DNA of 64,000 nucleotides from Mytilus edulis (Eukaryota). The number at the start of each line of letters is the position of its first letter. Within the stretch, counting starts at the first letter, position 1. The stretch is from positions 95,542,001 to 95,606,000 of the forward strand of contig NC_092344.1 of NCBI RefSeq assembly GCF_963676685.1, in the 5' to 3' direction. Below, one piece after another: positions 1 through 64,000 of the stretch. The position numbers and the translations under genes were made by a program. The notes below the pieces were generated by a model that was not told where the DNA came from, did no database searches, and saw only the letters and a list, made by a program, of their open reading frames with translations.

Positions 1-1363
1 GGGCGTAGAGGGGCATACGCCCCCTTTGCTTGGACATTTTTTTTTTGTAAACTGATTAATCAGACAAGACTTCAAGACAAGACTACGAGAACTTTGCCAT
101 TTCCCATGTATTTTTTTTTCATGCGACAATTCTTTACCTTAAATGATGTTTTTTGCTGGTATTTACTGATTATGTTAAAGTCGTGTGATTCGCTATAGTG
201 GAGTTGACCAGTTCGCCGTAAAAACGTCACTCAGTCATTTTGAAATTCAAATTACAGTAACACATGGATAGACTGAGGATGACAATCATGACATCTTCAA
301 AGCGACACAGGATTGAGCAAGAATGTATTGACTTTAATTCACAATTCCACGAGACAGAAACGGTTATACTCTATTACACTTTCATAAAAAAAAAAGCAAT
401 ATTATTTACCTACGAACATGTGTTACCCAAAACGCCTCAGCCTATTTTAACTAGAAATAACATAGCTGAATGATGATCCTCAGTCAACATAAGCTCTAGA
501 TACGAACCATTTGTTTGAGAAGGCAGTCTGAGATATTTGAAAGAAAAAATCTGACTCAAACAAAAATTATGGCCATATCTGAATTGAAAACAATAATCTT
601 GTCCACTTTTTTGCTTTAAGAAACGAAAATTTCGAACAGAATCATTTAGCATTAAATAAACATGATGAATAAAAAACCGGGCATATTTTTTTGGGGCGGG
701 GTTTTGCATGTGTGACTGGAATGTCAACTTGTTTCGCCGAACTGATATATTTAATACCTTTTTTCAAGACCATACTGCAAGCAGCTGCTCAGTGGCCGGG
801 TTGTGGCCTTTATGTCTCCATTTTTCGATCGTCATTCATAAACTCGTTGTCATTTTAGACTTATTCGTAGCCTTTGGTTAATTTGGAACCCCTCACTTCC
901 CTTAATTTTGTTGGTTGAAACATTTGGATAAAAATTGCTTGTTTGTCTTTCTTAAATCGTGTCGGTCGTATTGTAAATTTCATCGAATAGCCCGGCGTAT
1001 ATCTGGTTTACAGCAAGAAATCTGTGAGGTTATTCTAACTTAACATACAACAAACGAGAGTTTTCCATGTCTATTTTTTACTGACAATTCCCACATGTAA
1101 TTATATATCAGTACATAGCTTTGGTTCCATACTATCATTTTATGAAAGACAATTAATAGGGAGAATACAGCATAAAAATTTTAAATGTCCAACCCTTACA
1201 CTTTACACCAACTTTAAAATATACATGCCCAAATAGGGAACCATTAAAAATATGCATTTTACACTTATTTTATGTTTTTTAGCCCCAAAAAGTCCCATTT
1301 TTCTTCAAAAATCTTTAAAAAACTTCGCTCCACCCCCCTTTCTAAAATTCTGGATCCGCCCCT
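1..1363. mobile_element. Probable DNA-transposon remnant with GGCGGATCCAG-type terminus (left end at or beyond the window edge)
   Basis: Terminal ctggatccgcccctg at 1349-1363; GC-rich hairpin at 1-25. Confidence 0.4.
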
Positions 1364-1490
1364 GCCTGTGACCGTGTCCAACAGTTGTCAGTGAATTAGA
1401 AATTTTACTATAAATCTGACACAAGTTCAGTTAAGAATCTGTGACAATTTGGATTTTCCTTGTAATATTCTTAGGAAATGTCCTATAAAT

Positions 1491-1625
1491 ATAAAAAAAG
1501 AAGATGTGGTATGATTGCCAATGAGACAACTATCCACAAGAGACCAAAATGACACAGAAATTAACAACTATAGGTCACCGTACGGCTTTCAACAATGAGC
1601 AAAGCCCATACTGCATAGACAGCTA
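1491..1625 (+). repeat. Interspersed repeat family A (aagatgtggtatgattgccaatgagacaact...)
   Basis: Further copies at ~29848-29920 (+), 35128-35265 (-), 41723-41840 (-), 44550-44815 (-), and 45820-45964 plus 49390-49490 (-, split by the RTE). Confidence 0.85.
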
Positions 1626-1676
1626 GAAGTTTCAAATTCCTACTGCCTCATTCGCCTCCTTCATTTAAAATTACAT

Positions 1677-2137
1677 CATAGGCGGATCCAAAAAGGGGGG
1701 GGTCTAAATGTTGGACTTGATCTGTTTGTCCAAGGTTAAACAATATATTTTGTTTTATAATTCTCAACTCATGAACTATGCAAACATTTTTAACACTATC
1801 TTCTCATTATATTCAACAAAAAGCTCACCAGTTCTTATCTTCACATGTTTGTCAAAATGACCAATCAAATCAAAATTTTATTTACTAAATTTGCCGTGAA
1901 ATATTCTAAAACATAAGTTGCCAAATATTGAAGTTCCTAACTGTTCATAATTCACAGTACCTGAATTCACTCATGTATTCCCCCCCCCCCTTTTTTTGAG
2001 AAAAAAATTGATTGATTATATAAGGAATCACTGAAGCATTACCGGAGCGGCCCCCCTCTTAGGCAGCCAATGGGCCCCCACTTATGAAAATTTCTAGATC
2101 AGCCACTGCTTATGAAAATTGCTGGATCCGTCACTGG
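1677..2137. mobile_element. MITE-like element with GGCGGATCC termini
   Basis: cataggcggatcca at the left end, tggatccgtcactg at the right end (locally duplicated). Confidence 0.5.
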
Positions 2138-2687
2138 CACAATTTTAGTTTTATGTCATCGTAAGTCCAACGGGTTACTGTTGTTTTTATCCTTCATTCT
2201 TTTGACTTTTCTCAATTTATTGGATTTATGGCTGTAATTAACTACTACTTTAATTGGTATCCAGTACCGTACGGAACGAAGTATGTTGACTAAGTGTATG
2301 TCGTGATTTAAACACGATAGTAGTGTTTCTTTCCCCTAAACATTATGAGCCGCATTGAACAGGATAGATAACCTCAGACCTCAAACAGTTACACTCTGAA
2401 ACATTTTCAAGTACTTTCTATATGCTCATGTGTATTTTCTTGTTAGCATAGTTTTGTACTTGGACAGATAATCAGAATGATCAACAATCATGTATTGGCA
2501 ATGTTAATTGGTCACGTTTGTTTGACTGAACAACCAAACCAGGTAATTTTTAATTTTGACATGTCATGCATGTACAATGTTAATGTATATACATTCAGTC
2601 ATTTTTATAACACAAGGGTTACAAATAAGAAAATCCTAAATAAAATATGCAAATCTATAATCAAGTGCCATAACTTACTGTATGAAG

Positions 2688-2996
2688 CACGGGGGGGTCT
2701 CAACATGGGATTTTGGGTACAGGTGTGCAGCTGGGATTTTAAAAACACCCCCCATTCATATATTGAATAATTGTGAAATCCCTACCTATACATATATTTC
2801 ACAGCGAAATCATAACCCATTCATATATTTTATGAAATTTATGACCCATTGATATATCACAATCGGTCAATTACTACCTATTGATATATTTCCTCGGTAA
2901 AATTGCACCCCATTGATATATTTGACGGATAAAAAAAGGGACCCATTCCAGCGGCACATATGTATATACCTTTATATAGGAAGAGACCCCCCCGTG
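2688..2996. mobile_element. MITE with 14-bp TIR and 8-bp TSD
   Basis: TIR cacgggggggtctc / gagacccccccgtg; TSD gtatgaag at 2680-2687 and 2997-3004; five internal cccatt(c/g)atatat-like repeats. Confidence 0.85.
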
Positions 2997-3935
2997 GTAT
3001 GAAGCACCTGTTTGTTCTGAGACTACTATAACACACATATATATATATATATGTGTAACTGTTATAGTATTCTCAGATTTGGTTTAAGAATTTATAAGGA
3101 TTAAAGACATTTTTCAAACTCGCAAACATTACCAAAGGACTTTATTCAGTTAGTGAGTTAATCGCCCTGGTTTATACATCACTAACCTCTAGAAAAAATG
3201 TTAAATCCTAAAATCATTGAGATATTTAATACTGATAAAGCTATAATATATTACTATATAAGTCCTTCAAATTAATCTAGGTATCTGAAATTTGAAATCA
3301 AAGATGTATACACACATATATATTTACAAATTCCACCCTTATGACTCTACAAGAGAAAAACTTGAACAATATAAAACTTTTTGTAGTTGCATCTAATCCA
3401 CTATCAAGGGAGATAATTTATGCCAAATAAAAAGATTAGTAATAAAATCTTTTGATGATTATATGTGCCCCTTTAATGGAAAATCTTCAGACAAAGGTGA
3501 ACAGCTTTAATGATTAAATTCTTCAAATAGAAAATGGAATAAATATTGGAATACATAAAATTCAGGTGAATTTGTATCTCATACTTGTATGTTACAAAAA
3601 TTGAACTCAAGAATGTTAAATTTCTGTAATGAATTCCATGTTTTAATTCAGTTAACATTATAAATATAACTTTTTCACATGAACTTTGTCATGTTTGTTA
3701 TTGTTAATTGTTCACATGAATTTCACTGAAATTAGATTGTTTTTAACATGTTTAAAGTAAATTAAGATTTTCAATGGAATACATGTCTTGCAAGGTATAA
3801 GATGTTAATAAACGATTTTAATTTTTTAATTTTTAATTTAATTTATTTTTTATGTGAATTTCACGTGAATAATCTATCGTAAAAATCATGTGAAAAATTT
3901 AATTTAACTTCATGTCACCAAAATTTGCCTGTGTA

Positions 3936-4190
3936 ATTTACACATGTGTTACACATGCGTTTTACTATACATGTGTTACACATGCAAATATCGCATGTGT
4001 CACATGCGTTATCCAACACATGCGTGACACAGGTGTATTTCTGGCACATGTGATTCACATGCGTGTGTTACGCATGTGAACGCATGTGTACAACACATGA
4101 TTCCCATGCGTGGCAAGAAACATGTGTTTTACGCATGTAACACACCTGTGACACATGCATTTTTAGGCACATGCGTGACACATGTGTGGC
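3936..4190. repeat. Array of palindromic ACACATG(C/T)GT motifs, likely MITE subterminal repeats
   Basis: Many acacatg/catgtgt units. Confidence 0.7.
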
Positions 4191-4763
4191 ATTTTTGCCC
4201 TAGTAGGAAGGGATCTTTAAATAATTTGAAAATAACATTCAAAGGACAATGTGTCAGAGACAAACAATAGGCTAAGTACTTTTGGAAAGCGAAATAGGAA
4301 AAAAAACGTTATCCAAAATTGTCGCATAGTTTGTATGAAGAAAATGAAATCTTGTTTTGATAAAGTTATACAACCCCAACACGTAGAAATTGTAACCAAA
4401 TAGAAATAACATGTGAATTCTGGACAAAACAAAGTTTTGTATAATAAGACATTTAAAAATTCGACCAATTCAGAATTACCATGAACTTTTTCGTATCTCT
4501 TGTATAAACAAGTATTGTTGCTTAATTTTATTTTCAGTGCATTTTTTTTGTGGACTTGTTTTTGTCCTCCTATTTTTGTTTCATCTTTACCACATTTCAA
4601 ATTAAAACCTATAGATATACAACAGTTTTTAAGCAAATGTTAAGTATAACATCAATCATACATCAGGCTGTGTTTTGCTTTTAGGTCGGGTCGTTATCTT
4701 TTTTTATTTTATTTAAGCGTTAAGTTTCTGGAAATGAAAAGTAACCTTTTTCTTTTACGTTAC

Positions 4764-4913
4764 CTAGTGATACATCATCCTGTGGATAGTATGTAATATA
4801 ATACGATACTGGAAGCCATTGGTTCTGGCTACAGAAATCCTCAGTCAGAAACAAGTTCAATGTGTTCCGTATTTTCTTATCTCTATTTGAGATTGATGGT
4901 CCTTTAGTTGGAA
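4764..4913 (-). CDS. Cytokine receptor exon, first half of the last FN3 seen
   Basis: VPTKGPSI...DFCSQNQWLPVSYYITYYP; symmetric phase 1. Confidence 0.8.
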
Positions 4914-7900
4914 CTAAAATTAAAAAACATTACTTATATAAAACAAGCGAACACTATTTGGACATTTAAAGGAAATAATCAAAGCCATTATTGTTTTGGT
5001 TAGTAATATTTACTTTCATTTAAGCCAAGTAGATAATACTTCTGTGCTGACAAGAATTATCATTGATATATGGTCATAATTATAAAATTAATTGTTTAAT
5101 AAACTTTACATTTTTGAAAAACCAAGGCTGTTCTACCTCAGGAATAGATTACCTTAGCTGTTTTTGGTTAAAAAAAATAGGAATGTTTGATCCTTAGCTG
5201 TTTTTGGTATAAAAAATAGGAATGTTTGATTCTCAATGCTCTTCAACTTAGAACTTTATTTGGCCTTTTCAAGTTTTATTCCTGCGTCACTGATTTTGTA
5301 GACCAAACGCGCGTCTGACGCAAATACAAAATTCCACTCCTGGTACCTATAATGAGTATATTACTGGTCGATGCCACTGCTGGTGGAGATTTATTTCCCC
5401 GAGGGTATCACCAGCCCAGTAGTCAGCACTTCTGTGAGGACTTGAGTTATCATTGATTTGTTCATAATTATAAATTAACTGTTAACAATCCTTTGAATTT
5501 TTGGAAAAACTAAGGCTTTTCTACATCAGGAATATAATACCTTAGCTGTATTTGGCAAAACTTTTAGGAATGTTTGGTCCTCAATGCTCTTCAACTTCGT
5601 ACTTAATTTGGCCTTTTATAACATTTTTGATTCGAGCATCACTGATGAGTCTTTTGTAGACGAAACGCGCGTCTGGCGTAAATATTAAATTTTATTCCTG
5701 GTATCTATGATGAGTTTATTCATAAATGATAATGATTTATATTTCGTAAAAAAAGCATATGCCCTTCTTATGGTGAATGTCAAGGCAAAACGTGAAACTT
5801 AAGGTTGATTATCTTAATGTTAACAGAAATCTTAGCACGTTGTTAACCTTTATATGAAAAATCTACGCAGCGATTTTCCAAACAAAAAATCAAAAGAAAG
5901 CCACTTATTTTCCATATTCATATTAACATTTACTTACTGACTTCCTACACATTATTTGTTAATATTTTTGTCCGTCATGGAGATGTTCAATTTCATTCAT
6001 CATTACAAGGGTAAAATTTTCAGCGGTTTAAAGATACTGATTTCAAGTGATATCTCCTATTTGCATGAGCAAACAGTTTTTGGAACTTTTCCTTTCATTT
6101 CACCTTTTATTATAACAGTTGTATTATTCATAAAACGAGCAATATTTACTGCTTTCTAAACTAACTTTCCTTTGATGAATGAAACCACAGTCGAACACAC
6201 AATCATTTCAACTTTCAAAAATGAAGGAAAGGTATGTTTGTATTTGAACGCTGTCTGCACTACTATTCTTAAGCTTAACATTATAATTGACACAATAAGG
6301 CATCCAAAAGTTAAAATAAAGAAAAGCTAACAAGCAGGAAAACAGTATATTGAAGGTTATACTGTTCAAATGCTTCCTTAAACATAAAAAATTAACATGC
6401 AACCTTCCACAAAATGGTATACATGTATATGACAGAATTCCAACAATATAATAAATCAATTCGATAACTTCGGTTCTAACTCGGACCGAGTAAAACGTTT
6501 TATCAAATTTCAGACAATAAAAACATGTACAATTGATTACAATAAGTTACACTTACCACACAATCTACAATTAAAAATACAACTCTGTCGTGCCCAAACC
6601 ATTCCAGGTCTATCTTTTAAGGCTACACCGAATTGCCAGTGGTTGTCCGATGCATTATAAAGTTCTAATCGCACATTTTGATCCGGTTTAGTGTAATTAA
6701 AACTGGACTGAATGCGTCATGGAAAAAAAATCAGCATGAGTTGGAACTCGCTAAGGAACTATACAAGTTTTTATTAACAAAAATGCAGTTGAAAATATTG
6801 GTTGTCTGAATTCCAGATGTAAAGAATATGCATAACATAGAATATTATATTGACACATTGCCTGTTGCTGATGACTTTTTAAGATATTTGCATTAGTTAC
6901 TGTCTAATTAAGTATCCCTTATATACTTTAATGTATTAGTTTTGCAAAGACACTGCCTGCGCTTAACAATGTAATATGTATCGTTTTGACTGTGATTAAA
7001 TGCAAACACACGACGGGTGCCAGATGTTGAGAGGTTCTGCTTACCCATCCGGAATCCCATTTTGTTAGGCTCTTGATGCTTAATTTTTGTTTTGTTTTTC
7101 GTACTGATATATTTGGTTGAGCCATTTTCAACCGACGTTTACAGTTTGTTATTATATTGTTTTTCTAAAACACCACTGTCCCAGACAAGGGGAGGGTTGA
7201 TCGCTCATACACATATCTACACACAATGTAAACAAGTGAGCAAATAAATAAAAAAATAAAGGCAAACATATTACATCATATAGTATATGGATATGAACTA
7301 ACTATTTATTTACCTGACACATCACATTTCCAGACATGCTGACTATTCCCCTACACCAGTATAAAGTAGTCACATTGTTTGATGAAACTGGGTCAGTATA
7401 AACAGAGAGCCACACATAGCTACTGTTCTTTTCCTTTTCCACAATAACTGTCACTCTGTCGTTTTCAACTGTACAAGGTGAAAAGAGAATATTGGTGTAC
7501 GTTAATATCTAATTTACTGCAGTTTTCGTGATACTATTCCGATGTATTTGTCATATCATACGGTGACAATCGAACAGCGGTATACAACTATTGCCTTTAG
7601 TTACCGATGTACAAATCTAATGGTGTCATCACACAAATTTCAAAAGGATAAAGACTGAGTTCCTCTTGCCAAGACTTTTCGGTGACGCTCAGATCAAAAT
7701 ACTTAGAAAGTACAAAGTTGAAGAGCATTGATGACTCAAAATTCCACAGAAGTTGTGCCAAATACGGATAAGGTTATCTATGCCTTGGATAATAATATCC
7801 TAAATATAAGCATAAGACTGTGAAAACATTTCGTTTGTGAAATAAAGTACACCATTTAGTTCTTGATGGTTACCGTAAACCTTATGTAGTATCGATATCA

Positions 7901-10900
7901 GTCGTTATGTCGCATTATTATAAGACATAGTTATAACTTGGCGTGACATTTTTAAATATTTTTTTTTATAAATAAAAGATATTTCGCTGTCAAGTGTATG
8001 TGATTAAACTTTTTCTCATATTATCAAATTATCATTGCTTTCGAAACTCACTTTTTTTATTGGTGGTATTTACTTGCAAGGAAGTTGGTTCCAATGATGT
8101 ACCATTGATATTCCTGGCAAAGATGTAAACCGTATGATCGTTCATCATATTTTTATATTCTATTTCAAGCGTAAGGTAGTCTGATGTGTAGTTTACTGTA
8201 ACATTGTTTGGGTAAACGACTTGATATCCAATAACTAGCCCTCTCGACATTTGCAAATCCATTTTCTAACAAACGAACAAAAATGGAATGAAAGCGAGTA
8301 AATATTTTTTAACGAAGATGTCATCAGGTATGCTCATATTCCGGTTAACATAAAATCATTATAAGAATGGGAACCAGAAAGTGCAGCACCAAAAGACAGT
8401 GAAACAACTATAATATTTCAAAATAGGTTAACCGACCTTTATTTGTTATTGTGTCGATATACTATAAAACAAAATATGTACAGTTTACTGGTATTGTATT
8501 GAAAAATATTTTTAATTTTTGATAGTTATTCAATAGAGTGTTTTCTCATTTGATAACAACCATTCCTTTGAAGAAACTTTTTGAATGTTTTAACTGAGAT
8601 CAGTAAATTATACGTGTACCCATGATTTTGTCCGAACTTATTTGACGTCTTTCTATTTTTACTAAGTAAGAACAAGAGAGCATTAACAGCTCTGTTAAAT
8701 TAAGAAGTACCTGGGTACTTAATTTTGCCAAATTTGACATCCTGTGTTATTTAACATGGAACTCATCAATTTACATTACATGTAGAAATAAAGTCAAATT
8801 TTAGATAACTTTAATTTTATATATCTAAAGCTTTCTTGAAATATATTGTGTTCGTGTGTTTTCTACATTTGAAAATGCCTGTACAAAGTCAGGATTATAA
8901 CATTTGTTGTCCATTCGTTTAATGTGTTTTATCATTTGATTTTGCCAGTTGATAAGGGTATTTCCGTTTTGATTTTTTCTTGGAGATCAGTATTTTTGTG
9001 ATTTTACTTTTTTTAAAAGGTCAATACAAAATAAGGTTTCTTTTCAATATTATTTAAAATTGTATATGTGTCTTCAAAGAAGATTCAGAAAGCTATGAGT
9101 AACAAGAGGCACCAAATCAGCAGTAGTAATGCCACGTGGACAAAACAAGACTAACGAGAATAAGTTACCTTGAAATAGAGGAGTATTGAATTGTTAATAC
9201 AAATAAAGGAATTGGTTTCCAGCTCTGGTCCAACAAGTGGTCCTATAGAAACAGATATAATAAACAGATTATAGTATTGGTCAATATTATATTTTTATTT
9301 CAAATAAATATTTCAAAAACCAATTCATGCAATTTATTAGAAGATCGAAAAGCTATATAAGCGCTAGTTAGGTTGTATTAACACTTATGTTTTTCTTTAA
9401 TTATTAGTAAATTGAAAAATATTTTGCAAATGTATGCTTCCGTCTGAAAGGAAATTATTGCTCAAAGTTTGAATGCAATTAACTGTTGAAACATATGTTT
9501 TGGTCTGGTGTAACACTCGATTGAATTGGCCAATTTGTTTTTTTATGTACTTGAAAGTGTAAAAAAATAGTTTTTATATATTTTGTTTATTACTTAGATA
9601 AGACTACTACGTATGTAGCACCTCCCATCACACAATGTTTTGCCACTGTTTTAAAGAATGATGCAATTCACAGAAATTTTATTTCTGTATTTTTTAAATT
9701 TCCTGATAATTTACTCTATTTTTATTTAGATTGTATAACAATGCAATTAACTTTTTTGGTCGCATTTTACTTTTGAAATATTACAGACAATTCTTGAAAT
9801 TAACTTCGTGAAGTTAAACCAATCTTCATCTTGGAACAAGACTTATTTGGTTCTAATAAGCCCTCACAAGACCAGTACCTCACTCATCTCGAGCTATACA
9901 GATCTGTTGAACATCTTGTAGACCCCAGTCATTTGAAAGCTTTACAAAGGGTTAGGGGTTTATGGAGATTATATTTTGACAATCAGGAAGACCGAGATAA
10001 AACACTCACAAATGGTCTTGTTATTCGTAAAAAGCTAATACAAACATATGCTAGAAATCCCAAAACTGCTGAAAATGAAGATCCTAACAATGTTCGAGTA
10101 AGAATAAAAAATATACCTTGCTCAGCAGATGACGGTCAAATTCAAAGAGCCCTTGAATTTAATCACTGTGTAGTACATACATTATTTCGTGAAAGGCTAC
10201 GAGTCGATGGACGCGTAACAAATTGTCAGACTGGCGATCGCATTGCAATATGTGACCCAATACCAAATCCTTTGCCAAAAACTTTATTCATAGGTAAATA
10301 CAAAGCAGTGGTACTCCATCGAGGTCAAGTTGACACCCGTACAAACATTAAATGCAATAAATGTCTACAAGAGGGACATAAATCTTATGAATGCCCAAAC
10401 GATTGGGTGTGTCGAACATGTGGTGGCAGCGGTCATAAAGCAAGCTATTGCTTTACTTGCCCAGATGATTGGGTATGTCAGACATGCGGGAAGTCCGGTC
10501 ATACAGCAAAATACTGTAATGCAGACTCCGATTCTTCTAGTGAAGATAGCCAATCTGAATCAGAATCAGATTCAGACATTCCCACACATCCAGAAAGCTG
10601 TCAAAAGGATGCGTCACAAACAACCCAAGCAGCTGAAGCAGAACAAAAAACGCCTAGCTTTACTTTTAACAAACAGGCAAGCAACAATCTTGAAAATCAT
10701 TCAAACCTAAGTGAAAAAAAGGAACAACGACATGTCAAAAAGGCTAAACGAGCAAAAAATAAAAAGGACAAACAAAATTCAAATAAAGATCAGCCGAGCA
10801 TGGAACGCTTCCTAGCAGAAGCCTTTAGAACTCCATCAAATAAAACCAATGAAGAGAAAAAAACACGTACTAAACAAACAGCAAGTACTCCTACTGATGA

Positions 10901-13900
10901 GCTTCACAAGAGAGAAGAACCAGTGAAAAAAACAAAATCCTAAGCTCATCTTAATTATAACTATCAACTACAAATCTTCATGTGTTTTAAATTGTATATA
11001 TTGTATATATTTCTTTGTTTACTTTGTACTATAAACATAGACTGTGTTTATCAAGTGAACAAAATTGTAATTTGTGAATGTGATGTCTATATTGTAGATA
11101 GCATACATTCAAAAGAGAAATATCAGAATAGTTGTTTATTTAAAAATGTAGTAAATACAGCATATATGAAATTATTTGTAAATGAAAAATGTATAGACTA
11201 TGAATATAAAGGTGGTAAATCTTCTTGGATAAAAAATATTGTTCCATGCACATCTAAAACAAATGAAAATTGCTTAATTGGTTGGAGCACTAAATTAACG
11301 AAATGCAGTATTCATAGACACACTTTAATCCTTTGTCATAATATATTCTTGGAATCAAGTAAAAAACAGCCAGTCTTGAAGTATAAAAGTACAGTTTCGG
11401 TAAATGACAATCTTCCGATGTTCTTTTCTTCAGGATACGAACATATTTCTACACAGTTATTTTTTATAAACATTAACGAAACAGCCAAAAATATCCAACT
11501 GTTCTTGAACTTAGATATCACACACTTCTTTGTTGTGCACATATTTCCAGAATTAAGCACTTCTAGTAAAGTCATTTGGCTAACAACATTCTGTGACACG
11601 ATTAATTCCATATCTGTAAAAAAATATAAAAGTTGTAAATACAAAAGAACCACCCGCGCTATCAAAATTACAGTAAATGACAATGCTAATGTTTACAAAA
11701 TACAAGACGTTTTCAGAAAGTCAGTAATGAAACTAAAAATAGAAATTAACTTTACCTGTGCTATTTATAGGTCTAAAAATAACTACATGTTTATCTGGGT
11801 CACGATACATAGAACAGGTTTATACATTTTGCTAGATTTAAATAAATCGTTTAAGAGATCAACAATTAAACTTCTTTAATACTATAATGAAAACAAAAAA
11901 CTTCCACATTTGCTCACTTAATTGTCAAGGTTTAGCGAGAAAGGAAAAGCGCTTTAGATTATTCTCTTGGTTTCAACAGCAGAAATGCGACATTTTAATG
12001 GCACAAGAAACTCACTTGTCAAAAGATTTGATAAAGCAAATTAACAATGAATTCCATGGCAAACATCTTCACAGCCTAGGCACAACAAATTCAAGGGGAG
12101 TTTCTTACTTTATTAATAAATCACTAGACTTTAAATTAATTAATGAATTTTGTGATAAAGAAGGGAGAATTATTATAATTAATATAGAAATTCAAGATAA
12201 GATTTTTACCTTAGTAAACTTGTATGCACCTAATGAAGTTCATGCAAGAAACCAATTTTATAAAAAAGTAAGTAAATTAATTGAAGAACACACTCTTGGT
12301 GCTCTAATAGTAGGGGGAGATATGAATGATTTACTCTCAGCTTTAGATACAAAGAACAATAAATTACATAAAAAGTTAAAAAAGCCAGTCAATGGTTTAA
12401 AACAATTAATTAAAACACATAAATTGATAGACATTTGGAGACAATTAAATAAAGATAAAAAACAATTCACATGGAAAAGAAAAAATTCTACAAATGAAGC
12501 TAGTAGAATAGACTTCTTTATAATATGCACACAAGCACGCCTAAGTACTGTATCTGCTGATATCAGGCCTGCACAAATTTCATTCACAGACCACCAGGCT
12601 ATTTCGCTTAAATTAGACATTTATGCAAATAATCGGGGTAAAGGATATTTTAAAATGAATAACAGTATATTGACTGATACTCAGTACAATAAACTAATAA
12701 ATAAGTTAATTGAAAAGTATGAGCAAAATTTTAATCTTACAAATGTCCTAAATCAGTGGGACCTGCTAAAAACTGACATAAGAGAGTCTACTATCCAATA
12801 CTGTAAATCAAAAGCCAGAGAAAGGAAAAATAATATTTTAATAATGGAAAACAAACTAAATCTTTTAAATGAAAGATTAGACAAATTACCTGATAGGAAA
12901 AATAATGAACTTTTTAATCAAATAAAAAATTTAGAAAAAGATTTAGAAGAGATATACTCTTTAAAAGCCAAAGGAGCCCAAGTTAGATCAAGAATAAAAT
13001 GGGTAGAGGAAGGGGAAAAAAATACTAAGTACTTTTTATCTCTAGAAAAAAATAGACAGGCTAAAAAATCTATTAATAAATTAATGACCAAAACCGGTGA
13101 GGTTACTGTTGATCAAAGTGAAATTTTAGATGTAAGTAAAGAGTATTATAAATCTCTGTACAAAAGTACATGTCCCGAAACTGAAATTTTAAAGACATAC
13201 ATAGAAAATACCCCCATTGATCATTCTTTAACTCCTTGTGAAAGCAAACAAGTGGATGGTAAATTAACTTTAGAAGAGCTAACATCTTCTATTTATAATA
13301 TGAAACTAAATAAGACTCCAGGCAAAGATGGCTTAACAGTTGAGTTTTATCGACAATTTTGGCCAAATTTAAAACATATTGTATTGAATGTTTCTAATAC
13401 ATGTTATGATAATGAAACTTTATCTGAGACCCAAAAGATTGGGATAATATCATTGATTTTTAAAAAAAATGACCCTTTGTCCTTAGATAATTACCGTCCA
13501 ATTACTTTATTGAATACTGATGTAAAACTTATTACATATACTTTAGCACAAAGACTAAAAAAAATCTTACCCCTAATTATACATAGAGATCAAAATGGTT
13601 ATGTTAAAAATCGATATATAGGATTTAACGTACGCCAAATTCAAGATATTATAGATTATGCTGAAAACTTTAATATTGATGGAGCTATACTATTTATTGA
13701 CTTTTCTAAAGCGTTCGATTCACTCGAATGGGACTTTATGCTGGAATCATTAAAAAAATTTGGATTTAATAAGTCTTTTCAAAAGTGGGTCAAAACACTT
13801 TACCATGATATAAAAGGATGTATTTTAAATAACGGGTGGATTTCTGAAACCTTCGGGATTCAACGGGGAATTCGACAAGGATGCCCTTTAAGCGCGTTAT

Positions 13901-16900
13901 TGTTTGTTTTATCAGTTGAAATACTGGCTTGTAGGATAAGGGATAATAATGATCTGAAAGGGATACAAATAAAAATTGATAAAAATACTCACAGCCTAAA
14001 AATCTCACAGCTAGCAGATGATACAACTCTCTTTCTAAGATCTAAAAATGAAATAAAAAATGCACTTAATTTAATAGAAACTTTTGGATCTTTTTCAGGG
14101 CTTAAACTTAATAGAAATAAAACAGAAGGTATATGGTTAGGTAAACTAAAACACTGCAAAGACAAATTTGAAAGTATCAATTGGAAAGATACGGTGAAAA
14201 GTCTTGGCATTTATTTTGGCCTGAACAAAAAAGAATGTGAAACAATAAATATAGAAAGACAGTTTGAAAAATCAGAAAGGATACTAAATGATTGGAAGAA
14301 AAGAAAATTGAGTATGATAGGAAAAATAACTATAATTAAAACACTAGTTATTCCCAATATAACATACGTTGCTTCATTGATAAATCTCAGCAGTGAAATT
14401 ATTAGTCAATTTAAAAAAATCTTATTTAATTTTTTATGGGAGGGTGGTAGCGAGAAAGTTAAACGCTCAGTGTTAAGAAAAGATTATATTGAAGGGGGAT
14501 TAAAAATGACAGATATTGACGCATACATTGAGGCTATTAAAATAAATTGGGTTAAAAGATTAACTGATGAAACTTGTGCTAACTGGAAAATCATACCTAC
14601 TTTTTATTTTAGAGAGTTTGGGGAAAATAATTTAATATTTAAAATGAATCTTAATACTCATAAGTCACTAGAAAACCTTAAAAACTTACCTACATTTTAC
14701 TTTGAAATTTTGAAATGTTGGATTAAAAATGGAGGTGGAAAGACGAAAGTACCTGATAATTATAGAGATATAAGAAAGCAAGTTATTTGGGGAAACCAAT
14801 ATATAAAAACAGGTGGTAAAAGTTTATATTATAGTAATTGGGTAAAGGAAAACATAATTTTTGTAAATGATGTAATTGATGATAAAGGAGAAATTTCTCA
14901 TAAAATATTAGATAAACTTAAAAAGAAACAAAATTGGATTTCCGAAATATGTTCCCTTCGGAAAGCTTTACCCAAAAGTTGGATCCAAAAATTAAAGAGC
15001 AATATATCAAAACATACTAAAATCAACATTACACAAGACATTAAAATGTTAAGTAATGGATTGTATTACGATCTAGACAAAATTAAGTTTAAAGAAATTT
15101 ATAATATTATTATCAGGTCAAATAAAGAGCTTCCAGTAGGTTTTTGCTCATGGAAAAACCAACTATCAGGTGAAAATGTTATATATTTCATTAAGAAAAA
15201 TTTATCTTTCACCTTTCTTTTTTTAAAAGATAATAGATTAAAAATGTTTAGATGGAAATTACTGCATAATATTTTAGCTATTAACCATAATTTGTATCGC
15301 TGGAAGGTAGTTAATAGTGAAAACTGTGAACTATGTTCTAAATCTGATAGCTATAATCATTTTTTCTTTGAATGCACATGGGTAAAAAATTATTGGACAT
15401 TTCTACACAAAATATTTATGTATCTTAATATTGGGCAACATGTTTTTTGTCTACAAAATCTTGTAGTAGGGTACAAAATTGAAGATGTGGATTATCATGT
15501 ACTTAATCATATTATAACAATTGTTTGCTTTGTGATTTATAAATGTTTTTATTTATCCGAAAAGAGAACCAAATATGTGAATATGATGTCAGTCCTAAAA
15601 AACGAAATTGATACACAAATTTTATATCATCCGGAAAATTCCTTTTTGAGAAAATTTCAAAGAAAAATTTTAGAAAATTGATTCTTTGGCTGTCATATTT
15701 ATAGTTGATTGACCTACATTTTTGAGAATCACAAAAATGTCATTGAAATAAAAAGAAGACAAATTTCTAACGAAATTGCCTTTTACTTTTTTTGTTTGAT
15801 TATCATATATAGTATATCATTCAATGTTTAGCGTACTTGAAAGATAAGACACTATCTAAAAACTACCATAATTCAATTATACTGACCTCTTAATCCGATC
15901 GAAACCATGCTCTTTCACTTTCGATTAATCCAAAACTAAAAGCTAAACAAAAGACGGTCAAAGTTCCGTTTTTCTTTTCATTGTGAAGTAAAGTACATGT
16001 TGTAGACAGCTATTACTCTGTTAATTGTAACTAACACGCAATACTACATGTATGTAAAATTATAAAAAGTTTACCAATAAAATCCCCTGGTTTTATTGGT
16101 AATTAACCATACAGGGCAGAACCTTAATGCCATTGTTGTAACATTAAGGAGATTTGTTAACAACTATTATCATAGTAAAATAAAGTATCTGAAGTTGTAA
16201 AAAAAAAAAAAAAAAAGACAATTCTTGAAATTAAGTATCACGCTTCATGTGTGCATGCTAGCCTGTATTATGTGTTACGTATTCACAGTCATTGCATCAC
16301 CTTCTATTTACTGTAAACTTATATATAAACCATTTGTCTTTTGCACAGTTTACACAAGTATTCCCCATTTCAAACTAATTGAAAGAGTTGGTATTGCTTT
16401 GTTTCATTAAAAAAAACCGGCCAACGTAGATACTAGTAACTTGTCTTGGGGAGGGATAAATCCTACTTTGTAAAGAATCACTCTGATTTAAACAAAAATA
16501 TTCTCTGAAACTGACACCATAAAGATGCTTGATATCTTGATTGAGAACATTTTTGCAACTTTTTGAGGACGTGCTTTTCAACAATCTATTGGCATTCCAA
16601 TGGGAACCAATTGTGCCCCTCTTCTTGCGGGCGTGTTCATCTATATTATTATGAGTCTGACTTCATACATGAACTTTTTAAGAAGAAAGATAAGAAGTTA
16701 GAAATATCCGTTAACTTTACTTTCAGCTATACAGATAGTGTTCTTTCACTTAATAATTCAAAATTTGGTGACTATGTTCAACGCATCTATCCCATCATAT
16801 AGAGACAAAGGAAACAAGTCTGTCTCATATCTTGAATTACATCTAGAAATTGACAATGAGGGTCGGTTAAAAACAAAACTTTTCGACACAAGAGATGATT

Positions 16901-19900
16901 TCAGCTTCCTAATTGTGAACTTTCCTTTTCGATGTAGCAAAATTACAGCAGCGCCTGCATACGGGGTAAATATCTCCCAATTGATACGAAATTTCCGGAC
17001 TTGTGTTTCCTATCATGATTTCCTTGATATAGCTTTACTGCTCACAAGGAAGTTATTAAACCAAGAGTTCTAAATGGTGAAGTTAAAATCATCCCTTTGT
17101 AAATTTTACGGACGCAACACGAGTTGGTTGACCGTTATGGAATTTACGTTTCACAGATGATATCAGATATGTTCCTTATGTCGTAACTACAATCCCGTTC
17201 CCTTTTCACTAATGTGACCTACTGAATTAGACTATTAACCGGATTTGTAATAACATGAGCAACACGATAGGTACCAAATGTGGAGCAAGGTCTGCTCACT
17301 CTCCCGGAGCACCTGACATCGTGTTAATTAGTCTTTAGTTTTCTATTTTGTGTCTTGTGTACTATCATTTGTCTGGCTGTCTTTTTATATTTTAGCCATG
17401 ACACTGTCAGTTTGTTTTCGATCTATGAGTTTGACTGTCCCTCTGGTATCTTTCGCCCCTCTTTTATAGCGGTATCATTATTTAGAAGTAGCATATTTCT
17501 GCGGGTTTATAATTATAAAATTATGTTTTTTAACCTTTGCAAATAACATATATACATTTGTCTAAATTTTATAGTCAAAGTAAAAATCTTACTGTCAGAT
17601 TTTGTTGAGAAAATTGCTGACCGAGCTCCAGGACTCCAATATGCGGACTTTGAAAGTTTACACTGTACTTGTACTATATACTGTGTTGCTGGCATCATAC
17701 TGCTGATGTTAACTATCATATTTTTTTGACGGATATTAAACATAACGGATTTCTAAAAAGAAAACCTACTACAGTTTCTAAAGTTGATATACATGATTTA
17801 AAATGATGATCTAATATGAACAGACGTTTTGAAAAAAAAACCACACTTCTGAGTTAGATATCAAACTTATGTTAAAAAGTAGAAATCAGATTTATTTTGT
17901 GAGTTTATTTGAATTAAATGTAATTTGTAATTTCTATTAGAATAGAGATACCCTGATAAATACGCTTTATTATATTAAAAGTCAACCACTGTTTTCATAA
18001 AAAAAAATCTGAACAACATATACTTACCTTTTCCCTACTCGTATTGGAAAAAGTTTCTACCAAACATGTGACATTAGTACTGAGATTGAAAGGCTTTGGG
18101 AGAATTGGCATTGTCCATGAAGCTTTTAATGTATCAACAGTGGTAGTAACACTCAGCTGCTTGACTGGATCTAGACATGCTTCAAATTATATTATTATTA
18201 GTTAGCTTTCATTTTACGATAAGGCTATTTTCATTTTGTCAAAATTAACTAAAAAATATCGTTGATGAATTATTCACTTTCAAGACAATAATTCGACTTT
18301 ATTGAATCCGTATTCACGTGGTTGATCTCTATTTATAGTTAAGCTTATATCGGGTTAAAGACCTTCTAAAGTCTTCAGAGTTATCATCTTGAGAGTTAAT
18401 TACTAAGTAGATGACGTCTAGACAAAAATACACATGAAATATACATGTACATATAATAAAGTCCATAAATGTTAATTGTTTATTTAAGACTTTTTGCAAT
18501 TTAGATATACGTTTTAGTATGTTCTAAATTAAATACTGGAACTTGAGTCAAATTGATGAGATTAAAACACTTTTATGCAATACATGTATTTATGTAATTG
18601 TAAATGTACAAAATCTATATCGACAGAATTTTACTTTGGTGAACTATTTTTTTAGTAATCTTACACGGAACAAGCATTTAAAAAAACTGCATGATTTCAT
18701 TTCTATGGTGATTGCAAAACATGGTCTTTGAATTGTTATATATTTGTGTTTTCGTTCAACGCCACTAAAACACCTCTAAACCTTATATTTACTTCATTAA
18801 AATAATTTTCAAAACTGTGTTGTCAATATATAACTTACTGATATTTTCTTGAATATATATTGATCGATTGAACTTAATTTCACCCCAGAGGTTCTGGGCA
18901 TGAAATGATAAAACCAGTTTATCATTTGGTGTTATTTCTGTTAGCTGTATGACACATCGACGACACAAGGAAATGTTTTTGTTATCATATCTAAGGTAAC
19001 ATAGTGAACTTCGACATTCTTGTTGCTTACAAGTATCTGAATCAGAAACACAACTTCCATGTGCAGAACTGAAACGAAAAATAAAATATTGCGCATAAAC
19101 AACAGGATATAATCATCATTCTCATAAAAGTACTATTTCCATATCAATATTGGCTCTTTTTTGGAATAAAAAACAATCCACCAAACACACGAGTAAGACT
19201 AAATAAATGTATTATTACATAATTCTAACAATAGTAATGAAAGCTTAAAATGATTTTTGCTGCTGCTGCTGATACTTATAATTTTTTTTCACTCACAAGA
19301 ATAAGATTGTAAATTATTGATCATTTTTCCTTAGGGTTTTATGGAAATGGCAAAACAACTTCACTACTTTTTGAATTGATAACTCTATACTTGGAGAGCA
19401 GAAAAAAACTTTTTTGATTTTGAAGCCCCCATTTACAAGCAAAAGATTTTAGTTTTACTTTTTCAAAATTGTTGTTTTCTGATCTCATCTATTATCCAAC
19501 AGCTTGATTATCTGCACTCTATCTCGACCAAATTACATTGTAAAAAGAACCCTGTCTCGCTCGTTTTTGACTTTATGGGATATCCAACCTTTTGGTTTTA
19601 CCTTTATTTGTATCTTCATCGTGGATTAACGATATTTGAAAATCGATAAACTGCTGCTGTCTCTAAATTGACAAAAAAAGTATATCCAATTCATTTAACA
19701 TCAATAATTAAACATTGGCCTTACATTGAAGAATACTTTACGCTCCATTGTATGCAGTCATCATCAGAACTCCAATTGCAATGTAATGTGCTATCACTTT
19801 TTAGAATACATTCTACTGTGATCATATCTTGTGGTTTTTCTAAAATAATTATAAAACAAACAATTATGGCTGCATGTCAATAATAGAGATAAAGGAATAG

Positions 19901-22900
19901 TTTAATATCTATCTTCGTGAAAACAGTTACTAGAATAAAACGATATAAAATCATCACTAAAAAATCCGTATACAAGACTTTATTAAAAACGACAAAAAAT
20001 GAAATGAATTCGAGATGTGTTTTATTTAAAACAAATGTCGCGTTTAAAGAAAATACACTTTAAATAAAATTTGTATTTGCCATTGCAATGAGTAACATGA
20101 CTTGTGCCAATAGAGAAATATATACCTTATTGGTTCAGATCAACCGAGTTCACCACTGGGTTTTTAGCAGGATTGTGATGAAACGAGTAACACAAAGTGT
20201 ACCACTAGAGGAAAAGCACTTACTTACACAAATATAAATGTTCTACCGCTCGAGCCACACCTATCTATCTTAATTAAGTTCTAAATACCCTCCTTGTTAA
20301 TTTCTAAATGTGAGTACAACAAAGGAAACAGAATTGGTATAAATGCGATCAAGATAGTCACACAACTGTAAACTATACTGCGTGTGAATATCAATAATAA
20401 TTTAGCGTTAAATTACAGGCTAGCTTCTTTATTGGAGACTCTTTTTTTTCTCAATTTGCTTAAGCCTCGGTCACACCTTACCGGATAGCTCGAACGGACG
20501 CCTAACGGATAACTTTTTTTCAATCCGTTCATGTCCGTTAGACGTCCGTTCTTATTGTTCTATATAATAAGAATGTTCTTATCCCGGGCATAAAAACAAT
20601 GCCGTATTTTGCGAAACCTTTTCAACTTTTGATCTTCAGTGCTGTACAACTTTGTACTTTTTTCACTTTCGATCTTTTATATCTGGGCGTCACTGGTGAG
20701 TCTTGTGTGGGCAAGGCGCGTTTTTGGCGTATTGAATTTTAAACCTGATGCTTTTTGTTATCTATTAATCATGTTTTTCTGTGTCTAATATGTTCTCCTA
20801 TTTATTTGTATTGTAGTCCTGTAATATTATGTTGTCATTTCAATGTTATATTTAACTTTGCCATTAAAGTGCGAGGTTTGGCATGCCTTAAAACCAGGTT
20901 CAACCCACCACTTTTATTCCCCTTTAAAAGTGTCCTGTACCAAGTCAGGAAGATGGTCATTGTTATATATTGTTCGTTTCTCTTTGTGTTGCATTTTAAC
21001 GTTGAGTCGTTTGTGTTTTCTCTTATTTTTGAGATATTGAGATAAGACGTGGCACGGTACTTGTCTATCCCAAATTCATGTATTTGGTTTTCATGTTACA
21101 TTTGTTATTCTCGTGGTGTTTTGTCTGATGATTGGTCTGTTTCTGTGTGTGTTGCGTTTCGATGTTGTGTCGTTGTTCTCCTCTTATATTTAATGCGTTT
21201 CGCTCGGTTTTGGTTTGTTACCCCGATTTTGTTTTTTGTCCATGGATTTATGAGTTTTGAACAGCGGTATACTACTGTTGCCTTTACTTATCCGTTAGAC
21301 GTCCGTTCATATCAGTTGCATGTCCGTTAAGCGTACGTTTTATCCGTCGGTGTCCGTTCTGTCCGATGGAAAATTTTGAGCATGTTCAAAACTTTGAACG
21401 GACGTCCAACGGATAAAATGTCCGTTGAACGTCTGTTAGGCGTCCGTTTTGTACGGTACTCGTTCGTTTCGTTTCCGTTTTGTATCCGTTACGTGTCCGT
21501 TATACATCCGTTGGAGGTCTGGAAGATAAATTCACCAACGGACTTCTACCGGACGTTTAACGGATAAAACGGATGAGAAACGGACTTCTACCGGACGTAT
21601 AACGGATAAAACGGATGATGAACTGATCTGAAACGGATAAATGCAAATTGAAAATTTCGCGTCAGAAATGCCAATTATTGCAGATTATGTCAGATTTCTT
21701 AAGGTTCATGAATTCTTATTATTCATAATCGATCTTAGTGTATAGGCACGTCTTCACAATCAAGCAGTTTTTATTCAGGCCAGACACTGCCCTTTGGCGG
21801 AATTTTGAAGAATAAACCAAAACCAGTTACACAGAAACATTTTGAATATATATGCGATTTACATGTATTATTATTGTCGTCTTTGATTTTTCCGTATATC
21901 TTGTCCATCCGTTTTAACCGGTACGCTTCCGTTAGGTGTTCGTTTTATGCGGTACTCGTCCGTTGGATGTACGTTCGACATCCGTTCTGTCCGGTACGTG
22001 TCCGTTTCTCGTACGTTGTATATCCGGTGTGTGTCCGTTATGCATCTGTTACACGTCCGTTTTATTCGGTCAGCACATCAACGGACTCCCAACGGATAAC
22101 AATGTTATCAACGGACAACTTTTATTTTCATCCGTTAGGCGTCCGTTCGTGCTATCCGGTAAGGTGTGACCGAGGCTTTACTTATATCGCAGATACAGGA
22201 AAAGTGACACATATAGCAACTAACTGATATAAATATTGAAACATGTTTAATTTTATTGACATCTACTTTTTTTCTGTAAAACTTGTATGTATACTTTTCA
22301 ATGTTGTAAACTCCATAAATTTACATAACAGCTACAAGTAGTGTGTACATAGTAGAGAGAACAGAATATATTTTACGGAGATATTACGCAGAAGATAAAT
22401 TACAAACAACGCGAAAAGTAGGAAGAAAAATAAGGCTTTGAGTTATAATGGTTCCATTATATCTAGAGCAATATGGGTTGACCTGGAAAGGGAAGCACAT
22501 TTAGCATTTCAATGCCAACGTATTTTTCTAGCGGTAAAAAAACGATTTTTAGTGTAATGATTTTTTTATTTCAATTTTCACCATGTAATTGGCTTAGCAG
22601 TCCATTTTTAATAAATAATCATCTAGTAAGTAAAATATTCACTACTACTAACTTACCACCAACAATAACTGGTATGCTTCCCAGATTTTTGCTTAAGTCT
22701 GCACAGTTTCCTGGGCAACAACAGTACCATTCTATTGTATTTTTGTCAACAAGACTTGTAACTTCTGCGGATAGCGAATGTTCCGATCGTTTGCTGGTAA
22801 CATTGAAGGCTGTTCTGTTTGAAATGCGAAACAAATCATAGTTCACGGCTGAGGTAAAACCTGTCGTATTACAGGTAACTTTGAATAAAGATTCTTTGCT

Positions 22901-25900
22901 AATAATCTGGTCATTAGCTGTAACATGATTAGGGCTGTTTGCTAAATGATACAAGAAGATAATAAAATGTAAATTAGAAGATACATAAACTAAAAGATAA
23001 AATATGTTCATTGCTTTACGCCTTAGAAAGTACCGTAACCAACTAGAATATGTAGCAATATGATCTCATTAATGTCATTCAGTGATACAAAATCCAAGAA
23101 ACATCAGTTAACGGATTATAAATATGAACATTGAACTAGAGGCTCTAAAAAGCTTGTGTCGCTCATCAAGGTCTATGTTCAACTTCAACGATGAAATGTG
23201 TCCCACTATTGTGATCAGTAACTGAAACTTCTTTTTTGTTGATCTTAAAATTGAGAATGGAAATGGGGAATATGTCAAAGCGACAACAACCCGACCATTG
23301 AACAGACAACAGCTGAAGGCCACCAACTCCCGCACCTTGTAAAAGCTAACATATATTTTTGTCACTGTCTTCTATAGTTTTCGCCAAAAACACAAAAAAT
23401 GAGTAAATTATATGTAAGTATTACATGTATAAGAAGACAAATAGACAATTTTATCTATGCTGACTTATTATTTATCTATCTTTTATTGTTTTCAAGGTAC
23501 TGAACTAAGTGTTAGGAAAAACACATTACAATTATCTTTTAAGGGTAGTAACTCCAATAAAAAGTTGACCAACGATTTCCACAAATTCTACTTATTTGTA
23601 GATCTTGCCTCCTTGTGGATAATTTTTAAGCCACAAAAATTATTCACAAGAATGCAAAATCTCTTTTTTTCTTATAGTTTCAAAAACAATGGGCAATAAC
23701 ACAAATCATAAGTTTAACAGTTAATCAATGGCTACAACTCCTGCAAAAATCGACTGATGATTTTCGTTTAAAAGCAATTACATGTAAATAGACATTTGTT
23801 ATGGTAGATCTTGGTAGATTTAATTATTCTCAACATTAATACGTTTGTCAGATTTCTCTAACAATAGCGGTTTTCAAGGGAAAACAATCAAAACTTGCAT
23901 GTTACACTGAAATTGTTCTATTTCTTGTCATTTCGACCATGTTGGTTGGAAACATTCGTATTTAAAAAGATACACCAAAACGATACACCAAAGATGAGTG
24001 GCTCCATTTGACCCAGTAGTTTCAGAGGTGAAGAATATTTTGTAAAATTACTGAACGACGACGACAGAATGCAACTTGTGAATGCAACGTTCACACTGGC
24101 CCTTATGGTTAGGTGAGCTATATTTAATGATGTGTCAACATATTTTATTATATTTAGCAATATCGAAAACATTTGATTTCATTAAACATTTGTAAAATAT
24201 TGAAAACATGATACCGACCTAGATTAATTTGTTACAGCATTAAAATATACAGGTTTTTTTCTCCATAGAAATGCTGATTTTATCTGGATCATGTGATAAA
24301 TTTTATCTTTTGATAAACACAAAAGATTTTGATATTGTGAATTATAATGAAACATCCACCTTTTTAAAAAGAAATGACCTTGCTTATGAAAGACAGACAA
24401 AAATATACCGTTGAAAACCGCCCTACTTCTGTGCACGTGTTATCTGTCATTTAAGTTGACATGTTTACAATCTAAGATAACATTCAGCTAAATGTTACAT
24501 GTGACGATATAAAAAAAAACCACATTTTCTGATATTCTCTTTAAACGATGGTCGTATCACTTACTCGAAATAAATATTGATAAATCGTTTTACCATCATA
24601 ATTGTTGAATTTTCTAAACATATGAAGTGGCCAATTTAAGAATTCAGAGACTGGTCTTACATGTGGACACAAAAAATCATGTTCATGCTCAGTGAGACTT
24701 ACAGTCAATTACTGCTTCAAAAAAATGTCAAAAGAAAATGGTTGTAAAAGTACTATCACACATGACGACTAACAATACTAAGGAGTATGAAACTTTCAAG
24801 AAAATGGTTTCAAACGAGAGTTGTTGTTTTTTCCGTACAAATGGCAAATCAGTTATCAAAGTCCACAAGTCTTACATAAAAAAATAAATGTCCATTTAAA
24901 AACGTACAAATGTAATAATAAATAAACTCATCATAGATAGTATATACGCCAGACGCGTTTCGTCTACAAAAGACTTATCAGTAACGCTCGAATCCAAAAA
25001 AGTTATAAAGGCAAAATAAAGTACGAAGTTGAAGAGCATTGAGAACCAAAATTCCTAAAAGTTTTGCCAAATACAGCTAAGGTGATCTATGCCTGAGGTA
25101 GAAAAATAATCTACACTCAAGTACAAAAATGTCCTAAAAATTTTCAAAGCTTTCTGATGTATGGATTCAGAATATTTCCCGAAATGTCAATAAAAGACAT
25201 TAATTGGCCACAGCAAAAAAAAATCAAATTAAATAAGCGGTAAGTTTTTTTCCAACTATACATGGAGGATAACGGTATCAGAGGGGTATCGTTCACTATG
25301 TGTCATCATGATGCAACAGAGTGAAAATGGTCAAAGTACTATAACCTTATTGTCAAAGCAAAAATACATGAAGTCCGTAACAAACAATACTACCAGACTT
25401 CCGGCAATAGGGTTTTGGGTAATAGTGCGACATGTTAGACAAGGAAGATAAAGGTATACAATACCAAAATACAGAAGAGCATGATAATAAAATTGAGAAT
25501 GGAAATGGGGAATGTGTCAAAGAGACAACAACCCGACCAAAATAAAAAAAAACACAACAGCAGAAGGTCACCAACAGGTCTTCAATGTAGCGAAAAATTC
25601 CCGCACCCGGAGGCGTCCTTCAGCTGGCCCCTAAACAAATATATACTAGTTCAGTGATAATGAACGCCATACTAATTTCCAAATTGTACACAAGAAACTA
25701 AAATTTAAATAATAAGTATGCCTTTCAACATTAGAAAAGTATCAGTCGGTGAATAGAAACACAGATAGTGTACTCGGTGATATTAGTTAAAGAACAATTT
25801 ATAGACTTTGATAATGACATACCACAAAAATTATACACGCAAACCTCATTTAGTAACTTTTTTTTTTTTTTTAGTTTTTTAATAAAATTATTTTTATTAA

Positions 25901-26960
25901 CCTGTGTAAGTTAGTTTCTTTGGCGGCATTATGTCCAAGGTTATGGTGTCTTTCTTGTATTGCTTTCCATCTAACCCCTTGTTTTATTAGTTTTGTATTA
26001 ACATTGTGTCATAGATCTTTATTCGTTCAGTGTATGTTCACTTGTTTTTTGTTAATATGTCTTTTGATTGAGTTAAGCCGTTTCAATTCATATTTTTAAG
26101 TGTGTCTTTCTATGTTGTGATGTTACACCATTGTTTCAGGTTGGATGAAGGTTGTCGTCTATTAAAACGTTTAAACCCGCTGCATTTGTTTGCACCTGTC
26201 AGGAATTTGATGTTCACTGGTTGTCGTTTGTTGATGTGATTCTCGTTTCTCGTTTTTTTAATATATTAGACCGTTGTTGTTCCTGTTTTAATGGTTTTAC
26301 ACTAGTCGATTTTGTGACTTTTTATAGCTTGCTGTTCGGTGTGAACGGTTGCTCCGTGTTGAAAGCTCTACTTTGACCTATAACGTTTTACTTACAAATT
26401 GTGATTTTGATGGGGAGTTGTCCCATTGGCACTCATACAACATTTTATAACCATTGTTCACGCATATCTAAGAAGTTTAATCGATCAGTTTGACCAAATT
26501 AAAACGGAAAACCACCAAAAACTTCCCAAGCGTACACAGTGAAGTATACTGTAAATTCAGATATTATTGCGTGCATTTATTACTGCGATTTTTCAAGAAT
26601 GGACAAGATGCGAGTTTTATTATTGCGATGTTTGCGATTTCAATAATAAAAAAATACATGACAGGGTTACGTTTCAGTTTAGTTTTCAGAATGACAGTTC
26701 TTATTATTGCGATACTCTACCAGTAGCATTTTTCGCATAGATAAAAACCTCGCAATAATTTCTTAATTTCTGAATTTACATCAATGTATAGCATAAAACG
26801 TTTTACTATCATTTAATGTATTTTTGACAACGTACTTTTATCCAAAAAAAAAAAAGAAGCCCAATCAAATCTCGTGAAATAAACAATACCTACGATATCT
26901 ACATGCTGGGAAAATATTTGACATCGTCGTCGTCGCAAGTACTAAGAATTGACATATCAT
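4764..26960 (-). CDS. Spliced class I cytokine receptor gene, gp130/Domeless-like (ectodomain ~584 aa reconstructed; 3' end unresolved)
   Basis: Hand-assembled exons with GT-AG sites and matching phases: 26960-26894, 22941-22657, 19839-19725, 19068-18839, 18179-18028, 17752-17593, 9242-9169, 8265-8052, 7468-7314, 6707-6557, 4913-4764. Motifs: C-x9-C-x-W (CILKSDSTLHCNW), AQNLWG, degenerate WSxWS (AYWSPG), FN3 repeats, and Domeless-like YWC..C and QFGVA...GMVWA. Confidence 0.85.
5020..5720 (+). mobile_element. Retrozyme-like repeat, partial tandem dimer (unit ~358 nt)
   Basis: Two collinear units; hammerhead cleavage positions at 5315 (core partly deleted) and 5673. Confidence 0.8.
5636..5679 (+). 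ncRNA. Type I hammerhead ribozyme, core intact
   Basis: gcatca-CTGATGA-gtct tttgt agac-GAAAC-gcgc-GTC-tggcgt; predicted cut after 5673; one stem I mismatch. Confidence 0.85.
6557..6707 (-). CDS. Cytokine receptor exon, FN3 with Domeless-like GMVWA motif
   Basis: HWQFGVALKDRPGMVWARQSCIF; gtaagt donor. Confidence 0.85.
7314..7468 (-). CDS. Cytokine receptor exon, FN3
   Basis: ...TTLYWCRGIVSMSGNVMCQ; cag acceptor, gtaaat donor. Confidence 0.8.
7670..7801 (-). repeat. Truncated retrozyme-like fragment
   Basis: Matches 62600-62740; hammerhead truncated and mutated. Confidence 0.7.
8052..8265 (-). CDS. Cytokine receptor exon, FN3
   Basis: RGLVIGYQV...HTVYIFARNINGTS; gtgagt donor. Confidence 0.85.
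9169..9242 (-). CDS. Cytokine receptor exon, FN3
   Basis: RPLVGPELETNSFICINNSILLYFK; phases fit both neighbouring exons. Confidence 0.8.
9804..10943 (+). CDS. Tx1 ORF1, gag-like nucleic-acid-binding protein with three CCHC zinc knuckles (N-terminus truncated)
   Basis: Frame open from the first element base (LREVKPIFILEQD) with no ATG; three C-x2-C-x4-H-x4-C motifs; Ser/acidic then Lys-rich tail. Confidence 0.9.
   Translation, partial: LREVKPIFILEQDLFGSNKPSQDQYLTHLELYRSVEHLVDPSHLKALQRVRGLWRLYFDNQEDRDKTLTNGLVIRKKLIQTYARNPKTAENEDPNNVRVRIKNIPCSADDGQIQRALEFNHCVVHTLFRERLRVDGRVTNCQTGDRIAICDPIPNPLPKTLFIGKYKAVVLHRGQVDTRTNIKCNKCLQEGHKSYECPNDWVCRTCGGSGHKASYCFTCPDDWVCQTCGKSGHTAKYCNADSDSSSEDSQSESESDSDIPTHPESCQKDASQTTQAAEAEQKTPSFTFNKQASNNLENHSNLSEKKEQRHVKKAKRAKNKKDKQNSNKDQPSMERFLAEAFRTPSNKTNEEKKTRTKQTASTPTDELHKREEPVKKTKS
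10980..11879 (+). CDS. Tx1 accessory ORF, 299 aa, unknown function (hydrophobic N-terminus, ~15 Cys)
   Basis: Stop-free for 311 codons (10944-11876) in very AT-rich DNA, filling the ORF1-ORF2 gap almost exactly; no recognised domain. Confidence 0.6.
   Translation: MCFKLYILYIFLCLLCTINIDCVYQVNKIVICECDVYIVDSIHSKEKYQNSCLFKNVVNTAYMKLFVNEKCIDYEYKGGKSSWIKNIVPCTSKTNENCLIGWSTKLTKCSIHRHTLILCHNIFLESSKKQPVLKYKSTVSVNDNLPMFFSSGYEHISTQLFFININETAKNIQLFLNLDITHFFVVHIFPELSTSSKVIWLTTFCDTINSISVKKYKSCKYKRTTRAIKITVNDNANVYKIQDVFRKSVMKLKIEINFTCAIYRSKNNYMFIWVTIHRTGLYILLDLNKSFKRSTIKLL
11887..15681 (+). CDS. Tx1 ORF2, APE endonuclease + reverse transcriptase + C-terminal zinc finger (1264 aa)
   Basis: SLNCQG, QETH, YAPN, GGDMN, SRIDF, TDH; PGKDG, YRPITLLN, DFSKAFD, RQGCPLS, QLADD; CELC-x7-H-x4-C. 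Confidence 0.97.
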   Translation: MKTKNFHICSLNCQGLARKEKRFRLFSWFQQQKCDILMAQETHLSKDLIKQINNEFHGKHLHSLGTTNSRGVSYFINKSLDFKLINEFCDKEGRIIIINIEIQDKIFTLVNLYAPNEVHARNQFYKKVSKLIEEHTLGALIVGGDMNDLLSALDTKNNKLHKKLKKPVNGLKQLIKTHKLIDIWRQLNKDKKQFTWKRKNSTNEASRIDFFIICTQARLSTVSADIRPAQISFTDHQAISLKLDIYANNRGKGYFKMNNSILTDTQYNKLINKLIEKYEQNFNLTNVLNQWDLLKTDIRESTIQYCKSKARERKNNILIMENKLNLLNERLDKLPDRKNNELFNQIKNLEKDLEEIYSLKAKGAQVRSRIKWVEEGEKNTKYFLSLEKNRQAKKSINKLMTKTGEVTVDQSEILDVSKEYYKSLYKSTCPETEILKTYIENTPIDHSLTPCESKQVDGKLTLEELTSSIYNMKLNKTPGKDGLTVEFYRQFWPNLKHIVLNVSNTCYDNETLSETQKIGIISLIFKKNDPLSLDNYRPITLLNTDVKLITYTLAQRLKKILPLIIHRDQNGYVKNRYIGFNVRQIQDIIDYAENFNIDGAILFIDFSKAFDSLEWDFMLESLKKFGFNKSFQKWVKTLYHDIKGCILNNGWISETFGIQRGIRQGCPLSALLFVLSVEILACRIRDNNDLKGIQIKIDKNTHSLKISQLADDTTLFLRSKNEIKNALNLIETFGSFSGLKLNRNKTEGIWLGKLKHCKDKFESINWKDTVKSLGIYFGLNKKECETINIERQFEKSERILNDWKKRKLSMIGKITIIKTLVIPNITYVASLINLSSEIISQFKKILFNFLWEGGSEKVKRSVLRKDYIEGGLKMTDIDAYIEAIKINWVKRLTDETCANWKIIPTFYFREFGENNLIFKMNLNTHKSLENLKNLPTFYFEILKCWIKNGGGKTKVPDNYRDIRKQVIWGNQYIKTGGKSLYYSNWVKENIIFVNDVIDDKGEISHKILDKLKKKQNWISEICSLRKALPKSWIQKLKSNISKHTKINITQDIKMLSNGLYYDLDKIKFKEIYNIIIRSNKELPVGFCSWKNQLSGENVIYFIKKNLSFTFLFLKDNRLKMFRWKLLHNILAINHNLYRWKVVNSENCELCSKSDSYNHFFFECTWVKNYWTFLHKIFMYLNIGQHVFCLQNLVVGYKIEDVDYHVLNHIITIVCFVIYKCFYLSEKRTKYVNMMSVLKNEIDTQILYHPENSFLRKFQRKILEN
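16400..17465 (+). mobile_element. Degenerate Penelope-like element (RT C-terminal half plus 3' region)
   Basis: Frameshifted GIPMGTNCAPLLA, FSYTDSVLSLNN (decayed YIDD), SYLELHL, RDDFSFLIVNFPF, PAYGVNISQLIR. Confidence 0.85.
17593..17752 (-). CDS. Cytokine receptor exon, FN3 second half with WSxWS-like site
   Basis: MMPATQYIVQVQCKLSKSAYWSPGARSAIFSTKSD. Confidence 0.85.
18028..18179 (-). CDS. Cytokine receptor exon, FN3 first half
   Basis: LDPVKQLSVTTTVDTLKASWTMP...; gtaagt donor. The acceptor could lie 9 nt further in. Confidence 0.8.
18839..19068 (-). CDS. Cytokine receptor exon, Cys-rich second half of the first cytokine-binding domain
   Basis: Open 230-nt exon ending LSFHAQNLWGEIKFNRSIYIQENI; phase 2 in, phase 1 out. 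Confidence 0.85.
19725..19839 (-). CDS. Cytokine receptor exon, start of cytokine-binding module (C-x9-C-x-W)
   Basis: EKPQDMITVECILKSDSTLHCNWSSDDDCIQWSVKYSS; ttttag acceptor, gtaagg donor. Confidence 0.85.
20463..22177. mobile_element. PIF/Harbinger-type MITE with nested insertion
   Basis: ~47-bp TIR agcctcggtcacaccttaccggatagc..; TTA TSD at 20460-20462 and 22178-22180; many tccgtt/aacgga subterminal motifs. Confidence 0.85.
20556..21286 (+). mobile_element. Composite non-autonomous repeat (decayed retrozyme 5' part plus common interspersed repeat) nested in the MITE
   Basis: Flanked by cttat at 20551-20555 and 21287-21291; decayed hammerhead near 20686-20730; 3' hairpin aacag..ctgtt. Confidence 0.6.
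22657..22941 (-). CDS. Cytokine receptor exon, N-terminal Ig-like domain
   Basis: Symmetric phase-1 exon of 285 nt; FKVTC...WYCC...VIVG. Confidence 0.85.
24920..25105 (-). repeat. Retrozyme-like fragment with mutated hammerhead (CTGATAA)
   Basis: Reverse complement similar to 5520-5720; G8A change at 24976. Confidence 0.8.
25488..25715 (+). repeat. Interspersed repeat family B (aaaattgagaatggaaatggggaatgtgtcaaagagacaac...)
   Basis: Further copies at ~23246-23335, 33520-33625, 57178-57305 (+) and 52570-52680 (-). Confidence 0.8.
26894..26960 (-). CDS. Cytokine receptor first coding exon, putative signal peptide MICQFLVLATTTMSNIFPACRY
   Basis: Acceptor ttttttcag before 27039, donor gtagg after 26894; phase 1 matches the next exon. 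Confidence 0.6.
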
Positions 26961-29900
26961 ATTTCCGATAGCATATTCTAAATAGTGTCAGTGGTTCATC
27001 GTTATCGTTCATTGACATCATTTGCCATACCTTTAGGTTCTGAAAAAAAAAAATACAGTCATGTTCATGATATGTAAAATGAAAAGGCTTATGGGATGTA
27101 AAATTATTATATTGGTTCGCATCACGGTGCGGACTATTAGTTTCATACGATATTCACGCCATCTTGAAATTAGGACTTAACACATTTTGGCTCTGATTGG
27201 TTGCCTTAAGATGAAGCTAAAATTCGATTGGCTAGAATGAGATGTAAAAACCTAGAAGGTACATCCACAGCACAATATTCGATTTTAGTATGGTTATACA
27301 AGACCCGATCAACCAAGTATCTATGGATTCATATTGGCATATTTTATGATATTGTGAGATACTCCGTACTTTTTAGAGAGGTTTTAGACATGAAAATGTA
27401 CTACTTTCCACTTATAGATGACGCATCAGTCCCTTGAAACCAACTATATAGAACATTTAAACTTGAAATGTCGCAAATTATTATTAAGACTGTATATAAG
27501 TATTAATTAATGTTACTTGTCTTATCAGGAGTTTACCAATCATCTGTTGCATTAAAAATGTCAAAGGGTTTTAATCAGGCTCCGGGTTTTAAAGGTACAT
27601 CCTTTATCGTTCAAAAGGTAACTCCAGATCTCTTTTGTTGGATAATTTTATAATAAGATATGGGTTTTCGAAGTATAATTCATATAAATTGAAATGAGGG
27701 ATCAAAATTCAATTCATATATATATATTGGAAAGGAGGGATCTACATACATAGAACAAATCTTGCATTGAAAACAAAAATGTGTAAGAGCATCAACAATA
27801 TGAGACCAACGTTCCTGTTTTATCAATGACACCCGATGTGACTCAATTTTCGCATTCCTACCTAGTCAACAAAATTGACTGATTTTCGATGATAACATAC
27901 ACACACAAAGATCATAACATTTAACAAGTACAAGGTCATACAAGCAACATCATTTTGACTCAAAGTATATCGTATTTTGTTAAAATGGCAACATGTTTAC
28001 ATAGAAATAATCTTGAGTTTCTCCATTTCAGAAAAAAGATGTAATTCTACTTTGTAAAAATGAATTAAAATGTGTACTTACTGTGCACACCTATGTCACA
28101 TTGTGAATTAAAGGGATTTCCAAAATTGTTAACCTGTATTATTATGATTATTTTATCAACTTAGATAAAAAGAAGATTAGCCGCACCTAAAACAGATCAT
28201 ATCGTTTATAAATGTTTTTGAACATAATAATTTTCGATACCAGGAAACAAAAGACTTATTATATCAGGTCTTTTCAAGCTTTAAAAAGGGCTCTTTTTGA
28301 CCTGAAAATCGGAAGTGTCATGAAATATTTATATATATATGTATATAACAATAAAAGAGATGTATGTGCCATATTTTAGATTATTGTTTTTCAATATATT
28401 AAGCCACAGCTTTTTCATAGTAGAGAAATAGCATAAATCTACGAAATATTCCCAAAAATGCATTAGTTTGAGTATTTATGCGAGCAAGTGAAACACATTG
28501 GCAATATCGAACACGTGACGGTGCAAGTAAATATTAGCACGTGTCAATAAAATTTCAGAGGCTTAACCATAAAATCTGTAAAGACAATTTACAAGAGTGA
28601 TCACAATCGATATGGCATTCACAATAAAATGGGTAAAATATGCAGATGCACTTAAGGATTACAAATATGCAACGTTATTTGCAGGATCTAGCTCATATCG
28701 GGTAGATTTATAGAATTAGCACAGCTTCACATATTCGAAGAATCAAATGAACATTGCTTTATAGTAGCGATCTTCGGCCTTTCAATGGTTTTCAACTGCT
28801 ATCCTGCAATGGCGATAACGCCTTCAAGTTCATAGCGTGAATGACCGATAGTTTTATAAAATCTGTTGAACAGTAATGTATATATACTCTACAAATATTT
28901 GAGTTAACTTTTACCCTGTAACCCTCATTTTAAAGTTTCTGTCTATCGAGCCAAAATGCAAAATAAAATAAAAAGGGTAAAGATCATCATTTCAAAATAT
29001 ATAATTTGGAAACTCGACAATTACGCCTATAAAAAGACGTCTGATAGTTTTGGTGAAAACAGAATTTTACAATTATGTGTTGTTTCCCAATAATTGTTCA
29101 CTTTTTCCACATTGAGACTTACATGGAAAGTTGTCTCATTGCACTCATACCACATCTACGTTACGTATATCTAAGTAGGTAGATTACAAACGATCTGAAC
29201 TTTTTTGCTCCGATCGGATTTTCTCTATCCATAGCAGTTTTCGATTTAAAACACAAAACTAGCATTTCACCCCTATGTGTTAAACTAGACACGTCAGCAA
29301 TGTTGGTTGGTAGGCGGGATCGTCGGACATATTTCTAAAAGCTGATACCCCGATGAGAATTGCTGCAATTTTGGTTAAATTTGATCCAGTAGTTTCAGAA
29401 GAGAAAATTTATGAAAAGTAAATGAATGGAAGCGACGAGTTATAGACGCAAAAATGACGATAATAGCATTTTTGTTGAAATCTCGTCCTTTATTTATAAA
29501 ACTTAACACGTTTTTATTACTTATAAAAACCATCCTGTATTTCAGGCGAAGTAAATAACAGTTCAATGTCATAACTTACGATTGTTATCATAACTGTTTT
29601 AAACGATGACGTGTATTTTCAAAATTTAAAGGTTATATTTTTAATATTATAGCTGTAAATATTATTTTACTTAAATGCCAAAAACTGTAAATTTTTGTGA
29701 CAATAAAGCAATTGAATTGATTTGATTTTAATCCAAAGTCCAAATGATACGTTAATCGGACATTCCAGGTGTTAAATCAATATATGTCCGTGTGACAGGA
29801 AGGGGATGAAGCGTAAAAAATATTTACAATTTACAGAGCTGTAGAACAGAAGATATGGTATGATTGCCAATGAGACAACTCTCCACAAGAGACCAAAATG

Positions 29901-30459
29901 ATACAGAAATTAACAGCTATTTTAACGCCACTGAATACTATACTATCTGAGACTCGAGAATGGATGTGTCTGTATCTTCACGTTATCTTAATGTTTAGTT
30001 TGCTGTTCTAGTTATAATAATCCAAAACCAAGCATTTAGCCAAATCGACCTCTTCCATAGTTTCTTTTTTCAAATTGGGTGTCTTTCTTGTGCCATGTTA
30101 CCAGCATCTTACCAGGAACACATATTTTGTTAATATTATTGTCTGAAAATATAAAATAATATTATATTATATTGCAAAACTATTTGGATTTAAAATCACT
30201 TAAAGAAATATAAAGAAGTTAAAGTCAGTTATTTACACTTGATTTAAAGTCTCATAAATATGGGATCACGTTTTACCATTGACGCGTTATTAAGTAAGCA
30301 ATGGATAATCCTAAGCTTCAAAATTATTATTACATAACATCTTTAAATATCTTATGGCACTTCACATATAGATTTAAGTCAATCTTTCAAATTCTTGTGC
30401 TTGCTGCTTAATTGTAATTGTGTACTGTAAAAAACTGTAATTTCATATTTTGTTCCATA

Positions 30460-30696
30460 ATGGCCGACAAAAGTTTGTGGGATTCCTTCATTCCAAAAGC
30501 AAAAGTAATCGGTAGTTTTGCAAGACATTGTAAAGATCACAAAAAGGAACGTGCCGAACTGATAAAATTTGTTGAACACATGGTGGAAGATTTGAAAGAA
30601 GACGAAGAAGATATAGACATAACGGAGCGGTATCAGTTTAGAGTACGAAAACTATCTGTGGTACCAGCGCCAAAAACTAGAGACGTAGAATACACG
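30460..30696 (+). CDS. PHF24: PHF24-like exon 1
   Basis: ATG at 30460 (ataATGg), donor gtagg at 30697. Confidence 0.8.
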
Positions 30697-33600
30697 GTAG
30701 GTTCAGCCAATTCATAATAACACTTGATATCTTTATTATGATTATTAGAAAAGACATTTAACAACATCAACTACAAAAACAAAATTATTTTTATATGTTT
30801 GTCTATTATGTATACTCACAGTTGAGAACAACTTTAAAATATATTACCATCTTCTCAGCAACGCATAAGATGCCAAGTAGAGGTATTCACTATTTTCTTT
30901 TCTATACATTTTGTTTATCATATCACGAGAATAAAGACGCAGTGGGTTGGAGGTAGGGTTGGGGAGGAGGTTGTAATTACAAAACCGACCAATATTCATG
31001 TGCATGTTCAAAGTAAGTCACATCGTCAGTGGTTGTTTTTCGTCTTTTTGTCATTTTAATGTATTTGATGTAGATGGTAGATCTTAAGATTGGCAGTCTC
31101 CATAAAATTTATACAACACTGTTTCCACCAAATGCATCACATACGATTAAGTCATTTGCTAGTTGTTGATGAAAGGATGTTGACCTATAATTTTTTTAAG
31201 TTTTTGTTGTGTCGTTGGTTCGCTGATTCCCGGATGCAGTACCTACAACTTCCAAAACCACGTTGAAAGCACAGAGTTGCTTCACAAAAGAATATAAAGA
31301 TTTCTACTGCAGTCTGGGATTATCAAGAGAATACAAAAGTCATTATGATTTAATATACCAAAATGTTAATGATGATTATTACTTACAGCTTAATAAGAAT
31401 GGTCACGATGAGTACTGTTTTGTTTGCGAAGAACCTTTTCCTCACTTTAGTAAGGAGGATGTATATCCTTGTCGCGTGTGTACCCGTGCCTTCCATAAAA
31501 AATGTGTAGAATTGTTGAGTGATTCAGAATGTTCCCAGTTTGACAAGGAAACCATGGATAGAAGACATACAAATAGTGGCTGGAGCTGTTATAAATGTGT
31601 AAGTACAAATAAATTTACTCACAAGTATTCATGTTCGGAGCTTTTTTGAATAACATTAAAATCAGCAATCTGGATACTGTATATTATTTAATTCTCAATT
31701 TCGTAGAGACAACAATTTGGATGGCAAGTCAAATATGTCAACACTTCATGGTCATTGACATTAAGTCTTAAAAATACAAACCTAATACAATATAATTTAA
31801 AATATATTTTCGGTTTATAAAGTTGAAACCTTCGTTTCATTAAAGACAGGAAATCTCTATAAACTGAAAATCAATTTGGCTACGACAACATGGCAGTTGC
31901 TACTAGGACCATCAATCTAAAAGTATGTACTTCTGGGGTGGGCACATTTACATTTTTCTGGGTAATTGTTAAATAAGGGACTTAAACTTAAAAATGCAGC
32001 ATACTTTGGAAAATAAATGATAGCAAAACACGCCAAGAACAGATGAAAACCAGCTATAAATTTTAAAATACGAAACAAAACAAATCGTATGGTATCGATT
32101 CTCGTGTGCACGACACGTGTTCCCGGAATAACCATTTTCATGTACATTCGAGACCAAATTTTGGAAGGCTAAAATTATATGTATTGAGTTTAAAGTACAA
32201 GCTTACAACTTATTACCAGGCATACATAACACAAAACCGGTGTTATTCTTGAAAAGGATATTCCTTTCTAGCATTTCTTGCAAACTATTAACATGTGTGT
32301 GTGTTTGATTTTGTATGTGTGTTTTATTTGTCGTTTGATTTTTTTACTCTCATTAACGTGAAACTAAAAAGGACCTTTCTTTTAATCAAGAATAAATAGT
32401 AATATTTCATCTACATTTAAAAATCAAATTATGTCTTAAATGCAGTATTAAGATAAGGAGATGTGGTATGATTGTCAATTATAAAAAAGTTCTGTTGCAT
32501 TCCAGGAATCGATACCGACTTTTATCTTGTCGATAATTAGTTGTATTGATCTATTATTGATAGCTTTAGAGTTTGGCACCGATCACATCAATTCCTATCT
32601 TTTAATATTTATATTTCCTCATTTTTCCCAGGTAAACTTATCTCATCTTCTAACAGACAAAGAAACCTCAACTCTTTTTGAGATATTTGATGAAATAGAC
32701 ACTAATGGCGGTAAGTATGCTTTTCATAGAAAAAATGGCATGGTTTTAAAGCGCAAAGATAATTGCATATTATGCTATATATACAATTCTAGACGATCAT
32801 ACTTTAGAATTTTTCAAGAATGATAAAATTGTAATCTTATATTTTCAAATGTTTAAGTTATAAAACTTAAATCTGTTCTTCAACTTTTACAATTGTATTG
32901 ATAATTAAACCTTCATGGAATTACATTGCATGTACTAAAATTATGAGTATATTACACACGATATTTTATAATTCAGATTCGTATATTTCGCAAGAAGAAT
33001 TTGTAAATTACAAAAATAAAACGGTTCACATGGCATCAACAGACAGCGGAAAACAACAAATCGTTTTACAGTTTAAAAAAATAGATACAGACAAAGATGG
33101 ACGTATAAATTGGTGGGAATTCCTCAGTCATGAATCTAGGTTATTTCTGGCAAAAAGACCAACGGTAAGTAAAGGTACTAGCATTGGTAAGAGATTTCAT
33201 ATCAGGAATTCATAAATTTGAGCTTGCTTTCAATAACTGCGGTGTTTTGACGTTGTTGTTGTTTTCACGCGACGTTCTTTAAGCATATTCAACCCTCCAG
33301 TTGTCTTTATTTACGCTGAATTACTCATATAACGGTAAAATCGTGGTTTTCCCTCAGTTATTCCAATTACTAGTACATTTCTTTCACTAATCATTTCCTA
33401 ATTTAGTGATCTTGATAGTGTTACTGTGTATCTTATATTAGAAAAATACGCTGTAAACGAAAACAAACAACTCAAAACTGGCAAAAAATTCACCTGAGTT
33501 TTTTTACAATGTCGAGTAGAGTGCGAATGGAAATTGGGAATGTGACAAAGAGATAACCCAACCAAAGAGCATAAAATAGCACGAGGCCACCAATAAGTCT

Positions 33601-36600
33601 TCAATACAGCGAAAATATCCACACCCATGATAGGCTATAGGATTATTTTGGGGGCTTCTGCAAACGAACTGATTTTAAGATGATGATGACGTATATAAGT
33701 TGGACGTGCGATAAAAAATTTCTTTAAACACCTTCAGTTGCTTTAATTCGCAGGACGAGTTATTAGACATGCTAACAGAAAAGGAAATAGTTCATGCGAA
33801 GGCTGTGTTCTCTCACATGGATGACGATGGCGATGGTCTAGTGACACATACCAAAGCTTTGACGGCATACAGAAACTGGTACAAAAGATTAGATGTGTCA
33901 GTATTTAGAATTTAATGTATTGCATTTTTTAAAGCGATTTATGAATATGAATATTTTTTTAGAAAATATTTTTTTTGGGGATTAAATGTGATAATTAGTG
34001 AACGTTGACGATGTTTTAGTTAGTTAATTAATCAATCAATATACTTCTGTAAACATCCCCATGTGAATGGATTCACCAGTTATAAGAAGGTTACAAGAGC
34101 GCAATTATCTGTACATTTTACCGGCATTTTTTTTAAGATGGTACTCAGAATAGAATCCTATTCTGCTTCTGATTGGATGATACAGGATTGGAATTACATT
34201 TTATTGAAAGCTTATCCAATTAGGTTTAAAAAATTCAGAAAATCATATTCGCATTTTACAAAGTATAGAAAATATCTTCCATTTCTGCACGTCGGACCTT
34301 TTAAAAATATGCATTTTTTCATTGATCAAAAAAACATATACGATCTTTGTCAACTGCATTTTAGTCAATTTTTGCCGCATGACCATATATATATATTTTT
34401 GGTTAAAATACAAAACTGGCATCTGTAGTAATAGGAACTGCTACCCGTTTTTTCCTAGTTTGTGTAGTCTTCGAGGGAAAACAAATACGGAACACCAGTG
34501 ATTCCCTATGTAATGGAAAATGCATGACGAATAATTGCGCTCTTGAAACAGAAACAAAAAGAAAAAAGACACAGTTGTCTTTCTTTGGAGCTTATAGTCT
34601 CAGCAGGGTCAGTGTGACAACTTTGTTTGGTTCTAGCAAACAATATTTATGCATTGCTTAAATACGTGTTTGTCAAACTAAATGTCGAACGTTTAATTAG
34701 TAATTTTAAAGAATTGTTAGCACTTAAAATTCTGTTGATATACATGTACATATATTAAAGTACAGTTTTGAGCATATCAGAATTTTGAGATTGAAAAAAT
34801 ACCTCCCAAGAAATTCTAAACATACGAATTTATGATATGCAAGCTTTGAGAAATATATGCCTATACACGTAAAAAGACTTAATTACGTAAACATCAGAGA
34901 AAACATACACATTGTAGTCACAGAAACAGATTAGCATCTTTATATTACCATGCCGGTATTAGAATAAATATGATTTAAAATATCAGCAACACTTTTCATC
35001 TATAAATATAAAGTATGTAGTCTTTATTTCATACAGAACAGACTCGTCGACTTTAAATCTTCATGCAGATGTAGCTGCGCAAATGGTAATGGAACATGAC
35101 AAGAAAAACAAAGGGTATGTCAAGTAGACTTTATAGCTGACTATGCGGTATGGGCTTTGCTCATTGTTGAAGGCTGTACGGTGACCTAAAGTTGTTAATG
35201 TCTGTGACATTTTGGTCTCTTGTGGACAGTTGTCTCATTGGCAATCATACCACATCTTTTTTTTTATATTGATATGATACAACAAGTCTTAATATCAATT
35301 ATCAGCCTGATACCTTTGATAACTATTAACACCACTGGGACGATGCCACTGCTGGTAGACGTTTTGTCCCCGAGGGTATCACTAGCCCAGTAGCCATCAC
35401 TTCGATGTGACAGGAATATCAATTGTTTAGTCATTTTTATAAATTTACTGGTTGGAAAAGTATAAATTATTCGAAATACTTTTCTTATCCCAGGCATATA
35501 TTACCTTATCCGTATTTGGCACAACCTTTTTGGAATTTTGGGTCTTCAATGCTGTTCAACTTTGTAATTGTTTTGGCTTTCAAACATTTTTGATCTGAGC
35601 GTCACTGATGAGACTTGTGTAGACAAAACGCGTGTCTGTCGTATACAATTATAAGCCTGGTACCTTTGATAAGTATTGGATACTTAAGGCGCTTATTGCA
35701 TTTTAATATCTGCATGGCTTTTCTGTTAAAAATATCTGAAATGAAAACATTGAAAACAGTTACAACTAAAATATGACCAGATCATAGGTCGATTAGAGTG
35801 CATTTCTGTATTTGAATGAAGTAAATATAAGCAAAGGACAGCCATACACTGTACCACACAGGTTTATTTTAAAATGAAACTAGAAGAATGACTATGTGCG
35901 TAGGTTATTGAAATCAGATCACTGATTGGCATAAAACGAAACTTTCATTTACAAAGGAGTAAGTACTTTTGCTTACTTTTGCAGTTTAAATTAAAAAAAA
36001 AAGGTTTTAAACTTTTATTTTTTCCTACCTCACATAAACACTTTTGACCAAAACTTAAACAATTTATTTGCCAACCTACTGCAATTTTTTTTTTTGAAAT
36101 GGAGGAAACATATATTGTGAAGTATAGGATAATGGTGTCAACTTTAATACTGCACCATTGTGTTTAATTTATTCATAGTATGACGATTCGATTAAACACA
36201 ATGATTGTACTTATTCCAATATTAAAATAGCAATATAAATATTTGAAGAGGAATGCTAGCCCCTTGTCCTAGCTCCGCGCCTATGCGCGATTTAATAGAA
36301 TTCAAAACTTCATACTTGCACCACTGACATAGTTACTCGGTATGTAACTTGCACATTTAATTGTGAATGTTTGAACTAATTTTATGATTGCTCAACCTTC
36401 TAAATATACACCAAATCAATCAGCTGAATAACAAAATTTAGAGGATAACACAGAATAAAAACAAATCGATAAAAACTTAAGAGGCGACAAAAGCACGGCA
36501 ACTCGAAACACATGCTTGCATTAACTGAATTAAAGCAATGGTCAAAATAATACACCTAATTCGAATTCGATTCGCATTAATAATTAGTTTAATTCGCATT

Positions 36601-37036
36601 CGAAACGTTTAACGTCATTACGTCAATTCTAATTCGAATTGCAATGTGCGTCAAATTCACTTTACTGTCCGAATGACGTTAACTTTTAATTCGTATTAAC
36701 AAAAATGTATTTCTAATGCGCATTGGATAGTTCGAATTAGCCAATTCGAATCAATTCGAAAGATGAGTGTGTGAACGCGATTAGCGAATTCGATTCGAAT
36801 TGAATTTGAATTAAATTTACGTGTGAACGAGGCATAATATACTTTTTTCGTTTTATTTTTCAATCATGCCTTCTTATACTCTAATATAAATAAAGCACTG
36901 CACACACTATCATTAACACTTCATTTTATGAGTGACATGGCTATACCAAATAATTTTTTTTTGTAGAACCGTAACCTGGGTTGAATTCCTGACTGGACAA
37001 GCCTTGTATATAGTTTGTGGAAGACCTAATTTATAA
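30460..37036 (+). CDS. PHF24: PHD finger protein 24-like (PHD + EF-hands), 7 coding exons, 334 aa
   Basis: Exons 30460-30696, 31389-31598, 32632-32710, 32977-33164, 33754-33896, 35037-35114, 36967-37036 total 1005 nt, all GT-AG and in phase. The motifs DEYCFVC, PCRVCTRAFH, GWSC, LLTDKE, EFLSHES, LTEKE and C-terminal VTW.EFL...ALY...RPN match my recollection of the PHF24/GINIP family. Confidence 0.9.
31389..31598 (+). CDS. PHF24: PHF24-like exon 2, PHD finger
   Basis: CFVC..PCRVC..FHKKC..WSCYKC. Confidence 0.9.
32632..32710 (+). CDS. PHF24: PHF24-like exon 3
   Basis: VNLSHLLTDKETSTLFEIFDEIDTNG. Confidence 0.9.
32977..33164 (+). CDS. PHF24: PHF24-like exon 4, EF-hands
   Basis: DSYISQEEF...DTDKDGRINWWEFLSHES. 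Confidence 0.9.
33754..33896 (+). CDS. PHF24: PHF24-like exon 5
   Basis: DELLDMLTEKEIVHAKAVFSHMDDDGDGLVT; gtcagt donor. Confidence 0.85.
35037..35114 (+). CDS. PHF24: PHF24-like exon 6
   Basis: HADVAAQMVMEHDKKNKG; symmetric phase 2. Confidence 0.8.
35297..35677 (+). mobile_element. Retrozyme-like monomer with 31-bp direct terminal redundancy; hammerhead G12A
   Basis: aattat(c/a)agcctg(a/g)tacctttgataa(c/g)tatt at 35297 and 35647 (offset 350); CTGATGA at 35605, AAAAC at 35625. Confidence 0.85.
36555..36836. repeat. AATTCG/CGAATT motif array ending in a Harbinger-like terminus
   Basis: Repeated aattcgaatt; ends gtgtgaacgaggcata. Confidence 0.6.
36967..37036 (+). CDS. PHF24: PHF24-like terminal coding exon
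   Basis: TVTWVEFLTGQALYIVCGRPNL*. Confidence 0.85.
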
Positions 37037-40000
37037 TGTCTGCTGATTTGTGATTCAGTAATTTTTTTAACGCAATTTTCAAAATCACAGAATTTTTCAA
37101 ACGACATAATTACCATAACCGTATACAACTACATAAATGAACAGAAAAGACAGCCAGACATCAGAAAGCTATCTAGTCATCACAGGCTATTATGAAGATA
37201 TCTAATACTTTATTACTAGTGTGCGTTTCTATGTTTTGATTACTCACATTATATAGAATTATAGAATAGCTAAACGATTCTTTGAAGCCAACTGCCATCA
37301 TATGCAACATCCCAATGGTGGCGTTCATTCTCCCTACGTCATCCGCCGTCGTCTGCTTCACATGTTTCGTTTTTTGTTTCATCTATGTGGACATATTTTT
37401 AAAGAACTATCAATTTAAGTTAATTACACTGTATAGAGGAACGTCTGTCTGTGACAGGGTTAAACTCAAGGATCACAATTGGTTCCGTCCATTAAGCTAC
37501 ATGACTGAAACATCTATTAAACGCAGGACAGGAGATTTCGTCTTCATTGCAGTAGTTTCAACATAAATATTAAACAGGTTTATTTACCAGACAGTTTTAT
37601 AGAAGGTTAAACCCATACTAAGTTTCTCAATATCTCTATTGCAGTATTCTTCATATCTTTCTGATTTTGGAGAGATTCTTTAATGTTGTACTTGACCGTA
37701 GACAAATCTCTAATCAACCTCTTAATGAACAAAAATGAATGTAGCTGAATTTTTTATCCTATAATCCTATAACATAATAGGATACAACATATATTGCTTT
37801 TATTCAACATATGTACGTATATGTATAAAAGCTGATCCTAATAAAGAAAATTCATATTATATACATTTTTTTTTAATTTTAAGAAATAGAAAAGTTGATT
37901 TGACACAAGTTTTAACAACATTAGAGACGTCCTCGCCCTATAAATGTTTTATATATTTATGTCTTCTCTTGATGAATGATTGATCAGAATACAAAAATGT
38001 TTTTTTTTTATAATGCAAGTTCTTGGTCATATTTGTACTTGTATATCCGCCATCAGTACAGGTTAACTGAGGCCAATGCCAAAGCAATTGTTGTATGGCG
38101 CCTTTAGATCCCAAATAGCGACAGGACCTATTAAATGTAACACAAACAAATGCCTTAACAATATAATAACCTCTAAATGATCATGGTTTTATACAGACTG
38201 TATGGGGATTGAATACCAGAAAAGAGAGGTAGGAGATACATAAAAAATGCAAACAGTAATTCACAAAACACTGCAAAGAAAACTTAAGATTTTGGAAGAA
38301 GGATTCTTTTATACACAAAAGGCGCCCGATGAAAAGTTGACATTCAACAAAATCATGACTGTAGAAGAGAGAATTTTCGAAGAATTAAATTCCGATATGG
38401 AAAGTAACGCAGTTCTAATCACGTTAAGTTTTATAAATGATTGATTTGAACGTTAGAAAATTAGGTTTCATGTATTATAATTTTAAAATAAAACAAAGAC
38501 AAGTAAGATGAACAAACAAACATCTTGTAATATCATACAGTAGGTTGAATTACACCAAGTTTACAACAATACCAGTAATAAGATTTCGAATCATTTTCCA
38601 GTACCGATACTGGTCACCTTTTTACCGATTACCGCATCCCTTCAAATTGCAATATACTTCTATGGTACACTGGAGTGAAATATCCTGGGTAATCCTGTAA
38701 CTTGATTGGTTATCTTGATAGGGTATATGAGCCCATATATCCAGTGAACGGAATGAAGGATCAGAATTGAAATTTATATTGTAATCAGGACGCTCCAGTG
38801 TAATACAATTGCCAAGTTATTTGTGCCTCACGGGATGTGGGACCACATTCCATGCAAGTGCCTGATATCCTCATCGACTGGCAGCTCATTATATATAACA
38901 CACAGACAAGAAATATGTGCAATATCCCTTTTAAATAATCCGTATAACATATAGTATCCCTTCACATTGCGATTATTACTCTGTATCCCTCATTGTAAGA
39001 CCTCTAGCTGTTAATACACAAATCCACAGTTACCCGTAGCCCTTGTAGGACACCGGAATATCAAAATTTAAAAAAATTATTAAGCTTTTAAATTAAAAGA
39101 AGGACAATTAAGTTATTAAATCTGATATGTTTTGACGATAAAATCAGTGAATTAATGTACATAAATTCATGTTTTGTCACCTGTTTTAGTTAAAATATGA
39201 TTTTACACGTGACACGTTCCTTGTTTAAAGTAAGTTAACATAACTGTTCTTGTTAATATGTCACGAAAAGAAGACTTATTGTCTTTGTTTCGATGTTGAA
39301 AGCCACACAACACGTTTAGTCTGAGGTAAGTTTATCTATTTTCAAAACATTTAAAAATGAATGCAAGGTGCAACATGGCATTTATAAACATTTATGCACA
39401 ATTTGTTTAAATAAATTGCATATATCTTTTTAAAAATATTAAAATGAATATTAACGAAAGCTTGCCAGTAAGCTTAATATTTGTTTAACTAGCGATACTT
39501 TGTAAAGTGAAGTTACGCACACTATAAGTTAGGAAACGTTGAAGAAATTGATTTAAAAGTCATATGAAACAAGTTTCTTGTCACTATAATACTGTGGATA
39601 TTATTGAATTAGAACCAATGCAAGCATTTATAGTGAACTAAGTCCTATATCCACGTTTTCTTACATTTATAGACGAACCTTTTACGTAGTTTGAACCAAT
39701 GATGTTTCTTCGGTAATTGTTGATCGCAAGCTTATTAACTTCGACTTTGTTACCGAGGTTTACCGGATCGTAATCAATCAAAATGAATACAAATCTCATG
39801 TAAAAGTACACTGATAGAGCCATATTTTTTCAATTTTCCAAGCGTTCCCAAATGTTAATTTAACTTTTCTTAACAGTTAATAATTCAAAAACATTTAGCA
39901 TACTTAATTTGTTCATTAAGAATCCTTCCAGGGAATGTTTGTTCCATCGCCGTTTTCACCTTGCGCCATGCGGTGGCAAAAATTTCAACGACAGGTCTCG

Positions 40001-40224
40001 TTGTGAACTCAGTGCATACAGGAAATGTCGGGAATTATAGTACGGGGAAGACGATAATGTAATTGCAGTACATTTATGAAAATGTTGATATTTTAAAAGG
40101 ATTGTTTTTTACGTGGAAGTTCACATACATTTGTTTTAAAGTTAAACTTAGTTATATCAAGCACATTCAATATTTCTTGTTTCCCATTACAATAAGAATG
40201 ATAAGAAAAGGTGATATGTAAACT

Positions 40225-40255
40225 CTGAGACTACTATATGTTATAGTAGTCTCAG
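40225..40255. mobile_element. 31-bp hairpin mini-element with 7-bp TSD
   Basis: ctgagactactata-tgt-tatagtagtctcag flanked by gtaaact on both sides; second copy at 3017-3076. Confidence 0.7.
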
Positions 40256-41924
40256 GTAAACTGTATATATTCAATTGGCCTATCAAGCATCATGAGATTA
40301 TATTACGACATTTCCATTGGCTATTCGTTAGTTCACAGAAGACTTCCAAAGGTAAAGACGATGTAATTTCGTCCCTGACCGGAAGTAGCCGTCCGGTAGT
40401 AAAATCCTTGCATTGGAATGTGCGAGTATGTAGACATGCACTGTCGAAATGATGAGTTTAAATCTGAAGCTATGTGAAGGAATAGTGGTATGGTGGTTGC
40501 ATATTGAAGGGCTATTACAATAACTTTTCGAGGGTTTCAAACATAACTTATTTCAAGGTCAAATATCTTGCGCTTCCTAACAAACCCTCTTAGCTCAGTG
40601 CACTCCAAATTTCCAGCTCTTCATCTCAATCAACAAACTTTGCAAAAATACTTATCTAAACTGACATTTTATTTTGTCTTGAATATTCATGATATATTTT
40701 AAACTGATCTTTACACAAAAAAATCAATTACTAATATCTAATTCTGTGCTAATTGACGTATTGGTATAAACATAGAAAATATACACAAGATAAAAAAATA
40801 AAAAGCTATTCTAAGTTATAATTCTATATATAAATCTATAAGTTATATAACGCCAGTATCTGTATAGAGTTGTTTTTCAAAATGAAGTTCTTTAATCCAC
40901 ACTTTAAATAGAAGCCAAAGATACCAAAAGGGTACTTCAAACCCATTAACCGGAAAACCAATGGCAAACACTGTACTCTTGGTTTAACATAGAAATACGC
41001 GAGGATAAAGAGTAAATGCATTAACGAGACCAGCTAACGAATAATTATTTGGGGTTTTATATTGTACCGGTACCCTCAACCTTTATTTGTTATATAACAA
41101 GAGAAAAATTTAAAATATTGAACTCATCCGACTTTCTATATCAAGAGATTTGAAAATAAAGAGTTAGTCTTATCGTTTCCTGATCATTTGCTCTTTTATC
41201 ATACACCATTTAGGGTAAGCTATTTTAAGTTCCAACAAAGATGAAATACAGATTACAGGGTGAATTGTTTGAATCCGGTATTGTCTTTCCTGATCCAAAA
41301 TTTACTTCCTTGTACAAAGTTTTTGTGTACCTGATATAGACTTTACTGCACTGGTAAGGCAATCTGGTGCATGATAGATGTTTATAATTGCAAATCATTA
41401 TTTAACTTGATACTCATGATATAAAAAGTAAAATCACAAAAATACGGATCTTCTTTTTTATATGAACTCTGAGGTAAATTCAAAAGGAAAAGTATCTAAT
41501 CAAATTGCAAAATCAAAAGCCCAAACACATCAAACGAACGGAAAACAACTGTCATATTCCTGACTTGGTACATACATTTTCTTATGTAGAAAATGGGAGA
41601 TTAAACCTGAATCTATATCTAGCTAAAACCTCTCACTTGTATGAGAGTCGCATCAAATTCAATTATATTGGCAACGATGTGAGAACATAACAAACAGACA
41701 CAAAAATATCATAGAGACAAATCATGGGCTTTGCTCATTGTTGAAGGCCGTACAGTGACCTATAGTTGTTAATTTCTGTGTCAGTTTAGTCTCTTGTGGA
41801 CAGTTGTCTCATTGGCAATCATAACACATCTTCTTTTTTACATTAACAAAAATGAAAGACAAAAATACGAAAGAATGATAGCGTTCTTGGTAAATCGGAA
41901 ATTGTCTCCCTACAATAAGTACAC

Positions 41925-42192
41925 TATGTTAAAGTTATGCATTCTGGTTTGTCCGTCCTTTCGTTCGTCCGTCCGTCCGTTTATCTGTCCCGCTTTAGGT
42001 TACAGTTTTTGGTCAATGTAGATTTTGATGAAGTTATTAAAGTCCAATCAACTTGAAACTTTATACACATCCCTGTGATATTATCTTTCTACTGTAAATT
42101 AGAGTTTTCACCCCATATTTCACGACCCACTGAACATAGAAAATGATATCGATAGTGGGACATTCGTGTACTATGGGCACATTCTTGTTTAT
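41925..42192 (+). mobile_element. Helentron-associated (DINE/HINE-like) element
   Basis: (GTCC)n microsatellite near 41950-41980, core block, end in a T-run. Confidence 0.55.
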
Positions 42193-44298
42193 TACTAAAT
42201 TTCGGCATGAACACTCAAAACGAAATCTTTGAAAGCTCAGTAAAAATTCACGAACTAAATAATCATAGAACAGTAAAATCAAAATATTATACGGCGAAAT
42301 TTATCAAAGTGAACCAGAACAGTATTTTTTAAACCTTTAAAGTCATTAAGAGAAAGCTTGTAAAAATCAAGTCAGTATCAAAGCACTGCTAACTTAAAGA
42401 TGAAACCCGGCTACTATTATTTTAAGTGTTTTGTTAGCAGAGTTGTGGTATTCTATAAACTTAATGATAAGTAATAATAATACTAGTAGATCATCCTATG
42501 ATCAGTTTCAGGAGATTGGCATGGTACATGCACGTTAATCTATTGCAATAAATCCGAGAGTATCGAACGAGACTTATTTGAAAGCCAAATGGTTTACTCT
42601 TCTTACGCACTATGTGTTCAGAAGAGACACTTTAAATTCGGATGAAAGGGTCCAGAATGCATGTTCCCTTATGGAGCGACATAAATGGTTTATTGCATAG
42701 TTTTGGGTCCCCATGCTCCCTTTTTCAAACTACTGGCAAATTTTTTTTCCTTTAACTGTTTTTTAATTTTGTTCTAAATACGCTTGAAATATTTGTCGCT
42801 GAACAAGCGAAAACGATACAATTACAGAGGAGGTAATGACGTTGCTAAAGTGAAATGTTGTTTTCGCGACGTCAAACTTTGACATATCGGGAAAAGATTC
42901 ATTTTTTTGAAGATCATTTGTACCAATTTTCATAAAAAAGTCAATAGTACATTTTTTTTCATTTGATAAACAGTCAGCAAAAGCTATTTTCTTCTAAATT
43001 TATGAACATTTGATAAAAAATAGTTATTTCTACGAAAAAATGCACAAATTTATAGGATAGTTATATAAAAAAGTTATTACAAATAATTAAACAAAAAAAA
43101 CAGCTTGTGTTTATCTTTTAAAACAAAAAAGTTATGTTATTCTTACGAAAGGAAAAATACGTCATTAAATCCGAATTTTAAACAAATATCTGTAATTTCG
43201 ACCTTATTTTATACAACAATTGACACATGAAAGTATTTTGTATTACATATTTGAATTAATCTGGCAAAAAATAGCCTACATGCAAATTTTCATCAAAATT
43301 TTAATATAGGATCAAAACTGTATCGTATGCCGTTTTAAAGAAACAATCAGAAACCTAGCTATGCTCATTTGCGTATATATCGTGGCATTAACACAGAAAA
43401 TAGAAACCATGTTAAAGAATTAAATCATATTTTACGGTCATGTTATAGGAGTTTACAAATAAATTATACATATGAGGAACTCAGTACCTGCAGATAAAAA
43501 GTTGTTTATTACGTTTTGTATATAGATGTTTTCTTATTTCCTATAAGTTAAGAGTTTTTTTTTGTTATTGAGTTGTGAACCTTGAACTTTGTAAATTATA
43601 TAACAAGAGAAAAATTACAATTGAAACATTTTTATATCTTTATAGATTAAAAACAAGTTTAGACATCCTTTCCTGATTATTTTCTCTTTCTAAATAAAAC
43701 CACTTCAAGTAAGCTATTTCAAGTAATAACAAACAAAATCCGGATAACTGGTTAAATTGCTTAATTCCGCCTTAGTCTTTGCTGTCATCCAAATCACTTC
43801 CTTATGAAAACTATTCGTGTGCCTGAATTCAATTGTAAGTTTGTAATTTGTTCTTGACAGATGTTTCACTAGCAAATCATTGTTGAAATTTATATTATGA
43901 AAGCGGAAATATTGTCGTTTTAATAGGTAAGCAGTAATGCAAGAGTTAGTGTAAAATGAAAATAATATTTTGTATATACAAAACGCCGGGGATGGAAACT
44001 TACTGTGCCCGATTGTAAGGATTTTACTAGCGGAGTCGTATAATATTAGTAGTCTTTCATTATTGAAGAATATTGTGTATGCCCGAATTTATTTCTAAAA
44101 CCAGAGTAATGTGGAAAATCATGAAACATATAAACACGTAAAGCATAGGCTTTATTTGATAAAAGTGAATTATTTTAGGTGGTACATCATTTATATTTTA
44201 ATCTGTAGAAATTCTAACAGCAACCGATAGTTTCAAATAGATGTACACTGATGATCATATGGTGTACTGTCTCGACTCTGTAATCGTTTCTATATAAA

Positions 44299-45351
44299 CT
44301 AGAACACACCCGCGAAATCGCGGGCATTCAGAGCGTAGTTTAAAGTATGTAAAGTGTTGTTGGAAGAATTTTGTGAAATATTGAATGACTGGAGAATTTC
44401 AGCAAAATTATCATAAATCATAGGTTATTGGGGACAGGAAAATGTTTTTTTTTTAATCCCTCCTCCTTTATTTCCAAAATTCCCAATGTGTGGTTTTCTA
44501 TCGATTTCAATATGAATATACATTTAGTATGTTATGAACATTTAAGTAAGTAGCCTGTACTTCAGTGGTTGTCGTTTGTTTATGCGTTACATATTTGTTT
44601 TTCGGTCATTTTTTGTACATAAATAAGGCCGCTAGTTTTCTCGTTTGAATTGTTTTACATTTTCATTTCGGTGCCTTTTAAAGCTGAGTATGCGGTATGG
44701 TCTTTGCTCGTTGTTTAAGGCCGTACGATGACCTATAGTTGTTAATTTCTGTGTCATTTTGGTCTCTTGTGGAGAGTTGTCAACATGGCAATCATACCAC
44801 ATCTTCTTTTTTTTGTAATCAATGAATTTTGTAAAAGATTTAATGACTGGAGAATTTCAGAAAAGGTATCAAAAGTGCACATGAATAATTTTAGCGCTTA
44901 TCTGTATATTATGAACATTCACTATATAAATAAAGTGTATTTACTTTCAATTCTAAGTTTTCTAATCGATCCATGGTGGTCATTGATATAGTATACAGAC
45001 CCTCTCTATTTAATAAACTCTGTGACCACCGTGGATAGTAAACTTGAAAATGGTAGCAGATAGAATTCTGAAAATACACTTTATTCGTAGTATATGTATG
45101 TTCAAAGTATACAGAAAAACGCAAACAGGAAGTATAATCTGACTTAAAATTTTGTCCAATGACGGGACAATATTCGGATGCCCTTTTTCTCGATTTTCTC
45201 ACAAAATAACTCAATCTGAATAATCATATGAATGGATGACAAATGCGACTATGCACTGTACCTATTAGGACACAGAGGCGTGTTGATTAATTTATTGTGG
45301 AAAGAAGAGAAGCAACACCCAAAATGAGGTCTTCTCGTTTAATAGTATAGA
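44299..45351 (-). mobile_element. Non-autonomous Helitron
   Basis: Minus strand A|TCTATACTATTAA 5' end; 3' GC hairpin cccgcg-attt-cgcggg followed by CTAG|T; no TSD. Confidence 0.8.
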
Positions 45352-45964
45352 TATGTTCAAAACAGTAAACAAATTATAATCTATAATAGAACAAACGAAG
45401 GAAAATTTTCTGCAAATATTCAATCAGTTGGCCGAAAAAAACCCCCAACTACAAGATAAAAAGTAAATAAATAGATAAATCACCACGTCTCTCACAGAAC
45501 ATATATATATTAAGGTATTCTAAACTAGTTTTGGAAAGGAACCTATTGTGAATAGGTAATTAGAATTATCATACTTCACGTTAACATGCCATATTTTGAT
45601 TGTTTAATACGAGGGTGTTAATTTACTTTGGCACATTTCATTAGTTTTAAAATTTATATAAGTTTTGGCTAAAATAATGTAATGATGTATTAGTATACTA
45701 TAACTAGCAGCAGAACAAACTATCTCACGAACAGACATTCAGTTATAATTGTTAAATAATAAGGCGCATATGTTCCAGAAACGTACAGATAGTTATTTTT
45801 ATGTGTCGGTCCCGAATCAGGTATTTCAGTGGTTGTCGCTTGTTGCTGTATATCATATTTATTTTTCGTTAATTATATTGTACATAAATGAAGCCGTTTG
45901 TTTTCTAGTTTGAGTTGTTTTACATTTGTCATTTTCGTGGCCTTTTATAGCTGAAAATGCGATA

Positions 45965-48900
45965 CTTACTTACTTATCCTCTTCATCCCCAGTGGGACAT
46001 AAGGCCATAACAAACTGCCTCCACTTCTCTATGTCCTTGGCCATGTACTGGGTTTGGCCCCAGGTGTAACCCATTGCTTCTTATTCTGCTGTAACAGTTC
46101 TTCGCCAGGTGATTCTAGGTCTCCCTGGTTTCCTTTTTCCTAATGGTGTCCAATATAGAACTGTTTTAGGTGTGCGGTGTTGTGGCATTCTCAGTACATG
46201 ACCTAACCATCTAAATCTCCGTTTTTTAATTTCTGCTGTTATGCTCTTAGCATTACATTTCTCCAAAAGGCTCTTGTAGCAGATCTTATTTGGCCAGAAT
46301 ATTCTGTTGATCTTTCTTAGGTAGCTTGTATGGAATGCATCTACTTTTTGAAGGTCACTAACTAAAACACGCCAAGTTTCTGAACCATACAGTAGGACAG
46401 ATTTAACACTGCTGTTGTAAATTCTAGTTTGGTCCTTAAACTATACTGGTTGGATTTCCAGATTGTATGAAGTCTTGCAAATGTTGCACGTGCCTTAGAT
46501 AGTCTTGCCTTTATATACTTCCCTGTCCCATTATCTTTACTTATGATGCTTCTAAGGTAAGTGAAATCTTCAACACTGTCCACTGACAGATCATTGATTT
46601 TTATTGGTGTTGTATTTCTGGTGTTTATTGACATTACCTTGGTCTTCTTGGCATTGACATTCAGACCAGTTTGCGATGCATAGTTGTTAAGTATGTTGGT
46701 CTTCTCTTGGAGGTGTTCACTTGTTGTTGATAATATGGCAATGTAATCAGCAAAATCAAGGTCTTCTAGCTGGTTAAACATGGTCCACTGGATATCCCTT
46801 ACCTTGTCTGATGTTGTATGTCTTTGTATCCAGTCCAATGACCAATAAAAATATGATTGGTGACATAATACATCCCTGTCTTACACCAAATTTAACTTCA
46901 AATGAGTCTGAGATAGAGCTATCGAGGATGACACTGCATTCAAAGCTGTTGTAGAAGGCTTTTATTAGCATCAAAATATTTGGTGGAATTCCATATGATT
47001 TCACAATTTTCCAATGAGTTTCTCTATGTATACTGTCAAAGGCCTTTTTGAAGTCAATGACATTAATGAAGAATGGTGTGTTCCATTCAATGCATTGCTC
47101 AATGATGTTTCTCAGAGTGAAAATTTGGTATTTGCATCCTCTGCCTCTTCTAAAGCCAGCTTGTTCTTCTCTAAGCTTTTCATCCACAATTATCAACTTT
47201 GTACTTGTTTGGCTTTATAAATATTTTGATTTGAGCGTCACTGATGAGTCTTATGTAGACGAAACGCGCGTCTGGCGTACTAAATTCTAATCCTGGTACC
47301 TTTGATAACTATTTATCAATTCTTTTTAGAAGAATTTTGCAAAATACCTAACTAGGGACAGAAAGTAATGTAATCCCTCTCCAGTTGTCGCAGTTGCGAA
47401 GATTGCCTTTCTTTGGTAATTTCACAATCAGGCATTTGCTCCAGTCTGATGGAATATCCCCTTCTTTCCAGATGACAAGGAAAAGATTGTCGAGAACTTT
47501 GGATGATGTATCTAAGTCTGCCTTTAACATCTTTGCGTGAATGGAATTAATGCCTGGTGCCTTCCTTGTCTTCAATGATTTAATGGCATTTCTTACTTCT
47601 TCTATAGTTGGTGGTTCTGTGTTGATGTTTAAATCGTCTTCCGATGGCTATGATATCAGGCTCAGGGCAGTTTAATACCTCTTTGAAATGTTGGACCCAC
47701 CTTTTTGCTTGTTCCCTTTCTGTTTTCAATGCTTTGCCATTTTGTCGTTTACATGTGCTGTCTTTGCATTTGATGTTCCACAGAGTTGTTTGGTGATTTT
47801 GTAAACTGTGCTCAACTCTCCAAGAATTGCTGCCTTTTCTGCTTCTTTTGCTAGGTCCTCCAGATGTTACTTGTAGTTGATCTTGTAACCTTTTGGACTT
47901 TGCATTCAATGATTTCTGTTTTATAGTCTTTCTTTCTTCAATTTTTTGCAAGGTTTCCGATGTTAGCCAGTCCTTGTTCTTTTTTGTTTTGTGACCACTG
48001 TCTTTTCTGCCGTTTTTACATAAATATCTTTGATGTTATCCCACTTCTCTTGTACACTGCCTTCTTCATCATCAGAGTTTTCTAGCACACTAAACCGATT
48101 TTTCAATTCTAAGCAAAAAGCTTTCTTCACATTTGGTGACTTCAACCTTGCTGTGTCTAGCCTCTTTCTATTCTGGTTTTCAGTAGGTGCCTTTCTTAGT
48201 TTTAATTTGATGGTAGCTTTCAGTGATCGCTATTTACATCTGCACCCCTCAGTTCTCGTACATCTCTTAATGATCTACGCCACTTGTTGTTCACCAGTAT
48301 ATGGTCGATCTGGTTAACTGTTCTTCCATCAGGTGATTTCCATGTTACTTTATAGATGTTTTTATGTGGAAAGATGGTCCCTCCTATCACCAGTTTATTA
48401 CAAAGACAAAGTTCGATAGCACGTTCACCATTCTCATTTTTCACCCCGCAACCATGCCTGTCCATGAAATTTTCAGCATCAGTGTTGTCCGATCCTACTT
48501 TTGCATTTCGATCTCCCATTATTACCAGCATGACGTGTTGAGGTACTTTGGAAATGGCAGTCTGCAGTTGTTCGTAAAAATCATCCTTGGTCTCATCTTC
48601 GGCATCATTTGTTGGTGCGTAACACTGTATGATAGAAAGTTTACAGTAGTCAGAGTTAAATCTTGCTGTTACTAACCTTTCACTGATTGGTTCCCATTCT
48701 AGTAGTGTCTTTGCCTTTTCTTTGCATATGATATTTCTACACCATTAATATGTCTGTCAGTGTTTCCAGAGTAAAGAATGATGTTTCCACTATTTGTTCT
48801 AGTCTTTCCTGAACTAGTCCAACGACATTCGCTCACACCAAGAATGTCCAACCTTTAGTGCTGCATTTCCTTGATGACCTGTGCAGTCTTTGATGTTTCA

Positions 48901-49389
48901 TACATGGTTCGAACATTTCAGGCTCTTATATTTATTTGTGCTTTATGACCTAGAAGACTCATATTCATTTTCCTAGTTTCCACAATAGGGCTTTCACTAG
49001 GAGAAGTCATTCCGCTGTGGTTTGAGTCCCCCATTGAACCTATAACAGAGGGTAATGTAATTTCATTTGTTGTGGTTTCTGTAACTGTAATAGTTTCTAC
49101 AGGATGGGGAAGTTAACCCCATGCCCAACACTCCAACCTGGAGGGCCAGGGAATTTGTGTTCAAGGTTTCCATCCTCTAGAAGGGCTGCTGTCCTGAGCT
49201 AATGAATCCATTCTATCCAGGTTTGTTATCGAAGTTACCATCTCCTAGATTAGTTGCCCGACTGGGCTACGACTCTCACCTAACCGCCTATTTACCCATA
49301 GCTGGGACAAGGTTGATAAGTGCTAGGGCATGTCCACACACAGGTGGCCCTACACACTGCTTCTCTAGGGACCTTGCTGCTCCGAGATA
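45965..49389 (-). mobile_element. RTE-clade LINE, near full length, pseudogenised by stops and frameshifts
   Basis: APE motifs (GDRNAKVG, NQIDH, SDH), RT motifs (NWRGITLL, EQAGFR, DFKKAFD, RQGC, DFAD), RWLGHVLRM, (TAAG)n 3' tail; TSD tgaaaatgcg(a/g)ta at 45952-45964 and 49390-49402. Confidence 0.92.
47235..47278 (+). ncRNA. Type I hammerhead ribozyme, intact
   Basis: gcgtca-CTGATGA-gtct tatgt agac-GAAAC-gcgc-GTC-tggcgt; all stems pair; predicted cut after 47272. Confidence 0.9.
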
Positions 49390-52300
49390 TGAAAATGCGG
49401 TATGTGTTGGTAATTTCTCTGCCATTTGTTTTCTTTGTCTCTTGTGGTGAATTGCCTCATTTTCAATCATAGTTACCACATCCTTTTTTTAATAATTTAA
49501 TTTTTCATGCTTAAATGCACCGTATAGAACGTTTCTCGGGATACATTTAAACACACGAAATATACAGACTCTTACCCTGTCTCGCTGTAAAATTTTGAAT
49601 GTTCTTTTTACCGTGATACACATTTCATACATCAGAGTCATTAACCTATTATGCCAGAGGAAATGTTATTGTACAATGCCCAAAGTGTTAAATAAAATTG
49701 TGTATAATTAGAAAGACCATATTACTTTCATTTCAAACTATACTATATAATATGAATAATAATTATAAAAAGTAAACTAGAAGTAAGCGAATTAATGTCA
49801 GAAAATGGATAGAAAGAAGGTGCAAGTTATAAGCACTAACGACTTTGCTCTTGACCTCTCTATGCATTTCCAAATAGCAAAATTAAAGAAAAAAAATGTA
49901 TTATATACTATATTTTAACCACATTATTTCAGTTAAACACCTTTATTATAAACCATAAAATGGATATTGTACACATTAACCTATTTCAGGTGACATCAAA
50001 AGCTGTCATAATGTGATGGGAAAAGGTAAGTTTGACAACATTATCTTATATAAAAACAACAACATCAAATTACAAATTCATTTTATATTCACATAGGAAG
50101 TCAGAAGAGTATGCACTTTAGCTTAAGGATACTAATTTATTTTAGAAGGACTTTATATTTATATAGATAATTACATTTTGTTTTATTATAGAAAAAAACT
50201 TGTCAGATTGACAAGATTGTTTTCCGTTGAGGTCGCACTGTATAAACCCTTTTTATTTCTTATAAACATGCAGCACTTAATAATTTCTTTTGAAGAAAAA
50301 ACCTGACAGATTATTTTGTGAAAGATATTTAATTTTAGACATTTGTGTTCGCTAGAAATTAATCTGGAAGGTTGAACAGCTGTTGTGTCTTCAGCGATTT
50401 ATCGGTACAGGAGTTTGACATTTATAAACTTTTGACTATTTACTGGTCGATTTATCGTTGGATTTTAAGGTTATAACCTTGCTGAAACCGTAAGTATTTC
50501 TGACTATTTCTTTCCTATTTCACTTAACTAATCATGTTTTATGAAACCATATTGATGGATTCAAATGTATTGGGTCATATTTGGTTTTAAAAAAGTAACG
50601 TCTTAGCACTGAGTCTTAGCATCTCACTTCCAGTAAGAGTCATGTTAATTAATGGGCATGTAGTGGGGTTACTCCCCCTCCATTCCGTTATTTTGTGTAC
50701 AGTAGATCACAACCGAACATGATTTTTTTAAAGCTTAATTTTTTTTGTGAAATAGGATCAGGGGTAATATAACATATCTTACTGTAAATAAATAATGTGG
50801 TTTTTTTTCTATTTTTTTCCAGTGTTGTTATAGTAGTTTTTTGCATTCACTGTTATTTACCTCCGAAAGGGGAAGTTCAAGATCTAGGCCAACTTGAATG
50901 AAATGCAATTGATAATCTTTAAAAATAGATTTTTTTTCTCAAAATGAAAACCAAATGTACGCAAAAATACATGTACCATAGACTTTGACATAACTGAAAT
51001 GAAAATCAAAACGAGCAAACAGTACCAATTTAGGAAATGAATGACGAATTTCAAATCATACAGATTTAGTTTCTTATAATACATGTAATAATATTATGGA
51101 AATTATTGAACAAATGCATGCAAATATAATAAACTGAGTCCTCTATGAACGATATTTTACATTTATTACGACCTATAACGTTTTATGAACACATAATATT
51201 TCATTTACTGATAGTTGATCGCCAGCTTATTAGCTTTCGAGTTTGTTGCCTTAATATATCGGATTATGCCATTGATAAACAACCAACTCATGAGTGTGGA
51301 CCACGTTTCTATTCATAAATGATTCCTTAATCAAGGTTTTCCATGTGCACTTGCGCTGTGTGGGAGGCGGTGTTCTAACGAGAGGTCTTGTACTTGCGGA
51401 AAAATATCTGCGAATTGGAGTACGAAATGACAACTTATAGTTTTGAAGATTTTAATAAGATTAAGGATATCATTATGCAAGAACATCCATGTACATTTAA
51501 GTACATACAACGTGGTATTTTTTTTTTAAATCTGAATTATCATATGACTTTAACAATTATGACTTATGCGTATTTTATAATTAATTAGATAAACTATACA
51601 TTATGAATTATGAAACTGCACTTCATTTCATTTCCATTCGTCCCGAATTTTGACTGAGCAATACCAAATTATTCTACTGATGAGATACCAGCTTCAAAGA
51701 CTATATGGAAAATAATACACATTTTTACTGAAAAACGTTTTTAGTTTTTAGCATTTGAATAAGTTTTACACGCTTATCGTGCAGTGATGTAATAAAACTA
51801 CCGACCGACATAATAGCCTGTGCATTTTCACTTAAATACATCCATTATGACATGTGATATATGTAACTCTATATCTGATTTGTTTCTATTGTTCATTGCT
51901 TCAACATTGCTTTAGTGGGAGAAACAATTTGTTGAATTGTCCGCCATTGTATAGTTTTGTTTAGTTGATAAATACTGTCAATGAATGGACAATTATAAAT
52001 TGTCAAAAAACTAAAACACAAATTCATGTTTATCATTCGTAATATGATACAAATATTGATCATTGTAATTAAAAGGAGTAGATTTGTAAGGTCTTAAATG
52101 AGAACGATATAATGTGGCTTTTAGAAAAAATCCCAAATATCTATTGTACCATGGGTTTTGATAATTTTCTTGGCAATATTTAAAACGCGAAACGATGTTT
52201 TCTTTGGTTGAATTTTCACACATAAAACTTTTCTGAAAAAAAAGTGTTGCCAAATTATTAATCGCACCATGCTAAAAAAAATAGTTCATCCGAAACGAAA

Positions 52301-54439
52301 AGAACACTCGATTCTTATACATATATCTTAGGAAAAAAAAACTTAAATCAGCGTAATATTAAGTTTCAATTGGTATCTAATAATATTTCAATATTCTAAA
52401 GCATAACAAACAAGGTCAACAGGTTAGGTATTTTGAGCTTGCTTTCAACAACTGCCAGCATTTTTGGATAATTATTGCTTTTTGTGCGTACTTGTGTTTC
52501 TTTGCTACCGTGGTCACCTGTCTGTCCAAAGTTGAAAACTTCACTTGGAGATCTTGGGGTTGATGAAAGTGCTTGATTTTCTCACTGCGTTGAAGACCCA
52601 TTGATGGCCTTGTGCTGTAATCAGCTCTTTGGTCGGTTGTTGTACCTTTAAAGCATTCCCCGTTTCCCTTCTCTTTTCCATAAATGTAGTACAGCATATT
52701 ATTTATTATAGTTTCACGCTTCACCTTCTTGTTCTCCGTGCTGCAAAATTCTAGCATGTCGTTAAACATTGTTATTTTTAAGAGAGAGATATTATAAGAA
52801 AAAAAAATGTCGAAAAGGTCTAATCTATTTCCATAACGTTAAATCCATTTAGATTTTATTTGTTTGATCTTTAATGAAATGCACTTCTATACTTATTAAA
52901 ATGAGAAAAAAAATGAAATAAAATTGTATTCAAATATCAGTGATATAAAACCAATTCAGAATAGTGTTGATGACATTTAAGTAAAGTCAGATTAATTGGA
53001 AGTTTAATCCAGCAAAATATCAGACGGTCTATCCAAATACGTGTAGGTATTATAAACACAAAAAATTAATAAAACGGAATTCATATAACAATGACGAAAT
53101 CTGCTTTAAGACTTCTTCCACTTCTTCACTGGAAATTTGTTGAAATGATTTACCACATGACCACCTCTATGGACTCCAGTTTGACATATTTTATCAGACA
53201 CCACAATTGTCGGTGATCGTGTGTTGACCTCGGGCTGTTGTGTTTTTAGTTGTTAATTTGTTGTCTTATTTTATTCACATTAAAACAAATCTGTAGTGAA
53301 ATTCTCTCATTGCCTTATGTTTATTTTAGAAAATAATGGTTACAAATACAAAAAACACAATCGAAATCACGATCAGGACTATCAGAAAAGTTTTCTTTTT
53401 CTCACAGATATGTTTGTTTTGTATTTATCAGCGTACGAGACAAAAGTGTCCACTTATTGAACAGTCCTTATTTTGAAAGAAGAGAGCAATACCAATTTGT
53501 CGTTAACATTCTGTTACAAAACTATCACGCCTTTAAAAAAAATGTTTGTTATCAACTGACTTTATGCTTCCCTTATGCAAGGTTGACCTTAGATATATTG
53601 ATTAAACCACTTCTAATCGTATAGCTCTTCAAGTGTTAAGATATCTATACACCCTGGCATGCAATGTAGTGGGTTGGTTCCTGGTGAACGTAGATCCGCA
53701 ATACGCGTTTTGTTTGCAACGGATCTATAAAGTATTATAATCGTTTTCATTAATCTGAAATTTGAAAATCAATTTACACGGTGGTAACCTTTAGTTCACA
53801 AGACGTGTTGTCATAGTTTAGGTAATCATCTCCAATCCGTGCCTTCTTTGAGATCGTAGGAATCGATTTCTATGTACCTTATTTGTATTTTGAATGTTAT
53901 TGCCTTATGATATTAAGACGGAAATGTACTAATAAAATTGTTAGGGAAAAAAAAGAAGATTGTTTGTCATCCGTATACGTTGAAAATGACTGGCCTTCGT
54001 TCGGTTGTTCAATTGATAACGTTACTAATTAGTAATTTACGGATCAATGTGTGAAATTTGATGGATAAATTCTATTGAAGCTGACTTATTAATTGCGTAT
54101 CAAATAAAAGATAATTCTGACGCGCACATTCTCATAGATTTGTTTGCTTTGAATTCAGAATACCAACAATACGTGTATTGCTTTACATAGAGCAGATAAT
54201 TTAGAATATCGGCTTCCAAATTGAAGGGTTTTTATAATTGCTTTAATTGTTTACGTGGGACAAATTAAAGGACAACTTAAATTGTCAAACAGGCTTTGTT
54301 AATTTCATTCTTATGTTACAGAGATTAGAAAATAGAACGGTAAAAGTGGGAATGGCTATCAAATTTTGAATGCCCACGCTCGGTGCGCTCTTGATTCCCA
54401 ACTTGTTTTTGAACTCATATGAATTGTATCTATAAGAGA

Positions 54440-55235
54440 ATCGAAAAATACCACAGGGACTTTCAAACTCATATTTTAAAAAAATGACAACGCCATGACT
54501 AAAATACAAAAGACGAACATACAAACAATAGTACACAAAACACAACATAGAAAACTAAAGACTGAGTAACACGAACCCAACCAAAACCTGGCGGTGATCC
54601 CAGGTGCTCCAGAAGGGTTACAAGATCCTGCTTGACATGTGGCACCCGTCGTGTTGCTCATTTTAGCACAAACCCGGTTAGTATAATTCAGTAGGTCACA
54701 TTCGGGAAAAAGGGTTAGAGATTGTAGTTACGACATTAGGAACATTTTTGTTATCACCTGTGAAACGGATCGATATACCATAACGACCAACCAACACGTG
54801 ATGGCTTCCGTAAAATTTAAAAAGGAATGATTTCAGCTTCACTGCTTGGAACTCTTTGTTTTAATAGCCGCCTTGTGAACAGCAAGTCTCTATCAAGGAA
54901 ATCATGGAAGGAAATGCATGCCCTGGAATAACGTATATATGTATGCAGATACTGCTGGAATATTGCTACATAGTAATAGAAAGTTTAAAATTAGGAAGCT
55001 GATCTCATCCCTTTCGCCGTAAAGTTTTGTTTTCAAACGACCCTCATTGTCAATTTTTAGATGTAAGTCGAGATATGAGGCAGACTTAGCTACATGTATA
55101 TCTGTAATTTCCTTTATCTCAAGATTGATGGGATAGATGCGTTTAACATAGTCTTCAATTTTGAATTATTTAGTTGGACAACATCATCTATATAACGGAA
55201 AGTATAAAGTTAAAGGAAACTGCTAACTTCTTAAT
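54440..55235 (-). mobile_element. Degenerate Penelope-like element related to the 16400-17465 copy
   Basis: Reverse complement resembles 16690-17460; FRYIDDVVQLNNS near 55160-55200. Confidence 0.8.
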
Positions 55236-55244
55236 TTTCTGTAT

Positions 55245-55810
55245 TTCATATTGGTAACTGCCCATTTTTCAGAAGTGACATATCGTTTACTCGAACCTAT
55301 GGCATTAATGTATCACCAGTTGATCATATATGATAGAGCGTCATTTCGTAATGTTGATTTCACTAACTTTGAAATAAGGTCATACTCTAACAAGGCTACC
55401 AGAAAAAAAATGACCGTAACTGTCACATCATATATTGTAAGTTTCACGGTTCTTAGACAATTCAACCCCACCACAGAGTCAGAATTTCTCAACTCACCTT
55501 TGACTATAGGTCCAGCATATCCACTGAGTCAATCTGACACAGGCGCCCATTAAGTCATGTTCCTTCTGATGATAGTTACTACTTTGTACATTTGAAATTG
55601 GCTGTTCGGTGATGTATGCAAATCTTTGTGCGCTTTGATTCCTTGTCGGAATTTGGCAATACTTTTGGTCCATTTTGGTTTGATCTGCTTTTCAACATTT
55701 GTAATAGGTTTCGGATATTTCAATATATTTTTACCTCGAGCATCACTAGAGAGACATTATTTGTCGAAATGCGCATCTGATACATCAAAATTGGTCTAGC
55801 TTATGTTATA
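55245..55810 (+). mobile_element. Second, highly decayed Penelope-like 3' fragment ending in a hammerhead-like motif
   Basis: YG....QLI-like remnant near 55280-55340; hammerhead-like motif 55740-55783. Confidence 0.5.
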
Positions 55811-58800
55811 AATTAATGTTGACCATCTCTTTGATATTAACGTCTATAAATGTACATTTTTTTCTTCTTCAAATTATTAAAGCACTTCAAAGTTTGATAT
55901 TTGCATTGCAAATGAGATATAAGAGCAGGATAGCAGACAAGACAGTAATAGGATAGAAACAGTGTACAAAAGCCCTTATTTTAAATGGCGAAACAGATGA
56001 AACAACATGGATTCACAATGGAAACAACATAACATTTCAATGATAGACAAACGGTCACACCATACTACATGACCTTCAAGATTTGCTATCTTTCTATCGA
56101 TGTGATTTCACTGCGGGTTTTTCTATGATGAATTTTCATATATCTTTCGTTTTGATTTGTTATATCCCATAAGAATAATTGTCTGCCCTTACTTTTACAT
56201 TATTAGTATAAAGATGTTTTGGTATGTTAAGCTGACTCTAATTTCATTTTGTCTAGCTGTTTTGGTATTCGATCAATCATTTCATTATCCTGTGATGTAA
56301 CTATATTTTTGTTCCTACTTCTTAGCCATGGGATAAGTTTTGACTCTTCTGGATCAAATGTTGCACGAGATTGTATTGAAGTCACGCACAATTTCCCTTA
56401 AGGTGAATACCATATTGTGACTAAAATTAACTTGTTTAACGCTAGAACTTAGTACAATTGTGTCAATTTAAGGGAAATGATTTCCAGTAATATTTATATT
56501 ATTAAAATATTTTCATACATGGACGTTGAGAGTGAATTTGTGATATATTTTATTCTCATGCAGATTTATTTTTGGTTTTAAAATGAACTCATCAAAGATG
56601 AATATATAGGCCGCATAGAATCATTTCACAAGGATAATTTACATCAGTCTCTCAAAGCATGCTTTAAAAGATATATAATTTTCTGTTGGATCATTTTGTT
56701 TTTATCGTTTGCTGATGTTTCGCACACAAATATGAAGATTATATTTTTTTTAAGTCAGTATGTTTGCATTGCTGGGGTGTCTTATGTGTTATGTAACGTG
56801 ATATTTAATCATTATACAAAATAATCAAATGTCAATAGTAATTTATCGATGTTGAAAACTCGACAATCCATTTTGAACATACAAACAAGACCTTAAAAAA
56901 ATAACTGATGGATTTGCTTGAAATCCCCCCCCCCCAAAAAAAAAGCGAGACAGGTATCTTAAAACTTTGAGGCATATATATCATATCGTGGCAGTCAACT
57001 ACTGTGTGGATGAAACTGTTAAACCTGTGCAACATTAATTAGTTAATGGAAATGGGAAAATTGTAATAGTCAAGTTTGTCATAGATCTTAGTTTTAAATA
57101 GTGCATCTATTCCAAATTTAAGGAAAAGATCAAGGTATGAAGCTGACTATCCGATTAATAAAGTTCACTGTGATATATAAAATTGAGAGTTGAAATGAAT
57201 ACTATGTCATAGAGATGACATCCCGACCAAAGGACAGATAATAGCCGAAGGCCACCAATGGATATTCAATGCAGCGAGAAAATCCATCTCCCGGAAGTGG
57301 TCCTCATGTACATCAGATTCAATTACTCGCTAAAGTTTTAGTTTTTGAGCGACAGGACATTTTAGATAAATATCCTAACATGAACCTGAAAAAAGTGGCG
57401 AGATGATGTATCTTTTCGTTAATTATTAATCCAGGATACTCGACAAATATATGATCGATCCAAAAGGCGTTTACAAGATATCGTGGTCAGAGTTTTCTTG
57501 ATGAAATGTGTTGATTTTTTCGTGACCTTAAACAAAATTATTAATCTCTGATTCATATTCAGAGGAAAAAGCACTGTGTATATAATGAGAATATGGTGTC
57601 GATAACCAACATTGAGTGTTTCGAATAACTCCTCATTTTAATTAAGCTTTTCGTTATTGGATTTAGACATATTTTCTAGTTTTTATTTTGCTATTATTTT
57701 GTTTATTTCATATGTGTTATATGTCTCATTGTGTTACAAATAGCGATTTGATTTTAAATCATGAACTGATTTAAGGAGTTTCGTATGATACAAGTTTACC
57801 GTTTGTTGATAAATATAAATGCGTCATAATAACCAACGGTTATGTCTGTAAAACTCGTTTTATTCAGTCATGAGTATAATCTGATAAAGAAGCAAAACAA
57901 AAATGTCGATGATTTTTTTAATTTTAGAGTGTGTATTTGAGTTGTAAGTGATGAAGGATATTTTTGATCATTTTATTGATTTTTAAAACTCGGGTTTGCA
58001 GTCTGTCGGAATTATTTAGTTGGTTAGCGAAAAGGTCCAGTTTGCACATCAATAATCTACTTAAAATTATTTTTATTGCTACAGTAATCAGCTTTCGTAT
58101 GATCATATGATTTCAGGTGAACTTCATTTTTATGCTCATTCTTTAATGTCGTCGTTTTTCTCATGGTTGGTATAAACTGATTCTTTAAATAATGTAAACA
58201 GAAAAAAGAATCTCAAGTTAAAATTTATGTATTGTATTTTTTGATTCAATTCCAATCTGTAATGCGTTTAAAATCTCCTTCAAATTTATAATATTACAAA
58301 AGTGACATTAAAATGTACTCCCCAATTTGGTTTTCGTAATATCAAAGAAATGATTGGCCTTTGGTGTTTCTGGTCTTATCAACTTTTGCTAGCGTTAATA
58401 TGTAAATCCTTTATGCATTGCATTTAGCGGATTTTGATACTAATCATTGATAGATTGTTGTACTCAACAGATAGACAAATTCCATTGGGATTATAGGTAA
58501 CCTCTATTACCTCTCCATATGTAGGTGGATAATTGTGTTTATAGTTTTGTTTTTGTTGTATCAATTCGTAATAAGCATTTCAATTGACAATTCTATAATT
58601 ACAAATCATGAAAATGTGATAATGAAAGTTATTAAGACTTGCTGTCTCTTGTGTGTGCAATATATCCTGTTCAGGGGGTTTGGTACCATTATAGACAAGA
58701 AACATGTACACTGCTTCCAGGTTTAACTAAGTCAACCGCATTGTATTTTTAAGTATTTCAAGTAGATGTTATATAGTTGGAGGCATCGACTCACATCTTG

Positions 58801-59429
58801 ACACGATTGAAAGAATCGGCAAATGTTTGAAAAGGTGTTGTTACAAGATTCAGTTCTGAAAATGGTATGCAAAAAGTAAAATGGCAAGAACACAGAGCTC
58901 TACGGACAATAAAAAACGGAAAGTCCGTAAAAATGTCATATTAGTATCCTCTGAACTATTGCATATTTTCTTGGAAATCTCAACAAGCTGATATATTTTA
59001 AGATACTTATCACATAATTAGATGTGTCTATTAAGTTCATGTTAAACACTTTAGGGCTATTTAACTTGATCATTCACTTGTAAGTGTTTTGATCGTTGTA
59101 ACCCGGATGACACTACCAATTATATATCTTATGAAACATAAATTAATCGTTTGGTGTCTTCTTAACATCATTTGAAAGGATATGTCGAATAGAATGCAAA
59201 AATTGTTTCCTTGCAACAGGAAACCTGAGGACCGTCATAGAATTGTTGAAATGGGGTTTACCGCCAAACGAGCACTTTTCTTACTCACGAATTTTAAGAC
59301 TGGATAGTAAAAAGTTTAAGTGGTCATTTTCTATAAACAATTAACCCTTCCGATAGCTGATTAAAACTAACGACATAGAAGGGTTCACATTTGACTTTTG
59401 TGGGACCTACACATTTTGGGATTTTGAAA

Positions 59430-59628
59430 TACTAAGGATTTCTACCTCGGGAATATATTACCTAAACTTACCTGGCAAAACCCTTAGGAATATGTGCTCT
59501 TCAATGATCTTTAATTTCGTACTGTAGTTGGCATCTTTAACTTATTTATTCGAGCGTACCTGATATGTATTTCGTATACCAATCACGAGTCTGGCGTACA
59601 TACTTTTAACCCTGAAATCTATGATGAT
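59430..59628 (+). repeat. Old, degenerate retrozyme-like fragment
   Basis: Collinear with 5510-5712; hammerhead core eroded. Confidence 0.6.
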
Positions 59629-62539
59629 GTTACCCCGACACTCACAATAAATTTAAAATCAGTTTTTTAATTCAAAGATTTGGTGATTAAAGTTAGATTA
59701 AACATTTATCAAATAGAATATAAGAAAATAGATGTTAGATTTTTCACCAAAATATTCCCGTATTTGATTATATCTAGTGATAATGATTGAATGATGTCTT
59801 ACAAAATATTTTTTTTCAATTTGAAGCCTACCAATGCTGTCAATGATAATCATCAAACTATATAACAGTAGGATACCTTTGTTCAAAAGTCATACATCGA
59901 TTGAGAGAAATAAATCTGGGTTACAAACTAAAACCAAGGGAAACATATCAACTATAAGAGGAAAACAATAGACACTGGAGTGCAACAAAAACCAAACGAC
60001 AATGCAACATACATATACCAAAACGATCGTTATCTTAGAAAATGTATCAATGTGCCTAGAAGACAAATTCGACGCGAGTAATTAATCTTTTGGATATTGT
60101 ACATGCACTTTATCCCCCCTTCTCCCCATTTTTTAAAATATAAAATCAATCCAATAAAATATCAGCAGTGTAGCTACAAGCGTTATATCATTATACATCA
60201 TTAGAAATGTCAAAACAAGGTCTTTTTGAACGAGTCAAAAATATGAATTTAGTTGATGCTGTCGTTTTCTATATGAAAGCACATTTGTCAAATTGATGAA
60301 AGAATATTAGAAAGGCATACATTTAAGATTAGCTAGTAGATCGGACGATGCAACATGTATTCACTGAAAAGTCGTGCAATTTAACCATACTTAGTAAATC
60401 GACAAGCATTTAGTCAATCTATTACACATAATGTCTCGTACTATAAATATGTCATTGGTTCTATATTACTTAAATACTGTGATTTATGAACAGTTCTAAT
60501 ATTCTTTTTAATGTAAAATATGATTAATTTATAATCTGGATTAAAAGTATAAAAGCATGAATTTTGTGACTTGCATATTTCTATGGTTAAAGTGTAAATA
60601 TAATTTAGTATATAATCCTTACTTTTCCAATACTATAATTAGAATTAAGACAAAGTGATTTTAATACATCACGAATATCGAAATTTCTCTGAATATAAAA
60701 TAAAGCTGTACTTTTACATGATAATATTTTATCTGATGCAGACAAAACGTTAATTTAAGCTCTTTTTGCAAATTATTCCATCATCATTCATTAGTGATAC
60801 TGTTGATTAAGCTTACAGTTAATAATCGATCAGCCTTGCCTTGTTCAATCAATGGTTATTTAACATTTTAGTCTTTTAAATATGAATTATATAACGGTGT
60901 TGTCAATGATTGTGCTTGTTTTTATTAAACTAAATTGCAATATTATGCTAGATAAAACAATGTTGTTTTATTTTCAAAGCGTTGGATTATTTTTTCATTA
61001 TTACTTGTCTCAATTTATGGGCTGTCTTAGCCCTTAATGTATTCCCTAAGACGTAATCTCTTTTTAGCTTCTTCTCAACGGTTTTTTTTTTTTTTTTTTT
61101 TAAATCTATCCACTGTGAAATTGTGTAAGTCGTTCATATAAATATATGCGCTCTGTTTAAGATAGTGCAAAACTGTTCTTGATTTGGACTAAAATTGAAG
61201 TCATGAAATTAAGGAACATGTTATTTTATTTAAAATTACAAATACTTTTGTTCATATTTGACGAAACCGTATATATACCATGAACTCTAATACCATACAC
61301 TTCGGAGGTTTTGTGAATTTTAAAACAAGCTTTAACAAAAAAAATAGTCTTTACAAAATGATTGCACAAGGCAGGTATATTACAGTTGTTAACAATTCGG
61401 ACCGTTGGTTAATACAGTCTAACGTTTAATTTTGTAAAGTTATATCTTTTTAAATTTACGTTGGAGTTGGGAACCGTATATGGAGTATTGTATTTTTGTT
61501 TATACGTTTTCTGATATCTACTACCTGTTTGTTATTGCAAAATAGTCACTTAACATATATTTATTATGCATGATATATCCAACGAAATGAGTAGTTGAAG
61601 GAAAGCACTAGGTATTTCCAGTCTTGATTGGAAGTCTATCATAACGAATAAAGGGAACCATTGAAAAGAAGAAATAGTTCCAATGCTAATTTTCGATTAA
61701 ATAACACTTCAGAGAAATGTTTTGTCAATAGAAATATCTCGATTATATTGAAATGATTTTAAAAAACCAACATAATTAGAGTGGTTCCATTGAAAAGAAA
61801 GATAGTAACTACATCTTTCGTTACTCTTAAGAAAACAAATTTGATCATACCCTAGTGATATCATTTGGATTTTTTTTTAAAGGAACGGTACTAAACAATA
61901 TACAGGATAACATAAGGAGATACCTTTAAATTGAAAATTTGAAGAAAATAAACAGAAACCGTAGTGTACTTCCTCGTATATTTGATAAATCCATTTTCGA
62001 TGACATTATTCTTATAAGATTTCACATAACTTAATAACATTAACAAGTTTAACAATGTATAAACCCTTTACGGTCTGATTGGATATTATATAGTTTCAAG
62101 ATCACCAATTAATTAATATAGAAAGCACAATTTATAGACAGAGTGAATTAACAAATAATAACTATCACATTATCTAGACAAAAATGCTGTTGTAAAAATT
62201 AAGTATTCCATTCCATTAAATTCTACAAAGTACCAATTACTCTGAGGAATAAAATATTTTATCAAATTTGTTTGATCAAGAATATTATGTAATAATAATG
62301 TACTATATTTTCTATGGGCAACAACGATATTTCTCGCGGACATTTATCGTTGTAACTTAACATGTTATGGATAAAAAGACATAACAGAAATATCCTCTTA
62401 TGAAAGATAGCGGTAAAAACAAGGTCTTACAATGTTTAATATAGATTGCAACAGAGCTTTGTTCAGACAATAGCAAAATATTTCCAGAAATGTTCATACA
62501 GCTATACTATAAGAAAATCAATTAATCGTATTCTGCATA

Positions 62540-62785
62540 ATTAGTTATCAAAGGTACCAGGATTATAATTTAGTACGCCGACGCGCGTTTCGTCTACATA
62601 AGACTCATCAGTGACGCTCTTATCAAAATATTTATAACGCCAAACTAGTACAAAGTTGAAGAGCATTTAAAATCCAAAATTCCAAAAAGTTGTGCCAAAT
62701 ACGGCTAAGGTAATCTATGCCTGGGATAAGAAAATCCTTAGTTTTTCGAAAAATTCAAAGTTTTGTAAACAGGAAATTTATAAAA
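62540..62785 (-). mobile_element. Retrozyme-like partial unit
   Basis: Near-identical to 47195-47312 over the hammerhead and flanks; collinear with 35440-35677. Confidence 0.85.
62575..62617 (-). ncRNA. Type I hammerhead ribozyme, core intact, 1-nt deletion in stem I
   Basis: Minus strand gcgtca-CTGATGA-gtcttatgtagac-GAAAC-gcgc-GTC-ggcgt. Confidence 0.8.
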
Positions 62786-63798
62786 CATAACCTTTGTTTT
62801 TTATCGCTCTTTTTCGTCTATAAATCGTCTTGTATCTGAACAAAACATTTACCACGGAACATAAGCATCCACATAGCATTATTATCACAACTTATGGTAG
62901 ACTGGTTCGACTATCTAGATCAATGTTCATATTACATATTTCATATATATGTATAATTGATGGCTCAACTTATAATGTTATATATATTATAACATATTTT
63001 TGTAACATAAGCTTAATATTTTAATTGATAATTTTAAAGAGGAGGCATGCTGTAAAAAATAGTATTATAATTAATACTAATAATCTATGTTTTTGTTTTT
63101 TCTTCAATGCTACATGTTTGTAGTGTTTAATGACTATCGTTTTGTAATTAATATGCCACTGTCTGTTTGTTTGTTTTTGTTGTATATTTTAGTAACAATC
63201 CTATTGTTTGGATTTTAGACTAATAAAATTCTTATTCTTATTCTTATATCATTTATAGAACAAGGTGATTATATAGCGGAATCCCAGTCTAAACGGATGG
63301 TCGTTCTCGTGAGTTTAATTTCCGGCTGAGGACTGATAAAACACAGGCACGCGCACAACGTTGAGATAGTTAAAATCACAGAGGGTATGTTTCTTTTGGG
63401 TTATGGGCAACTTACAATAGGAAAACTGATTTCTATAATATTGTGTTTATCTTAATCTAATCATCTTTAATGTATTTAATATAGGAATCTTCACAAGTAA
63501 GATTTTTCATGACCTAGAACAAATTTACAAAAGTATGCAAGTAACGTTTATCAAAAACTGCGCAGTTTTTTTTATATTACAGTGATATGCAATTTTACTC
63601 ATTGCATTTAAGTGTTTACAAATATATATCATGACTCATTTATAATTGGTTCAATCTTAGATGCGCATTAAGAAACGTATGAAAAACAGACCAATTCAAT
63701 AATTTTAATATACATAAATTAAGTTACTGTATAATGTGAATATATTGGTAAATAGTATATATGGAACGCCAAAACTGTCTTGTTATGACCATTTTCAT

Positions 63799-64000
63799 TA
63801 TATGATGTGCATTTACCTTTATATGATGTGCACTTGTCATTATATGATGTGCATTTACTTTTACATGATGTGCACTTGTCATTGTATGATGTGCAAACAC
63901 CTTTATATGACGTGCAAATATGCTTATATTATGTGCAAGTATCTATATATGATGTCCAAACATCTCTATATGATGTGCAAATATACTTATATGATGTGCA
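63799..64000. repeat. 21-bp-period tandem repeat (TATATGATGTGCA core + 8 variable nt), runs off the window
   Basis: Ten cores at 63799, 63820, 63841 ... 63988. Confidence 0.9.

Follow-up and report, generated by a model that had tools for sequence, protein, structure and literature searches.

Results

Host Element and Features of the Locus

The window analysed here is a 64,000-nt stretch of Mytilus edulis DNA (NC_092344.1, positions 95,542,001 to 95,606,000, forward strand), in which a retrotransposon extends from 9804 to about 16216. The following features were assigned to it.

9785..9803 (+): left target-site duplication, 19 bp, repeated exactly within the window only at 16216-16234
9804..10943 (+): ORF1, 5'-truncated in this copy, with CCHC zinc knuckles (Pfam zf-CCHC, E 2.6e-5, 3 stretches)
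10941-10943 (+): ORF1 stop
10944..10979 (+): 36-nt spacer from the ORF1 stop to the AUG of the middle ORF, A-rich directly before the AUG across families
10980..11879 (+): middle ORF, 299 codons, open, amino acids changing at about the neutral rate (codon-position, stop and family tests)
10993..11009 (+): two tandem TGTATATA motifs (10993-11000 and 11002-11009), matching UGUAHAUA, a candidate Pumilio element
11075..11111 (+): RNA hairpin containing a bulged G; compensatory changes conserve it in one subclade
11269..11613 (-): one exon of an antisense RNA that is spliced and derives from some copy of the window family; its other exons are at 13993-14041 and from about 15887 upward (about 15887-15915)
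11887..15681 (+): ORF2, 1264 aa, with AP endonuclease, reverse transcriptase (RT) and zinc finger (Pfam PF03372, PF00078, PF13966)
16179..16216 (+): AATAAA signal at 16179-16184, followed by a poly(A) tail at 16199-16216, from the sequence
16216..16234 (+): right target-site duplication, the pair of 9785-9803

The truncation at the 5' side falls within ORF1, for which full-length sister copies possess approximately 35 more residues including the start codon. The copy is young, as its duplication is intact and its relatives are 99–100% alike. The traits of the L1 clade, which includes Tx1, were all detected, namely an ORF2 combining AP endonuclease, RT and a C-terminal zinc finger, a poly(A) tail and a target-site duplication. 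The best solved relative of ORF2 is human LINE-1 ORF2p (E 4e-89), and the CCHC knuckles of ORF1 are of the Tx1 type, not of the vertebrate L1 type. The Pfam domains and the LINE-1 match thus bear out an L1/Tx1-like element, as the earlier note on this DNA had proposed; the label Tx1 itself is our assumption from the ORF1 type, and no named Tx1 reference occurred among the best 120 RT matches. The closest named match of ORF1 is a Mytilus edulis protein (97%; genome 1.37 Gb), and pearl oyster was among the species with ORF1 relatives. Public Mytilus gene sets list ORF1 proteins of the clade (P0001, P0003 and others) under the name of the host gene CNBP. Between the loci L061 and L068, synonymous divergence was 1.0 in ORF1 and 0.40 in ORF2, which suggests an exchange of ORF1 between families. 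Two other retroelement remnants lie in the window: 46362-48744 (-), which we take from its motifs to be a second LINE, decayed but with pieces resembling endonuclease and RT, and 16480-17073 (+), just 3' of the insertion, a fragment with RT-like motifs that presumably belongs to another retroelement, perhaps a Penelope/DIRS-like one.

An Open Frame between ORF1 and ORF2

The frame following the ORF1 stop is free of stops over 10944-11879 (311 codons, 299 aa from the AUG at 10980) and spans the gap up to the ORF2 AUG at 11887. The GC content of this segment is 27.5%, at which 311 open codons have a chance of 9e-13 by base composition; 2000 dinucleotide shuffles gave no stop-free run above 148 codons (median 54), and the other two sense frames contain 29 and 37 stops. 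The 943-nt gap holds 18 ATGs. The earlier description of 311 stop-free sense codons at roughly 25–30% GC, filling the whole gap with a start at ATG 10980, was therefore accurate. Its count of about 15 Cys and its N-x-T sites were likewise recovered (15 Cys and three N-x-S/T sites), a Pfam search of the window ORF at E 1 returned no family where no domain had been recognised, and the moderately hydrophobic C-terminal segment is there, but weak (best 19-residue mean 1.29).

The composition of the frame is that of random sequence. Over 9229 codons from 23 families, base frequencies at each codon position match those of random non-stop codons almost exactly, whereas ORF1 and ORF2 differ. The Cys content of 4.4% compares with 4.0% and 4.5% in the two other frames of the same regions, and so reflects TG-rich DNA; a Cys-rich protein motif was rejected on this ground. 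Readthrough from ORF1 was also rejected, since the middle frame varies relative to ORF1 among families: the same-frame placement after the ORF1 stop seen here is not kept elsewhere, which indicates no readthrough design.

Copies and Families

The window's own family contains six near-complete copies that are 99–100% alike, of which five have an open frame and one is frameshifted. In a sister group with 88% DNA identity the frame is open in only one of five copies (L007, which carries insertions of 51 and 3 nt), and a second family (ORF1 66% and ORF2 80% identical) is open over 340–352 codons in 6 of the 7 copies seen, with approximately 31% amino-acid identity. For a wider survey, 80 loci were fetched by ORF1 similarity among 150 matches listed, and 40 more by endonuclease similarity, again among 150 listed. 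The end of ORF1 and the start of ORF2 could be parsed in 71 of 81 loci (including the window) and in 25 of the 40; the remainder were truncated, interrupted or decayed. The 96 parsed loci fall into 31 families of the mussel genome. A middle ORF of 202–549 codons, with its stop at −48 to +42 nt relative to the ORF2 AUG, was found in 29 of the 31 (stops were sought only from −60 upward); each of the remaining two families is a single copy that lacks a full ORF2. The ORF2 AUG is overlapped in 23/29 families, and in 11/29 the stop lies at +3 or +7, giving a 4- or 8-nt overlap. The ORF1–ORF2 gap measures 618–1776 nt in the best copies, and no family falls below this range. The endonuclease tree carries the middle ORF on all branches, while the intact middle ORFs form 25 clusters, and BLASTP links most of these to no other cluster.

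Among 35 metagenome loci, most of which were too short, long frames after ORF1 were found in L116 (324 codons), L122 (310, stop overlapping ORF2), L133 (253), L132 (169 + 249), L137 (162 + at least 363) and L126 (at least 196). No single continuous frame was seen in L121, where the 640-nt gap holds 125 codons, or in L123, with pieces of 117–217; L121, L122 and L132 form a separate long branch. Trinucleotide repeat runs, read as poly-Thr and poly-Asn/Gln, occur in the gaps of L120 (1246-1617) and L121 (1544-1918), where they appear to be a frame-preserving means of lengthening the spacer. In the single copy L083 (1746-4529, +), the middle frame continues without a stop into the endonuclease sequence (928 codons in total), which is probably the result of a deletion or frameshift.

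Searches for homologues of the middle ORF gave blanks, from which neither novelty nor absence follows: no homologue at E 0.01 in a set of 423 candidates (164–524 residues), only 5 short fragments (53–137 aa) in a profile search of 1.84 billion representatives, and no usable match in the ESM Atlas (recognition 1362). Pfam gave no family at E 0.01 for 19 middle ORFs; 3 of the 18 non-window ORFs matched at E 0.04–0.1, below the cut-off.

Maintenance of the Frame

Approximately 56 stops were expected in seven intact pairs and none was present, a figure biased by the choice of intact pairs. An intact middle ORF was present in 24/30 copies with a full ORF2 and lacking in the other 6/30. Among copies not picked for intactness, 28 of 63 indel events were multiples of three, as compared with 47 of 201 in a control made of stretches 3' of ORF2, some reaching into the DNA that flanks the element. 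In the DNA-only alignment of L061 and L068, 1308 of 1333 aligned bases were in phase. Shared indels count against maintenance of the frame, for 7 of 16 are frame-shifting: three occur in duplicated loci (L010/L011 and L042/L045), two in the last 60 nt, and two in the L052 family, which has a further in-frame AUG at about +215. One of the seven is common to the non-duplicate copies L048 and L059. In the L107/L149/L151 family, four copies with full-length ORF2 show an ORF of 49–53 codons followed 30 nt on by one of 311–319 codons. The fixation of two tandem ORFs indicates that a continuous polypeptide is not needed, while near-continuous translatability up to ORF2 is kept. As judged from these substitution and indel patterns, there is selection against stops and frameshifts in the middle ORF.

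Amino-Acid Constraint

Constraint was evaluated on DNA-only alignments, using in-phase blocks of at least 30 nt in ten pairs; for the window and L031 these cover 131 of the 299 codons. Differences at codon positions 1/2/3 numbered 431/439/429. The pooled dN/dS was best at 1.0–1.1, with a 2dlnL cost of 4.0 for 0.9 and 12.2 for 0.8, so that 0.8 was rejected, and no single pair deviated significantly from 1. For ORF1 and ORF2, dN/dS was 0.09–0.25. The codon-position counts contrast in the same manner: 337/339/332 for the middle ORF (7 pairs), 258/216/692 for ORF1 (6 pairs) and 218/111/611 for ORF2 (5 pairs). Amino-acid changes were no more conservative than in a neutral simulation (pooled z −1.2 by BLOSUM62 and 0.45 by hydropathy). 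A slight third-position lean in shared within-family substitutions (58/54/74) counts against neutrality. Protein-guided alignments gave 0.73–1.16 for four closer pairs and 0.47–0.71, significantly below 1, for four distant pairs; we attribute the latter to alignment bias, which was not simulated. At the level of these alignments, no amino-acid constraint on the middle ORF was detected.

The earlier note had proposed a maintained accessory gene, expected to show dN/dS below 1, and had named stops and frameshifts at neutral rates together with dN/dS near 1 as what would speak against it. The frame is maintained, in 29 of 31 families, and its stops and frameshifts do not occur at neutral rates, but no constraint on its amino acids was detected and the expected dN/dS was not obtained. 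A conventional accessory protein, whether secreted, membrane-bound or directed against host defence, could in principle yield a dN/dS of 1 as the average of very fast diversifying selection, and the long open frame, its AUG, its hydrophobic start and the ratios of the distant protein-guided pairs would fit such a protein. However, codon positions are flat in nearly every pair, dN in the compared pairs is no higher than the synonymous rate of ORF1 and ORF2, the composition is random, Pfam recognises no family, and the ORF is split in the L107/L149/L151 family, which we call active. AlphaFold2 gave a pLDDT of 26 from a 7-row alignment, a weak test. The accessory-protein reading is thus largely refuted, and we hold it to be very improbable.

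A recent copy that stays open by luck, or the shadow of a gene on the opposite strand, might also produce such a frame. The window copy is indeed young, and a spliced antisense RNA crosses the region, with two joints (GT..AG ends, minus strand) found in raw reads (run X24) and in contigs (run X1) from two studies. Against this, the frame is open across 29 of 31 mostly unalignable families, antisense ORFs in 94 gaps reach at most 129 codons (median 71), and the flat codon positions exclude constraint in any frame. Chance or artefact is thereby refuted. The antisense RNA may be a transcript of the host that passes through a copy; within the middle ORF, its exon starts two bases ahead of the AUG of a 91-codon antisense frame. 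In three raw RNA runs, shallow with 50–138 reads each and covering both strands, no sense start, end or splice was detected. The 3' end of the element (16150-16200) is matched by many RNA reads that differ from it at several places and carry a poly(A) tail, which suggests expression of related families or of short elements that share the tail.

Hydrophobic Start

The N-terminal hydrophobicity of the middle ORF (2.51) exceeds that of local shuffles (2.06, z 3.6; later windows z −1.3 to 1.9) and of the other two frames (2.21 and 1.85), and lysine runs often follow. A signal-peptide-like start, as described previously, is therefore present to the extent that it is more hydrophobic than shuffles, but substitutions do not preserve it and two families (L090 and L097) are without a hydrophobic segment in the first 45 residues. 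A secreted or membrane-bound product, the earlier suggestion, is not supported by a dN/dS of 1.0–1.1, by changes that are not conservative and by hydrophobicity that is not preserved. The middle ORF, modestly hydrophobic at its N-terminus, is probably not a secreted protein.

Signal sequences accept many changes, and a product tolerant of sequence could be envisaged in which only the hydrophobic N-terminal peptide matters, for example by recruiting SRP and tethering the RNA to the ER, the remaining chain serving as a timer or tether. The hydrophobicity above shuffles and other frames, and the lysine runs behind it, would be expected of such a product. Its hydrophobic tract, however, is T-rich at all three codon positions (0.36/0.42/0.44), and among the hydrophobic residues of the first 28 codons 40/67 stay hydrophobic where 38.8 are expected. 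The two families lacking the segment, and a slow rate in the first 60 codons that is alike at all positions (42/46/42), also disagree with this proposal, as does the apparent CDxxxDYIHS motif, which proved to be an RNA hairpin. We therefore regard a sequence-tolerant product as improbable.

RNA-Level Elements in the 5' Part

The conservation of the 5' part is at the RNA level. The first 60 codons are slow at all three positions alike, and the motifs within them occur in varying phases. This part comprises an A-rich leader, a U-rich tract and TGTAHATA motifs, and the last 20 nt before the middle AUG are 59% A across 23 families. UGUAHAUA, a candidate Pumilio element, has 16 matches in the first 120 nt of 13/23 families, as compared with a shuffle mean of 1.4 and a maximum of 6 over 500 shuffles, although the families share ancestry and the counts are not independent. 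These matches lie in different codon phases, and TGTATATA was the top 8-mer in an unbiased ranking. The motif was also present in the first 120 nt of 4/5 newly found families, and within 300 nt of the ORF1 stop in only 2/13 metagenome loci. Its load per kb is 5.8 in the first 120 nt, 0.88 beyond nt 120, 0 in ORF1 and 0.19 in ORF2. Other candidate roles, TATA-like or in polyadenylation (UGUA), may apply to these motifs.

The hairpin at 11075-11111 was paired in 92% of cells, with two-sided changes in 8 of 14 pairs and 0/500 shuffles as high, as scored on a structure derived from the same sequences. Its support is this covariation, for 10930-11200 as a whole shows no folding signal (z −0.7) and the hairpin alone reaches z −1.6. 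The hairpin model gave 25 strong matches in 94 loci, all within one half of the endonuclease tree, and Rfam gave no match in 9700-16400. CDxxxDYIHS was accordingly discarded as a protein motif in favour of the covarying bulged RNA hairpin. In the branch without the hairpin (L090, L092, L096, L097, L101, L105, L116, L133 and L175), another short motif, AGCTCA ... AGAGTT, occurs in the first 60 nt of the middle ORF and is possibly an RNA element of that branch's own.

Discussion

The middle ORF is real and clade-wide, and represents a variant of L1/Tx1 architecture whose evolutionary signature is unusual. Its translatability, rather than its product, is very probably what selection acts on. We consider it reasonably probable that the middle ORF is a translated bridge that brings ribosomes to the ORF2 start by termination-reinitiation. 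The observations behind this proposal are the open frame, its fixed position, the lack of detectable amino-acid constraint and the RNA motifs in the first 150 nt, from which we infer ribosome restarts as follows. Ribosomes leaving ORF1, or loaded on a shorter RNA, would restart at the middle AUG and elongate through 0.6–1.8 kb of AU-rich RNA, whose many AUGs would make crossing by a scanning subunit unlikely. They would then stop beside the ORF2 AUG and restart there. A middle stop close to or over the ORF2 AUG, a trait of termination-reinitiation, is present in 29/31 families when stops are sought from −60 upward. AUGs between the ORF1 stop and the middle AUG are not depleted (27 seen, 16.7 expected), so that simple scanning to the first AUG fails in some families. 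The ribosome relay also gives no reason for the long spacer, and this counts against it. The UGUAHAUA motifs and the hairpin might, more tentatively, allow host RNA-binding proteins to set ribosome entry and thus tune the ORF2 dose. The full proposal, a protein-less middle ORF in a three-cistron RNA of a deep invertebrate LINE lineage that acts as a host-gated relay through Pumilio sites and hairpin and sets the RT dose, is conceivable, and we put it at somewhat less than an even chance.

Translation might instead shield the RNA, if ribosomes cover an AU-rich regulatory stretch and so guard against nonsense-mediated decay, premature polyadenylation or silencing, while ORF2 is reached via an IRES or a subgenomic RNA. 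Such protection is compatible with every neutrality result and with the 3'UTR-like motif load, and IRESs have been predicted in long vertebrate L1 spacers, according to the accessible text of PMC5381506. By itself, however, it does not need a stop at the ORF2 AUG, yet 11/29 families have theirs at +3 or +7, and a by-eye look upstream of ORF2 revealed no evident conserved structure. We consider this shielding unlikely.

If the ribosome relay holds, the elements would constitute a large natural collection of random sequences under continuous translation, and a device of this kind may lie hidden in the "non-coding" long spacers of other L1s. Selection would here act on translatability and not on the protein, a natural case replicated in 29 families and of use to research on de novo gene birth and random-sequence proteins. 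It also cautions that a long ORF at a conserved position need not be a protein gene.

The element resembles L1/Tx1-type non-LTR retrotransposons in domain order, the CCHC ORF1, the APE-RT ORF2, poly(A), a duplication of variable length and 5' truncation. Two ORFs are known for that type, whereas here a third long sense ORF fills the ORF1–ORF2 gap in 29/31 families. Regulatory uORFs are a case in which translation, not the peptide, matters. As in the middle ORF, their start, stop and frame are selected and not their residues, as far as the available part of PMC5972666 describes them. They are short and located in 5' leaders, whereas the mussel ORF has 200–550 codons and is internal.

No three-ORF L1/Tx1 element of such architecture was found in the open-access full-text literature; Repbase entries of oyster L1-Tx1 families may record such an ORF. 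The accessible portions of two mollusc surveys (PMC10294476, PMC11203168) and of PMC5203782, PMC7140322, PMC8550402, PMC13524379 and PMC3894237 do not mention it. Primate L1 ORF0 is likewise an extra retroelement ORF, but a 71-aa antisense one in the 5' UTR (available text of PMC5203782). Env-carrying Ty3/gypsy elements also possess an extra ORF, but are LTR elements with recognisable fusogen folds, none of which was found here (PMC13524379, in its accessible part).

Long intergenic regions are described for L1s of fish, frog, lizard (clade 2), opossum, afrotherians and megabat in the accessible portions of PMC5381506 and PMC4072516. These spacers are similarly long, often AT-rich and poorly conserved, and persist though deletion should be easy; they measure 257–1032 nt, are called non-coding, with predicted IRESs and no reported test for ORFs, whereas the mussel gaps of 618–1776 nt carry an open frame (same portions of both sources). 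How ORF2 is translated across them is stated there as an open question (PMC5381506, PMC4072516), to which the relay would be a concrete answer for one lineage. In the available text, L1 was inhibited by long intergenic regions, an AUG-free megabat spacer being worse than the intact one (PMC4072516), and restarting translation beyond a long spacer was judged inefficient and risky (PMC5381506). With an open frame, this problem would be solved.

Termination-reinitiation is reported for SART1, where it involves a downstream RNA structure, for human L1 and for caliciviruses in the accessible sections of two reviews (PMC5972666, PMC5902531). In these systems, as in the mussel element, the upstream stop adjoins or overlaps the downstream AUG, and the SART1 hairpin lies downstream of the restart site (same sections of PMC5972666 and PMC5902531). 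Their upstream ORF encodes a functional protein, whereas the mussel element would employ for this purpose a dedicated ORF in which no protein constraint is detectable, and it would need two restarts.
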